A stretch of DNA of 64,000 bases, from NCBI GenBank assembly GCA_030704615.1, contig CM060734.1:11594001-11658000 (forward strand), read 5' to 3'. Every line of letters begins with the position of its first letter. The stretch's first letter is position 1. Positions 1 to 64,000 of the stretch are shown here, piece by piece. Made by a program: the position numbers and the translations under genes. The DNA is from Takakia lepidozioides (taxonomy: Eukaryota; Plantae; Bryophyta). The notes below the pieces were generated by a model that did not search any database, had not been told where the DNA came from, and saw nothing but the letters and a program-made list of their open reading frames with translations.

Positions 1-3000
1 GCATATGTGTGGGGGAAAAGAAGCGAAGGGATAGAGTGTGGCTAGATTTCAGGCACAAGATTACTTATGATTCCCTGTGAATCAATAGCTACTAGCAACC
101 TGCATGGGTAGATGGTCAACTGGAAGCTGTAGCAACAACAACACAATAGATAAATTCAGGCACTGCTAATGAAGGCACCTTCTTCAACACATTTCACCCT
201 ATTTTTCCCTCTTATCAGAATTGGCCCTGAATTTTCATGTTGAATTCTGCAAGGTGCTGGTTGAGTAAACCTTTGATAGTTTGGAGTGACTGACTAATAT
301 TGCCAATGTGACAACAGGAAAGTATCCAGAAACAGGTAACAGAGACAATGAGACAAGGAGCTGTGGAATGAATAGTTTTCTGACCCCAGTTAATGGTGGG
401 ACAATTGAGGCAAAAGGTAAATGCCTGTTGGATTACAGAGAGTAGCAAATGCAATTGAGCATAGGAACTAGTGTGATAAGTTGAGTTGGGTGTTTCCTAG
501 AACAATTCTAGGCTTTCATTGTCAGTTGCTAGCACCACAGAAAGGGTGAATGCATGATTTGTGTAGAGGCATGGATAGCTAAAGGAGCAGGGATAGAGTG
601 TGGGTCCAGATTCATCTAAGAGGGCCAGATTTCAAGCTCCACATTACCTGTGATTCCCTGGATCAATAGCTACCAGAAACCTGCATGGGTAGATGGTCAA
701 CTGGCAGCAGCGGCACAATTGATATAATCAGGCACTGCTAATGAAAGCATCTTCTTCATTACATTTCCCTCTTATTAGAATCGGCCCTAACTTTCCATGT
801 TGAATTCTACAAGTTAGCTGGTTGAGTGAATCTAGTTTGGAGTGACTTTGACATGATACTGCCGATGTGACAACAGGAAAGTATCCAGAACTAGGTAACA
901 GAGACGAGGACAAGTTGTGGAATGAATACTTTTCTGACCCCAGTCAATGGTGGGACAATCGAGGCAAGAAGGTGAATGCTTGTTGGATTATAGAGAGTAG
1001 CAGATGCAATTGAGCATAGGAACTAGTGTGATAAGTTGAGTTGGGTGTTTCCTAGAACAAATCTAGGATGTCATCGTCAGCTGCTAGCAGCAAGGCAAGG
1101 ATGTATGCTTGATTTGTGCAAAGGCATGGATAGCTGAAGGAGCAGGGATATGGTGTGGGTCCAGACTCAAGTGTTTCCGCCTTGGCAGGTTGCTCAGTGA
1201 CCTTCCCTGATAGCTTTGGAGTATAGTGAGTGTCTCACAATGCAATGTTGGTTGGTGCATCTTATGCAGGAACTTGGAAAACAAACAAATGTCATTTTTT
1301 GGAGCTTTAGGCTGAACCTCTGTGCTGGGCTGCATTGTGCAACCTGGCCTCTGCCTTAGACTCGGACTCAGATCTTTGATCTCAGACTCAGACTCTTTGA
1401 TGTCAGACTGAAGTGTATTTGGGCACTGAAGCACTTATGTAATTTTGAATTATCGTTGCATCTGTTCATTCTATCTGTTGTTCTGGCCATGCTTAGTCAG
1501 TTCTTCATGTCATGAGCAGGTTGTTGCCGTGATGCTTTGGAATTGTGTTTAGGTGTCTTTAGATCGTGATACTGACCACAAACAACCTATGGTGAACTGT
1601 GGTATCCTCCACATTTATGTGGAATGTCCTACAACGTAGGTCGTAGTATATTTCACACCCGCTATGGTCTTCTCCATAGTTATGTGGAATGACCTACAGT
1701 ATAGGCAGTAAAATACTCCACACCCACACCAAGAGTTGCTCCAAAATACGCCACGTGTTGCCCTGACAAAAATACACGTGGTGCCCATACCGTTGCCCAG
1801 ATGTCGTCAAGCCATGGTGACAGGCTGTCGCATAATTTTCCCATAGGTGTGGACAAGTCCACACCCTTTGTACGTCTAGGATCCACGTGGCGGTGTTTGC
1901 CAAAGCACACATCGCCCGTGGAAAAAGCCATTCACCCCGTGAAAAAAGCCACCTCTGGATTCAGCCACCCGTGGACTTTTCCACAGGGCCACCCGAGAGC
2001 CAGGCCGTCCACGGGGTGTCCGAAAGCACTAGTTGTTTCTTACACCCACGACAGGTGTGGATTGCAGCTGATTCCACAACAAAAAGTGTGGAAAAAGCCG
2101 TGGAAAAAGCCGGTTTCTCTTCTAGTGAGAGGGCCGGATTTCAAGCTTCAGATCACCTATGACTCCCTATGGAAGGATAACTACAAGAAAACCTGCATGG
2201 GTAGATGGTCAACTGGAAGCCGCAGCAGCATTGGCACGATTGATAAAATCAGGCACTGCTCATGAATGCACCTTCTTCAACACGTTTCACCCTGTTTTTC
2301 CCTCTGATCAAAACCAGCCCTAAATGTTGAATTCTGCAAATGAGCTGGTTGAGTGAACCTTAAATAGTTTGGAGTGACTTTGACATGATACTGCCAATGT
2401 GACAACATGATTAGTATCTAGAAACAGGTAACAGAGACGAGGAGAAGCTGTGGAATGAATACTTTTCTGACCCAGTCAACGGTGGGAGAATCGAGCAAAA
2501 AAGTGAATGCCTGTTGGATTACAAAGAGTAACAGATGCAATTGAGCATAGGAACTAGAGTGATAAGTTGAATTGGGTGTTTCCTAGAACAGATGTAGGCT
2601 GTCATTGTCAGCTTCTAGCACCAAGGCAAGGATGTATGCACGATTTGTGCAAAGGCATGGATAGGTGAAGGAGCAGGGATATAGTGTGGGTCCAGATTCA
2701 TCCAAGAGGGCCACATTTCAAGCTCCACATTACCTATGATTCCTTGTGGAAGGATAGCTACAAGAAACCTGCATGGGTAGATGGTCAACTGGAAGCCACA
2801 GCAGTAGCGGCGCCACAATTGATAAAATCAGACACTGCTAGTGAGGGCACCTTTTTCATCACATTTCACCCTATTTTTTCCTCTTATTACAATCCTTCTT
2901 CCATGTTGAATTCTGCAAGTTAGCTGGTTGAGTGAACCTTTGATAGTTTGGAGTGACTTTGACATGATACTGCCAAAGTGACAGTAAAATATCCAGAAAC

Positions 3001-4149
3001 GGGTAACAGAGATGATGAGAAGCTGTGGAATGAGTACTTTTCTGACCCCAGTCAATGGTGGGACAACCGAGGCAAAAAGATAAATGCCTGTATAATTACA
3101 GAGAGTAGCAGACGCAATTCAACATAGGAATGAGTGTGATAAGCTGAGTTGGGTGTTTCCTAGAACAAATGTAGGCTGTCATTGTCAGCTGCTAGCAGCA
3201 AGGCAAAGATGTATGCATGATTTGTGCAGAGGCATGGATGGTTGAAGGAGGAGGGATAGAGTGTGGGTCCAGATTCATCCAAGAGGGCCGGATTTCAACC
3301 TTCGGATTACCTATGATTCCCTGTGGAAGGATAGCTACAACAAACCTGCATGGGAAGATGGTCAACTAGAAGCCGCAGCAGCAGCGGGACAATTGATAAA
3401 ATCGGCAGTTCTAATGAAGGCACATTCTTCAACACATTTCACCCTGTTTTTCCCTCTTATCAGAACCGGCCCTAAATTTCCATGTTGAATTCTTCAAGTT
3501 AGCTGGTTGAGTGAATATAGTTTGGAGTGACTTTGACATGATACTGCCAATGTGACAACAGGAAAATATCGGAAAATAGGTAACAAAGACGAGGAGAAGC
3601 TGGGGAATGAACACGTTTCTGACCCCAGTCAACGGTGGGACAATCGAGACCAAAAGGTGAATGCCTGTTAGATTACAGAGAGTAGCCGACACAATTCAGC
3701 ATAGGAACTAGAGTGATAAGCTAAGTTGGGTGTTTCCTAGAACAACTCTATGCTGTCATTGTCATCTGCTAGCAACAAGTGCAAGGATGAATGCATGATT
3801 TGTGCAGACGTATGGATAGCTGAAGGAGCAGGGATAGAGTGTAGGTCCAGATTCATCCAAGAGGGCCGGATTTCAAGCTCCAGATTACCTATGATTCCAT
3901 GTGGAAGGGAAACATGCATGGGTACATGGTCAACTGGAAGCCACAGCAGCAGCGGCACAATTCATAAAATCAGTCACTGCTAATCAAGGCACCTTCTTCA
4001 ACACACTTCACCCTGTTTTCCCCTCTTATCATAATCGGCCCTAAATTTTCATGTTGAATTCTGCAAGTTAGCTGGGAACCTTTGATAGTTTGGAGCGACT
4101 TTGACATGATACTGCCAAAGTGACAACACAGAAGTATCCAGAAACAGGT
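1..4149 (+). repeat. ~560-580 bp tandem array (6 units visible, runs off the left edge, interrupted at ~1170-2127); each unit encodes one intron-split PDF motif of OSB-type proteins, mostly pseudogenised
   Basis: Unit landmark GGATAGAGTGTGG-like sequence recurs at ~29, 591, 1146, 2677, 3254, 3831. Segment 865-971 translates DVTTGKYPELGNRDEDKLWNEYFSDPSQWWDNRGKK then GT. After ...GGTCCAG the next segment translates IHPRGPDFKLQITYDSLWKDSYKKPAWVDGQL (ORFs 2684, 3261). Joined, this fits the PDF motif consensus LW..FF..P..WWDNR..K.NP..PDFKHK.T...LW.......P.WV..QL. Confidence 0.85.
1170..2127. mobile_element. CACTA (En/Spm) transposon remnant inserted in the PDF array; one terminus visible
   Basis: Ends ...GGTTTCTCTTCTAGTG at 2127 (reverse complement CACTAGAAGAGAAACC), preceded by GTGGAAAAAGCC-type subterminal repeats. 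The array resumes at 2128 (AGAGGGCCGG). Confidence 0.7.
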
Positions 4150-5202
4150 TCCAATCTTGGTCGTTACGGACTCATGGATTTGTGCATTGTATGGGGCAGT
4201 TTTGAGGTGTTATCTTAATACATTGTCACGTGCCCTTGTTCATGCAGTTCATTTGATTTCGTGCATTGATGGCATGGTATGTATGTTCTGAAGTCTGAAT
4301 CACATAGGCAATGACATGATCATCCCCAGTGTACAGGGATTGTGTTGGTTGCAATGCTGTAGTAGATCGATCATAGACTCCGTGTTGCTATTCAGACATA
4401 GTGGAAACAATATTGCACTTGTATGAACTACAAGTCGCAGCCCCCAAGTCAGTGCAACCAGCAGGAGTGCCCGGTTCCCAACCCACAGTCGATGTAGTCA
4501 CTAGTGAGGTAGTGCATTTCAAACCTCCAGTTGCATCTGTCACTTCAACACTCCAGTTGTCGAATCCACTTGCAAATAGTGAAGGCAACCAGCAGACAAC
4601 TCACTGCGCCAGGTGTTGTGGCCTCAGGCCTGCACGTGGCAAGACCCGGGAAGCCACACGTGTCCTTGAAGGTAACCGCTAGTCCAGTCGCTACTACGAG
4701 TCCAGCACTCCGAGACGTAGTTCACAACTTCGTAGTCTGACCGTGCAGTCGTTGAAATGACTTGCTAGTTATTTTTGAATCAGTGGTTAGTGCTCGTGTA
4801 GTACAAGATCGTAACTATTCAGCAACGTGAAGCAATGCGGCTACGGCGCGTGTCCTATCTCCAAGAGAACACGTGGAGTTTTTACACCGAGCCACGCAGT
4901 TGTATTCCCGACGTGCACACAGTGGGGAAGTCGGAACCCGCCGGTCAAAAGTCCACTGTGGTCAAGGTCCAAGATTCAGTCAACGCCGCGCGTGGCGACG
5001 CCACATGGCCACACCTTAAAAATTACCCTACAGTCGGCGTCACGACTGACTGGAACAACTCCGACCACGTAATGACCGGAACAACTGGGCTATCCGATAG
5101 GTCTTGTCCTTTCGGACTCATAGTCACCTAGTCATTTTTTGACTAAAACGACTGGGTTTCCAGTCGTTTTTTGAGTCGTTATTTCGGCAATTCCTTGTAG
5201 TA
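4150..5202. mobile_element. Probable CACTA transposon end (degenerate)
   Basis: Dense GTCG/CGAC/GACT subterminal motifs; ends ...AATTCCTTGTAGTA (reverse complement TACTACAAGGAA, one mismatch to CACTACAAG). Truncates the PDF array at 4149. Confidence 0.5.
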
Positions 5203-5527
5203 CACCGCAGCGCGCCCGCACACCATCGAGCATCTTCATGCTGGTGGTTTTGGTGACGCACCAAGGATGGCCGTCATGTTTCCTATCCATATCTGTCAAC
5301 ATTCCGGACGCCCTTGAATAGTCCGTTCGAGGAGGGAACTCAAAGAAGATATTGCCTTCGACGTCTGCGGGAAGGCATGTCACAGATTTAATTGCAAACT
5401 TGTTGTAGTCCAGCCCAGCCAGCTCCGAGCGGTGTCCCTCCATGTGAAGCCCTCGCAGAATATCAAGAATGGACCGAGTTGCTGAACTCGTGCTGGGAAT
5501 ATGACTCCCTCGTCCGTTGATGTCCAT
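5203..5527 (-). pseudogene. Transposase-like N-terminal fragment (MULE/SWIM-associated type)
   Basis: ORF 5132-5527: LDYNKFAIKSVTCLPADVEGNIFFEFPP...DMDRKHDGHPWCVTKTT resembles plant MULE-associated proteins I recall. Truncated by the CACTA-like end. Confidence 0.4.
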
Positions 5528-6221
5528 TGAGGACGTGTTGCAGGTAACTGGCCTGATGGCAATACAAGGCTAATAATCTTTGGCAAAGGTCCAGTAGAGC
5601 TTACCAACACTGTTTTCCAGGAGGCTTATGCCAGGGTTTGCACATAAACCTCACTATGCTCCGTTCCACACCAGATTCAAGTCTGAAAGAGGCCTGTCAG
5701 TGCCTTATCAGGCTGCCATCTTAGAAATCAAGGCCTCATCTTCCTTAGAACCTGACAGCCACTGAGGCCTTACCCATAAAACTCACCTCCTCTTTAAGGC
5801 CAAAACAGTACCTAGCTTAATAATCCACAGGCACCGCTGTCAAAGATTACAAGACAAGGTAAGGTCCAGATGCTGGGCTTCAAGAGACAGGCCTGCCAGG
5901 CCGAAATGCTCCATCAAAGGCAGCAAAACATAAGTCAAAAGTAAGCATCAGCATGCCAAACCAGGAGCAAGCGGGCCGAAATCGGGGCTGCAGGCAACAG
6001 CCAGGTCAAGACGCCATACACTATAGGCTCCCTTTGCCCACATCCATATCTGCAAGCTCAAGAGAATTCAAAGCAAGTAGGGATCCTCACCTGGTCCCAT
6101 CACAAGCCCCCACAAAAACCAACAGGTTAGTGAGGATTGTGAAACCCCAGGTGAATCATAGACCCCTACACTTGTCATCGATGATGGATTATTTTTTGGA
6201 AGAGGGCTTGGTCCCGGGCAC

Positions 6222-6920
6222 TCAAGATGTTTGTGTGTCCATGTCTTGAATCTGTAATATGGCAGGCCGTTCTTCCATTCCCAAGATTCCTTGCATGATG
6301 CATGTCTTGGGGCAATTATGAATGGTATAGAATGAGGCTGCAATCTGTCTTGTCATGCCCAAGAGGGTTACTTGGTTGCATGTTTGGAAACTGAAAAACT
6401 GCAGGCTGGTCCATCAAGATGCTTGTGTATACATGTCTTGAATCTATAGTATGGCAGGCTGTTCTTAACTACCCAAGGGGCCTTGCATGATGCATGTCTT
6501 GGGGTAATTACAAATGGTAAAGAATGAGGCTGCAATATGCTTTGTCATGCCCAAGAGGGTTATTTGGTTGCATGCTTGGAATTTGCCAAAACTGTAGGCT
6601 GGTCCATCAAGATGCTTGTGTGTACATATCTTGAATATGTAATATGGCAGGTTGTTCTTACTTGCCCAAGATGCCTTGCATGATGCATGTCTTGGGGTAA
6701 TACTAATAAGGTAGGCTGCAAATTATTTTGTCATACCCAAGATGTTTGCTTGAAGGGCATGTCTTGAATCTGTAATATTGCAGGTTGGCTTCACATACAC
6801 AAGATGTTTTGCTCTAGAATGTATGTCTTGTTGTAATTATGATGCCAGGAAAGGGTATGACAGGCTGCAGCAATCTGATTTTTTAGTACACAAGATGTTT
6901 GCTGATATGCTTGTCTTGTT
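6222..6920. repeat. Higher-order tandem repeat: ~192 bp unit made of three ~64 bp subunits
   Basis: CAAGATG(C/T)TTGTGT...CATGTCTTGAATCTGTAATATGGCAGG recurs at ~6223, 6415, 6608 and 6738. Most subunits carry a CAAGA...TCTTG inverted pair. Confidence 0.8.
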
Positions 6921-8102
6921 GTCATGACCTGTACATAAACAAACCCCGCCCTCCCACCCTGTTTTATCATGAATGATTGGGTGAAATCAATTGGGAAGTC
7001 ATGACTAGAATGGAAGTGTTAGATGGTGCCCTGTTTATGGGCTGTTTATGTCTTTAATTGACAATGACGCTAGTAGGGTCTTGTCCATGTCTTGACATGA
7101 CATGAATATCTTCCCACTCTTCCTTTTCCAGTGTACTTGGTGGTTCTTGTACACACCATCTACCACTTTCCTTTCTGGTTATTTCTTCATCGTGTTGATG
7201 TACTAACATGGTTTTTTTCTGGCCTGGCAGAAGGTCCCTCCATGACAAAGATATGGAGCAATGACCTTCATAAGGTATGTCCTCTAGCAAACACTTGTTG
7301 GTGAAATTAAGCACGGAGGTCTTTAAGATAAGCATAGTGCTTTTGAGTGTTGTCTTCATACTGATATATTGAGCTAGGCCCAGGTAAAACCACCTGCAGG
7401 ACTATGTGTACACCTTCTACATGATCTGGTCAATGCACACTACTCGTGTTAGATGGTATCCTGTAGCTGATGCCTTGTATTAGTTTTAGACACTCTTAGG
7501 CTCATATGCCTTCATACCTCTCTACAAGTGGCTTTGCTCTATGTAGCACCACTAAGCAAATATGCATATGTAATATGCTATGTGCTTATCATACCTTTGG
7601 AAAAACTGGCCTTAAAACCAGCATGGTGTATAGATGGGCAGCAAGTTGCTACCATCATGCGTTACACTTGTTTGGAGGGGTTTGTCCCGTGTTCTCTTAT
7701 CCCTGTTTGCTGATCCATGACACCCAATTATTGGTCCTTAAACAAGGAAAGGCGAGGAAGTAGGCCTTTCCAGCCCCTATGGCATAACTATCCAGGGGTT
7801 GGAATCTACTTTGAAGAGGGAGAAACCTTATGAAGGGGTCTGGTATGCACTCCCTTACGGGGTGAGTGCATACCACACTCACTCCATAAGGGATTGCCAT
7901 ACCAGGGACTGGTTGGTGGGTGCCCCCTCTCTCCCTCTGTCTCCCTCCATCCTTGGAATTGGCCGGTTTTATCAGTGTTAATTTCCTGTGTTTTCATCCA
8001 TACCTGATGGACTCTGGCAGTTTTTTCACCCGTCCTATAATGATTTTTCATCCATACCGGATGAACTACCAGGGTGGACACTGAATTACCTCTAAGATGA
8101 GT

Positions 8103-8607
8103 CAAGCTTCTTCAGGGGTTTTTGCGCTTTGGACATGGTAGTTTCCATGGCAAATCTCTTCCACTCAACCAGCCCTGTGCCACATCCCTCAATTTCAACA
8201 GGGCATAGTGGAAGAACCTTAACTCCACATTCTTTGCATTGACCAAACAAACATTTCTTTTTGTGCCACTCATCATCTTCCCCTTTTGGGCATACAATAG
8301 ATTCCCACAATTCTGCCACTCCTTTGTATACCTTGGACTGGGCTGCACATGTTGACTGGTTGGGGTGTAAGCACCCCTTACAATGGCAATTACAAATGTC
8401 TTTCGCATGGAGACCGGAGCTTACCCTCATGTTGTTCAAGCCAAGCCAAAGTTCATTCAGTTCCACATGATAGATGCATGCACAAGTATTTTGATCTTTC
8501 ATTGGTTTCACAAAGAATGGCTTCAAGGCATGGAATGATCGTTGTCCGATGATAGCTGTAGGATCGGTAGCCTTGAATCTGAGGTAGAACTCATTCTGCA
8601 TATACAA
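8103..8607 (-). pseudogene. Cys-rich DNA transposase fragment (Sola-like)
   Basis: IGQRSFHALKPFFVKPMKDQNTCACIYHVEL...CNCHCKGC...LWESIVCPK...CLFGQCKECG: F..LKP..V...C.C..H plus CxxC pattern typical of Sola-type transposase N-termini. No DDE core in view. Confidence 0.5.
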
Positions 8608-8699
8608 CCCCAGAAGTCAAAATGTTAGATTTAGTCAACTGGCAGAAGTGTGAACATGGAGTACACAAGAACTGAAATGGAAATGCCTAAAGTAAACAT

Positions 8700-9060
8700 A
8701 AGAGTACCTGAAGTATCATAGAGTACATACCCGTCCTGGAAGTGTACATGGACTACACAACAACTCATGTGAAAGTGAGTAAAGTACATAAGTATCCATC
8801 TTCAAGTACCATAGAGTACATAACCTTCTACATTCACACCATAGACTACACAACAACTGATGTAAGAATGGATAGAGTCCATAGACACTCCCCTTCGAGT
8901 ACACAGGACTGCAGTCATTCCCACGGGAAGTCCTCACAGTACATAAGCATCCACCTTGAAGTACCACAAGGTACATAACCTTCCCCGTTCGCACCATATA
9001 GTACAGAAGGACTGGTGTAAGAATTCACAGAGTACATAGACAGGTGGCATGTTCCCATAT
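8700..9060. repeat. Degenerate short tandem repeat (~33-35 bp, GAAGTACCATAGAGTACATA-like)
   Basis: Motif variants recur through 8700-9040. Confidence 0.5.
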
Positions 9061-9519
9061 ATGAACTGAAATAGAAAGAAGAGAAAGGGCCATCCAGAAG
9101 CAGCCCAAAAGCAATCACACAGCTGGACTATACTCATTCCCACCAGAAAACAATAAAGAAGAAAGACAAGGGGCCACACAATAGGAAAAAAAAACAAAAG
9201 AGAAAGGGCCATACAGCCCAGATTCCAGAAGGGGCACACCATTCTGCCACGCAAGTCCAACACCATGGCATTACAATCAGACCATCTATCAATCTTATCT
9301 TGTCCTCTCTTAGCTCAGACCAGAGACGTAACAAACTGAGGATGAAGTGGGAGAAATCACAATCATCCTAGTGGGTGGTAGCAGAAGACTGACTTGCTGT
9401 CATCCATGGGGCCTACTATCAAACATTTGACATAGGGCTGATTAACCAAAGGAAACAAGTTGAAGTGGGACAAGTCCCTCAAGCAAATGGCATTCACATT
9501 TGTGCTGGGCAGGAGACAT

Positions 9520-12414
9520 GGGGAACTTCACCAAGGCAATCCCAGAGGCAACTTTCAGGGTAATCCAAGGGGGAATTACCAGCCAGGGAATCATGATTAT
9601 AGAAATAATCCCATAATGGACCAAGGGCGGGGACCCAATGGTGAAGAACTGTGTTACTATTGTAACCAATTAGGACATTGCAAGGCAGCCTGTCCATTCT
9701 GGATCAGACACCAGAATGAGATGAGAGCTCCTATGAATGAAGGCCCAGTAGTGGCAGCTCACATGGTTATGCCATGTTTTGTACCAGAAGTGAGTACAAT
9801 GATAGTTACCAGAAGCAAAGCTAAACTATTACCTCCAGTGGATGAGGAAGAAGATGAGAATGAGGATGGCAGTGATGTGCCGGAAGATGATGAGGCTTGG
9901 AGAGATCAGAAGGAACTGCACAAGGAAGTGGTAGATACCATAAGGGAAATGCAGAAGGATACTGATATCCCTATGGCGGATTCATCTGACTCTGAAAGAG
10001 AAGATGAAGATGAGGAAATGAGGAAGCAAGATGTTTCACAGATGCAGAATACTGAAGGGACTTTGGCTGAAGTGATATGCCAGTCCAAAGCAGAGATTAC
10101 AATTGGGCAGCTATTGGTTGTGGCACCCCACTGTAAACACAGGCTGTATGAGGCAATTAATCAGATTGCTCATGGGACAAAAGATACAGACCTGACCTGT
10201 AAGGTGACAAGTTTTAATGTGCAGCCCAAAGGACGAGAAACTGTCATGGACTTTGATGATTCCATGCCAGTAATCCAATTGAGAATTGGAAGCACAGACC
10301 TGACTGATGTACTGATTGATGGAGGCTCAGGAATGAATATCATGACAGACCAGATAAGGCAGAAGCTTAGTTTGAGTAACATGAAACCATCCCCATTCAC
10401 AGTAACAATGGAAGATCAAAGCAGTGTACAGCCATTGGGCTTGATAAGAGGAGTAAGAATACAGATTCAGAAGTTGGTCTTTAAGATCACTGTGACTGTA
10501 TTGAAAATGGATGATGTCATGGAAGCTTATTCCTTATTGTTAGGATGACCATGGCTGAAACAGGCCAAGGTATTCCATGACTGGAATACTCAAATTCTAA
10601 TTGTGCGCAAGGATAAGCACAAAATACAAATTTCAACTAAGAAGTCAGGTAGACTACCTGCTACCAGGAGACCTCGTGGAGTCAGGGAGTATGACTGGAG
10701 AGGAGGACTTAATGAAGAGCAGGAGGCTACTCTGTTTGCTACACACCTAGAGTGGGAGCAGGTTGCAGAAATGCTGGGAGGACTAAGTTGTTTCAAAGGT
10801 ATATGCTGTGGTGTAGTAACAGCCACACCAATTGAGGGGGAAACAAGCAGTTACCCACCACATTCCTATGAAGAAAGAGAGGGAGAAATAGAAATCCTAG
10901 AGGAACCAGCCACTGTGAGTTTGTAGGACAAAGTAGTGGCTGGATGGACAATCACAGCTGAAGAGCAGGTGAGAGAAGTGAATGTGAGAATTGAGGAGGA
11001 ACCAAGAATGGTAAAAGTTGGGGCTGACTTGTAACCTGAATTCTTTGAGGAAGCTAAGAGCTTATTTATCAAATACAAAGATGTATTTGCTTGGAGCTAT
11101 GAAGATATGAAAGGGATACCCCCTGAGCATAAGATTGAGTTGGAACCAGGTTCAGTACCAATCAAGCAGGCAAGATACAAGATAAATCTCTATGCACAGA
11201 AGGTTGGGGAAGAGATAAAGAAGTTGGCTGAGGCTAAGTTTATATACCCGATAGAGTACACCACTTGGCTAGATCACCTATCCTGATAGTTCCCAAGAAG
11301 AATGGCAAACTGAGAGTTTGTGTGAACTACAAGAAGCTAAATGATTATACAAAGAAGGATCCATTTCCTTTGTCATTCACAGAAGCTGTACTAGATACTG
11401 TAGCAGGCCATGAGATGTACTCATTCATGGATGGCTTCAGTGGGAATAACCAAGTACAAGTAGCTAAAGAGGATCAGGGAAAGACAGCTTTCATCACTGA
11501 CTGGGGTGCTTATGCATACAAAGTCATGCCTTTTGGACTTTGTAATGCACCAACAACTTTCCAGAGAGTGATAAGTGAATCTTTCCATGAGTACTTGGAT
11601 GATTTCATGCAAGTGTTCTTAGATGACTTCGGTGTTTACAGCTCTAAGAATGAGCACTTGCAGAAGTTGGAGTTATGTTTGGCCAGATGTAGGATGAGAG
11701 GTCTTGGGCTGAATCTAGAAAAATGTACTTTTTGTGTGAACTCAAGAGTTCTTTTGGGACACATTGTGTGTCAGAAAGGGTTGCTTGTAGATCCTAGAAA
11801 GACTGAGGTTATTAAGGCCTCTCCACCACCAAGTAACGTTAAGGCTCTGAGGAGGATCCTTGGACAAACCAGTTATTACAGAAGGTTTGTCAGACGATAT
11901 GCACAGAAGGCAACACCATTGAGCAAGCTCTTGAAAAAGGATGCAGGGGGGTAGCTATGGAGAAGGGGCAGTACAGGAAGGAGAGCAGGTGGAGGAGGAG
12001 ACAATGGAGTGTAGTTTGATGTTTGCAAGCTGTAGAGATGTCATCGTAGTGTAGACTTAGTGATACGAAAGGCCTCGGCCTAACTCAGGACACTGATATT
12101 AATGCAGATTCTCATTCCATATACGCACGTGTAGAGAGACCAGAATGAAGTGGTGGAATGCTTAGATAGAGGTAGAGAAATGAACTGGCAGGTTGCATGA
12201 GCAACCAGTAACATAACTTTAAGCATTAAAGACTTGAGCCTCTCATCATGAGTGTAATCAAAGTATAGGGAAGAAGAACATCCCCATGATACACTAGGTG
12301 TAGGTCATGACAGATTATTCTGAGCGGGCTGAGTACTTAGAGATTTCTAACTCTTCTACCCTAGAGTTTCCACCCCGGATAGCTAAGGGATGGGTGAGTA
12401 AAAGCCATTCAATA
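9520..12414 (+). mobile_element. Ty3/Gypsy family 1, internally deleted copy: gag end, protease, RT, fused to the distal part of an LTR
   Basis: CYYCNQLGHCKAAC knuckle; LIDGGSG protease; RT motifs KLRVCVNYKKLN, FMDGFSG, MPFGLCNAP, FLDDF. Pol breaks at ~11945. 12290-12414 matches the LTR ends at 23733 and 37166. Confidence 0.9.
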
Positions 12415-12870
12415 GTTGTGTGGAACAACTGCTTCTTCAAGGAGTTTGAAAGGGACAAAGGGATTCTGAGGTCGAAAGAATTCAAAAACCAATACAACAG
12501 TGAGCAAGCAATGAAGCGAGTCTTGTACAGGTATAGACCCCGCAATATGCAGTGGATTCATTCGCCTATGTTTCATTATGTATGTGTGTTTCAAGGTTGC
12601 GTCAACGCAAGGTTGAATGTTGGTTGCCCTGGACAGGATTTTGTTTCATTTCATCTTGATTGAATAGGAACTTGGTCTGACGTGAGGCAATTTTGATTTC
12701 ACTTTCTGTTTGCTCTTATCAACCTTGCTTCAACGCAAGGTTGGATTCCGGTTGCCTTGGTGAGTATTTCATGATACGGCTGGAATTGCCAAAGACTGGA
12801 GCAGGGCGCACTTCAAAGACTGCAGGTGGTACCTTGATCTGCCCAAACAAGACACACCATTCGATGAGGC
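12415..12870 (+). pseudogene. Ulp1-like (C48) protease fragment
   Basis: VVWNNCFFKEF...MQWIHSPM, then ...RWYLDLPKQDTPFD (resembles the P.Q...DCG motif, catalytic Cys missing); stops and probable introns. Confidence 0.4.
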
Positions 12871-13010
12871 GGTGTTGAGGAACCTGAACGACAATGCCGC
12901 GGCACTTGCCCCGCGCACTGACAAAGACATTTAGGAGAGAATCATTCAAGCTTTGAACGCAAAAGAGCATGAGAAATCGTCCACTCCAAAACGAAAAGGT
13001 CGAATGATGT

Positions 13011-13404
13011 CCTTGGAGAGGTGCTCGGGAGAAATCCCCAACTTTCATGCAGACCCTGGTGGAGACATGCAACCGGCACGGTGGGCGGGTGGTGGACTTG
13101 TCTATGGGCACAGGTGGGGCCCTAAACTTGTTTCTGAAATCTGAATTGTGAGAGCTTCAATTTTTTTTTGTGGACCCTGTTTCACCTTTTCGTTAATGTT
13201 GGGTTTGCAGGAGCATCTTTCCATGCCTACAAAAGTGCCGGTAGGCACTTCTTCGGCATGGAGGGGGATGCAGAGCTCTTTTCTAGCGAGCTTGAACAGC
13301 TTGCATCGGGCTCAACATCAGCCCCCCGCACGAAGGCAGTTTTCGAGGAGGCCGACGTTCCTGACAAAGATCTGGACGTGGACTCTGATTTTGAATGTGA
13401 GTAA
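13011..13404 (+). pseudogene. C-terminal fragment of an N4/N6-type (amino) DNA methyltransferase domain, two exons (13011-13113, 13211-13404)
   Basis: Spliced over a 97-nt GT..TTTGCAG intron: PWRGAREKSPTFMQTLVETCNRHGGRVVDLSMGT/GASFHAYKSAGRHFFGMEGDAELF. This parallels the QKP..L...LI...S..GD.VLDPF.GSGTT..AA...GR.FIG.E motif X-I-II block of beta-class MTases. Confidence 0.65.
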
Positions 13405-14289
13405 GTTGTGTTTGTTGTCGTGCAATCGGGTATTGCATTCCATTGCTTCTTTCCCACCGTGATTCCAATGATTCCTTCAATTATAAATCTCGCAATTGTG
13501 ACTTCTAACACGATTCCGGTTGATCCGTTTCAGAGTGTGGCACCAATCATCGGCGACATCCTTCGGTTTCCAAGGATACAACTTGACTCCAAGTCCGCCC
13601 TATGGTTACCACTTGCCTGTTTACGCGGAGGCATGCACACGTGTGTTTTCCCAGCAATCGGCCCGTTCGCCTCTCTATGGGGGGGTTGGCAGAAAAAAAT
13701 GTGGAAGTCAGGCTAGCGTATATGTAGATGACATTACTACCATGTCTGGAAGTAGTTCCTCTGGAACCTCGGGTAGTTGATGGGGTTGGTGGAGATTGGC
13801 TTAATAAATGGTGTTTTGCATTACAAGTGTTGCCACCCTGTTCTGCTACCATGTTTTTACGCATACCGCAAAGCATCTTTAGGGATTTCCTAGTGTATGT
13901 CTGGAGATCGTCAATCATTGAATAGTGGATATAAATTGGGGGGAAGGAACTTCGTTAAAACAAAGTCATTCTCGTTCGTGTTCATTACACAACCGGACAT
14001 TGTACTCTGTGAAATATCATGTACCCGTGCTCGAAAACCATCCACAAACCTCCCGTGATTTCTCGTCCGAACCAGATTTAGATGAGGGAGGAGACTTCTC
14101 GGAAAATAAAGTTTGAAAATTTGGGGCGTGGTAATCGCCTACCGTTCCGCGGAAATAGGTGGCTTCCGCGGAATTAGGTCCTGTACGTGGGAAACCTTGC
14201 TAACGTGGCGTGAGCCTGGGCGGGCTCACGCGCTCACAGGCTCACAGGCTCACGTGGAAGCATTCCCCCTCGGTGTGGCCGGTGGAACT

Positions 14290-14837
14290 GGGATGCAATC
14301 TTAGTCAGGTTGAGGCCGACGCCCTTACTGCAGCAGGATTTCGGATGGTGCAGCGAACTGACGTCCCCACACAACCATTTTCGGTTCCACAGCGTCGACC
14401 ACTGACCCCTATGTGAGCAAGAGCAGACCGACGTGACAACTCTGCGCATCCTACACACCGTTGGGGGAAACCGAGGAGATGGCGACCTGCCTCAAAAGTG
14501 AACGAGACAGGATGAGGAATGCACTTGGGATGAACTGTATAATCTAGAGCTGAACAGAAGTGCCCCCACCAGGCTTTGGGCGTATTTATCAGATGGTCAC
14601 GACAGGCTCAGTTGTCCGCAACGAGGTGTACACCATCACCATTTCAGAATTACCCACCTGTGCACCGACTTCCAAATCATGGCAAAGAAGGGGGCATCGT
14701 ATTGCCCTTGCAAACATCTGTACTACGTGTACCTAAAGAGACTCGGGTGTAATTCCACCACTCATTACTACATACATGCACCATCGTCGAGCCCGAACGA
14801 GGTGTTCACTCTTTTGAATATGGATCCAGGGGACTAG
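14290..14837 (+). pseudogene. SWIM zinc-finger C-terminus of a MULE-like transposase
   Basis: VYTITISELPTC-(frameshift)-TDFQIMAKKGASYCPCKHLYYVYLKRLGC...IHAPSSSPNEVFTLL* gives CxC..CKH. A possible terminus ...GCAAAGCCTTTCCC lies at 15287. Confidence 0.65.
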
Positions 14838-16239
14838 TGAGCTTGGTTTTCGGGGCACAAGACAATATTACGCCCATCCTTTCCAAAGTTTCAGTTATAG
14901 TTGAACTTTACTGCTGCAAGTACCTCTGACTTTGGCAACAGAACTGTTCGAGTTGTGTCTCTCCTACCAGTACCTATTTTGGTCATACTAGTATACTAAT
15001 ATGTAATTGCCTTCTGTTTCCACGTGCATGGAATTTTTTTGGGGGGTTGTTACTTTTCTCCTCACCCCAAACTTTGCATACCTCATTCGACCCCCGGCAA
15101 GGAAATGCGGCGCCACATTTCGAAGTAATGTGGCCGCCACTACCAGCACCTAGTTTGGTCATAGTAAGATAGTCACACCGAGTCTTTTGGGCGCCGACCG
15201 CCCACAACAGTGAACTCCTCAGAAATTTTGCACGTGCGAATCGTAATTTGGCACCGCATTTCGCAGTGGAGTGGCAAAGCCTTTCCCGCAGAATGTAGGA
15301 AGAAGCAAGATTTTTCAAGCACTACAGACTGTGTTGTTGCATGGGGATCATACAATCGCGAGAAAAGGGTCAGCCTCATTCTAATGTTAGGGCATATAAA
15401 ACTGCGGAATATTCTATACACGCCAGTATATGGCATCCTTTTGCTGTCGGATACTGGATTTTCCTAGTGAACCTCCATTGCACGGTCAGTTTTTTCCATG
15501 AGCAGATTTACGAAACCATGAGCGGAATTGTTACTCACGACATATCTTCGCCGCATTACAGGATCTGGAAATTCCAAACAGTCAATGACAAATAAAAAAT
15601 AAAATAAAATTTAATACTTTTTTTAATCAGCCGCGTCCAACATAGAGGAAGGTTTATCCAATTTAGGAGAGGAACCATCTAATAGGGGAGGTAACTCATC
15701 CACTTGTGGAGCGTCTCCATCGACCAATATATGGGGTCCAAATGTACTAGGGGAAGGTTCGTCCAATTTACGCAACACCTCATCTACTAGATGATGTAAT
15801 CATTTAGAAATTGATGTTACTTCATTCAATTTAGGCGCACTCCCTTCCCCATGCTCTTCCGTCAACTGATTATAGGGTCGAGCCCTCTTCTGCCCGCGGG
15901 TCAACACCGTATGTATAGGATATTGCTCCTCTCTTTGTGTATAAAAGTCTTCCACCATCTTCTCCTTCCTCTTTCTTCAATCATAGGCACACCCCCTCTC
16001 TGTAACCAACTCAATCCTCCGCACGTCGACACCAGTTCGAGCAGTAGTTGGTGGATTTGATGGGGTTGAATGTAAAGGTAGAGTTCCATGGTTTCTGTCA
16101 CCAGATAAGGTCTCAGCTGAACAACTGGAGTTGCTGCTCTACAGTTATTAGCCATATGGTAGGGCGTCCACTTGGTATTGGCAACAGGCGCCAGGTACAT
16201 TCGTCACTTGGCAGCAGATTTGGGACGCATTTTTAGATC

Positions 16240-16800
16240 ATTTTCGAACGGTCCACCAGTTCACCATTGTCTTGATGGCACTGGCCAGGATCCGCCAAGG
16301 CCCCACAGAGGAGGTGGCGGACTTTGAAATGCGATTTCGAGAGTTGATGCGACTCCAAAACCCTTTAACCCCCCTAGATGATGGGGTACTGAAGGATTGT
16401 TTTCTGAGTGGATTACGAGAGACCACTCACTTTCATGTTTTGCAGCAAAGACCTGCAACACTGGTAGATGCCATACAAGTCGGGCAACAACATGCATTGC
16501 CAGGTACAACGGGCCAAGATGCCCGACTTTGTACTTCCATCATACATTACGATCGAGCCCACGCAGGAGCCGACGCCATTAGCGGTGATCCAACCCGCTC
16601 TACACTATACGCCGTCATATGTAGGAGGAGCATGGCCATACGCCCCGGCGACATCCCCTACACCAGCAGTAGTACCGACCGTGCCACAGTATACGAATGC
16701 TGCCCCTACTAACTCGTATGCAGATTTCACTCGGCAGTCTGATTCACGGTTCAACATATACCATACCAAGTGACCAAACCAAGAGACACTTCCAACGCAC
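16240..16800 (+). pseudogene. gag: Retrotransposon gag fragment
   Basis: LARIRQGPTEEVADFEMRFREL...LKDCFLSGL...RPATLVDAI: the major-homology-like Q...E.V..F..RF motif. Confidence 0.75.
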
Positions 16801-19119
16801 CCAGATGAAGCATTTCCAGACCCACAATTACAACGAATGTAAGGTCTATGCCAATTGATCAGCTGACTTTTGTGATTCTTAGATCTGGTTGAGCCAGTAG
16901 GTAGGTCGTTCTTGGTCCGTAAGGTCAAGTTCTCACCTTGGTCACAAAGGTGTAGAAACTACATAGATGTGGTGTCAAAACCTTGCAAGATGTTGTCATA
17001 CGACAAATGTTTTTTGTTAGTGTCGTTTCTAAGATAATTATAACACGACACTCGACGACGGAATGTGTGACAAGTTCGCACTATTTCATCATGTAGTTCA
17101 ATCGTATGGACTTGACATCATATCCGGTTGTTCATATATGATATCAACTTAGTACAGATATGGAGTATGATGATGAAATACGAAATCCGTGCGAAAGTTA
17201 TATGCACCCTTGAAAAAACGGATGTCGCAGAAAATGTGATATGGTGCTGCCACCCTAGGCTCTTGCAATGTCTTGGCAAGTCTGAAAACTTCATTCTCAT
17301 CAAACTACTCAAACCATTATATTACTACCTATTTCTAAACATCATGAAGTTGATATTGGGTATGAGAAGAGAAGTTACTTGTATGTGGCAGTGCCATGTT
17401 ATGCCAGTGACATCACAAAGAATCTTTCTGAGCAATGACAGTAATCAACAACTGCTAGAATTTTGAAAGAGAGAATTGATACCTAACTAAGATGTTCCAT
17501 TATTGAGAAAATGCTACAAGGACACCAGTGTCACTCAAATGGGTGAATTTACTTGAGCATAATACTTTGGTACTATATTCGTGCTTGGGAATGGGATCGA
17601 TCAATCATGCACGGACATAGTACAAATGTGTTTCAAGCCATCACTTCCATGTGAAAAAATCACTAAAATTGATGTGTGTTGTGCCATCACGTACGTACGT
17701 ATATCCATGCCATTACGTACTGTAGTAATTTATATTGGTAAGACACAAAATTCGTAGTGATAAAGTCAAATTTAACGAGTTTGGCACGGATATAGTACCA
17801 CCTCGTTTTCTACTAACAGGGACACCGGATCCATGTCGTAATAGAACCAACGTAATTAGTGTCACTCTAACGCCATCAAAGTGACGTTTATGACATGGAT
17901 GAGTTGTTTAACGATATCCGTGCCACAATCGTTGGGTAGCGCTTCTAAGCTTAAGTCACCATGGAAAGGACCTTATGTCATACAGAAGATGTATGATAAC
18001 AACACAGCCATGTTACAAACCATTAACAAAGAGATGCTTGGAAGAGTTAATGCCAATAAGTTGAAGGGATACAGTGGTATCCATGATAAACCATTGCAGC
18101 ATGATTTGCATATTGAAACACAGAAGCAGTCACGGACTACACCGGTAATACCAATGGAGCATGAGGCACTTGTCGTAAAGCCGAATGTGTATGGCCTGAG
18201 CGTAGAACACGGGTGTTCACACATTCATCACAGGCCACCACAGTATGACACAGCCTATCACAGCCCATCACAACATCACACAGCCTATCACAGCTCGTCA
18301 CAGTTTGACACAGCCTGTCACAGGCCAACACAGCCCACGCGGGTTGTACAGTCCATATGATCAGTGACAGGTGGACGCAGGTTAACGTCAGAAAAGTGGC
18401 CGGTAAGTGTAAGGTCAGCTTGGGAGTCAAACTCGGAGAAAAAACCACGCGGACAGAGGGCGACGAGAGAGTGTTTGAATTCGAACATGTGGCCTAAGGG
18501 GCAAAGCGCTCTGCATTGCATGAACTGCAATAACGGGTGTCATCTGCCAAAAGACAAACTGGGCCGTCAAAGTACCTACCGGTACAACAGCCAAAACTAA
18601 TTGCGGGCCCATTAATGCATCCAGGGAACAGGTAACGGAACCCTTTACACGAACAGCAAAGGGGGACCTTTGCCACATGTGCTGTCCTAGTGGACATTCC
18701 ATGTGGGAATATGAGCAGATGGGGGTAAAATTAAGAAGTTACCTGAGGAGGCAATAGCCAACCAGGAGTGAGAATTTCATGCAAGTGGTTCCCTCCAAGA
18801 AACAAGAACAAGAAATTAGAAGAGTTATGAGCGAAAGAGTCGGGGGGCTCCGAATAACCAACGTCTCGACGGGAGGGGCAATCAAAGCTATAGCTTTGTA
18901 GCTATGGCGGATATTACAAACTATGAGCTAGCTTTACCTCTCATGCGGTGGCGCAAGGACAGACGGGTTGAAAGGACATTCTCTCTCACCCACTATCTGC
19001 AAGCCCCACAAGCTTACACGTACTTATCCGTTCCTTTCTGTGCCAACCATACCTTTATGCTCTATGCCCTACAAGCTTTCCTACAGCTATTTCAAACAAG
19101 GCCTTCTTGTTTGTCTGGG

Positions 19120-22100
19120 ATGAAGAGAATTAGGGGAATGGAGGATATCAGGGTGAATAGCACCACGATTTGTAGAAGCAAACAATTGCTACACCACAGG
19201 CGTGCAGCTGCTGAAGGAGTTGCGATTGGAAGGACTGCTACGCAAGGAATGGTCCTTGCATCATCGGAAGTACATGATTCAATTCATTCAGAACTTTGAG
19301 CCCCGGACAAGAGTTACACAGGTGAGGGGAGTAGATATAGAAATTACTCCCCAGTACTTGCAGCAACTGATTGAATTGCCATCTGGGCATGTGAATGTGG
19401 ATGAACACAGGGCAAGATTGCAAATAGGGAATTTGTTCCAAGAAGCGAGTTTCTTTAAGACTCAAGGATACACCTGCACCAAGGCCGAGTACCGAGGGTT
19501 AAGGGAAGTGGGCCAAATACTGAACGTTCTGTTTGCCATGAAGCAGAACCAACAGTACCTTAGCAGATCATTCACGGAGGAGATACTGAAAGCCTTGAGG
19601 GGAGAGGATGTGGCTTGGGCGGAGTTAATGTACAATGGTCTGGTGGAAGAGATGAAGCGGTTACAAGGCACTGCTGCTAAGTCTCCGATCATTGTGTTTG
19701 GCCCAGTAATTGCGCAAATGATCCTTGATTCTTGTTTGCTTGATGCACGAGAACGCAAGAAAATGGGAGTGTTTGAGACAACAACTACTGCAATTGAGGA
19801 GTTGGGTTCTTCACAAGGTGAAGGGGGATTGGAAGGGCAGCACCAGTCCAAGAGACAAAAGCGGGATACGACTGTAGTGGCAGATCCACTAGCTTCAAGG
19901 AAACCGCAAGATGATGTTTCCATAGCCTTGTGCAGGATGGGGAACAGCAGCACAGAGGGCTGTTACTGTTGGAAGCATGACCCTTGGAAAGGGAGGAAGA
20001 AGTCACTTGAGTGCCATAGCCACCATAGCCAATTGACTCGGTTGCCCCAGGGGTAACTCACATTGTGCATGCTGTCACACCAGAGCCTAATGCTGTGGAA
20101 GGAGAAGGGTTGGACATTCCCACTACAAAGCAGGTAGTGGCAGACATTGAGAAGGGTGACCTTCTCTATGAGAACTCTGGCATGGTTGGAGAACCAGTAG
20201 TACCAAAGATGCAGAGTTTGACAAAGGAAATCCCTGTTGTGCATGTCATGCCCGAACCTGTGAAGGAGGTTCCAGGGGTAGAATGTAAGGGCACTGCAGC
20301 ACCTGTGGAGAATGAGGTCGTTGAGGAAGAAGATCTTGTGGGAACATGGCCTGAATGGTTGGTGAAACATCACACTGTGGAGAATCAGGGGGACCATCAA
20401 CAAGTTTCCCATGAAGACCCACAGCAGGCCATGCTTATGAGTTCCATAAGCAGAACACTCAATTTGTTGGGCACTTATGTGAAATCCCATGTTCCATCCA
20501 CACAATTGGCAACTTTGAGGGAGGAACTCAAGCAAGAGTTTGAGGCTAGAAATGCCACTGAGTATGCAAACAAGGTGGATGTGGAGGCCAACCTCAAGTT
20601 GCAGAAAGAATTGGAGGACACGAAGGCTGCCCTGTAGCTAGCAAAGGGGAATCTGATTGAAGCGGGTCTGGAGCAGGATAAGTTGCATGAATTACATAAG
20701 CAACAACTATACCAGTTGCAGGTCAAGCATGAGGGAAAATTGCAGGAAGTGAAGATGCTTCATACAGAGTTGGAGGCAGTTCATCAGAAAATGACCATCC
20801 AATGTGCAACACTAACAACTGCTCTGCAGTAAACTGCATTAGAAGTTAACAGACAAGCAGAGAGGTGTATGATGGTGGAGGCTGAGACAGTGGAGCAAGG
20901 GAAACTCATTGCTGATTTGAAGGCTACTATCTGTCGCAATGAGGATACCTTCCAACAATACAGTCGGATTGAGGCTGAGAAGGAAAGGTACATCCTGGAG
21001 TTGCAGCAAACACTCACGGGCCAAAAGAATGAACTCTCTGTGGCTAACAAGGCTCGGAAGGAAGCCAATAATCTGATTGCTGCCTATGCAGCCTTGGTTG
21101 AACCTCATGCAAAGTGCATGCAGGCTTTACAGCAGTAGTTAGATATGTACAGACTCAGGGAGGAGCAGACTCTCAGGGGTGCTACACAGGACTTGGTGGA
21201 TAATCATCTTATGCAAGTATGGTTAACACAAAGGCCGGTGGAAGGGAAGGCACCAAGAAAGCTCACCCCAGGGGGAGATGAATGATCTCAGGTTGCACGT
21301 GCAGAACATTGCCACAACTACTATAGACAATGTCTATAGTATGACAACGGAGTTACAGGATGATGTGGAAGGGCTGTAGACTCAAGTGGATGACTTGAGT
21401 TCCAACATTGACAAAAAAGTCTTTGTTCCTGAGGAGCAGCTGGTGGCTACTTATTTGCATGCCAGGACTCTGATTTTTCAGTCTTCATCACAGGAGGTGC
21501 AGGAGTTGCTAGCAATAGGAGGCACATGGCGGCAATATCACAGCCCCCACAGCAGGTGGCTGACACTGTTGATACCATGGCAATGCCACAGTCTAAGGTT
21601 TGGGGGGATGCTGCTTTTAACCCACCTAGGACTCCTGCTGCACTTGAGTACAATCGGGCTATGATAATGTCCTTCAACCAAATTCCCATTGTGATGGATT
21701 TGGCTTGGAAGGAATTCAGTCCTCCATAGTCTTTGGCACATTATTACCAGATCATGCGCATTTGGTTGCCAGAGGCAACTCGGACTAAGGTTCTTCCGAA
21801 CAATCAACCCATTGAGGATCATCATTTTGCACGGTACTGGTTTGAGGCAGGCACCATGCTGAAGGAATTAATTGCCTTCCAGGTTGTTCATGGGTACATA
21901 TACACCAAGACCAAGGAGGTATCTAGTCTGGTTATGGGCTGTGGATTGTACTATGCTGCTTGTTTCATTGTCACATTGAGCAGCAGAAGATGCAGTCAAG
22001 ATTTCTGAGTTATTCCACTGGGATCATTGGGTCTTACCTTCAGTTCCACCCCATATGTATCTGTATGAGGTGAAAGTCATGCTGCAGAAGGATTCCCAAC

Positions 22101-22663
22101 TTCGTTCATGGTTTAATTTGGCTTGGACCAACTTGGCCAAAGAAAAATTGGGCCCTGACAATATTTTTTATAAGGGACATGAAGCCTGGAAATACTTACA
22201 CTGTTCCAAAGTCATTGGCACACCTCTCACCTGTACGGACAAGGAATTCAGGGAGTACACTCATTTTGCTTACAAGCGATCAAGGCAAGTAGTACAGTTT
22301 AAGCTTCCAGACATGGTGGGCCAACACTGTATGCCACGCAGGATTCCTGAGAAGCCACTTAAGGTTCGGACACCAAAAAACCTCAGGGGGGAAGATGATT
22401 CTGATACTACTGGTTCAGTGGAGGGTGATTTTGACATGGCTGAGGAATATGAATTAGCAATGGCGGACAAAAGACGACGGGGATCTCCTATACCACAACA
22501 TTTACCTCTTTCTCAAACTAACGCAGGGTTGGTAGTTCCAGCTAGTCGACACTTATCTCCATCAGCCAGTGACAGGGCTCGGGCTCATTCACAGAGCCCT
22601 CCAAAGGACTCTCACCGACAGAAGGGTGCTTGTTCACAAAGGTTTGCTGATCCTAAACAGTAA
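19120..22663 (+). pseudogene. Large accessory (3' extra, env-position) ORF of the Gypsy element, ~1,180 codons, disrupted
   Basis: Chain of + strand ORFs 19202, 20065, 20869, 21386, 21526, 21733, 22055. N-terminal FIQNF..RTRVTQVRGVDIEITPQYLQQLIELP (plant-transposon/Athila-ORF-like), central coiled coil, unrecognised C-terminal domain. Confidence 0.75.
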
Positions 22664-22701
22664 ACCGTGAGGACATTGCTTTTTGAGAGGGGGAGGGGTA
22701 A

Positions 22702-23733
22702 TGTTAGAGGGCTGTCTGACACTTAGACAGTGTTACGGGTTCTGTGGGGTACCCTTAATTTTTGCGTAGACTTACGATGGTAGCCTTAGACCAACACAGG
22801 CTTAGGGGGTGGTACACAAGGTTGCATAGTCAGTCACAACCATACACAGTCTTACACAGCCCGACACAGCCTTACACAGTTTGTCACAGTCAATCACAGC
22901 CTATCACAGTTAGTCACAGTCTATCACAGCCCGACACAGCTTCGCACAGCTAGTCACAGCCCAACACAGCACGACACAGCCCGACACAGCTTTACACAGC
23001 CAGTCACAGCCGACACAGTCCGACACAGCTAGTCACAGCTCGGCACAATCATAGCCCGATACAGCTTGGCACAGCCCGTCACAGCGTACTTATGGAACGA
23101 TTATCACTGGTAGGGAACAACGTCTGCAGAAGGAACGTGCTTACTTTTTGGGTGACAGTTAGTTAGTTAGGCGGTTAGAACAATTTGCAGGTAGATTAGG
23201 CAGAGCAACAACATGGGAAGGGACACTTCACGGAGAGCACTTCTGGCACTTCTGGGTCATTCACGAGAGGAGATTAGGCAGAGAGCAGGAACGGGAGCAA
23301 TGATGGAGAGCACGGTGAAGGAGGACTAGAGATGATCAGTAGATGCTTGATACATACAAAGCTGTAGTGATATACCGTAGAGCAGGCTAGGGACACCATG
23401 GCTTTGGCCTGATACATGATGAATCTTAATCTGATACTTATTCGATACAATCACACTGTGTAGAGAGACTTGAGTGAAGCTGTGGAATGAATGGATGAGT
23501 GAATGGAACCTGATAGATACTGAAGCAAACTTATGCTTAAGTATACACAGTAAGGTAATTTGCTAACATGAAGGCAAGAAGAAATACAAACAGGAAGCAC
23601 AACCATGATACACTAGCTGTAGGTCATGACTGATTGTTATGAGCGGGTTGAGTGCTTAGAGATATCCAACTCTTCTATCTTGGAGTTTCCACCTCGGATA
23701 GCGAAGGGATGGGTGAGTAAAAGCCGCTCGACA
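22702..23733 (+). repeat. LTR (family 1, 3' LTR, 1032 bp) with internal CACAGC micro-repeat array at ~22840-23085
   Basis: TG...CA termini, PPT immediately upstream, homologous to the reverse complement of 37166-38021. Confidence 0.9.
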
Positions 23734-24399
23734 TACACAGTACCTCTGCTCATGAACGTAGTTCGTAAATTTATGAAGGTTGTTGTACCACTGGGGTGAC
23801 GTAGTCAGTGCAGACTATAATAACAACCAACTTCTTTTCGCCACATAATAATAACCAAGTTCTTTTCACCACATTGAAATTGAACGAATTTGTAGAATTC
23901 GAACAATTCTAATTTGTATGTTCTGTTGTAGTCGGTGGTGACTATACCACCCAAAATCCGGGCACGGGTATAGGCGTTCTACCCCCTAATTTTGATGATT
24001 TTTGGCAAATTCGAAATTGACCCCTTTATGTATAAACAAGTCGGTATGCGGGGACGTCGGGAAGCTTTGTTTTCGGTTCTCATTGTGGCTCGGTATAGGT
24101 TCGGGCGAGGTTCGGAATACTCCGCTCCTGCTCATGCGCTCACCGCTCACCGCTCATGCATTTTCAATCCCCGCTTTGGGCTACCCAAAGAGCACTAGGA
24201 CTTATGTTGCTGCTGGTCAGATTTATGGTGGCAACGAACGGATGGCTGGCCTCCTTCCTCGCTTCCCAAATGTGACGAGTGGGTCCAAGCACTCCACGCC
24301 AGCCAATGTCTTTTGCTTCATACCTGCTCAGGCTCATTGCAACTTCCTCATGATGGAGAAGCCGCTCAAATGTCTCAGGATGCTTCAGCAGATCTTTTG

Positions 24400-24704
24400 G
24401 CATTTTAATGAGCTCCACACTCAAATTATGGACTTCATCAAGAAGAAGAGTGTGTGTTTTGTTGGCATCCATGGGCAAGCTGGTCTAGGGCAAACAACAC
24501 TTATGAAAGAAGGTGTTGCAAAAATTGAGAACATCGAGAAGCTTCTTTATGCATACATCGAGGTGAGTCAAGATCTTCGGAGGCATCAGTCCCCCTTGAT
24601 AGAACAACTTGGGGGTGGCAAGATGGAGTTCACCAGTACTGCTCAGGGTCGGAGTGCAGTGCTTTATCAGTTGCGAACGCTGAAACAGAACAACAAGCAA
24701 CATA
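24400..24704 (+). pseudogene. NB-ARC (NLR-type) N-terminal fragment truncated by an LTR
   Basis: VCFVGIHGQAGLGQTTL (P-loop, invariant Lys replaced by Gln), YAYIEVSQD (RNBS-A-like), LIEQLGG. Ends just before the expected kinase-2 motif. Confidence 0.7.
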
Positions 24705-25714
24705 TGTCTGTGTACGCCCGACCCCCCAAGTGCAGACACGTCCTAAGGCCCAGCCCTGAAGTTGCCACCTCGAGCTCCATGACACGCACGCACTGCCAAC
24801 CGGTGTCGCTGGATCTTTACCCCTTGTCACTGATAACGGCTAAGTATGACACAGCTACGAGGGCCAGACAGCGAGAGTCACGATGGGACATACCGGGTAG
24901 TGATTGGTTTACACTACGTGGTCACGGGCAGAAAAGGCTAAGTGCGCGGCACTTAGCAAACGGCGGAACAAGGGTACACTACCACGGGAGCAGTAGTGGG
25001 TAGTGTAGCAGCAGTGGGCCGTGAACCTCGATAACATAGGCTTTTACTAATAGAGGAAGTAGTGAAGGACCGTGGGCCGTGTACCACTATGGCACACGAC
25101 CAAAAGTCACGACCACTACCACGAGCCACTTTTCTGCAAACCCTTTAGGTTGCGTAGGCAGTTAGGCAACGGTCATTAACGACTTCGGGCTGTAACGGCT
25201 CTTTTGAGCATAGTATAAAAGGGCTGCATGCAACTTAGAAGGTATCAGTGATCCGTGTGTATCCAGTGGACTCAGAGTAACTCTATGTGTACTTATGCTA
25301 TGATGTGATGAACTCTGAAGTAAAGCCATGCTATTCCAAGTATCTCTGTGTAGAGTGAACGTGAGATGGAGAAAATGTGCATTATGAGAGAACGTGAGAT
25401 GGTGAGAATGTGTATCATCTTAGAATAGATCTTGTTGTCTTGAATACTGTATGATTGCATGAACAAAGAGGCTCCAGCCTTTCCGACTAAGATCTTTTAG
25501 CTGATGAGACTGCGGGTTGGACTTAATTAATAGGATTAAGCAACCTGTCCAGATGTTGATTCATACAACTACCAGGGGTTAGCTATCTTTCAAAACAATT
25601 ACTCTGTAATCGTTTCAGAAGACATATCGTCGGACAACCTCTGTTGCATGTCTTGGGAAATGGGTTGTAGAGTTGAGAGCCTATTTTGTCTAAGTCATAA
25701 ACCAGCGGTTAACA
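24705..25714 (+). repeat. 5' LTR of Ty3/Gypsy family 2 (left boundary approximate)
   Basis: Ends ...GGTTAACA directly before the PBS; TATAAAA at ~25214; starts with TGT where NB-ARC similarity stops. Confidence 0.7.
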
Positions 25715-25716
25715 TT

Positions 25717-25734
25717 TGGCGACCATACTGGGGA
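25717..25734 (+). promoter_or_regulatory. Primer binding site (tRNA-Arg-like)
   Basis: TGGCGACCATACTGGGGA, 2 nt after the LTR; resembles the Arg-type PBS TGGCGACTCCACTGGGGA. Confidence 0.8.
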
Positions 25735-25771
25735 CCAACGGTATGTTGAGTTCAAGTGAACTCAAGGAAGG

Positions 25772-26173
25772 ATGGCTACTCAGTGATTTCAAAAGAATGA
25801 GTCAACGGAAGCAGAGGAATGGAAAGCATTCCTGAAAAAACTTCATGGCTTACCAGTAGCAATACAACAGAAGATCTTTCTTTCAATTGCGAAAGAAGAT
25901 GACAAATGGGGATTAAAGGGAGGAGTGATCAGTATTACACGAGCACCTTGGGAATGTAGAATCAGAAGTGAAGAATGGTTGTCTCGTCTAGCCTTATTGA
26001 TTACTCTAATCCCAATCAGAAAAGTTTGTTACACTAGTTATATTTTCAAGGAAGGATGTTCAAATTATGAATATTGTCATATGATCATAGAAGCAGTAGA
26101 GTACTGGATACCCAAAGACTTGTTACAAGTCAGATACACTGAGAAAGACAAATGGTATTATTGTGCCCATTAA
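25772..26173 (+). pseudogene. 5' accessory ORF1 of family 2
   Basis: MATQ*FQKNESTEAEEWKAFLKKLHGLP...WGLKGGVISITRAPWECRIRSEEWLSRLALLITLIPIRKV...YWIPKDLLQV; homologous to 36578-37273. Confidence 0.65.
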
Positions 26174-29100
26174 AAGATTGGTGATCAATAAGTAAAGGAA
26201 AATTAAGTCGTGATACGGATTCTGGCAAGATGGTGTAAATCTTTGAGAAAGGGTAGAGACCACTATAATTTTCTTTACTGACATACCAAGGCTTATTAAA
26301 GGGTGCTGAAAAGGAATTATGTATATGATGTGGGAATGAATGAGGAAATTAAGGAAAAAGCTAATCAAGACAGAGCTGAAAGAATAGAGAAATATGCTGC
26401 AGAAAGGGAAGCTCGGTTGAGAAAAGAGTTCCCGAAATTACAAAGCTTGAATATTATTCAAGGTGAGGCATCAAGACAAATTGACAGTGATAAACCAGAA
26501 GATCAGGAAATCGGATCTTTGGAAAGTGAGAACACTACACCAGAAGGAGTTGCAAGTAATGCACTTGGCGAATGGTTATCACAAGAAAGATCTAAAGGAC
26601 CTTCCATAGTAACAAGTCCAAATCGAGGTTTTGCTGAAATATTGGAAGAAAAATTTGAGAATATTCTGAGTGAAGAAGGTGAAAAAAGTGAAACTACTTC
26701 TTCAGAAAGGATAACCAGGACTGCACTCAAAGCTTTTAAAGACTCATTAAGCTTAGTAGGGACAACAGCTGGAAGACGGCTATCCTTGGGACAAGGACCT
26801 CCTAGTTTTGAATCATTGTTTGGAAGACCAACACCAACACCAACAACACCACTAGCCTTGACAATCCCAACACCAACACAGCCAGCAACAACAGGACCAT
26901 TTCAGTTTGGACAGCCGGTTGCACCAGCAGCACCAATGGCTTTAGCAGCAAGCAAAACCAGACCACCGTTTCCTTTATATGATAGGAAATCTGACCCAGA
27001 TATCCATCTCAATCAATTTGAGAACATGTGCACCATTTACAATGAAGCAACAAACCATGAAAAGATCCGATTATTTCCTTGTTCAATGGCCAAAAAAGGC
27101 ATTGAATGGTTGGCAACCTTTCCAGCCAATCACTTTGCAAATTGGGCGGATATGAGAGCCACATTTCAAGAACGATATAGATCCAACAAATCCACGTCTG
27201 AAATCTTCACAGGATTACAGAACCTGAGACAAAAAAAGAAAGAATTGGTAGTTGACTACCTGGAGAGAATGAAGACTCTAATCAGGAAGCTACCTCAAGC
27301 ACCAGGTAACGACTTGCAAAAATCATGGTTCATCAATGGACTGGAACTACAAAGATTTGAAGGGTATACCTTCCAACATCTGTCAGCACCGAATTGAATT
27401 GGAAGTTGACATGAAACCAATTCGTCAGAACCGTTACAGAATGAACCCCAACTATGCAGCTAAAGTTTGGGAAGAAATCAAGAAATTACTGGATGCAGGA
27501 TGCATATACCCAGTAGAGACACCACAATGGTTATCACCCATTGTGATAGTACCCAAGAAGAATGGAAAATTACGAGTATGTGTGGACTACCACAAATTAA
27601 ACGCAGGAACCAAGAAAGACCCCTTTCCACTACCTTTCACAGAGATAGTGTTGGACACAGTGGCAGGACATGAGATGTACTCATTCATGGATGGGTTCAG
27701 TGGGTACAACCAGGTGCATATGGCAGAAGAAGACCGAGAAAAGACCGCATTCATCACTGAATGGGGAGCCTATGCTTACAAAGTCATGCCATTTGGACTT
27801 TGCAACGCACCAACCACGTTTCAGCGAGCAGTATCTGAGATATTCAAGAATTATCTCAACGACTTTATGCAGGTATTTTTATGATTTCAGTGTCTTCGGA
27901 CAGAAATCCAAACACTTTGCACAGTTAAAACTTTGTCTATAAGTCTGCAGAAACAATGGAGTAAGTCTCAATCCGGAAAAATGTACATTTTGTATGAATT
28001 CAAGATTACTGTTGGGACACATTGTGTGCCAACAGGGAATTCTGGTGGATCCAAAGAAAGTGGATGTTATCCAGAAAATCCCAAGAAACTCAAGAGATTT
28101 CTGGGACAGACAAGCTATTACAGAAGGTGCATGGCCAAATATGCTCACAGAGCGGCACCAATCTATAGACTGCTGAAGAAGGATGCCGAATATCGATGGT
28201 CTCCAGCTTGCCAGGAATCATTTGATTCACTAAAAATGGCACTCACAACAGCACCAATTCTAATAAATCCAAGATGGGATCTACCATTTCATGTACACAG
28301 TGATGCATCAGGCATTGCTTTGGGGGCAGTTCTAGCCCAGAATGTGACAGGCACAATAGATTCACCAATCTATTATGCAAGCAGATTGCTGACAGCAGCT
28401 GAGAAGAACTATAGCACCACGGAAATGGAAGCATTGGCAATGATTTATGGTGTTGCTTGATGGTTATCACTTCTTCATGAATATGATTTTGAAGTTGTTC
28501 ATAAACCAGGAAGATTACATGTTACAGCAAATCATCTGTCAAGAATTACTACAGGAGAACCAGCCACAAGAGTAGAGGATCAACTTCCCGACGCATTTCT
28601 GTTTGCTGTTCAACCAGAAGCACAAGATGAAGAGACAGATCCTCTAGGCGCTCTGGGAGTGTTTCAAGGAGACTATGACCTCCGATTTGGTTTAATCACA
28701 CAATTTGGTTGCCCACTGGAATTCGTCAGTGATCAATGATCACATTTTATAAATGATGCCATAAAATGCTTAACGGAGGAGTTCATGATCGTACATCACA
28801 AGAGCACTGCTTACTATCCCCAAGGAAATGGCCAGGCCGAATCTACCAACAAGATATTATGCACTATCTTAACCAAGATAGTAAATGCCAATCGTACAGA
28901 TTGGGACACCAAAATGAACACAACACTATGGGCATTCAGGACATCATACAAGGTGACCACGAAACATACACCATTTCAACTGGTGTATGGATCAGAGGCA
29001 CTATTACCCATTGAATGCATGATACCCACACTACGAACCGGAACTCATAAACGATGGGGTTTAGAGGAATCTCTACGAGTCAGGGAACATGAGTTATTTC

Positions 29101-30302
29101 ATCTGGAAGAAGTTCGGGCAGACGCTGCAGATAACATGGCACGAATTCAAGAACAACGAAGAAAAAGAATATCCGAAGGGAAAGAAAAATCTTTCCAGGA
29201 CGGGGAAATTGTCTTATGGTTACCAAAAATCAAGAAGATCAAATTGGGAGGAAAATTGAAAATGCCATGGATGGGATCATTTCAAATCAAAAGGGTACAT
29301 GACAATGGAACTGTTGATTTGCAGACCTTGGAACAAGAATTCGTGGGACGAATTAATATTACAAGTTAAAAGGCTACAAAGGGATACATGACAAAGCCCT
29401 TATACATGACTTATACGCCAACGAGGAAGACCAAACCGCAGATGAGGAGCGTGAAACCGCCAGTGCATACTACATTCATCACGACACGGTGAATCGGCAT
29501 GTACTAAGACAGGTGGCAATACGAGTTCAGGGCACCACTACAGCTAGACCACCATTCATTTTGGAGGACAGCATTACCACCCCATATACCGTATGGTGAA
29601 CCGTGGCCAACACATATGCCCTACAGAACCGTGAACGAATACGAAGCAGCCAACGAGTCACTGCTTGTGTTAAACTCCGAAATGTACGCTCCAGATTACC
29701 CCACCGACCGTGGTAATCATACACCACTAACCATCGATCATAACACGGAGGAAGAACGACGGCGCAATCCAACGGATTGCCAAAAGGGGGCGGATAATAA
29801 GGGCAAAGCCATTAAACCAATCTGCAAGTACTGCGCACACGCCGCTCATCTAAAAACAGACCACATACCAAAATGGATGAACACATCCAAGATGGATGAA
29901 CGTAAACTGACCGAAATCGGACAATCATCAACAACCATCAGTCCAATCCAGGACAAACCACGATGAAAACACCAACGGAAGAAAATCAGGCACATCCAGA
30001 AAATGTATGAGGTCTATCCAAAATCGTGACCAGAAGCTAAATGCTTCTTGGTAAGCACGGGCCCAGCAATTAAAGCTAACTGCACTTTAAACCTAGGCGG
30101 ACAGCAAGACAAAATCACCTCCACGAGAACTCGAGAGAAGTTAGAGAAGAAGCCCACAGAGGAGAACCCCTACTTAAACCCAGACACCTTCTCTTCCGCA
30201 AACTGGAAATTGCCGTCTACACAACTTCCAGTGTGCTTCATACTGCTCTTGATATAGGAATTGGTGCTCCAATTCCTTACAGCAACAGCAAAACTATGGG
30301 AA

Positions 30303-31186
30303 ATGGCAGGCACCAAGCGGAAGACACCAATTAAGTTCTTATGCGCAAGTGAATTTCAAAATCAGCCCGGCGTTGCAGAAAATCGAGCAGGACACAGAGA
30401 CACAGGAGACGTTGGACAGTCTTGGCCTGCGGTACTTCATCACCACACTAGACTGGAACCTTAAGCACGACGAGCTGTACAGGGAGTTCTTGGAGAATTA
30501 CAACACCAGCACTCGAAGCACAAATGTCCGTGACACACAGATTCTATTGACGGAGAAGTACTTGGTGGAAGTGTTTCACCTTCCCAGTCTGGACGTATCG
30601 GCGCACAACGGCAAACCACCAAGGTTTATACTTGCGGACCCGTTTGAGAATCTCAACCAAGCCAATCAGGGCTACACATGCAGTCACAGCAAAAACCCCA
30701 GCTTTAAGAAGATAGCCCTGGTACTTAGCACGTTGCTTTGCCTTAGGCAAAACCACAGCTATTGCACCAAGGAGCTAATCGATCAAGTGTTGATTTGCCT
30801 CAATGGGCAATTCAGGCTTCTTATTGAAGAAGTTAACCCAGGAATTGACCAGGTTGACAAAGAAGAAGAAGGAAGTAACGGTTACCATGGTTACTCCCAT
30901 GTTACTCCAAATGATTCGACACACTGTACACTTGACACCCGAAGAGCAAACAATGTTGGAAATCATGCAGCGGGCAGAGACGATGGAGGAGGAAGAAAGC
31001 GAGACAGCAGCAGGTCAAGAGAAAAAAAACACAACAATTGGAAGAAGAGGGCGGACTTGCAAAGAGAGCCCGGATCAACGAAGCAACCACGAGTGCAATA
31101 GCAGAAAACATCTTCAACTCGACGGTTGATTCCACACTGCACAGAGAAAGACGGTGTTAACATGGCTAATTTCCATGGGTGTTGCT
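30303..31186 (+). pseudogene. 3' accessory ORF of family 2 (N-terminal part)
   Basis: WNLKH..REFLENYNTSTRSTNVRDTQILLTEKYLVEVFHLPS...QGYTC...LRQNHSY aligns by eye with 19202-19620. Confidence 0.75.
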
Positions 31187-34100
31187 TCATTGGTCTGCGG
31201 CTGGTTCCCTCCTTTTGGCTGCTTTAGCTTCCACCCACTTTGTAGTATAATCAGTGGCTGTGATTATATATTTGTTCTGTGTATTCTTGGCTGGTGGGTT
31301 AATTGGTCCAACAAAGTCTAGTCCCCATTTCTGAAATGGTTCAGTAGGCATCGTAGGATGCAAAGCCATCTTCCCAGATCTCTGCAATGGTCCTAGCCTC
31401 TGACACTCATCACAACTCTTACAATACTTGTGTACATCTTTGAACAAAGTAGGCCACCAGTAACCTGCAAGTAGTATCTTTCTACTGGTAGTCTCTTCTC
31501 CAAAATGACCTCCAGCCACTCCTTTATGAACTTCCTCCAAAACTTTATTTACTTCATGGTGATACAAGCATCGTTTAAGTACTCCATCAGGTCCTAGCTT
31601 ATACATTCTGCCCCCTACCATAGTATAAGGTAAAGTCTTGATAGAGATTCTCTTCCTCTGCTCCTTTCCATAACTAGGTGGGCACTGACCATGAGTAAGG
31701 TAGTATCTGATTGGCCACTGCTAATCTAACCAGTCATCTGCACTTCCCTGCACCTCCACCGCAAATAAACTCGCATCAGGTAATTGGTCGTCTACTCCTG
31801 TGGCGGGCTCTCTTGTTGATAGGCGTGACAAGTGATCTGCCACAAGATGCAAATGGCCAGGCTTGTAAACAACTTCAAACTCAAACTCGTGCAAGATTAT
31901 TAACCACCTTGCTATCCTTCCACTTATCAAAGGTTTGTTCACCAGATATATCAGAGCCTGGTGATCCACATAAAACATAAACTTCCTTCCCAATAGGTAA
32001 TGCCTGAATTTCTTGACTGCATAAATCATTGCCAATGCTTCTCTTTCAGTTGTGCTATAGTTCCTTTCAGCACTGTTCATCAACCTGCTAGCTTAGTACA
32101 CAGGTGAATCTATATTTCCTGTAACATTTTGGGCTAACACCGCTCCCAACGCTTCTCCTGAGGCATCACAGTGAACATGAAATATTACGTGCCAGTGAGG
32201 GTTAATCAACACAGGTGTAGTTGTTACTGACAATGTAAGTTCCTCAAAAGCATGTTGACATTCAGCTATCCATGCAAACACTGCATCTTTCTTCAGAAGC
32301 TTGCTCAATGGTGCTGCTATCTGTGCATACCGTCTGACAAATCTTCTGTAATAACTGGTTTGTCCAAGGAATCTCCTTAGACTCTTAACATTTACTGGTG
32401 GTGGAGAGGCTTTAATGGCCTCTGTCTTTCTGGGATCCACAAGAAGTCCCATCTTACACACAATGTGTCCCAAAAGCACCCTTGAGTTCACACAGAAAGT
32501 ACACTTCTCTGGATTCAGGCCCAGACCTCTCATCCTGCATCTGGCCAAACATAACTCCAATTTATGCAAGTGCTCATTCTTAGAGCTGTACACACAAGAA
32601 CACCTGCATGAAATCATCCAGATACTCATGAAAAGATTCGCTTATCACTCTCTCAAAGGTTGCTGGTGCATTACAAAGTCCAAAAGGCATGACTTTGTAT
32701 GCATAAGCACCCGAGTCTATGATGAAAGTTGTCTTTCCCTGGTCTTCTTCTGCCACTTGCACTTGATTATAACCACTGAAGCCATCCATGAATGAGTACA
32801 TCTCATGGCCTGCCACAGTGTCCAATACCGCTTCTGTGAATGACAAAGGGAAAGGATATTTCTTCGTACAAGCATTCAACTTCTTATAGTTCACACAAAC
32901 TCTCAGTTTACCATTCTTCTTGGGAAGTATTACAATGGGTGACAACCAAGTTGTATACTCTATCGGGTAATAAACTTAGCCTCAGCCAACTTCTTGATCT
33001 CTTCTCCAACCTTCTGTGCATAGTTGGGATTCATTCTGTACCTTGCCTGTTTGATTGGTACTGACCCTGGTTCCAGTTCAATCTTATGCTGACAGATCTC
33101 AGGTGGTATCCCTTTCAGATCCTTGTAGCTCCAAGCAAATACATCTTTGTATTTGATGAACAGACTCTTAGCTTCCTCAAAGAATTCTGGCTCCAAATCA
33201 GCCCCTACCTTCACCATCCTCGGTTCCTTTTCAGTTCCCACATTCACTTCTCTCACCTGCTCATCAGCTGTGATTGTCCAACCAGTCGCCACTTCATCAT
33301 GTAAACTCACAGTGGCTGGTTCTTCTAGGATTTCCATTTCTCCCTCTCTTTCTTCATAGAAATGTGGTGGGTAACTGCTTGTTTCACCCTCAATTGGTGT
33401 TGCTGTCACTACACCACAGCAGATACCTTTTAAACAACTTAGGCCTTCCAGTTGCATCTCTGCAACCTGCTCCCACTCTGGGTGTGCAGCGAACATGATA
33501 GCTTCCTGCTCCTCATCAAGTCCTCCCCTCCAGTCATACTCCCTGACCCCTCGAGGTCTTCTCATAGCAGGTAGTCTACTAGATTTCTTAGTGGTGATTT
33601 GTATCTTGTGCATCGCATCATGCACAGTTAGTAACTAGGAATTCCAATCATGGAATACCCTGGCCTGTTTCAGCCACGGTCGACCCAACAATAAGGAGTA
33701 AGCTTCCATGATTTCATCCATTTTCAACACAGTTACTATGATCTTAAAGATCATCTTTTGAATCTGTATCTTAACTCCTCTTATCAATCCCAATGGCTGT
33801 ACACTTCTTTGATTTGCCATTGTTACTGCAAATGGGGCTGGTTTCATGTTACTTAGACCAAGCTTTTGCCTTAATTGGTCTGTCATGATATTCACTCCAG
33901 AGCCTCCATCTATTAGTACATCAGTTAGTTTTGTGCTTCCAATTCTCAATTGGATTACTGGCATAGAATCATCAAAGTCCATGACTGTTTCTCGCCCTTC
34001 CGGCTTCACATTATAACTGGTCATCTTGCTGTTCAGGTCTGTGTTCCCTGTCACATGGGCAATTCGATTGATTGCTTGATACAGCCTGTGTCTACAATAA

Positions 34101-36577
34101 GGTGCCACAGCCAATAGTTGTCCAAAGGTAATCTCCGCTTTGGACTGGCATATTACTTCAGCCAAAGTCCCTTCATTACTCTGCATTTTTGCAGCTTCTT
34201 TCTTCCCTTCATCCTCACTCACTTCCTCTTCTCTTTCAGAATCAGAGGAATCTGCCATAGGAATATCAGTACTCTTCTGCATTTCCCTTATGGTATCTGC
34301 CACTTCCTTGTGCAGTTCCTTCTCATCTCTCCAAGCCTCATCATCTTCAGGCACATCACTGCCATCTTCATTATCATCACCTTCCTCATCTACTGGAGGT
34401 ATTATTTTGGCTTTTTCTTCTGGTTACTATCATTGTACTTACTTCTGGTACAACACATGGCCTAACCATGTGAGCTGCCACCACTGGCCCCTCATTCATA
34501 GGAGCTCTCATCACATTCTGGTGTCTGATCTAGAATGGACAGGCTACCTTGCGATGTCCTGCCTAATTACAATAGTAACACAGTTCTTCCCCATTAGGTC
34601 CTCGCCCTTGGTCTGTTCTGGGATTGTTTTTGTAATCCTGATTCCCTGGCTGGTAATTCCCCCTTGGATTACCCTGATAGTTGCCTCTGGAATTTCCTTG
34701 GAAATTCCCTCTTGGATTACCTCTCCTTCCATGCCATTGTTATAACCACCAGGCCTACCATAGTGGTCCTGATCACTGTTTCTTCTTGGTTGGGGTTGCA
34801 CTTGATGCACCCTTACTTGCCTAGGTTCTCTTGCTGCTGTCCTTCTGTTGTAGTAACAATTCTCAGTAGAATGGTTATCCATTTTACAGATAGTACAGTG
34901 TTTCTCCTTCATGTGACATTCAGTGGTGGTATGGCTTTCATTCTGGCATTTTGCACACCAAACACCCTTCCTCCAATGTGTTACAGCCTCTGTGGCATAC
35001 TTCTTCAAGATTTCTTCTAATCTTTTCTCATAGTTATCCCTCTTCAACTTTTCCTTCCTCTTACTCTTCTTCTTAAGCTCTTGCTCTTCTTCCTCATCTG
35101 ACTCATCCTCAGAGTCCTCATCATCCCTTTTCTCTCTCCTGAGCATTCCCAATTGCTCAATTCTGTTTGCTGTTTCAAATGCCTCCTCCATTGTATTATG
35201 GGGTAACATATCCACTTTCTTTTGCAACTCTGGTCTTAGTCCACTCACAAACCAAGTCTTCTGTAAACCTGGTGCTGGTACAGCAGCCAGCTTTTTCATC
35301 ATCAATTCCATCTTTTCCATATACTCCTCAACAGTTTCATGCTTCTTTTGCTTTAACTGTTGTAAACTTCCATACACTTCATCCTCAGTTTTACTTGTCC
35401 TGAACCTATTTCGGAATGCTGTATTCAAGCCATTCCAGGTTAGGAAATGATTATCAGGGAATCTTGCATACCATTCACTTGCTTTCTTTATAAGTGAACA
35501 AGGAAACAGTCTCATCTTGGCATCATCGCCATTTTCATTGTTCACAATACACATGTGCTCAAATTGGCTAATGTGTACATCAGGATCCCCTTTTCCTGAA
35601 TATATTGGAAAAGGTGATTTTGCCCGTGTTGGTTGTAACGCCATCTGTGGCCCTACCCCCTTGCTGGTGCTGGTCCTTGAGGACCTGTTGTAGTTGTGGT
35701 GGAACTTCCACCAAGTGCTGGCCCCTGAGCACTCCCTGCTACTGGCCCCACTATATTCACAGTATTCCCAGCTCCAGTTGCACTACTTCCCACACTCCCT
35801 ATCCCCCCAGAGCCAGATCCAGGCTGCCCGCCTGATCTTCCTGAGCCGACACCTTCGTTGCCCTGTGATCCAAGTGCTCCACTTGATCCAGGTCCAACGG
35901 GTTGGGATGTCCTGGTTGTAGTCTCAACCTCAGCTGTTGGGTCTACTTCTTCATACTATTCCTCTTCCAATTTCTTCTCTCTGTTTTCATCTTCCAAGTT
36001 CTGCCCTAGGGTTTCTTCTTCTTCACTCATGTAACTCAATTGCAATAGTGTTGGAGAGTCTGAACTCTCCGTTGGTTCTGCCCAAGTAGGCTTCCCATTT
36101 TTGCCTTTGCTTATTGGGAGTTGGTCATTTTGTGTCAACATAAGAGTTTTCAGGTGGCTAGTTTTGTCCAACTGACGTTTTTCATCAATAGAATCCTCCT
36201 TCTTCGTCTTCCATTTCAGAAACTGGAGTTCCTGCTTTTGGTGTTTCATGCCAACTCTTATCAAAGATTTCTGTCAAATCTTTTATCCAGGGATGTACCT
36301 CAGATCTTTCACCTCATGGTTGATTCATCTTCCTGTACCAATTCCCTTAATCTTTCTTGCAAAGAAAAAGAAGGAGTGACATCCAACTCTAGTTCTTCCG
36401 GTATGGGTGATGTACTCTCTGGTCTTAATGGTGTGAGAGGTCCAGATGATTCCCCTATGTCTATTCCTCTCTCCCAAAGATATGGATAATTAGCTTTCAG
36501 ATAACTTTCTCTTTTTGCTGAATATCTCTGGAGTCTAGCTTCTCTTTCATCACTCATGTCCCATGTCTTTCATTTCT

Positions 36578-37273
36578 TTAATGTGGCAATAACCAAAACT
36601 CTCTTTTGTAGTATTTCTCGTATATGCCTGGGTTTCTTTCAAGCTTCAATGCACCCTTGGCTATACTAGAAGTCTCCGTTACCATATAACCATATGGCAA
36701 ACAAGTCTGAAAAGCTGTTCTTGGTGTGAGTTTGATCCACAAAATATCCTTTGGAATCCAATTCTTTACCAGTATAAGCTCCTCATGCATATGAGTATAA
36801 ACATTCACCTTCCTTTCCTCCCAGCCTTCAAACTCTACTCGTTTAATGGATAGCAATGTTATCACATAAACCAGTGTTGGTAACCAATGTGCTCTTCCTC
36901 TACAGGCCACCTGATAAATCTTTATCACTCATTTCTCCAGACCCAACTCAGGGTCAGCATCATGCACTCTCTTAAGAATGTCTTCCTTACAACCGTCTGG
37001 CAATTCCAAGAACCTCTGAAAGAATTGTTTAGACAATCTTTCCTTCTCAGTTCCACAGGGAATTTGAATCACATCAAATTCTTTAATTCTCCAACCACCA
37101 TGATCCCACCAGATGCCTGTCACATCTGGTTGTTCATGACCCAGTTCCCCAGTATGGTCGCCAAATGTCGAACGGCTTTTACTCACCCATCCCTTCGTTA
37201 TCCGAGGTGGAAACTCCAAGATAGAAGAGTTGGATATCTCTAAGCACTCAGCCCGCTCAGAACAATCAGTCAT
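36578..37273 (-). pseudogene. 5' accessory ORF1 of family 1 (~231 codons, one internal TGA), initiating inside the LTR
   Basis: ORFs 36929-37273 and 36578-36928 are contiguous in frame; the ATG lies 108 nt inside the LTR end. Confidence 0.7.
37146..37163 (-). promoter_or_regulatory. Primer binding site (tRNA-Arg-like), identical to that of family 2
   Basis: Reverse complement TGGCGACCATACTGGGGA, 2 nt after the LTR. Confidence 0.8.
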
Positions 37274-38021
37274 GACCTGCAGCTAGTGAATCATGGTTGT
37301 GCTTCTTATTTGTATTCCCTTCCTGCCTTCATGTTATCAATTTACCTTATCGTGTATATTGAAGCATCAGATTGCTTCAGTATCTACTAAGTTCTAATTA
37401 ATCATGCATTCATTCCATAGCTTCTCTCGTGTCTCTCTACACATTATGTTTGTATTGATTCAGTATTGGATTAAGATTAATCATGTATCATGCCTATGCC
37501 ATGGTGTCTCTATTCTATCCTACTGTATAATTTTACAGCTTGCATGAACTAAGCCTCATTCAAGTCATCATCTCCTCTTCACTGTTTCCGCTCTCCGTTA
37601 CGTCTCTTCCTCTCCTGAACAAGTCGCCCTCCTCAAGATGTGATCCCCTTCCTGTTGCCGCTCTGCCTAATCTACCCGCAAGCTGTTCTAACCACCTAAC
37701 TAACTAACCGTCACCCCTGAAGTAACACGTTCCCTTTGCAGATGTCGTTCCCACACAGTCGTTCCCTGTCAATGATAACTGTTCCCCATGTATTGTGACA
37801 GGCTGTGTCAAGCTGTGCGGAGCTGTGACTGGCTGTGTAAGTGTGAGGGGGTGTGTTTGTATTGGCTGTGTGATGGCTGTGCGAAGCTGTGTCGGGCTGT
37901 GTAAACCCCCCTAAAGTCTGCTTCTGCCACCCTAAGGCTCCTGTTGGTCTCAGTCTGCGCAAAAAATTAGGGTCCCCACAAAACCCGTAAAAGCGTCTAA
38001 GTCCCAAGCAGCCCTCTAACA
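37166..38021 (-). repeat. 5' LTR of family 1 (856 bp)
   Basis: TGTTAGAGGGCTG...CCGTTCGACA on the minus strand; homologous to 22702-23733. Confidence 0.9.
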
Positions 38022-39599
38022 GGGAGCAACGTCCACTGGACAGCCGAGGTTCAAGAAAATCATGAATAACCATCTATGTTTCAATCTGTTCCAAGGAAGT
38101 GGCAGACAATTTTTGTTTTCTAAGATAAACCTGCCACTGCAAATCCCATAGCAAGAGGCATTTGACCTTTTGGTCATTATACGGTCGACATCCTATGGGT
38201 TTTTCCACGTTGAATATATCAGCGTCTTTTTCGGATAACCGCAACTCGTCAAGTTGCGGTTTGAGTTAATCCAGAAGAAACATGTTTTTGTAGGGGTCGA
38301 CGAGCGCTTTATATTTTGGAAGGAAGATACCGATTGACTTTGGGTTCAAGTAAGACTTATACATATTTTCTACAAGAATTGTATCCCTGCCTTTCATTCC
38401 GGATCAATACCTTCTTAATTTGCCAGATATTGCCAACCACTTTGGCTCGTATCTGGGTTGCTTGGGAGTCTTTGACCCGCTTATGTGTACCCAGAACATT
38501 AGGCAGAATTCTGCTTGGAAGTCTGCCACCATTGCGTCCAGACTCAATGACAATGGATTTCCTAAGATGGGGGTGAATGTAGGAATGACTGGATCAAAAT
38601 GGACGTTATCGGCACAGTTTTAGATTACTGCAATTGATGGTGTCATCAATTTTTTTGAATTAACTCGTTAAAACTAGCAAATATATATGTCATTGGATTC
38701 CTAGTTTCAATACGCACCCATAGCAACTCTCCAATCATGAATCCGATAAGAAATGACAAAGTTATGGACTTTTGAATGGACTTGTTTTTGCAGTGAATAG
38801 AATTACAATGGACTCAAGAAGTCCTATGTGCCATTGGTCAATTCCATTGGTCAATTTGGACAAGGTGACCATTTGGTCCACATCATAGATATGGATTTGA
38901 AGTGGCAAAATCCCTCTCCGTTTGGCTCCTATGGACTAATATATGTCCCAAAAAGGTGGTTTATTTTGCCAAGTCCATGGTGTATTTTGATTTTGATTTT
39001 GAGGTGTCATATTTTACTACAAAGGATACAAAAATATAATCTACAATTGCTTGGTTGTATATAAACAAATCGATGTAAATTCTAATTTTTGATATATCAA
39101 ATCTTATTCAAATTAAAGACTAAAATTTATAGTAAAAATTATCTTTGATGTTTGGGGTAAGGCCCTTTACTAAAAATGTTGAATATACCATTGTCTATCA
39201 TCATTTGAATTATTTGGGGAAAATATTGTCAACTTTAAATTTGGTCATGGACTTCCATGGAATGCAACATCTGTCGTTTTTGGTCCAGTCATTCCTGCAT
39301 TCATCCATGGTCTTACTAATGCCGGATGAAGACACTCTTCCTGACTTCATACGTCTCCCTATCGATGAAAAGGGGTTGATTGAAGATTCCACTACATCGG
39401 CATGCTTCAATTGTGGCATGCATGGCCATATCAAAGCTTGTCCACAAGGGGGAAAAAAATACTATCAAAGCCAGGCAAAGCCATCACCGCCCCACCAGAC
39501 GTTGGGGATTGCTCGCTATTTAGTTATCACCAAGCACGGACAGACCCGACCAAAGAGCCAAAATAGGGAGCACTAATCCAGAGTGTCTGGCTGACCCAC

Positions 39600-40260
39600 T
39601 TCAGCTCAGCCCAGAACAAAGACCAGTCCTAAAAATAGGTGGAACCATTGATCCTATGCTCATGGAAGTTGGGAACTTTGGACCTTCATGGAAAGACTCC
39701 AATGGCAAGCAAAAACCCAGGGACCAGGCCACACCCTCTGGCAAATGGAACAGAGCGCTTAAACCCCATTTGGTCCAAGGAGAGTCGGGCCAATTCTTGG
39801 TCTCTGGAATTGCGAGTAACCCTATACTAGCCAGAATATGTCTCAGGCTCCACTTATACCCGCAGCTGGCTCTCGAAGACTATGGAGACAAATCCCCTAC
39901 CTTTGGCATGACAAAATTGTTGTTTTAATTCACCCGATCCTCCCAGATATTGGATTGTCCAATCATTGACGAATACTCTGCTGACCTTCTTCCCTGGGAA
40001 GTGGACCAGGATACCGTTGTCTTCCATAATTGAGACTCGGTTGTTGAGGTCAACTATGTCCATGGAGATGAGAGGGAAGTCCCCCCGGAGGGCCTGTAGT
40101 TGTGTGGTATGCAAATCCTCCAACATGTCTGATGTGTCCTGGGGGCTTTGGGGCGCTATTGTCGGGCTGGTATTGGTGCAGGTGATAGCTGTTGGAGATG
40201 GGCGATCACACTGGGAGGAGTGCTTTGAGGTTGCATTGTTTGTGGATGCTGATGATGCCT
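39600..40260 (-). pseudogene. LINE (L1-like) ORF1 fragment, DUF4283-like
   Basis: GILVHFPGKKVSRVFVNDW...KGRGFVSIVFES resembles the RRM-like DUF4283 region of plant L1 ORF1; degraded. Confidence 0.5.
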
Positions 40261-41029
40261 TTTGATTCTACTCTAGTGGTTGTTTGCAAACCCCTTCGGT
40301 TGCATGGCAGTTTCCCTGGGCAACCAGACCTCCGCACTTCCCTATTCGTTTCCACCTAGCGATTTTGCGTGGTGGGCAAGGAAATACCCCGTCCCAGAGG
40401 AGGGTGGGCCCTGAAAGTTGGGTGGGCTCGTGGATACCCGCGCAATCTGCTGGAACTTTGGCCACGCATTCTGAACTGTGAATTGAGAGGACCCCTTGCA
40501 CTTCTAAGAAGAGAGAGAGAGATAGATTACTGAAAGACACAGGAGGGAAGGGCAAGAGCTGAGATATGCGATGCTGTGAGGAGTTGATCAAGGCTTTGCG
40601 CGGGATGAGCTAGTAGAACGTAGCTTGCAATGTGAGAGGTTTTTAGGATCGTAATGAGGTTGACAGAGAAACTTGTAGATATCATAAATGATGACGGCCG
40701 CCAACACTGGTGAGCCGTCTCCCCATTGACGATGAAGGAATGAGTGTATAGTAAACTTGTACTTACTTGGGATGAAAATGTGATGAACTTTCAAGGTATT
40801 GATGAAAGAAATCAGTCATTACAGCGAGAAATCACTCATTTTAGTGAGAGATGACCCGTAAGAATCCGATGTGCCTGTCTCGTGTATGAATCCTCTAGTG
40901 CATTTGCTGATAACTCATAAAACTCCTTAGATCATAAGAGACCCGTGGTTGAAGGAGAGAGACAAAGAGACCGTTGGGCTCCCCTCTCATCGCATAACGC
41001 GGAGCTCCAGGGCCCCATGTGTCTTATAA

Positions 41030-42180
41030 GTTATTCTTCAAAAACATTCAAGAGTTTAAATTATGAAGGTCCTGTTTTTGTCCAACAATGCTATTAAAGC
41101 ATATTTACATAATTTTAATCTTTGATTAAATGAGATGTATAGAGTTATAGGCGTTGGCCAACGTCCTATAGCATGTGCTCCCTTGGTCGAACTGAGACTT
41201 TGTTCACATCAAAGTGGAAGTCATTATTGTGACCAACTTGCTATCAATTAGTCAGAGAGAGATAGCTTGATTTGTTCTTGTTGGAGAAATTACTCATTTG
41301 AAGTTCAAATGCACCAATAGTGATGCTGTTGGGATGACACCTTAGATCTCTTCTTTAAGTTAATGCCGCATGACATAACTCTATGAAGGTTATGAAATAA
41401 GTTTGTAGGAACTCCAAGCATCATTAACAATATAGATTGTTACATGCTTGAATGACACTTTAAACTGTTTGAAATGGCCATTAGACTCAATCGTCTCCAT
41501 GACTTCATGAGTATTCCTTCGTGGGCTTCTTTGCCTAGGAATAATGTTCACCACATTTAGGTGCTTATGATATACTATATTGATGCAAAGTTTGATTTTA
41601 TAAATATTATTTTAGATCATGAAGATCTTAGATATTCTTTGATAGTTGTTTGACAATCATAACTACTAGTATTACAATACTAACATAAATTTTTAAGTCG
41701 ACTCTCATTAGATCTCTATGGATCGGTTGAGCACTAGCTTTGATACCATGTTAAATATATGGAGAGATAGAGTGACTTGTAATTGATAATGAAGAAGATG
41801 TTACAATAGTGATCGTGTGCAAGCTCACTTTAAGACATGTGAACAATCATGACTATTGATACAACCAATAGGTATAAGTCACACAGATCACAACTCTTAG
41901 ACAAAGAGTTGTGTCCTTTTAGGATTCACCATCTGAGGTTGAATGTTAGAATTGACTTCCAACAGATTTTAATCTCTCGTTGACCATTGACTCGGCGTTG
42001 ACCATTGAATCCGGTTTTGTCCAATGGCAGTTCATACATTGTTCTACATATATTAGACAATGCATACTTAAACCTAGGACCTCCACGTTATAACATTTCT
42101 AAGATACTACACACTAACCAACACATCTACAATACATCTATGTATCACAAAAGCAGTCCAAGTATATATACATATCAAGA
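41030..42180 (-). mobile_element. Old LTR retrotransposon remnant with tRNA-iMet PBS (Copia-like)
   Basis: GCTTTGATACCA at 41737-41748 (reverse complement TGGTATCAAAGC) abuts TGTT at 41749. No intact ORF; outer boundaries uncertain. Confidence 0.5.
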
Positions 42181-42419
42181 GTTATTTCCTGGTGACTACC
42201 ACTATCTCAATCCTATCATTGTGTTGCAGATTATGAGTACTCTGTAGGAGCTCTCACAGCTGGAACTTGCACCGAGAATTGTCCCTAGAGTTCTTTAAGA
42301 ACAAATATCTATCAAGGGCCTAAGTTTTGCGAAGCTGCATTGCAACTTATTGTTGGACAATGACTATAGTCTGAGGATGCCAAGCCCATTATGCTCTACA
42401 ATCTACTCCCAGAACCAAT

Positions 42420-42863
42420 TTTCTGCGACGCCCCCAGGAAGCTGCGACGTCGGGGAATCGCAACAGAACGTCGTAGCGCCACAACCCCAGCGACGGCCGG
42501 GGCGCTCCTACGACGGCGGGGAATCGCAGTGCTAAACAAAAAAAACAAAAAAACATTCCCCGCCGTCGTAGGAGCGCCCGGCCGTCGCAAAAGCGTCGCT
42601 GGGGCTGCGGCACTGCAACGCCTCGTTGCGATTCTCCGGCGTCGCAACCCCCAGCGCGCTGGCGGGGGAATGGGGTCAGGCCCCTTTCCGGCGACGACAT
42701 GGCATCGCAAGATGCCACGCCGTCGTCCGAGCGCCGGCGTTGCGACGCCCCGACGTTGCAATTCTCGGGCCAGGCGCCTGCGCGACGCTGCAGTCCCAGG
42801 GGGGTCGGCACGTCCGGCGCGCCCAGGGGTCCCGGCGTCGCTAACCCCCTTAACGTAGTAGTG
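42420..42863. mobile_element. CACTA terminus with GC-rich GCGACG subterminal repeats
   Basis: Ends AACGTAGTAGTG (reverse complement CACTACTACGTT). Confidence 0.8.
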
Positions 42864-43399
42864 AGTCATTTGCACACAAGAAGTATGACTTTTGCAAGCC
42901 CAAAACACCAAAAGGGAGGCAGCCACGAAAACTGTTGCGACAAAGCTGGAGAAACGAAGAGATGAGTACCCAGAGGAAAAGCCTTTAGAAGTGCTAGGTA
43001 GAAATGGTTAACCCAGAAAACAGCAGGAGCTTGTACACAGATGAGTCACTTGTTAAAATCTGTGTGAAAATGCTTCTCAAAACTAGGCTACACTAGTTCA
43101 ATTTCCGTTGCAAATGCTTGAGGAACAATAACAAGGAACTGAGTGACTGCTCAACAAAGGTGAACTACGTCATCCTAAAATCAAGAATTTGTCCTACAAA
43201 GCAAAATTTCAGAAATGACATGGCGTTTTTTATAAGGCCTGTGCGCAGCAATCCCGCACCCATTTGACGTGAGCTGCAGGGAGAGGACGACAACAAGCAC
43301 AAAAAGAGAGAGAACAAAGGGATATAGAAGGAGAGAAAGAAGTAGCTTTGTGTTTGAAATTCCAATTCAAAATTTTCCCACCTAAATTCAAATGTACCC

Positions 43400-43743
43400 C
43401 CCTAAACTGCGACGTCTGGACGTCTGGGGGTTGCAAATGCGACCCCCGGACGTCCCTAATGCGGCGTTGCAGAAAAACAATTTATTTATTTATTTAGTAT
43501 TATTTTTGCGATGCACGGACGTCGCAAGTCGCGTCGGCGCCACGGCGTCGCAGGTCGCGGCCGGGGATCCTGGGGGGTTTGCGATTCCCCGACGACGCTA
43601 ATTAGCGACGTTTCGAGAGCGACTTCTCGACGTCGCAAAATGCCCCCGGCGCGCCCCGGACGCCTTAGAGTATTTCCGTCGCTAATCGCGGCGGTTGGAG
43701 GTCGTTGGGGCATCGCTAAACCCCCCCCCCAAACGTAGTAGTG
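43400..43743. mobile_element. Second CACTA terminus of the same family
   Basis: Same AACGTAGTAGTG end and GCGACG repeats, same orientation. Confidence 0.8.
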
Positions 43744-44560
43744 ACTACCGGAGACCACTTGACCAGTGCTCAGTGGAATACCAATTTGAGACAGCCTCCA
43801 TGGTCCAGCGACCATGCTTTTTTGGTCCAAACTAATCTGTAATTCTCATAATATGCCTACACAGCAATAAAGAATTAGGACGACATAACCCTGAGTGGGA
43901 TGGTTATCTCCTTTGCTTCTGACCCAAGTTTTCCAATTCAGGCAAGTAAGAATCAACAAAGCAACCACAGACTCCGTCTCTCTCTCAGAAGAGACTCTCC
44001 ACACATATAACTTTTTCAACCTCTGGGAAAAACTTCCAGATTTCACAGAAAACCCGTTCAACTAAGTGTGCAAATTTTCTGGTTGTGTCTACCTTTTTTC
44101 TAACACTCTCGGGAAGTTTTGACTCTGGCTCGAGGTAGGTTGCAATTCCACAGCTCTTCTTCTCCAGTGCTAAGATTCCCCATCAAATCCACTCAATGAA
44201 ACAGTACTAGACAAGTGCCAGTTTGGCACCGAAAGACATGTCCATTTCACGTGTAGTTGTTGGTTGACAACGCCCACACGTAACCTCGGGGGGGCCACTC
44301 CTTATCAGTTTGGTAGACATGTGCAATAAAAGGGTATTTTCCTAGGGGGTATTAATTTATTTTTTTGGTTTTTTCTATACCTATAATTATATAATTTTCT
44401 AATATACAGCATTTTTGAATAGGCTATTTTTTTAAAAAATATTCAGCAGCAACCATGAATATTTGATATGCTATACTAATATAAAAATAAATAAAATAAT
44501 TTTTTACAAAACAAAAACTTGTGTTTTACATTTCCATGCAAACTTGCATTTTATATTTCA

Positions 44561-44935
44561 TTACTTGCTAGAAACAAACTCATCTAGAGTATCACTATCG
44601 ACATCAGCGAGGGTGTATACATTCTGACCTCTATCGTAAGTCAGAGTTACTGAGCTAATAATAAAATCAATATCTATCCATTTACTATCAGTGACATCGT
44701 ACTTAAACTTCAGATGCCCTCTAGACTTAGAGAAGTAATTTAATAGTACCATGATATTGGTTGATGGTTTGTTGAAGAGATCTAGTACTGGCTAATGGGA
44801 GATCCCCCATCTAGTGCCCACTTTCCTCCTCATCTTTTGTATCCTACCTATCCACCAGGTATCATGATCCACACCAGCACAACAGATTTTCCTTACTCAA
44901 TGACTTCACTTAGGCACTGATCTATGGATATGGCA
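44561..44935 (-). pseudogene. C-terminal fragment of an unclassified transposon-like protein
   Basis: WWIGRIQKMRRKVGTRWG ... MVLLNYFSKSRGHLKFKYDVTDSKWIDIDFII...*; frameshifted; family not identified. Confidence 0.3.
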
Positions 44936-44939
44936 ACAT

Positions 44940-45829
44940 GACATCAAATGGTTATCTTCCTCAAGCAAAATGGGAAACAGATGGTGATGCAACCACTTGG
45001 AAGCGTGCTCAAAAACATATCCGTTGTATGAACAAATCGGCCTCCCAACCACCACAGGCTTGTGCATTTTGGGCACGAGATAGAACATGCAGGGTCAGTA
45101 GCCCCCTTGGGACTTGAACGCCAAAAAGTCCCTTGTCTACCTGTCAATCAAACCAAACAAGAGAGCGGAAACGAGCAATGCATCCAAACCATATGTGAGA
45201 TTGTCAAATGGGATCTCTGCCACGGATTTGTAAACTTGTCCATCGTGGAGTTGGCGGTGTGCCTCATCCACATACCAGTCCTTCCGCATGATCACCAACC
45301 CAAGATTTTTGTCTGCTGGCTTGATGACGATGGACTCATCTCTGCTCAGATAACGTATCGCAGTCTTGAGGTGACCTCGAATAGAAGACCTGTAGGCAGA
45401 GCGAGCCACATCCCTTAACCTAGTCTCTACAATGTTGCGACCCTCGATGATAATGCTTTCCAAAGTAGGAAGTCGCACACACGGATCCCAAGAAGGTTGA
45501 GGAACTCTGCAAGGAGGAATGGGTCTATCTCTAGCATCCCTGAAGTGATATCGAAGACGTAAAGATCGAGCCAAAGAGTCATAAGCATCAAGAATAGAAG
45601 AGGGAGAAGGAGGAGTAGGATGTGGAATAAAACTCAAACCTAGGCCTAAAAGCTTCTTTTCAAAACAAGAGAGTGGACAATTGGCCATGTTGTGGATTGC
45701 CACGTTGGTTAACCTATTCTCTACCTGAGAGACTCTCTTGCAAGAAAAAAGATAAAGCTTATAGCCCTCTACATCCCTCAACGGCCACCAGAAGAGCTTG
45801 CGAGCTCTCTTCCGCTTGGATCTGCCCAT
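44940..45829 (-). mobile_element. Penelope-like element (PLE) reverse transcriptase ORF, N-terminal half, two in-frame stops, truncated before the catalytic core
   Basis: HNMANCPLSCFEKKLLGLGLSFIP, RSLRLRYHF, SWDP, IVIKPADKNLGLVIMRKDWYVDEAHRQLHD..Y, FYLVPKMHKP..GRPIC: ordered PLE RT motifs. ORFs 45137-45829 and 44906-45088 share a frame. Confidence 0.85.
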
Positions 45830-46455
45830 GTGACCTTCTTCTTGAGCTTTTGTTGTTGGTTTTTCCCCGACTTTTGTTGTCCAGAACCAAAACGGGTCTG
45901 AGAACGTAGGGCGGATTTGCTCGGAGAAGATGAACGCGATGTAGCGAAACGGGTGCGAGCAGTCCCATTCCGCTGTTGGCCATTTCCCTGCTGCTTTGAA
46001 GAGTTTGCCTTGGAGGAAGTTACCTTGGCTTTTGCTGAAGTGCCTCGGCCGGTAGGTTGAGTCTTAGAGACTCGTCGAGCAGGCAAGCGGCCACGCTGTT
46101 GTTGCCTCTTGTGGTTAGGAGAGGAAGAACGCGCTCGTTGTTGTTGCTTAGGGCGAGTAAGAGAGAGAGAAGTTTTCTTTCCTGAGTTGGAAAGTTGTTT
46201 CTGAACCTCTTTCCTTACTAGCTCGGCAATGGTAGGCTCAGTAGGAAGAACATCAGCATCTGCCATGGCCTGATCTCTAGCTCGGTTCCTTTCATGAAAC
46301 GCCTTTTCCCTCATTGTAGTACCGAGGTTGTGGTTGGCGCGAAAGCAAGAAATTCCAGCAAATCAAGCTGTAGTGGCTTGAGTGCACACAAAGTCAAGCT
46401 CATCAAAGATCCAAGAAGAATCCTCAATCTGGTCTGTGCAAGAAGATACATCCAC
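45778..46455 (-). pseudogene. Basic (K/R/S/Q-rich) ORF1 upstream of and overlapping the PLE RT ORF
   Basis: 178-aa ORF 45778-46314, extendable upstream through one TGA; overlaps the RT ORF start by 52 nt in another frame. Confidence 0.55.
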
Positions 46456-46459
46456 ATGC

Positions 46460-46895
46460 AAGTTGTTTTGTCATGTTGAGATGTCCCGAACCGCGGGGCC
46501 CCAGCCCTGGTGCTTGGTACCGTTGGAAAGCCCTCGACGAGGAGGGGTGCACGGGCTTGGTCTCATGATTTTTGGACCTGCGGTGTGGGAGATGTGGAAT
46601 TTTAAGTACTTTTGGTCGCTGGAAATTCACGAAAAATAGCAAAGTGGGCATTCCTGGACAATGGTTGGAGCCTCTACAGGAGAGATATCAAGGGAAAGGT
46701 CTCCGGTTCAAATCTGTTCGTAGGCTCGTGGAAAAAAACTTACTTAGATGACATTGGACACTTGGGCCAACAACACAGGCTATCCTAGAGATTACATTTT
46801 GGCCTCGACAATACAAAAGCACTTTGATACATAGGGGATTGAACTTGGACTTAGATGATACTGGACACTTGGGCCAACGACACAGGCTACCCTAG
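46460..46895 (+). mobile_element. Non-autonomous Helitron-like repeat, copy 1
   Basis: T-rich start TTTGTCA(C/T)GTTGAGATGTCCC; duplicated 3' ends GGGCCAAC..CACAGGCTA(C/T)CCTAG with final CTAG|T. Confidence 0.6.
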
Positions 46896-46915
46896 TCAAT
46901 ATGTGAAGCGAGACA

Positions 46916-47382
46916 TTTGTTTTGTTTTGTTTGTTTTGTTTTGTCACGTTGAGATGTCCCAAACCGCAGGGCCCAGCCTTGGTGCTTGGTATTGTTGGAA
47001 AGCCCTCAGTAAGGAGGGGTACACGGGCTTGGTCTCATGGTTTTGGACCTGCGGTGTGGGAGATGTCGAATTTAAGTACTTTTGGTCGTTGGAAATTCGC
47101 AAAAAATACGAAAGTGGGCTTTCCTGGCACAATGATCGGAGCCTCGACGAGAGAGATATCAAGGAAAAGGTCTCCTGTTCAAATCAGGTCGTAGATTCCG
47201 TGGAAAAAAAATGATTAGACTTGGATGACTTAGATGACATTGGGCACTTGGGCCAACGGCACATGCTATCCTAGAGGTCATACTTGGGCCTAGACATAGC
47301 AGACGCACTTGAATGCATAGGAGATTGCACTTGGGCTTACATGACCTTGGACACTTGGGCCAATGGCACAGGCTACCCTAGT
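46916..47382 (+). mobile_element. Non-autonomous Helitron-like repeat, copy 2
   Basis: Direct repeat of 46460-46895; ends GGGCCAATGGCACAGGCTACCCTAG|T. Confidence 0.6.
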
Positions 47383-47628
47383 AGCTGTGATGATACACTC
47401 ACCTGCGCATTCCACCATACCATAACCGATTTTTAGAGCGGACTCGCTGACGTGGCGGGATTTGAGCAGGGGTGCTATATAAAGTATTCTACGACCTACT
47501 AGATTTTAACTACCTACTTGCTGCGGGGATGAAAACTTCATATCACAGCTCCAAATGGATAGAAAACGTGGTGGTAGGTACGTACAAGGGTAAACTGACT
47601 GGCTGGCTGCCCTAAAATCTGGTAGCGC

Positions 47629-47734
47629 TCGAGAGGAGCTACCGGATATAGCAGGTCGCCATGACATCTCGCCGCTAACGCGGCTCGGTAGGTCCTGGCT
47701 CCCTGCTATATCCGGTAGCAGGGGCTCCTCTCGA
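47629..47734. other. Inverted repeat / hairpin
   Basis: GCTACCGGATATAGCAGG / CCTGCTATATCCGGTAGC perfect 18-bp stem, extended by TCGAGAGGA / TCCTCTCGA. Confidence 0.75.
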
Positions 47735-48197
47735 ATGCCACCTAGTCCTTTCCATCTTGGAGGAATCCTTGCATTTTAGAATTTCGAATATAACTTGTTC
47801 CCATCCCATTCTGTTATGCACGTCAGCGTTCAAAAGATTGAGTGTAGTGCCACCCGTGCGACGCGTCATGCTAGGTGAGCTCGATTCCTCTTGTGAAGGA
47901 GGGAAATGAGTGGACATGCGTCAGGACAACATTCTCTAGGGTTCCTCTGGCATGGAAGGCTTGAGAAAGGATTGCATAGCTGGATGAGCTGCGGATCTAT
48001 GGTTCACTCTACTCTCGACTATGATGTAGGAAACCGATGTTTATCAGGGAGTTAACCCTTGGTGGGTTTTCTTATTCAGAGATCACAGAATTTTTATCTT
48101 GGTCGCTCTCGGCACCTGGCCCTCTTAATACTTGCCTCCAGTAAGATTATCTGCACTCTTATCAATCATTTTCTCTCTCATCGGTTTGAGCAGGACA

Positions 48198-50075
48198 ATG
48201 GATAAACCAGAGAGAGAAAAGAGAGCCGGTCGCGATGTCATGCTACCGCAATGTGTAACCTGCAGTAATGAGCTCACCTGTTTGATCTATAACCGCAAGA
48301 AAAAGGCTTGGGTTGATGTTGCCTACTCAGCCCTCAATACTCCCAAGTGGTATGCGTGCTGCTCCAAGTGCCATGATGAGGCAGTGTCAGAGAACAATGC
48401 CGCTCATGAAGAGCAGGTGGAAGAATTGACGGAGCAAATCGAGGCCTTACAAGAGCGTTTGCAGTTTTTGCAGAAATGGGGTGCGGATCCTAATAAAGAC
48501 CCTCATGCCGATGTGATTTGCCATTCGAAGGAGGGAGATAAGCTTCAAGCACACCGATGCGTTCTGGTATTTTCTACATGTAACCAGTCTGTTCTCAACT
48601 GGGATCTAACCACTGAACAGAAACAACTAGGATAAAACTGGACAGCTCCATATCGCTAAACCTTCGTTTTGTTAGTGAAATGTATCAATTCGTTGTCTGT
48701 GGTACCAGCCATGTGTTTCTCCTTCTCAATATCTGAATCCCCCTCCTGAACTTAAGAAAGTGTCTGCGCTGATCTAGTAGATGCACATATTTCTTGTTAA
48801 GTGGCAACTTCAGGCATCGATCTATGTCTGGAAGCATTAAAAGACAATAATTTATGCAACGAGGTTTCTGAGTATGTTTCCAAAACCCCAGTCGCCTCTG
48901 GATTTGCCAGTGATGCATGCCCTGGATCTCATGCCAAAATAATTGACTGGATATGGCCTAAACCATCTCGGTTGTCAAAGGATTGTGCTTGAGGGTTCCC
49001 AGGAATATGACCATCCTACAGCCTGAGGTTGTGTGGGCCTGAAATCTGTCCATCCAAGATTAGTAAAAACGATGTTCTGCTTGCAACTGAAAATTTTATC
49101 TGAGCAGGTCATTATGAGAGGTCTATGAAGAGAGGCCACCAATTTGCTCTTGGTTTCAGCTTGTGGTTTGGTTTTTGCACCCATGTCCCCAATAGTGGGG
49201 CATGGGGGCACAAGCAGCGTCATCTGTTGTCCATGAGCCCCTTCGCTCTCATGGCTTCCATGAGAGAAGCCCATACACAGATACCAGAGGCGTCGCTCTC
49301 CTCTCCTTCATCTGCGGCTGAAGGGGCCAAAGCAGTTGCAGAGGGGATAAGTTCGGAAATGAAATCTTCACTGTAACCAAGAGAACCCTATTCTAATCCG
49401 TTCTGCTTTCATGCACTGGCTAGTAGCATTCTTGGGTTTCTGGGTTGTATTCATAGCACAGTTACCAGATGCTGTGGTCTCTAGCCCAGCTGGATTCGTC
49501 GTGGATCTTTCATTCAGGCTACAACCAGCAAAACTTCACTCATATCATGGAAGGATGAGAAGATTGGATTCTTTAGCACCTACAACCTTATCATGCTCTT
49601 GCTACTGTGATCTTTGCTTCAGGCCAGCAAGTCAGCAGTATATAAGACAATGCTGGGGGCGGATCTGAAAGAAGGGAGGACTGGTGATATTTATCTGAAA
49701 GACATGTCCACTGCAGTCTTGCGTCCTTTTCTTCGATTCTTCTACACAGCAGAGGTGACTTGTAATGATCTGAAGTTACACGCAGCCGACCTTATTGCTG
49801 CAGCACACAAGTACGAGGTTGAGGAACTGAAATCGGTATGTGAGAAGTTCATATGCAAGAATATGTCCTCAGAAAATGCTCTTGGCTTTATGGAGCTTGC
49901 AATTTTGTACAGCTGTGACACCTTGAAGTCAGCAGCCATGACCATGATTTCGGGTGACTGGAAGACCGTGGTCTCTTCAAAAGAGTATAAGTCATTTTGT
50001 GAAAGGGATGCTCGTGCCGTCATTGAAATGTATCAGGGCCTTGTGCCTTTTTTCAAGAGGCAGCATGTGGATTAG
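48198..50075 (+). CDS. BTB/POZ domain protein with N-terminal CxxC..CxxC and coiled coil (At4g08455/At3g56230-like); exons 48198-48566 and 49623-50075, 273 aa
   Basis: HADVICHSKEGDKLQAHRCVL|ASKSAVYKTML...FLRFFYT...LIAAAHKYEVEELKSVCE; GT at 48567, TTTGCTTCAG ending 49622, phase 0, no internal stops. Confidence 0.9.
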
Positions 50076-51629
50076 CTTGGTCCTTCATGCTAGATGCGGG
50101 TCTTCTTCTGTGGGTCAAGAAGACCTCTTAAAAGGACAGATACCTACTGGAGGTTAACTGTACTTGTAGGACATCCAGTACAATTGCAACAGAACAGGGG
50201 GCTCATTACAATATGGCCCTAATGAAGGCGGTGCTAAAACGAGGCATGTGGATGGTTACTGGACCTATGGCAAGACCATACCTGGTGGTAGTAGATGTTC
50301 GAGGACACAATGACAAAGCATGGTGGAGGTGATTTTCAAATGTCATTTTTGTGACTCCTGAAGGTTAAGCGACTCAATGATTACTTGGGCTGTAAGAATT
50401 CATGTGCCTTCCTGTTGGCATTCCTGAGTTGAACCTTGTGGATGGTCTTTCCTTTCATCAAGACACTGAATAGTAATCAGAAGTGATCTGACCAGATGTG
50501 GTGACATGCGCTTGGACATCAGCTTTATCATCCCAGTACAGTTACAAGAATCATCTCTCAGGTTTCATGGACGCTGGCAGCATCGCCTTTGTGCAAAGTG
50601 CTACATTGGTTACAGACATTCAAGGCGATGTCTAAACAGCAACAAATGATCCTGCTGGTGCTCATTCGTCAGTATCAATGTGCCTAAGTGACACTTTGTT
50701 ACATGTAATGGGTCTTATGGGTAATAACTCTTGTATGTAATCAAGGATTTGTGGATGAACACACAGTTTGTCACATAATTAGAGCTTTCCTGATGAATGT
50801 CTGTGGACGTGATTGAGCTTTCACAATGCAAACAGCATAGTGAAAGGGTGTGGATAGATCAAAGTTGCAGGTGAAGATGACCAGCATAAAATTGCATCAC
50901 TGAAGGGTAGAGCAGTACATGATCTTCCTTTACGCAAAGAGAATGGTGGCCTGTGTGTGCAAAGGCTTTGAGGCAGTCCCATGCGCAGAAAGCTTGCAGA
51001 TTGCTCCCAGCTATAAAGTGACAGGGGGGTGTCTACAAACAAGTGCCGCACCCTGAATATGCAAATATGGTTGCTAATTCACTTGTTGGGACCACCAGGA
51101 GAGTTTCTCCTGCCACATCATTGGAGATCCCCACTGGTGGATGCAGACATGCCTGAATTCCGCGTTGGTTTTTTCCCGTACATGGCTGGAGTATGGCGTG
51201 CACGGGACTGATTATGTTCTGTTGTAGAGTCCCAGTAAAGTAAACTTGGCATGCTTCCAGTGGGCTATAGTGCCTGCAATTTGTCATGGGAGAGTATGTG
51301 AGAAAAATAGTGAAAAGGGCAGCCTGCAGAGGCCACGCCTTTCTGTAGTGGGAAGGAACATGCAGTGGGGAAGAGCAGGTAGCATTTGAGGATAGTTTTC
51401 TTGAGGTTCAACAAAGGGTCTCATCAGTCTCCACAATCTTATTCACTTATGCGGATTTTTGTGCTATACGGACTACGTATTTTGCGCATACGGTGTATGT
51501 ATTTGTTGTTGTGGTTTCGCCATTTCTGGCGAAACTAGGTCGGCTGCTGCCACGTGGGGGGGAGTCGCCGTCGCAGTCGAAGATTAAGATGGAAATTCAA
51601 TATTCGATATATCCACGCTGTCTCTTCTT

Positions 51630-52000
51630 ATTTTCCCCGACGGGCCTTGTAATTTCCAGCATCCCCTGATCCATGGCCACAAAACTGGAGCACTTCAATC
51701 CGACCTTGCCAAACCGCCGCTTGAGCTCAGGGTCATGTACCTAACAAAACATTTCAAGCATATAGAATGTGGGTCATTGCGAGATGAGAGAGGAAGCCCC
51801 GCCCATGTCGACAAGCCAAGGCAGCTATGGCGGATGCTTGGGTCCTGCACTCACTTCCCACACAAGCTACTCTACAGAAGACTACCTTTCCATTTGTCTC
51901 TCGCCTCTGTTGTTGACACCACCTTAAATTGTCCCTTTTCCATCCTTGCCCAATAGATGATTTTGCCAAAAGAAATGATTGGTGAATATGTAGAAGCGAC
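51630..52000 (-). repeat. Diverged duplicate of 55400-55800 (putative 5' exon of the minus-strand gene)
   Basis: Shared GATCCATGGCCACAAAACTG, ATTTCAAGCAT.TAGAA.GTGGGTCATTGCGAGATGAGAGA and GACAAGCCAAGGCAGC.ATGGCGGATGCTTG. Confidence 0.7.
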
Positions 52001-52419
52001 CAGTTGCTTGTTTGTTTTGCAGTGTTCTGTTGAGGGGATGGGTGTGGACAAGTGGGGAGAGGCGTGCTCGCAGTAACTTATCCAAGCCTTTGCGGCTTAC
52101 GGTTGGTGTTCAAGTGTTGAAATTCCATGCCGTCTACTCCCAGCTTTCAGGAGCTTGCATGTCTATAACTTGATCTGCAGTGCAAGATCAACATGCCGGC
52201 ATATTGGGCTTATCCTACCAGGATGCGTAAAGTGTGGTATGCGGCTTATAAAGTTCCATCTGTACCAGATGGCTTATGCCAAAGTTTGAAGTGACGAAGC
52301 CTGCATACTGCTGGCAGGTAACATGGAGCGAAGTGTTCGGAGATTTCTCCTCTGCGCTCCTCCTGCACAAACCTGGGTGCGTGGATCTACTCTCTGCAGC
52401 CCAACTTCTTCCAAAGAGA

Positions 52420-55400
52420 ACTTCATACTGTTTGAAACAGTACAGATTTATACACAGATTGTAGTGCCGCCGTAGCTTCCTTTTTCTTGACTTCAGAGCC
52501 TGCTTCACGAGTAAACTTTCCATTGTCATCATATGTGGTGCACATGTTTAAAGTGAAGAGAGAAGAGAGCTGCAACAGCACTTCAGGCAGGTGGCCGAAA
52601 CAAATCATCTTTAACAGTAGCTATAGTTACTGCGAGCGCGGACCGCTCGCTAGCTAATTAGCTAAAATGCCCTTAGGCCTATTTAGCAGAGCTTAACAGG
52701 GATCTCAGTCAGTCCCCCCCCCCCCACCCACCTTCTTTTTCTTTTTCTTTTTCTATCTCTCCCCCTCTCTCTCTGTCTTTTGTCACTCCCCACAAAAAAA
52801 AAAAAAACAGAGAGGGAGAGGGAGAGAGGGGGAGAGAGGGAGAGGGACAGAGGGAGGGAGAGAGAGTGCAAGAAAAATGAAGGGGACTGACTGAGCAGCT
52901 GCTGCTGCTCAGTCAGTTCCCCCCCACCTTCTTTTTGTTTTTGTTTTTCCTCATCTCGCCCTCTCACTCCCTCCCTCCCTCTCTGAACCTCTCCCTTTAA
53001 AGATCGAGAAGAGATTCAACATACATTTATGGCCTGATCAAGCAAGGTCAGCAACACAGTCTTTTCAGCAGCATGCTCCTGTTTTATCTTCCCACTCTCC
53101 CTCCTGAATTTCTCCTCCACCTATCAACAATGACAAGATGAGATTAATATCAATATGTGCTAACAAAGCCCATCTGACATCTCACAGACCTAGCACAATA
53201 TTAAACCCTCCAGAGTGAGTTGGCAATTATGCAGGGAGCTAGCATAGCTATGATATCAAAACGAATAGTCATGTTTACAACATCTAAGCACCTTTTGTGT
53301 AACTGGTTCCATGTAAGACACTGCGGTGCAAAGTGCATGTATCAAGGAAAATGGCACTGCATTGTGTGATAGTTTTACGCATCCCATGCAGCCTGTCGGT
53401 GGTGTAGAGATAGAAGAAAAGGAAAGATCAAAGCTCATGCTTGACCTTAGCAAGCACCATAGCCTGTTCAGCTGCAAGATGGTTTTGAATATCCTCCATC
53501 TCTTTTCTGTGAGTGAAAGCCACCTGTGCCAATTGCATAAAAACCCTCAAAGCACCGGGCATCAAAGCACCGCCTGGCAAAAGCTTAGAAAGCTCCATGC
53601 AGACCTGTTCGATCTGCACAGCATTTATAGCACAGGGAGGAGAGGCCTCTTTAGTGGGTGAGGAATACTTTTCATTCGGTTTCTGGAGCAAGCCTAGCTG
53701 GTGCAGCTTGTCACAGGCCTCTGCTTTCACGCGCCCTTCGCCCACCGCAACATACATTTCTGGTTTGCCCTTGACTGGCACTTTCAGTTCTGCCACAAAC
53801 ACCTGGTACCCCAATCCCCTCCTTCACTCATACTTGCGATAGCCTTTTACCGAGCATTTAAGAAAATTACAACACCAATGACAACAACACCTACAATGCG
53901 AAAACACGCATGGTTGAAGCAGTCTTATCACTATAGTCTGCCTCACCAACAATTACATGGAAATCCTCAGGCTGCACACACCTCTGCATGAGCAGGGCCA
54001 GTTGAACGGAAAGTGATAGGCAGAGAATGGGCACTTTTGCCACCAGCATCACAAAAGGCAGCAGTGGTCGCCAGGAATTTCCTGAGTTCCCTGAGTTTCA
54101 TGGGTTTGTCATCCCAGCCTCCAATGCTTTGCTTCCATCCCACCAGCAGACCTCTTTCCTGCATGCCCAGTTGTTTCCACCTCAAACCACATATTATATA
54201 ATTGCCTTCCTCCCGAAACGACTACCACACAGCACTGGTTTTCCTACTAGCTTATGATCAATACATAGACTGTATACCACCCCTTTGGCAGAGTCTATGG
54301 TCTACCATGCTTACTTGCAAAAGCTTGCATGCATCAATGGCAGCGACTTTTTCTGACTCCTTCTTTTTAGGGGCAACACCTACCCCATATACTACTTTCC
54401 CATCCTGACAGACAATGAAAACGCTTATTAGTGCAAGTCTTCTACCAGCTTCCAATGTCCAAACGAACCATACCTTTCAGGGTGCACAGTACACCAAGTA
54501 GCTGTTGCTAATGCAATTGTGACAAAATTTCCCTCTTCTCTTTAGAATGCTTTCCTAGGCTACAAACCCGTTCAACAAAACCAAGTGTGATGCAGATACA
54601 ACTGCCTTAAATGCCAAGGTTGGCGTGATGAGAAGCCTGTCCTGTCATGCAAACATTCACTAAGAATGCACCACACTTCACTGCAAATTCAGAAAGATCC
54701 TCTAGTGGCAGCTTCTGCTCTGCAAGAAGAAAGGCAAGGAAAGGAGTGGAGCCTACAATATCCACGGCAGCTCAAAAAGCTTTTGGGGCAACAGAAAGAG
54801 TGATACAAGAAAGAAGTGGGGCCTCAACAAGCAGTCCAAAAAGGAGTTTCTGAAGTACAACCTCCTCACAACAACACTACCAAATTCTTTTTAGGTGTCC
54901 CTTCTTGAAGAGTTGAACTCAATGCTTGGTATCCCAGTGGAGTGATGCAGCTGCAGTCAACTCCCGCACCACCTGATGTGCTTATGGTTGCGGTCATCCC
55001 TCCCTAAACGGCCTCCTTAACACCGCAGAAGCAGCTTCGCCAGAAAGTCCATTTAAGACAAGGTCATATGACGTCTAAAAGTCCCCCAACATCTCCATCT
55101 CTCGTGGACCTAATTGATTTGTTCTGCTTCTCCTTCCGAAAACTAGTCCTTGAAAGAGCTGAGTGACCTAACTCGACATGGTTATGCGAGGATCAATGGG
55201 TGCAGAGTACCGGGAGCGCGACGCAAAGGCGAGCCTCATACTGTGGGTTGGATTTCGGCCCAACCAGCGTGAATTTGCCGTGAGGCCTCTAAACGGCGGC
55301 GAACTACACCGCAGCTCCTTGGGATTGGAACTCATGAAGCGATCGATGTCCCCTCCCGCCCGAGAGCCCCCGCGCTTTCTCTTCTTATTACCGTCTTGGA

Positions 55401-55630
55401 ACTTGGAATTTCCCGCAGCCCCCGATCCATGGCCACAAAACTGAGGTCGCACCAGAATCCGCTCAGGATGATGAACCTACCAAAACGATTTCAAGCATGT
55501 AGAAGGTGGGTCATTGCGAGATGAGAGAAGAGCAGCGAGTCCCCATGACAAGCCAAGGCAGCGATGGCGGATGCTTGAGCCCCGAGGTCCCACACAAGCC
55601 ACTCTGAAACAGCCGAGTGCGAAGGCCATG
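52420..55630 (-). pseudogene. Multi-exon gene remnant with dsRNA-binding-domain-like segments
   Basis: DGKVVYGVGVAPKKKESEKVAAIDACKLLQ (54258-54455) and FVAELKVP...YVAVGEGRVKAEACDKLHQLGLL (53428-53814); stops present; exon structure unresolved. Confidence 0.55.
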
Positions 55631-55864
55631 GCCTTCTTCAAACTAATGTCACCCGCTTCCCTCCAAGGCTGTTGTCTTGTTATTGAAAATTTGTGGCCTT
55701 TTCCAGCCAAACACAGAATTTCCTTAGAGATAAAAAAAAATATGCGAAAAGAAATAGAGGGGGCGTTGGTGAATATGCAAGCGACTGGCACTTGTCTTTA
55801 GTAAGAGCATCTCCACGATGAGCAGGCCCGTCAAACGTTATATACCCTGGTTACATGGGTGATG

Positions 55865-56784
55865 GTATTTTTTACAAGGATTGGTTGGCTGACACTCCAT
55901 GGTTGGGATGGAGATCTTGCACAGATAGCCCGGAGGCAGGCCCCGCATCACAATCTTGGCTCGTTGACCAAGGCCATCATATCTCATTAACTCACAAATA
56001 ACTCACCAATTTAATGTAGAGTGGTTGGCGGGTCCCGATATAATTGCCAAAGTGTCGGGCGAGAGGCAGATTTACGGCCGGCAGCAATTCTACCAGGCAG
56101 AGCCAACCTTGGAACAAGCTATGCTACTTTTTTGGACCCCGCGCCATTAGATTGCCGTTTTCGGGCAAGCGTCGTGGCACCATGGAGATGCTCTAAGTAA
56201 GTAAAGAACTGCCCGAGAATTGCGTTGTGTATATTTAGGCACCTTACTTGGCGCAATCTCCACTCTTACAAACAGTGATCTTACGTTTTCGTAACGTAAG
56301 ATCACTCCTGGGCGATTGTATTTTTCACAAGGATTGGTTGGCTGACACTCCATGGTTGGGACGGTAGGAGATCTTGCACAGATAGCCCGGAGGCAGGCCC
56401 GCCGCTCGATCACAATCTTGGCACGTTGACCAAGGCCATCATATCTCATTAACTCACAAATAACTCACCAATTTACTGTAGAGTGGTTGGCAGGGTCCGG
56501 TATAATCGGCAAAAGTGTCGGGCGCGGGAGGCAGATTTACGGCGGATTAGCAAATTAGCAATTCTACCAGGCCGAGCCAACCCCTGGAACAAGCTGCGCT
56601 ACTTTTTTGGACCCCGCGCCGTTAGATTGCCGTTTTCGGGCAAGTGCCGTGGCACCATGGAGATGCTCTAAGTACGTAAAGAACTGCCCGAGAATTGCGT
56701 TGTGTTATTTAGGCGCCTTACATGGCGCAATCTCCACTCTTACAAATAGTGATCTTACGTTTTCATAATGTAAGATCACTCCTG
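55865..56784. repeat. Tandem duplication, two ~450-470 bp units, each ending in a hairpin
   Basis: Units ~55865-56310 and ~56317-56784; terminal AGTGATCTTACGTT-ttcgt-AACGTAAGATCACT. Confidence 0.85.
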
Positions 56785-57146
56785 TTTTGCCGCATGAGCC
56801 TTACGAATTCGTAAGGCTACACTTCAATTCTTTTTCTTTCTGCTTCTTTCTTTTAAGGATTTTGTCTTTTGCAGAAAATTCGTTAAGCAATTTTTTCTTT
56901 TACATTAACAAAGTATTTCTTTGGTGCTATTGGCTGAGGAATCTACGGAGCTCAAGCACGGTATTAAGAACTGTATTTGATCAGCGACCCTTGTGTTCAA
57001 ATTGTCTTCAGAACCTAACTATTGGTGCGGCCGGGGTCGTGCGGCTGCTTTCTCTTAGGAAACACCAACTAGCAGGTGCAGCGGGCCCCTAAGGCATCTG
57101 ACATTGGATTGTACCAAAAATGTGTAGAGTTGCAATGGTATGCAAT

Positions 57147-57440
57147 TCATAGGTGAATTGTCATTGGTTTTCGTGTGGATCTGGTGTTGCACAATGGACA
57201 CTTTCGACTCATTTGCCAGATTTTCGTTGCACAATCAGTGCACACGCTTGTATGATTACACGGGATGAAACATGCCCTCTTTCTTAGCTCACTGCAAAGG
57301 TTGAAGGAACTTTGTCCTTGAAACCAGCCTTCCAAATCCTGGAAACAAACTGAGCACTCAAACCTTTGCAGCAACTGTTTCGCCTCTTCAAGCTGCTTCT
57401 CCATTCCCAAATGCTTTTCTGTTATGTAACAGTTTTCCTG
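57147..57440 (-). CDS. Terminal exon encoding a C3HC4 RING finger (XIAP/LUL-type); upstream exons unresolved
   Basis: CSVC...CFIPCNHTSVCTDCA...CPLC, preceded by a short coiled coil and a TTTGTGCAG acceptor. Confidence 0.7.
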   Translation of the reverse strand, partial: QENCYITEKHLGMEKQLEEAKQLLQRFECSVCFQDLEGWFQGQSSFNLCSELRKRACFIPCNHTSVCTDCATKIWQMSRKCPLCNTRSTRKPMTIHL

Positions 57441-57657
57441 CACAAACTTGAGGTGTTTTTGTCAGCCAACAGAACTTGAGAAAGGAGGTAAAATAAATAA
57501 ATAAAAGGGGGGGGGGGGGGGACCTGACTGAGCAGCAGCAGAGAACAGTAGCATCAATGTTTGATTTATTCTTTTGTATGAAATCTCAATCAGAGAATTG
57601 AGTACAAAATGATTTACTGTTTGAATGTAGCTCAGATCAGCAATCTATAGCTACGAA

Positions 57658-58107
57658 TCAAGAAGTCGAATTATTCATGTTCTTCAGGAAATCCGCTACA
57701 GCAGCAGGATCTACAACATTGAGAGTTATGTTGCAGTTGTTCAGATTGTGAAATTGATGTCCAACATGTTGCGATCTGCTGGCTCCGAAAATGTTCTGCA
57801 GTTTATCCTTATATTTCTCCATCTCCTGCTGAAGAGCAAACTGGCCATCGGTACTTTTCCAGAAATCTACATCATTATCGAAACACGCTGAGGGTTCCGG
57901 ACTAGATCTTTGAGGAAGACTTTGAGGAGAAACATAAGGTAACATGGAAAGAGAGCCATGAATGGCAGGTTTGTTTGTGCCCGCAGGCAAAGAAGACGTA
58001 GAAACAACAGCCCGTCCACCGGCTTCAATCATGAATTTCTCACATGAAGGTGTCACAGAATGAGAACCGTCATGAAAAGCCATAGCCAAACATAAGAAAA
58101 GATTCAT
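57658..58107 (-). other. 149-aa ORF, probable terminal exon of an unidentified (possibly transposon) gene
   Basis: Low-complexity S/P region ending FHNLNNCNITLNVV...*; short GT-AG-bounded segments upstream to ~59330. Confidence 0.3.
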
Positions 58108-61100
58108 GAATTACCAAAAATAAAATGAAACCGAACATATGTATGTACATACCGGTGTTGGTCTGGTATTGTGTTTTGGACATACCAGGAGGGTCCTGGT
58201 AGTATAAAAATTTAGAGATGTCCCAAACACGGGTATGCAATAATAATAAAAAAACCCAGATTTTGTTACTTGTAGGGTATCAATAATGCCAGCATTTCAC
58301 TTTTGCAGACCTGGTATCAACAAGGGTATGGAAACCTTGATACCTGCTGATATCATCTTCGGGTAAAGTATCAAAAATTTACATTTCAGAAAGAAGCACA
58401 CATTGAATATTGTAGCATACATATGGAAACTTTTGGCCTTGCATTTATAACCATTTTCACTGCCCCTGTTTTTCTTTCAAGCCACAAAGACTAATGTTGA
58501 ATGCGACGGAGCACTGATACAAATAGAAACAAAGCAAGTAATATTAGGAACTGCCATGAGCTTATGAAATTTCTCCCATTGTGCATATGTGAACCTTATC
58601 AAATGATATACTCTAAACACAATATGCCAGAATCTGGTGAGGTTTGCTGTCAATATCTTGTCCTCGCCAATACCAGCATGAACAAAGTTAAGAACCAGAT
58701 GACAGGGCTTAAAAATCAACATTGCAATGGAACCGAGGATCCCAAAATAAAAGCAAATTTGTGATCACTCAAACACTGGCTAATCTGCAGGTGACTGGGT
58801 ACGTTGGCTACTCTTGCGATGCCTAAGTACAGTAGCTGATCTCCACCTCAAGTGATAGATGGTGGTGTGCCATGTCTTGAAAGTCCGCACCTATGAAGAG
58901 AACAAAAACACCCAAGTTAGACCTCAAAGGTCCAGTGGATGCGGAGTATAAGCATTGGTTAACATCAAACATAAAACAATCAGCAGTTTAAAAATACTTA
59001 TCAAATCTGTTGATGCAGCCCAAACTCCAGCACTGCAACAACTCCATGTCAGCAGCCACTCCAATACCTGCAAGAAAGCAATCCTAGATTAAAACCACAT
59101 ACATTCAAAGCTGGAGACTAAGCCAAAATGCAAAATGCAAAATGTAAAAAAAAAAATCAGAATTCAGAAGCCTACCCTTACTTGTCGTTCTCAAATAGCC
59201 CTGCTTCCTCACACTACAACAAATTGCGGCTTTTACGTCTCTGTGTTATGACTGCAAATGCAGTTATGGAAGCCATTTACGACTTCCTAACTCTGAAGAA
59301 GTATCTAGAAGCCGAGTCAGTTCTGACATGGAAGTCGTGGCTGCCATGGAGTCGTAAGTGACAGTCGTCAGGGTTTCTGTGACGTAGCGCCTGAGCAGCT
59401 CGCTCCTAGTCATACACGCTGGCTTTACTGAATGACTGAACAGACAGTGTAGTCCATGTCAGCCGCTGTGTAAGAGAGACACGTGCTTGATAGAAAAAAA
59501 TGACACGTGGCATAGTGCGCGCATTCCATGACTGTCAACTATGACTACAGGCGAGGCGATCCGGTTGCAGCACTTGGCACGTCTTAGTTTTTACACGTGG
59601 TCTCTTAGGAGGTTGACATGTGTCACGATGGGTGTTTTTTTGGTGTACTACTATTTTTTTACATATTTATATTTCTACCACGTGGTGTAGTACTATTGAA
59701 GAGTGAAAATAGATGTAGTCATTATTATGACTATGATAGAAGTCATATACATGTCTATTACAACAATGAAATATAATATATAATACAAACAGAACAAGGC
59801 AGCAAGATATAACTGCAACAAGCTGAGCAAAACCAAGAGATTGTACACCATATCTATTTATCAATCTATTTATCATTATCATTTTTGTCGCGATCTAAAA
59901 ATACATAAAATAGTCACATGTTCTCAATTGAATTATATTGTCTAACTATAACACTTTGAAAAGTGTTTACCCATAATCTTCTAACTACTCTGTCATGGTT
60001 TTAGTCATGGTTATCTAGAATTCCCTACTTCTAGTTAACTAGGACATTTTAGATATTTATATTTATATTTTGTGTGTTGGGACTTCATTTGGTCTCACAT
60101 GCCAAGTGAGGTGTCGAGCCTCACTTGAGACATGGAGATAGGTTTTCCCCTTGTGAATGTTGAGGAGGCTCATCTTCTTGTAGTTGAGCCTCCATGAGCT
60201 TCTCTCACCTCCATAGCTCTAGGTATTGATAGGGAGTGTGTTGAGGGCTTTGTAGGGTGGATTCCTTTAGCAAAGGTGCCCTTGGCTTGACTTAGTTTAT
60301 GTGATAGAGTGGATTTCACTTGGAAGGACTAGGGCTTGTTCTTCATGTGATTGCTTCATGCTTTGAGAGCTTTCATTGTCTACTATTTCTCTCATTTCTC
60401 ATCTCTTATCACTACAAGAAGATCACCTTATGCTTGTGAGTGCGGAGTGTAATGATTAGTTTTGCACTTGTATTTTAAAGAGGTTGAGAGCTAGGAGAAT
60501 TTAGCTCTTGTATCACAAGGCTTGCAAGGGGTTGCAAGGAAAGGTGCTCGAGTATTGCATGCACCAAGGAGTTGGAGAGCTTGAGAAGAAAGCTCTTGAG
60601 TCACAAGATTTTGCAAGGATTATAAGGAGGAAGTCTTGTGTGTGTGGAAGCATGGATTCTAGGGTTTGAGAATCCTTTGCATGCATTATGGAGTCGATGG
60701 TGTGCGCCATGGCTTGTGGAGAGTGACTAAAGGCTTGTTAGTGCTCATTTCACTATCAAGCTAGGGTTAAACAAGTTCAAAGTGTGGATGTTGTGGAAGA
60801 GAAGCCAAGGAGCTATATATGCATGGGCTTGAAGACAACAAGGGCAAGCACTTGGAGAGCACTAAGAAGCTCAAGAAGTTTTGAAAGGGAGCATGTGAAG
60901 AAATCTTCCAATCATGGTGGTGTGGAGCCAACCTTAGGGTGCCATTGGAAGGGCTTAGAGAACATGTAGTGGGAAATCCTTGAAGGGAAATCATCATTCA
61001 ATGTATGCATAGCTTCACCCTAACTATGTAATGTGACAAGAGGGGGAGGCAATACTTGGCTATTCATGCTCTTGGTAGTGCGAGCTTTGTGGTGGATAGT

Positions 61101-61721
61101 TGACCAAGCAAGTGGTGTATGTGTGGAGCATGCTCGCTTGAGTTTGTAAGTTCAAGTTTGAGAAGGGGAGCTCTTGAACTAGCAAGAGGTGAAGGCCTTT
61201 GAGATCCATTTGTGTGTGAAGTGGAGAGGTGTTGATTCATGTTATGATGAAGGAGAGCAACACATAGGCCAAGAGGTCATGGAACATGCATTCAAATGAC
61301 CACGGGGAGCACATGGATGATGGATTGGTGCAAGACCCCAAATGAGGCATATGGCGTGAGAGTGGGATCCAAGGCGGATTGCTTGGGAGCATTATTGTAA
61401 GTGACAAGCATTGCTCCTACACATTGAGATAATTTGTGTTGATTTGGAGCGATTGTCAAGTGATGAGGAGACAAATGCATGATTGTTCGGCAATGGAGAT
61501 ATGGTAGTTTGCAATCAAATCCCAAGGACTAGAAGGGGGATTGATTTGGTGGACAATGACTTGCAAGTTGAGTTGGACCACTCTTGGTTGCACATTGGGG
61601 TGGAAGAGAGCAAGAAGATGCCTCTTATGACCACCTAGAGACCATATTTTTGCTTGAGTAGAAGCATAGAAGTCAAGGACTTGCATTCTAGCTCTTCATT
61701 ACAAACCCTAGTAGTGTATGC

Positions 61722-62115
61722 TCAGACTATACCTATGTTAGTATACCAAACAAGAGCTTGTCCCTTTGACTATACCTCTGTTGAGGTATCACCATATGTG
61801 AACCCTAATGTGAGACTATACCTCTGTTAGTATACCAAACAGGAGCTTGTCCATTTTACTATACCTCTATTGAGGTATCACCATATGTGAACCCTAATTA
61901 GCTCAGACTATACCTCTGTTAGTATACCAAACAGGAGCTTGTCCCTTTTACTATACCTCTGTTGAGGTATCACCATATGTGGACCCTAATCAGCTCAGAC
62001 TATACCTCTGTTAGTATACCAAACAGAACCCTCATTTTCAGACTATACCTCTGTAAATGTATCATCAACATAAGGGACCCTAGCAACCTCAGACTATACC
62101 TCTGTTAAGGTATCA
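61722..62115. repeat. Dimeric tandem repeat (~91 bp; core ACTATACCTCTGTT about 9 times)
   Basis: The core alternates with two spacer types (AGTATACCAAACAGGAGCTTGTCC / GAGGTATCACCATATGTG.ACCCTAAT). Confidence 0.85.
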
Positions 62116-62139
62116 ACAGTGAAAGGACTTAGTGAAATT

Positions 62140-62310
62140 TAAGGGCCTTTGGAGGATTGTTTGGAAGATATTTGAGGGCCCTTGGAGGAGTATTTGGAGG
62201 ATCTTTGGGGTCCTTGGAGGAGTGTTTGGAGGATCTTTGGGGTCCTTGGAGGACCCTTTGAGGAGCTTTGGTGGACAATGTTGAAGAGCTCTTGAAGGAT
62301 TGATTGAGGG
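62140..62310. repeat. ~30 bp tandem repeat (GGAGGATCTTTGGGGTCCTTGGAGGAGT)
   Basis: Visible directly in the sequence. Confidence 0.7.
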
Positions 62311-63070
62311 ATATTGAAGGATACTTGCCACGGCCATACAAGCGAGTGAATAAAGACAGGAGGGAGAGTGGTGGGATGAGAGCATTCTGGGGTTAGGAAT
62401 TGCTTTAGTTTCTCTTCTCCATAGTCTTTCACCCTCCCTGTAGGCCGAAACCTTTCCGTAGGTGGAGGCAAGAGTCAGTCCGGGTTTGGGCTAGGTGTCC
62501 TTGCAGGAGCGACACTGTGGAGTGTTTTTGGTGTGGGGGAGTTGCTGTCTTGATTTTCTTGTGTTTGGATCCCCTCCACACCTGCATGCTTGACTGTGCG
62601 CCATGTTAGCTTTGTGTGGGCGCTTGTTTTCATAGGAGGTTGGTCCGGATTGATCACCGGCCAATCCTAGAGTATGTTGTCGGTGGTGAGGTTGGAGTGA
62701 TGATCAGCAAGACCACCAGTGTTTCTTCTATGGTGAGGCTAGGTTGATGACCAGCAGACCATAGGAATGTTTGCGGTGGATGCAGGTGCAGGTACAGGTC
62801 TACGTTAGAAACCTATTATTCCTGCTTGAACCAGTAGCCGCAACAGGTTCTCTACCCGGTTACCTTGTAGAAAGTGGGGATTAGAGACAGGTTGACAACC
62901 GGTTGGGTTGTGAGTTTTCATCACGGAGGTGCCACCAGTTGCTGAGAGGAGTGCCGGTACGAGCACCAGCGATACTAGTGGGTACACAAGACAAGGTGTG
63001 CCACTTTCACCTTTAGTGTCTTCTGAGGAAGGTTCAGACTCGGAGTCATGAGGATTCTCAAGTCATTTCC

Positions 63071-64000
63071 GTGCCATTGTTGTGGGACACGATGGAGAAG
63101 ATGTATGGAGCTACCAAGGGGCCACGTAGGTACTTTGGAGCTGTGGGCACCATCGAGCTTGATGACTTTATACAAGAGTTTGACAATTGGTGTGATTTGC
63201 AGCAAATGCGCAATCCACAACTGTTTACGCCCTTTATGGCGTGGAAGGGGCTATTCCAGCACCTTGAGGGGCCGCCCATGGATGATTACCATGAATTTAG
63301 GCGGGGACATGCGGTGGAGATTGAGGAGTGGCGAGAGTATTGGTCACCTAACTATGTCTCAATCACTAGAGGCACAAGGGCAGCGGTGACACCAGCAGCT
63401 ACACAAACATCTCCAACTACAAGCACTAGTAGTGGAACATCACGACTACAACACATGTGCCTAGATTCAACCCGGTGGTGGAGTTCTTCTAGGAGTTGTG
63501 GAGGAACTACCAAGGTATACGGACAGAGAAGCTGCGAAGTTTGCAAGACTTTCAGCGCAAATCCAGTGAGAACTTGCGAGAGGCCTACACTCGTATGAGG
63601 CGCTTGATAGTGTGACCCAAGGGGTTACTGAAGCTCAGGCAGTCCAGTTCTGGTATGGAATTTTGGACAAGGAGCTCAGAAGAAGGGTGCGGGATGCAAC
63701 CCTGTTACAAGCGGCCCAACCCACATTAGCAGATGTATTTCTGCTGGCTGAGCAGATTGAACTCAACATGGTAGAGGAGCGAGTTGTTACCATTGGATTT
63801 GGCAAGGACATGCCTGCACGAGGCGCAGCTGCCAGCCAACAGGTACAAGGGACTGTCCAACAGCGTGGTCAGGGGGGCAAGGTTGCCCAACCCAAATTCC
63901 ATGGAGCTTACAGGGGACTTCAGGTGCAGAGACCAGTAGCTTCTTTTGCAGGCCAACAGCAACCAAGGGTGGTATGTTGGACATGTGGAGGACCCGATGT
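63071..64000 (+). pseudogene. gag: LTR retrotransposon gag (third family), frameshifted, runs off the right edge
   Basis: IELDDFIQEFDNWCD...LQDFQRKSSENLREAYTRMRRLI...QAVQFWYGILDKELRRRV...TLADVFLLAEQIE, and the start of a knuckle (CWTCGG) at the edge. Confidence 0.75.

Follow-up and report, generated by a model that had tools for sequence, protein, structure and literature searches.

A decayed tandem array of intron-split PDF modules, probably copied from an OSB-type gene, at the edge of a 64-kb window

Among OSB proteins, which bind ssDNA in organelles, the number of PDF motifs ranges from one to five, and PDF modules also precede PPR editing factors in seedless plants; to our knowledge, there is no account of how these modules multiply and relocate. 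The left end of the 64,000-nt stretch of DNA analyzed here (the window) repeats a sequence that resembles such a module, and the question is whether this is a gene, the remains of one or a satellite. An earlier note had counted at least six copies of a satellite-like unit of about 575 bp, and had proposed that an exon-intron-exon-intron cassette encoding a PDF module was amplified in tandem, giving either a multi-PDF gene now decaying or a gene-derived satellite.

It was found that a 577-bp unit (period 577 +/- 6 bp) occurs in positions 1-4149 as five complete copies and two partial ones, arranged in tandem, head to tail. With unit 2705-3281 as the BLAST query against the window, matches were obtained at 40-616, 619-1169, 2128-2704, 3282-3859 and, partially, 3860-4149, with inter-unit identities of 82-85% and E-values from 1e-85 to 0, while no other copy was detected in the remainder of the 64 kb. 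The period limit of 500 in TRF was the sole cause of the array being missed by that program. The left window edge truncates the array, which has at least seven copies and of which positions 1-4149 form the right-hand terminus; this agrees with the earlier count. The head-to-tail arrangement called satellite-like also stands; calling the array a satellite is not yet justified, the copies being known from one locus within the window. The features, in which exon 1 (E1) and exon 2 (E2) encode the two halves of the motif, are as follows (boundaries within sequences are given below by a slash).

1-39, + strand: tail of a partial unit, the 3' part of intron 1; the unit starts upstream of the window (from alignment and sequence)
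40-618, + strand: unit 1; exon 2 at 40-230, exon 1 at 320-416, intron 1 at 417-609
619-1169, + strand: unit 2; exon 2 at 610-790, exon 1 at 879-971, intron 1 truncated at 1169
1170-2127, no strand: insertion of 958 bp, unrelated, lying between units 2 and 3 and splitting one unit
2128-2704, + strand: unit 3; exon 2 at 2128-2323, exon 1 at 2412-2502, intron 1 at 2503-2695
2705-3281, + strand: unit 4; exon 2 at 2696-2898, exon 1 at 2987-3079, intron 1 at 3080-3272
3282-3859, + strand: unit 5; exon 2 at 3273-3475, exon 1 at 3564-3656, intron 1 at 3657-3850
3860-4149, + strand: unit 6, partial; exon 2 at 3851-4044, then spacer and 18 nt of exon 1

At the 39/40 junction, a 20-nt deletion eliminated the acceptor together with the initial codons of the following exon 2. 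The other terminus lies 18 nt inside the exon 1 copy of unit 6, at ...CCAGAAACAGGT/TCCAATC. The insertion took the place of TTCATCCA, which is most of codons 1-3 (IHP) of unit 3 exon 2; it has no second copy within the window, and its 154-aa ORF has no Pfam match. Neither the Rfam search of the window nor the two metagenome scans, one for an exact 25-mer from the unit and the other for the pattern of the E2 peptide, returned any match.

The PDF motif of OSB proteins is about 50 aa long (PMC6963530, PMC13393729). E1 and E2 were each searched on their own, by profile and pairwise, and never as one spliced peptide. The E1 profile gave 108 matches at E<=1e-3 among 1.84e9 proteins, the best ones being of OSB type, and aligned on the first PDF half of OSB proteins with E-values from 4.6e-10 to 1e-3. 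Three of the matched proteins (P0033, P0001 and P0015) carry the PF00436 SSB domain together with PDF motifs, and a fourth (P0075) is the Amborella 'protein OSB3' (XP_006845708.2) by name; two others (P0020 and P0084) were set aside as repetitive, unrelated proteins. The E2 peptides align immediately C-terminal of the E1 match (in P0001, E1 at 327-351 and E2 at 353-390), with an E-value of 4.5e-11 against the Sphagnum E2 exon product and, by BLASTP, 44% identity over 43 aa (E 4e-10) with that of Physcomitrium patens. The first half of the motif, LW..(F/Y)F.(D/N)P..WWDNR..K, is present in E1, and the second half, P.PDFKHK.T...LW......P.W, in E2 (consensus RGPDFKLQITYDSLWKDSYKKPAWV); P-D-F itself is retained in units 2, 3, 5 and 6. 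Where OSB-type and PPR-type residues differ, the array has the OSB type (WNEYF, GKK, DSYK.P.WV.GQLE). The exon peptides and ORFs had no Pfam matches, but Pfam holds no PDF model and this is no evidence against the motif. A homologue search with the 79-aa E2 ORF gave no candidate of permitted length. As far as homology can tell, the identification of the unit as PDF-coding sequence of OSB type is supported, and the search against OSB proteins that the earlier note had proposed bears out its PDF assignment for both exons.

The two halves are separated by a spacer. In the window, KLWNEYFSDPSQWWDNRGKK stops at 971 with GT next, IHPRGPDF... starts after CCAG at 2696, 3273 and 3851, and exon 2 of unit 1 reads LDFRHKITYDSL. 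The split can be written ...WWDNRGKK/gtgaat...(193 nt)...ccag/IHPRGPDFK. The corresponding split in the P. patens OSB gene (L003) is ...WWDNRAKK/gtgag...(142 nt)...cag/PSPKTPDFKHK, and that in the Sphagnum OSB gene (L001) is identical to it in place, with the spliced transcript (P0004) reading GKKQNPRYPDF. In all three, a phase-0 intron follows ...WWDNR.KK at the same codon, five residues ahead of P-D-F. Many genomic read-through fragments end in ...KKV. The acceptor of E1 is also shared: it lies in phase 1 and divides a Gly codon in the array, in the moss single-PDF OSB genes and in the Diphasiastrum PDF-PPR gene. The proposed AAG/GT...CAG/ boundaries are thus upheld, and the view that the spacer corresponds to the genuine intron by which actual OSB genes interrupt their PDF motif is supported by the shared codon and phase. 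When compared to these moss genes (P0033 and P0004 as proteins), the array is 64-72% identical in E1 and 44-48% in E2, and its E2 frame has 67 codons compared to 64-65. The differences are that no SSB/OB-fold exons are visible in the window, that the exon pair occurs seven or more times with all copies broken, and that the DFKDF end of the moss OSB C-terminus is not recognisable.

Each of the five assessable exon-intron-exon modules carries a disabling lesion, whether stops, frameshifts, lost splice sites or the insertion. In unit 1, exon 2 has three in-frame stops and a frameshift, and exon 1 has three stops, a 5-nt insertion and a 1-nt deletion. In unit 2, a 2-nt deletion shifts the frame of exon 2, which also has 9- and 12-nt deletions and two stops; exon 1 is intact with its donor GTGAAT at 972, and intron 1 is broken off right after the acceptor AG, at 1169. 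Exon 2 of unit 3 is shifted past ...NYKK by a 1-nt insertion, and its exon 1 has a stop, two 1-nt deletions and an acceptor changed from AG to AT. Unit 4 has an open exon 2 in which PDF has become PHF and a deletion removed the ancestral stop, extending the frame to 2923; the ORF of its exon 1 is intact, but the donor at 3080 has changed from GT to AT and 4 nt are deleted at the acceptor. The PDF core of unit 5 exon 2 is intact and its tail has a 1-nt deletion, while exon 1 is open, yet with key residues substituted (KLGNEHVSDPSQRWDNRDQK). Exon 2 of unit 6 is shifted by a 10-nt deletion. When a consensus of the units is taken, both exon frames are open again and GT...AG is regained.

The exons are no better conserved than the introns (85-90% against 87-88% identity): identity across units is 0.851 for E2, 0.869 for the spacer, 0.901 for the E1 core and 0.877 for intron 1. 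The pN/pS values are 0.4-0.8 on 16-88 substitutions, ten of which are changes to stop codons; for E1 the value of 0.42-0.47 is below 1 and could reflect brief constraint in the past, the counts being too small for a firm reading. CpG observed/expected is 0.13-0.31 in the array compared to 0.47 in the window, and G>A and C>T account for 40% of the changes. The decay claimed from stops and frameshifts holds in every assessable module. By the criterion of the earlier note, the branch of a functional multi-PDF gene is refuted, the exons and introns having diverged equally and all modules being broken; an intact frame for an expressed, organelle-targeted ssDNA-binding protein is found in none of the five. 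Judged from its sequence, this is a pseudogene array of the unprocessed type, which should make no PDF protein today, though low-level or aberrant expression may occur. It shares with known arrays of this kind, and with gene-fragment tandem repeats, that it is intron-retaining, head to tail, neutrally decaying and CpG-depleted.

The second intron of the proposed cassette fared less well than the first. The duplication of E1, intron and E2 is sound. At the end of E2, a canonical donor is absent from every unit: where a phase-1 GT leading to the next E1 would be needed, all six have G/GC in the weak context AAG/GCACCT, whereas the Diphasiastrum two-PDF gene has G/GT at the equivalent site. The lone in-phase GT of E2 (GAT G/GTCAAC) is a poor donor and belongs to the Gly codon of GQLE, also found in P. 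patens. The acceptor is homologous to real E1 acceptors. The E2 frame extends over 67 codons to a stop that five of the six units retain, and the E2 tail has a weak, uneven similarity to moss OSB C-termini (p 0.02-0.6). A second intron is not established and may be absent. Since there is no canonical donor and E2 runs to a conserved stop, the copied piece may correspond to the 3'-terminal part of a gene with one PDF; the choice between this (E2 as the last exon) and a two-intron multi-PDF cassette is close to even, with a slight lean to the former.

The same evidence bears on whether the array forms, or formed until recently, a single multi-PDF gene with two exons per unit and a second intron of about 142 nt joining E2 to the next E1. 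An in-frame path of 142 nt can be drawn from ...ANE G/GCACC to ...ACAG/GA AAG, and the cassette of the Diphasiastrum gene (L008) has just this order: E1 (phase 1 to 0), intron, E2 (0 to 1), a 149-nt intron and E1 again. Its E2 donor is TCT G/GTATGC, in the array a Gly codon in phase 1 occupies the corresponding position, and the E1 acceptors of the two are homologous. Multi-PDF OSBs are real, the number of PDFs reaching five in Amborella (PMC13393729), and the consensus unit has both frames open. Nevertheless, we regard this gene as unlikely in view of the GC in six of six units, the poor quality of the only in-phase GT, the conservation of exons no higher than that of the intron, the breakage of every module, and an E2 frame close in length to the moss terminal exon. 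Tandem modules are shared with the seed-plant multi-PDF OSBs (Amborella XP_006845708.2; Group III, PMC13393729), but there two to five modules lie in frame in one expressed protein, while those of the array are parted by stops, frameshifts and the missing canonical donor. A narrower version, in which a lineage-specific OSB gene with at least seven PDFs per protein and GC-AG second introns left the array as its decayed tail, and intact expressed units may persist upstream, seems very unlikely; if true, seven or more PDFs in one OSB would exceed the five that are the maximum reported for any OSB.

Two other sources were weighed. The units might derive from the leading PDF exons of a PDF-PPR(-DYW) editing-factor gene of this genome. 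Such fusions are real in seedless plants (P0090 in Sphagnum compactum, P0095 in Diphasiastrum, P0007 in Adiantum), and these genes (Diphasiastrum KAJ7568884.1; Sphagnum compactum CAM6033764.1, L007) contain the two-exon PDF cassette with the same PDF-internal intron, the Diphasiastrum gene with its second intron giving phases 1-0-0-1 between successive PDFs. The residues of the array are those of OSB, however: E1 is identical at 19 of 21 positions to P. patens and Sphagnum OSB compared to 15-17 of 21 for the PPR-type E1 (EKLWREFFSDPSQWWDHRSEK), and E2 shares 44-48% of residues with moss OSB compared to 34-37% for the PPR type, in a comparison made with PPR-type genes from other genomes. With no PPR repeat downstream anywhere in the 64 kb, we consider this source improbable. 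It is more improbable still that a transposon of Pack-MULE, Helitron or CACTA type captured a gene fragment, with the array as its internal tandem repeat in many copies genome-wide. Internal tandem arrays are frequent in plant transposons, and the window is rich in them (RVT_1 at 11265-11954, gag at 26303-27397 and 34544-35644), but neither terminal repeats nor a transposase adjoin the array, the downstream flank at 4150-6200 is unique within the window, and there is no further unit copy in the 64 kb.

The reading that we prefer, and think likely, is that the array was copied from the PDF-coding part of an OSB-type gene, amplified and left to decay. The copy retains its intron and would therefore have been made at the DNA level. 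The copied segment would comprise about 90 bp with the acceptor ahead of E1, E1 itself (...GKYPETGNRDEEKLWNEYFSDPSQWWDNRGKK), the GT-AG intron, in phase 0, dividing the motif, and E2 (IHPRGPDFKLQITYDSLWKDSYKKPAWVDGQLE...), open on to the stop. The OB-fold exon, whose expected place upstream of the PDF falls outside the window, was not found in the 64 kb by tblastn with OSB proteins. A single progenitor unit with open frames may then have been multiplied in a short burst, most likely by unequal crossing-over, after which the copies would have drifted without selection to their present distance of about 13%, probably under methylation-based silencing. If neutral change is assumed to proceed at about 5-7e-9 per site per year, which is a general figure and may not be that of this lineage, the age of the array would be roughly 10 million years.

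The array exemplifies the sort of duplication, at the level of DNA, on which the growth in PDF copy number must rest: two PDF exons and their intron duplicated together are the raw material of such multiplication. In real genes this exon pair is flanked by phase-1 introns, and each duplication would therefore add one in-frame module, given a donor. The array itself is a dead by-product of module duplication and not a new function. It can serve as an example and as a caution for annotation, because gene finders may predict fragments there. A star-like tree was obtained for the units; its splits conflict, none resting on more than 5 sites, and the order of duplication is thus unreadable from it. 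Units 1 and 2 retain more of the canonical residues (DFRHK, WINSY), which is the sole hint on that order.

A head-to-tail unit of 577 bp, made up of an exon 2 copy, a spacer, an exon 1 copy and intron 1, fills the window from its first base through position 4149. With the unit 2705-3281 as BLAST query against the whole window, the following copies were obtained at 82-85% identity (E 1e-85 to 0), and no further copy was found outside the array in the 64 kb.

40-616, unit copy
619-1169, unit copy
2128-2704, unit copy
3282-3859, unit copy
3860-4149, partial unit copy

Bases 1-39 are the end of another unit, and therefore the array is truncated by the window edge. It was not detected by TRF because the longest period there was 500. 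The array is an intron-bearing, gene-derived pseudogene array; the earlier note, which saw a tandemly amplified spliced PDF module, was right in its observation and core interpretation. The label 'satellite' is unproven, since a single locus was seen, with at least seven copies.

Pfam holds no model for the PDF motif of the organellar ssDNA-binding (OSB) proteins, and the two putative exons were searched separately, never as a joined peptide. A profile built from the 3 open exon 1 copies (consensus GKYPETGNRDEEKLWNEYFSDPSQWWDNRGKK) gave 108 matches at E<=1e-3 among 1.84 billion representatives, and all of these align on LW..FF.DP.QWWD.R..K, except 2 unrelated repetitive proteins. The top matches are OSB-type. 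The retrieved proteins P0033, P0001 and P0015 have the PF00436 SSB fold and 1-3 PDF motifs, and the record of P0075, from Amborella, is named 'protein OSB3, chloroplastic/mitochondrial'. Exon 2 peptides were compared separately with the proteins retrieved through exon 1, and their matches directly adjoin the exon 1 matches (in P0001, 353-390 after 327-351). The E value was 4.5e-11 against the Sphagnum exon 2 product, and 4e-10 against the Physcomitrium patens exon (BLASTP, 44% identity over 43 residues). Each exon matches OSB proteins on its own, and the unit carries, as had been proposed, the PDF motif that PMC6963530 and PMC13393729 describe.

The OSB genes of P. patens (L003, from the SRR191864 reads, named as this species in PMC5021289) and Sphagnum (L001, from a Sphagnum microbiome assembly, PMC9584203) consist of SSB-fold exons and then one PDF. 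The P. patens motif reads ...WWDNRAKK/gtgag...(142 nt)...cag/PSPKTPDFKHK (slashes mark splice junctions) and the Sphagnum motif is split in the same way, while the window reads ...WWDNRGKK/gtgaat...(193 nt)...ccag/IHPRGPDFK. Array intron 1 is thus at the same codon as in both genes, in phase 0, five residues ahead of P-D-F, and the AAG/GT..CAG spacer that the earlier note took for an intron is, by homology, a real one. The spliced transcript P0004 reads GKKQNPRYPDF. Ends in ...KKV or ...EKV were seen in dozens of library fragments of genomic origin and are read-throughs into the PDF-splitting intron. Because the intron is retained, copying was from DNA and not from mRNA. The acceptor before exon 1 in the array (acag/GA AAG TAT, phase 1, split Gly codon) is matched by that of the Sphagnum OSB gene (gtcag/GT AAT TAC), and likewise by that of the Diphasiastrum PDF-PPR gene.

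Exon 2 may have been joined to the next exon 1 through a second intron, as in a multi-PDF cassette, or it may be a terminal exon. The proposed exon-intron-exon-intron cassette does exist in the Diphasiastrum PPR gene with two PDFs (L008), where exon 1 runs from phase 1 to 0 and, after an intron, exon 2 from phase 0 to 1, with the donor TCT G/GTATGC and a 149-nt intron before the next exon 1. At the equivalent place in the window there is a Gly codon in phase 1, and the would-be intron has a length of 142 nt. However, the dinucleotide at this donor position is GC in 6/6 units, in a weak context, and the only in-phase GT (GAT G/GTCAAC) is a poor donor, being no more than the GQLE Gly codon, present in P. 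patens too. Read as a terminal exon, the consensus exon 2 frame stays open for 67 codons, up to a stop that 5/6 units retain, a length comparable to the 64-65 codons of the moss terminal exon, although the similarity of its tail to moss OSB tails is weak. We lean slightly towards an OSB gene with a single PDF, copied at its 3' end; in the less favoured reading, the source was a cassette of a gene with several PDFs, its donor already changed to GC before copying.

As to the source family, the array residues are of OSB type, though PDF-PPR fusions are real elsewhere. Array exon 1 (WNEYF, GKK) is identical to P. patens and Sphagnum OSB at 19/21 positions, compared with 15-17/21 for PPR-type copies, which read EKLWREFFSDPSQWWDHRSEK; for exon 2 (DSYK.P.WV.GQLE), identity is 44-48% with moss OSB and 34-37% with the PPR type. 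No part of the window contains an OB fold or a PPR tract. PDF motifs precede PLS-PPR(-E-DYW) proteins in a moss (Sphagnum compactum, P0090 = CAM6033764.1), a lycophyte (Diphasiastrum complanatum, P0095/P0142, locus L008) and a fern (Adiantum capillus-veneris, P0007 = KAI5061374.1). Short read-through fragments of exon 1, of EKLWREFFSDPSQWWDHRSEKV type, were also seen by the dozen, and they point to a large family. The PDF motif has been described as restricted to green plants and algae. P0107, a 286-aa dinoflagellate product (EukProt EP00930, Biecheleria cincta transcriptome), lacks an OB fold and has 4 clear PDF-like motifs (WWDNR...PDFK...LWL); it would therefore represent contamination, a transfer related to the plastid, or a distribution wider than described.

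In a majority consensus across the units, the frames of both exons are open and GT...AG is regained; the progenitor was therefore a coding-competent unit. The modules of exon 1, intron and exon 2 are now disabled in 5/5 assessable cases:

unit 1, exon 1 with three stops and indels
module from 879, exon 1 intact; exon 2 start destroyed by a 958-bp insertion, exon 2 frameshifted
2412-2502, exon 1 with one stop, two 1-nt deletions and acceptor lost
2987-3079, exon 1 open; donor at 3080 is AT, not GT
3564-3656, exon 1 open, both key tryptophans lost; its exon 2 with a 10-nt deletion

Coding and non-coding parts are equally conserved (substitution identity among units 0.851 in exon 2, 0.869 in the spacer, 0.901 in the exon 1 core and 0.877 in intron 1), and pN/pS is 0.4-0.8 on small counts, with ten changes to stop codons included. 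With exons and introns equally diverged and every assessable module broken, the functional multi-PDF gene also considered in the earlier note does not survive that note's own test; the array itself is without function. Flat pairwise unit identities (0.83-0.89), together with conflicting informative splits, indicate a single burst of amplification. The divergence of ~13% would mean roughly ten million years, assuming typical plant neutral rates, which may not be those of this lineage. The array is low in CpG (o/e 0.13-0.31; whole window 0.47), and 40% of its changes are G>A or C>T; each of these is consistent with a repeat that is methylated and silent. Units 1 and 2 (48-80, 659-680) are nearer to canonical OSB PDF residues than units 3-6 (KLQ, WKDSYK); unit 1 keeps DFRHK and both keep W/stop-INSY. 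This hints at a parent gene closer to the left-hand end of the array; its place would then be upstream of the window.

The array is of modest interest as an illustration of how the PDF exon pair is duplicated at the DNA level; in real genes this pair is flanked by phase-1 introns. Such duplication plausibly underlies the growth of PDF copy number in OSB proteins (PMC13393729), and plausibly also the dispersal of PDF modules into PPR genes.

Units 2 and 3 are separated by an unrelated 958-bp insertion (1170-2127), which supplants 8 nt, most of codons 1-3 (IHP) of the next exon 2, immediately past the acceptor AG. It has no second copy in the window, no terminal inverted repeats or target-site duplication were recognised at it, and its 154-aa ORF (1801-2265) has no Pfam match. 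Inside it are two copies of a 65-bp repeat (1597-1725), four GTGGAAAAAGCC-like motifs and several TGTGGA/TCCACA palindromes.

The window is plant-like nuclear DNA of 45% GC with no Rfam families, and the surroundings of the array are transposon-rich:

11265-11954, reverse-transcriptase (RVT_1) ORF
26303-27397, gag ORF
33635-35644, minus strand, gag-protease ORFs

A 192-bp tandem repeat (6222-6701, 2.5 copies, 86% matches) is located ~2 kb downstream of the array.
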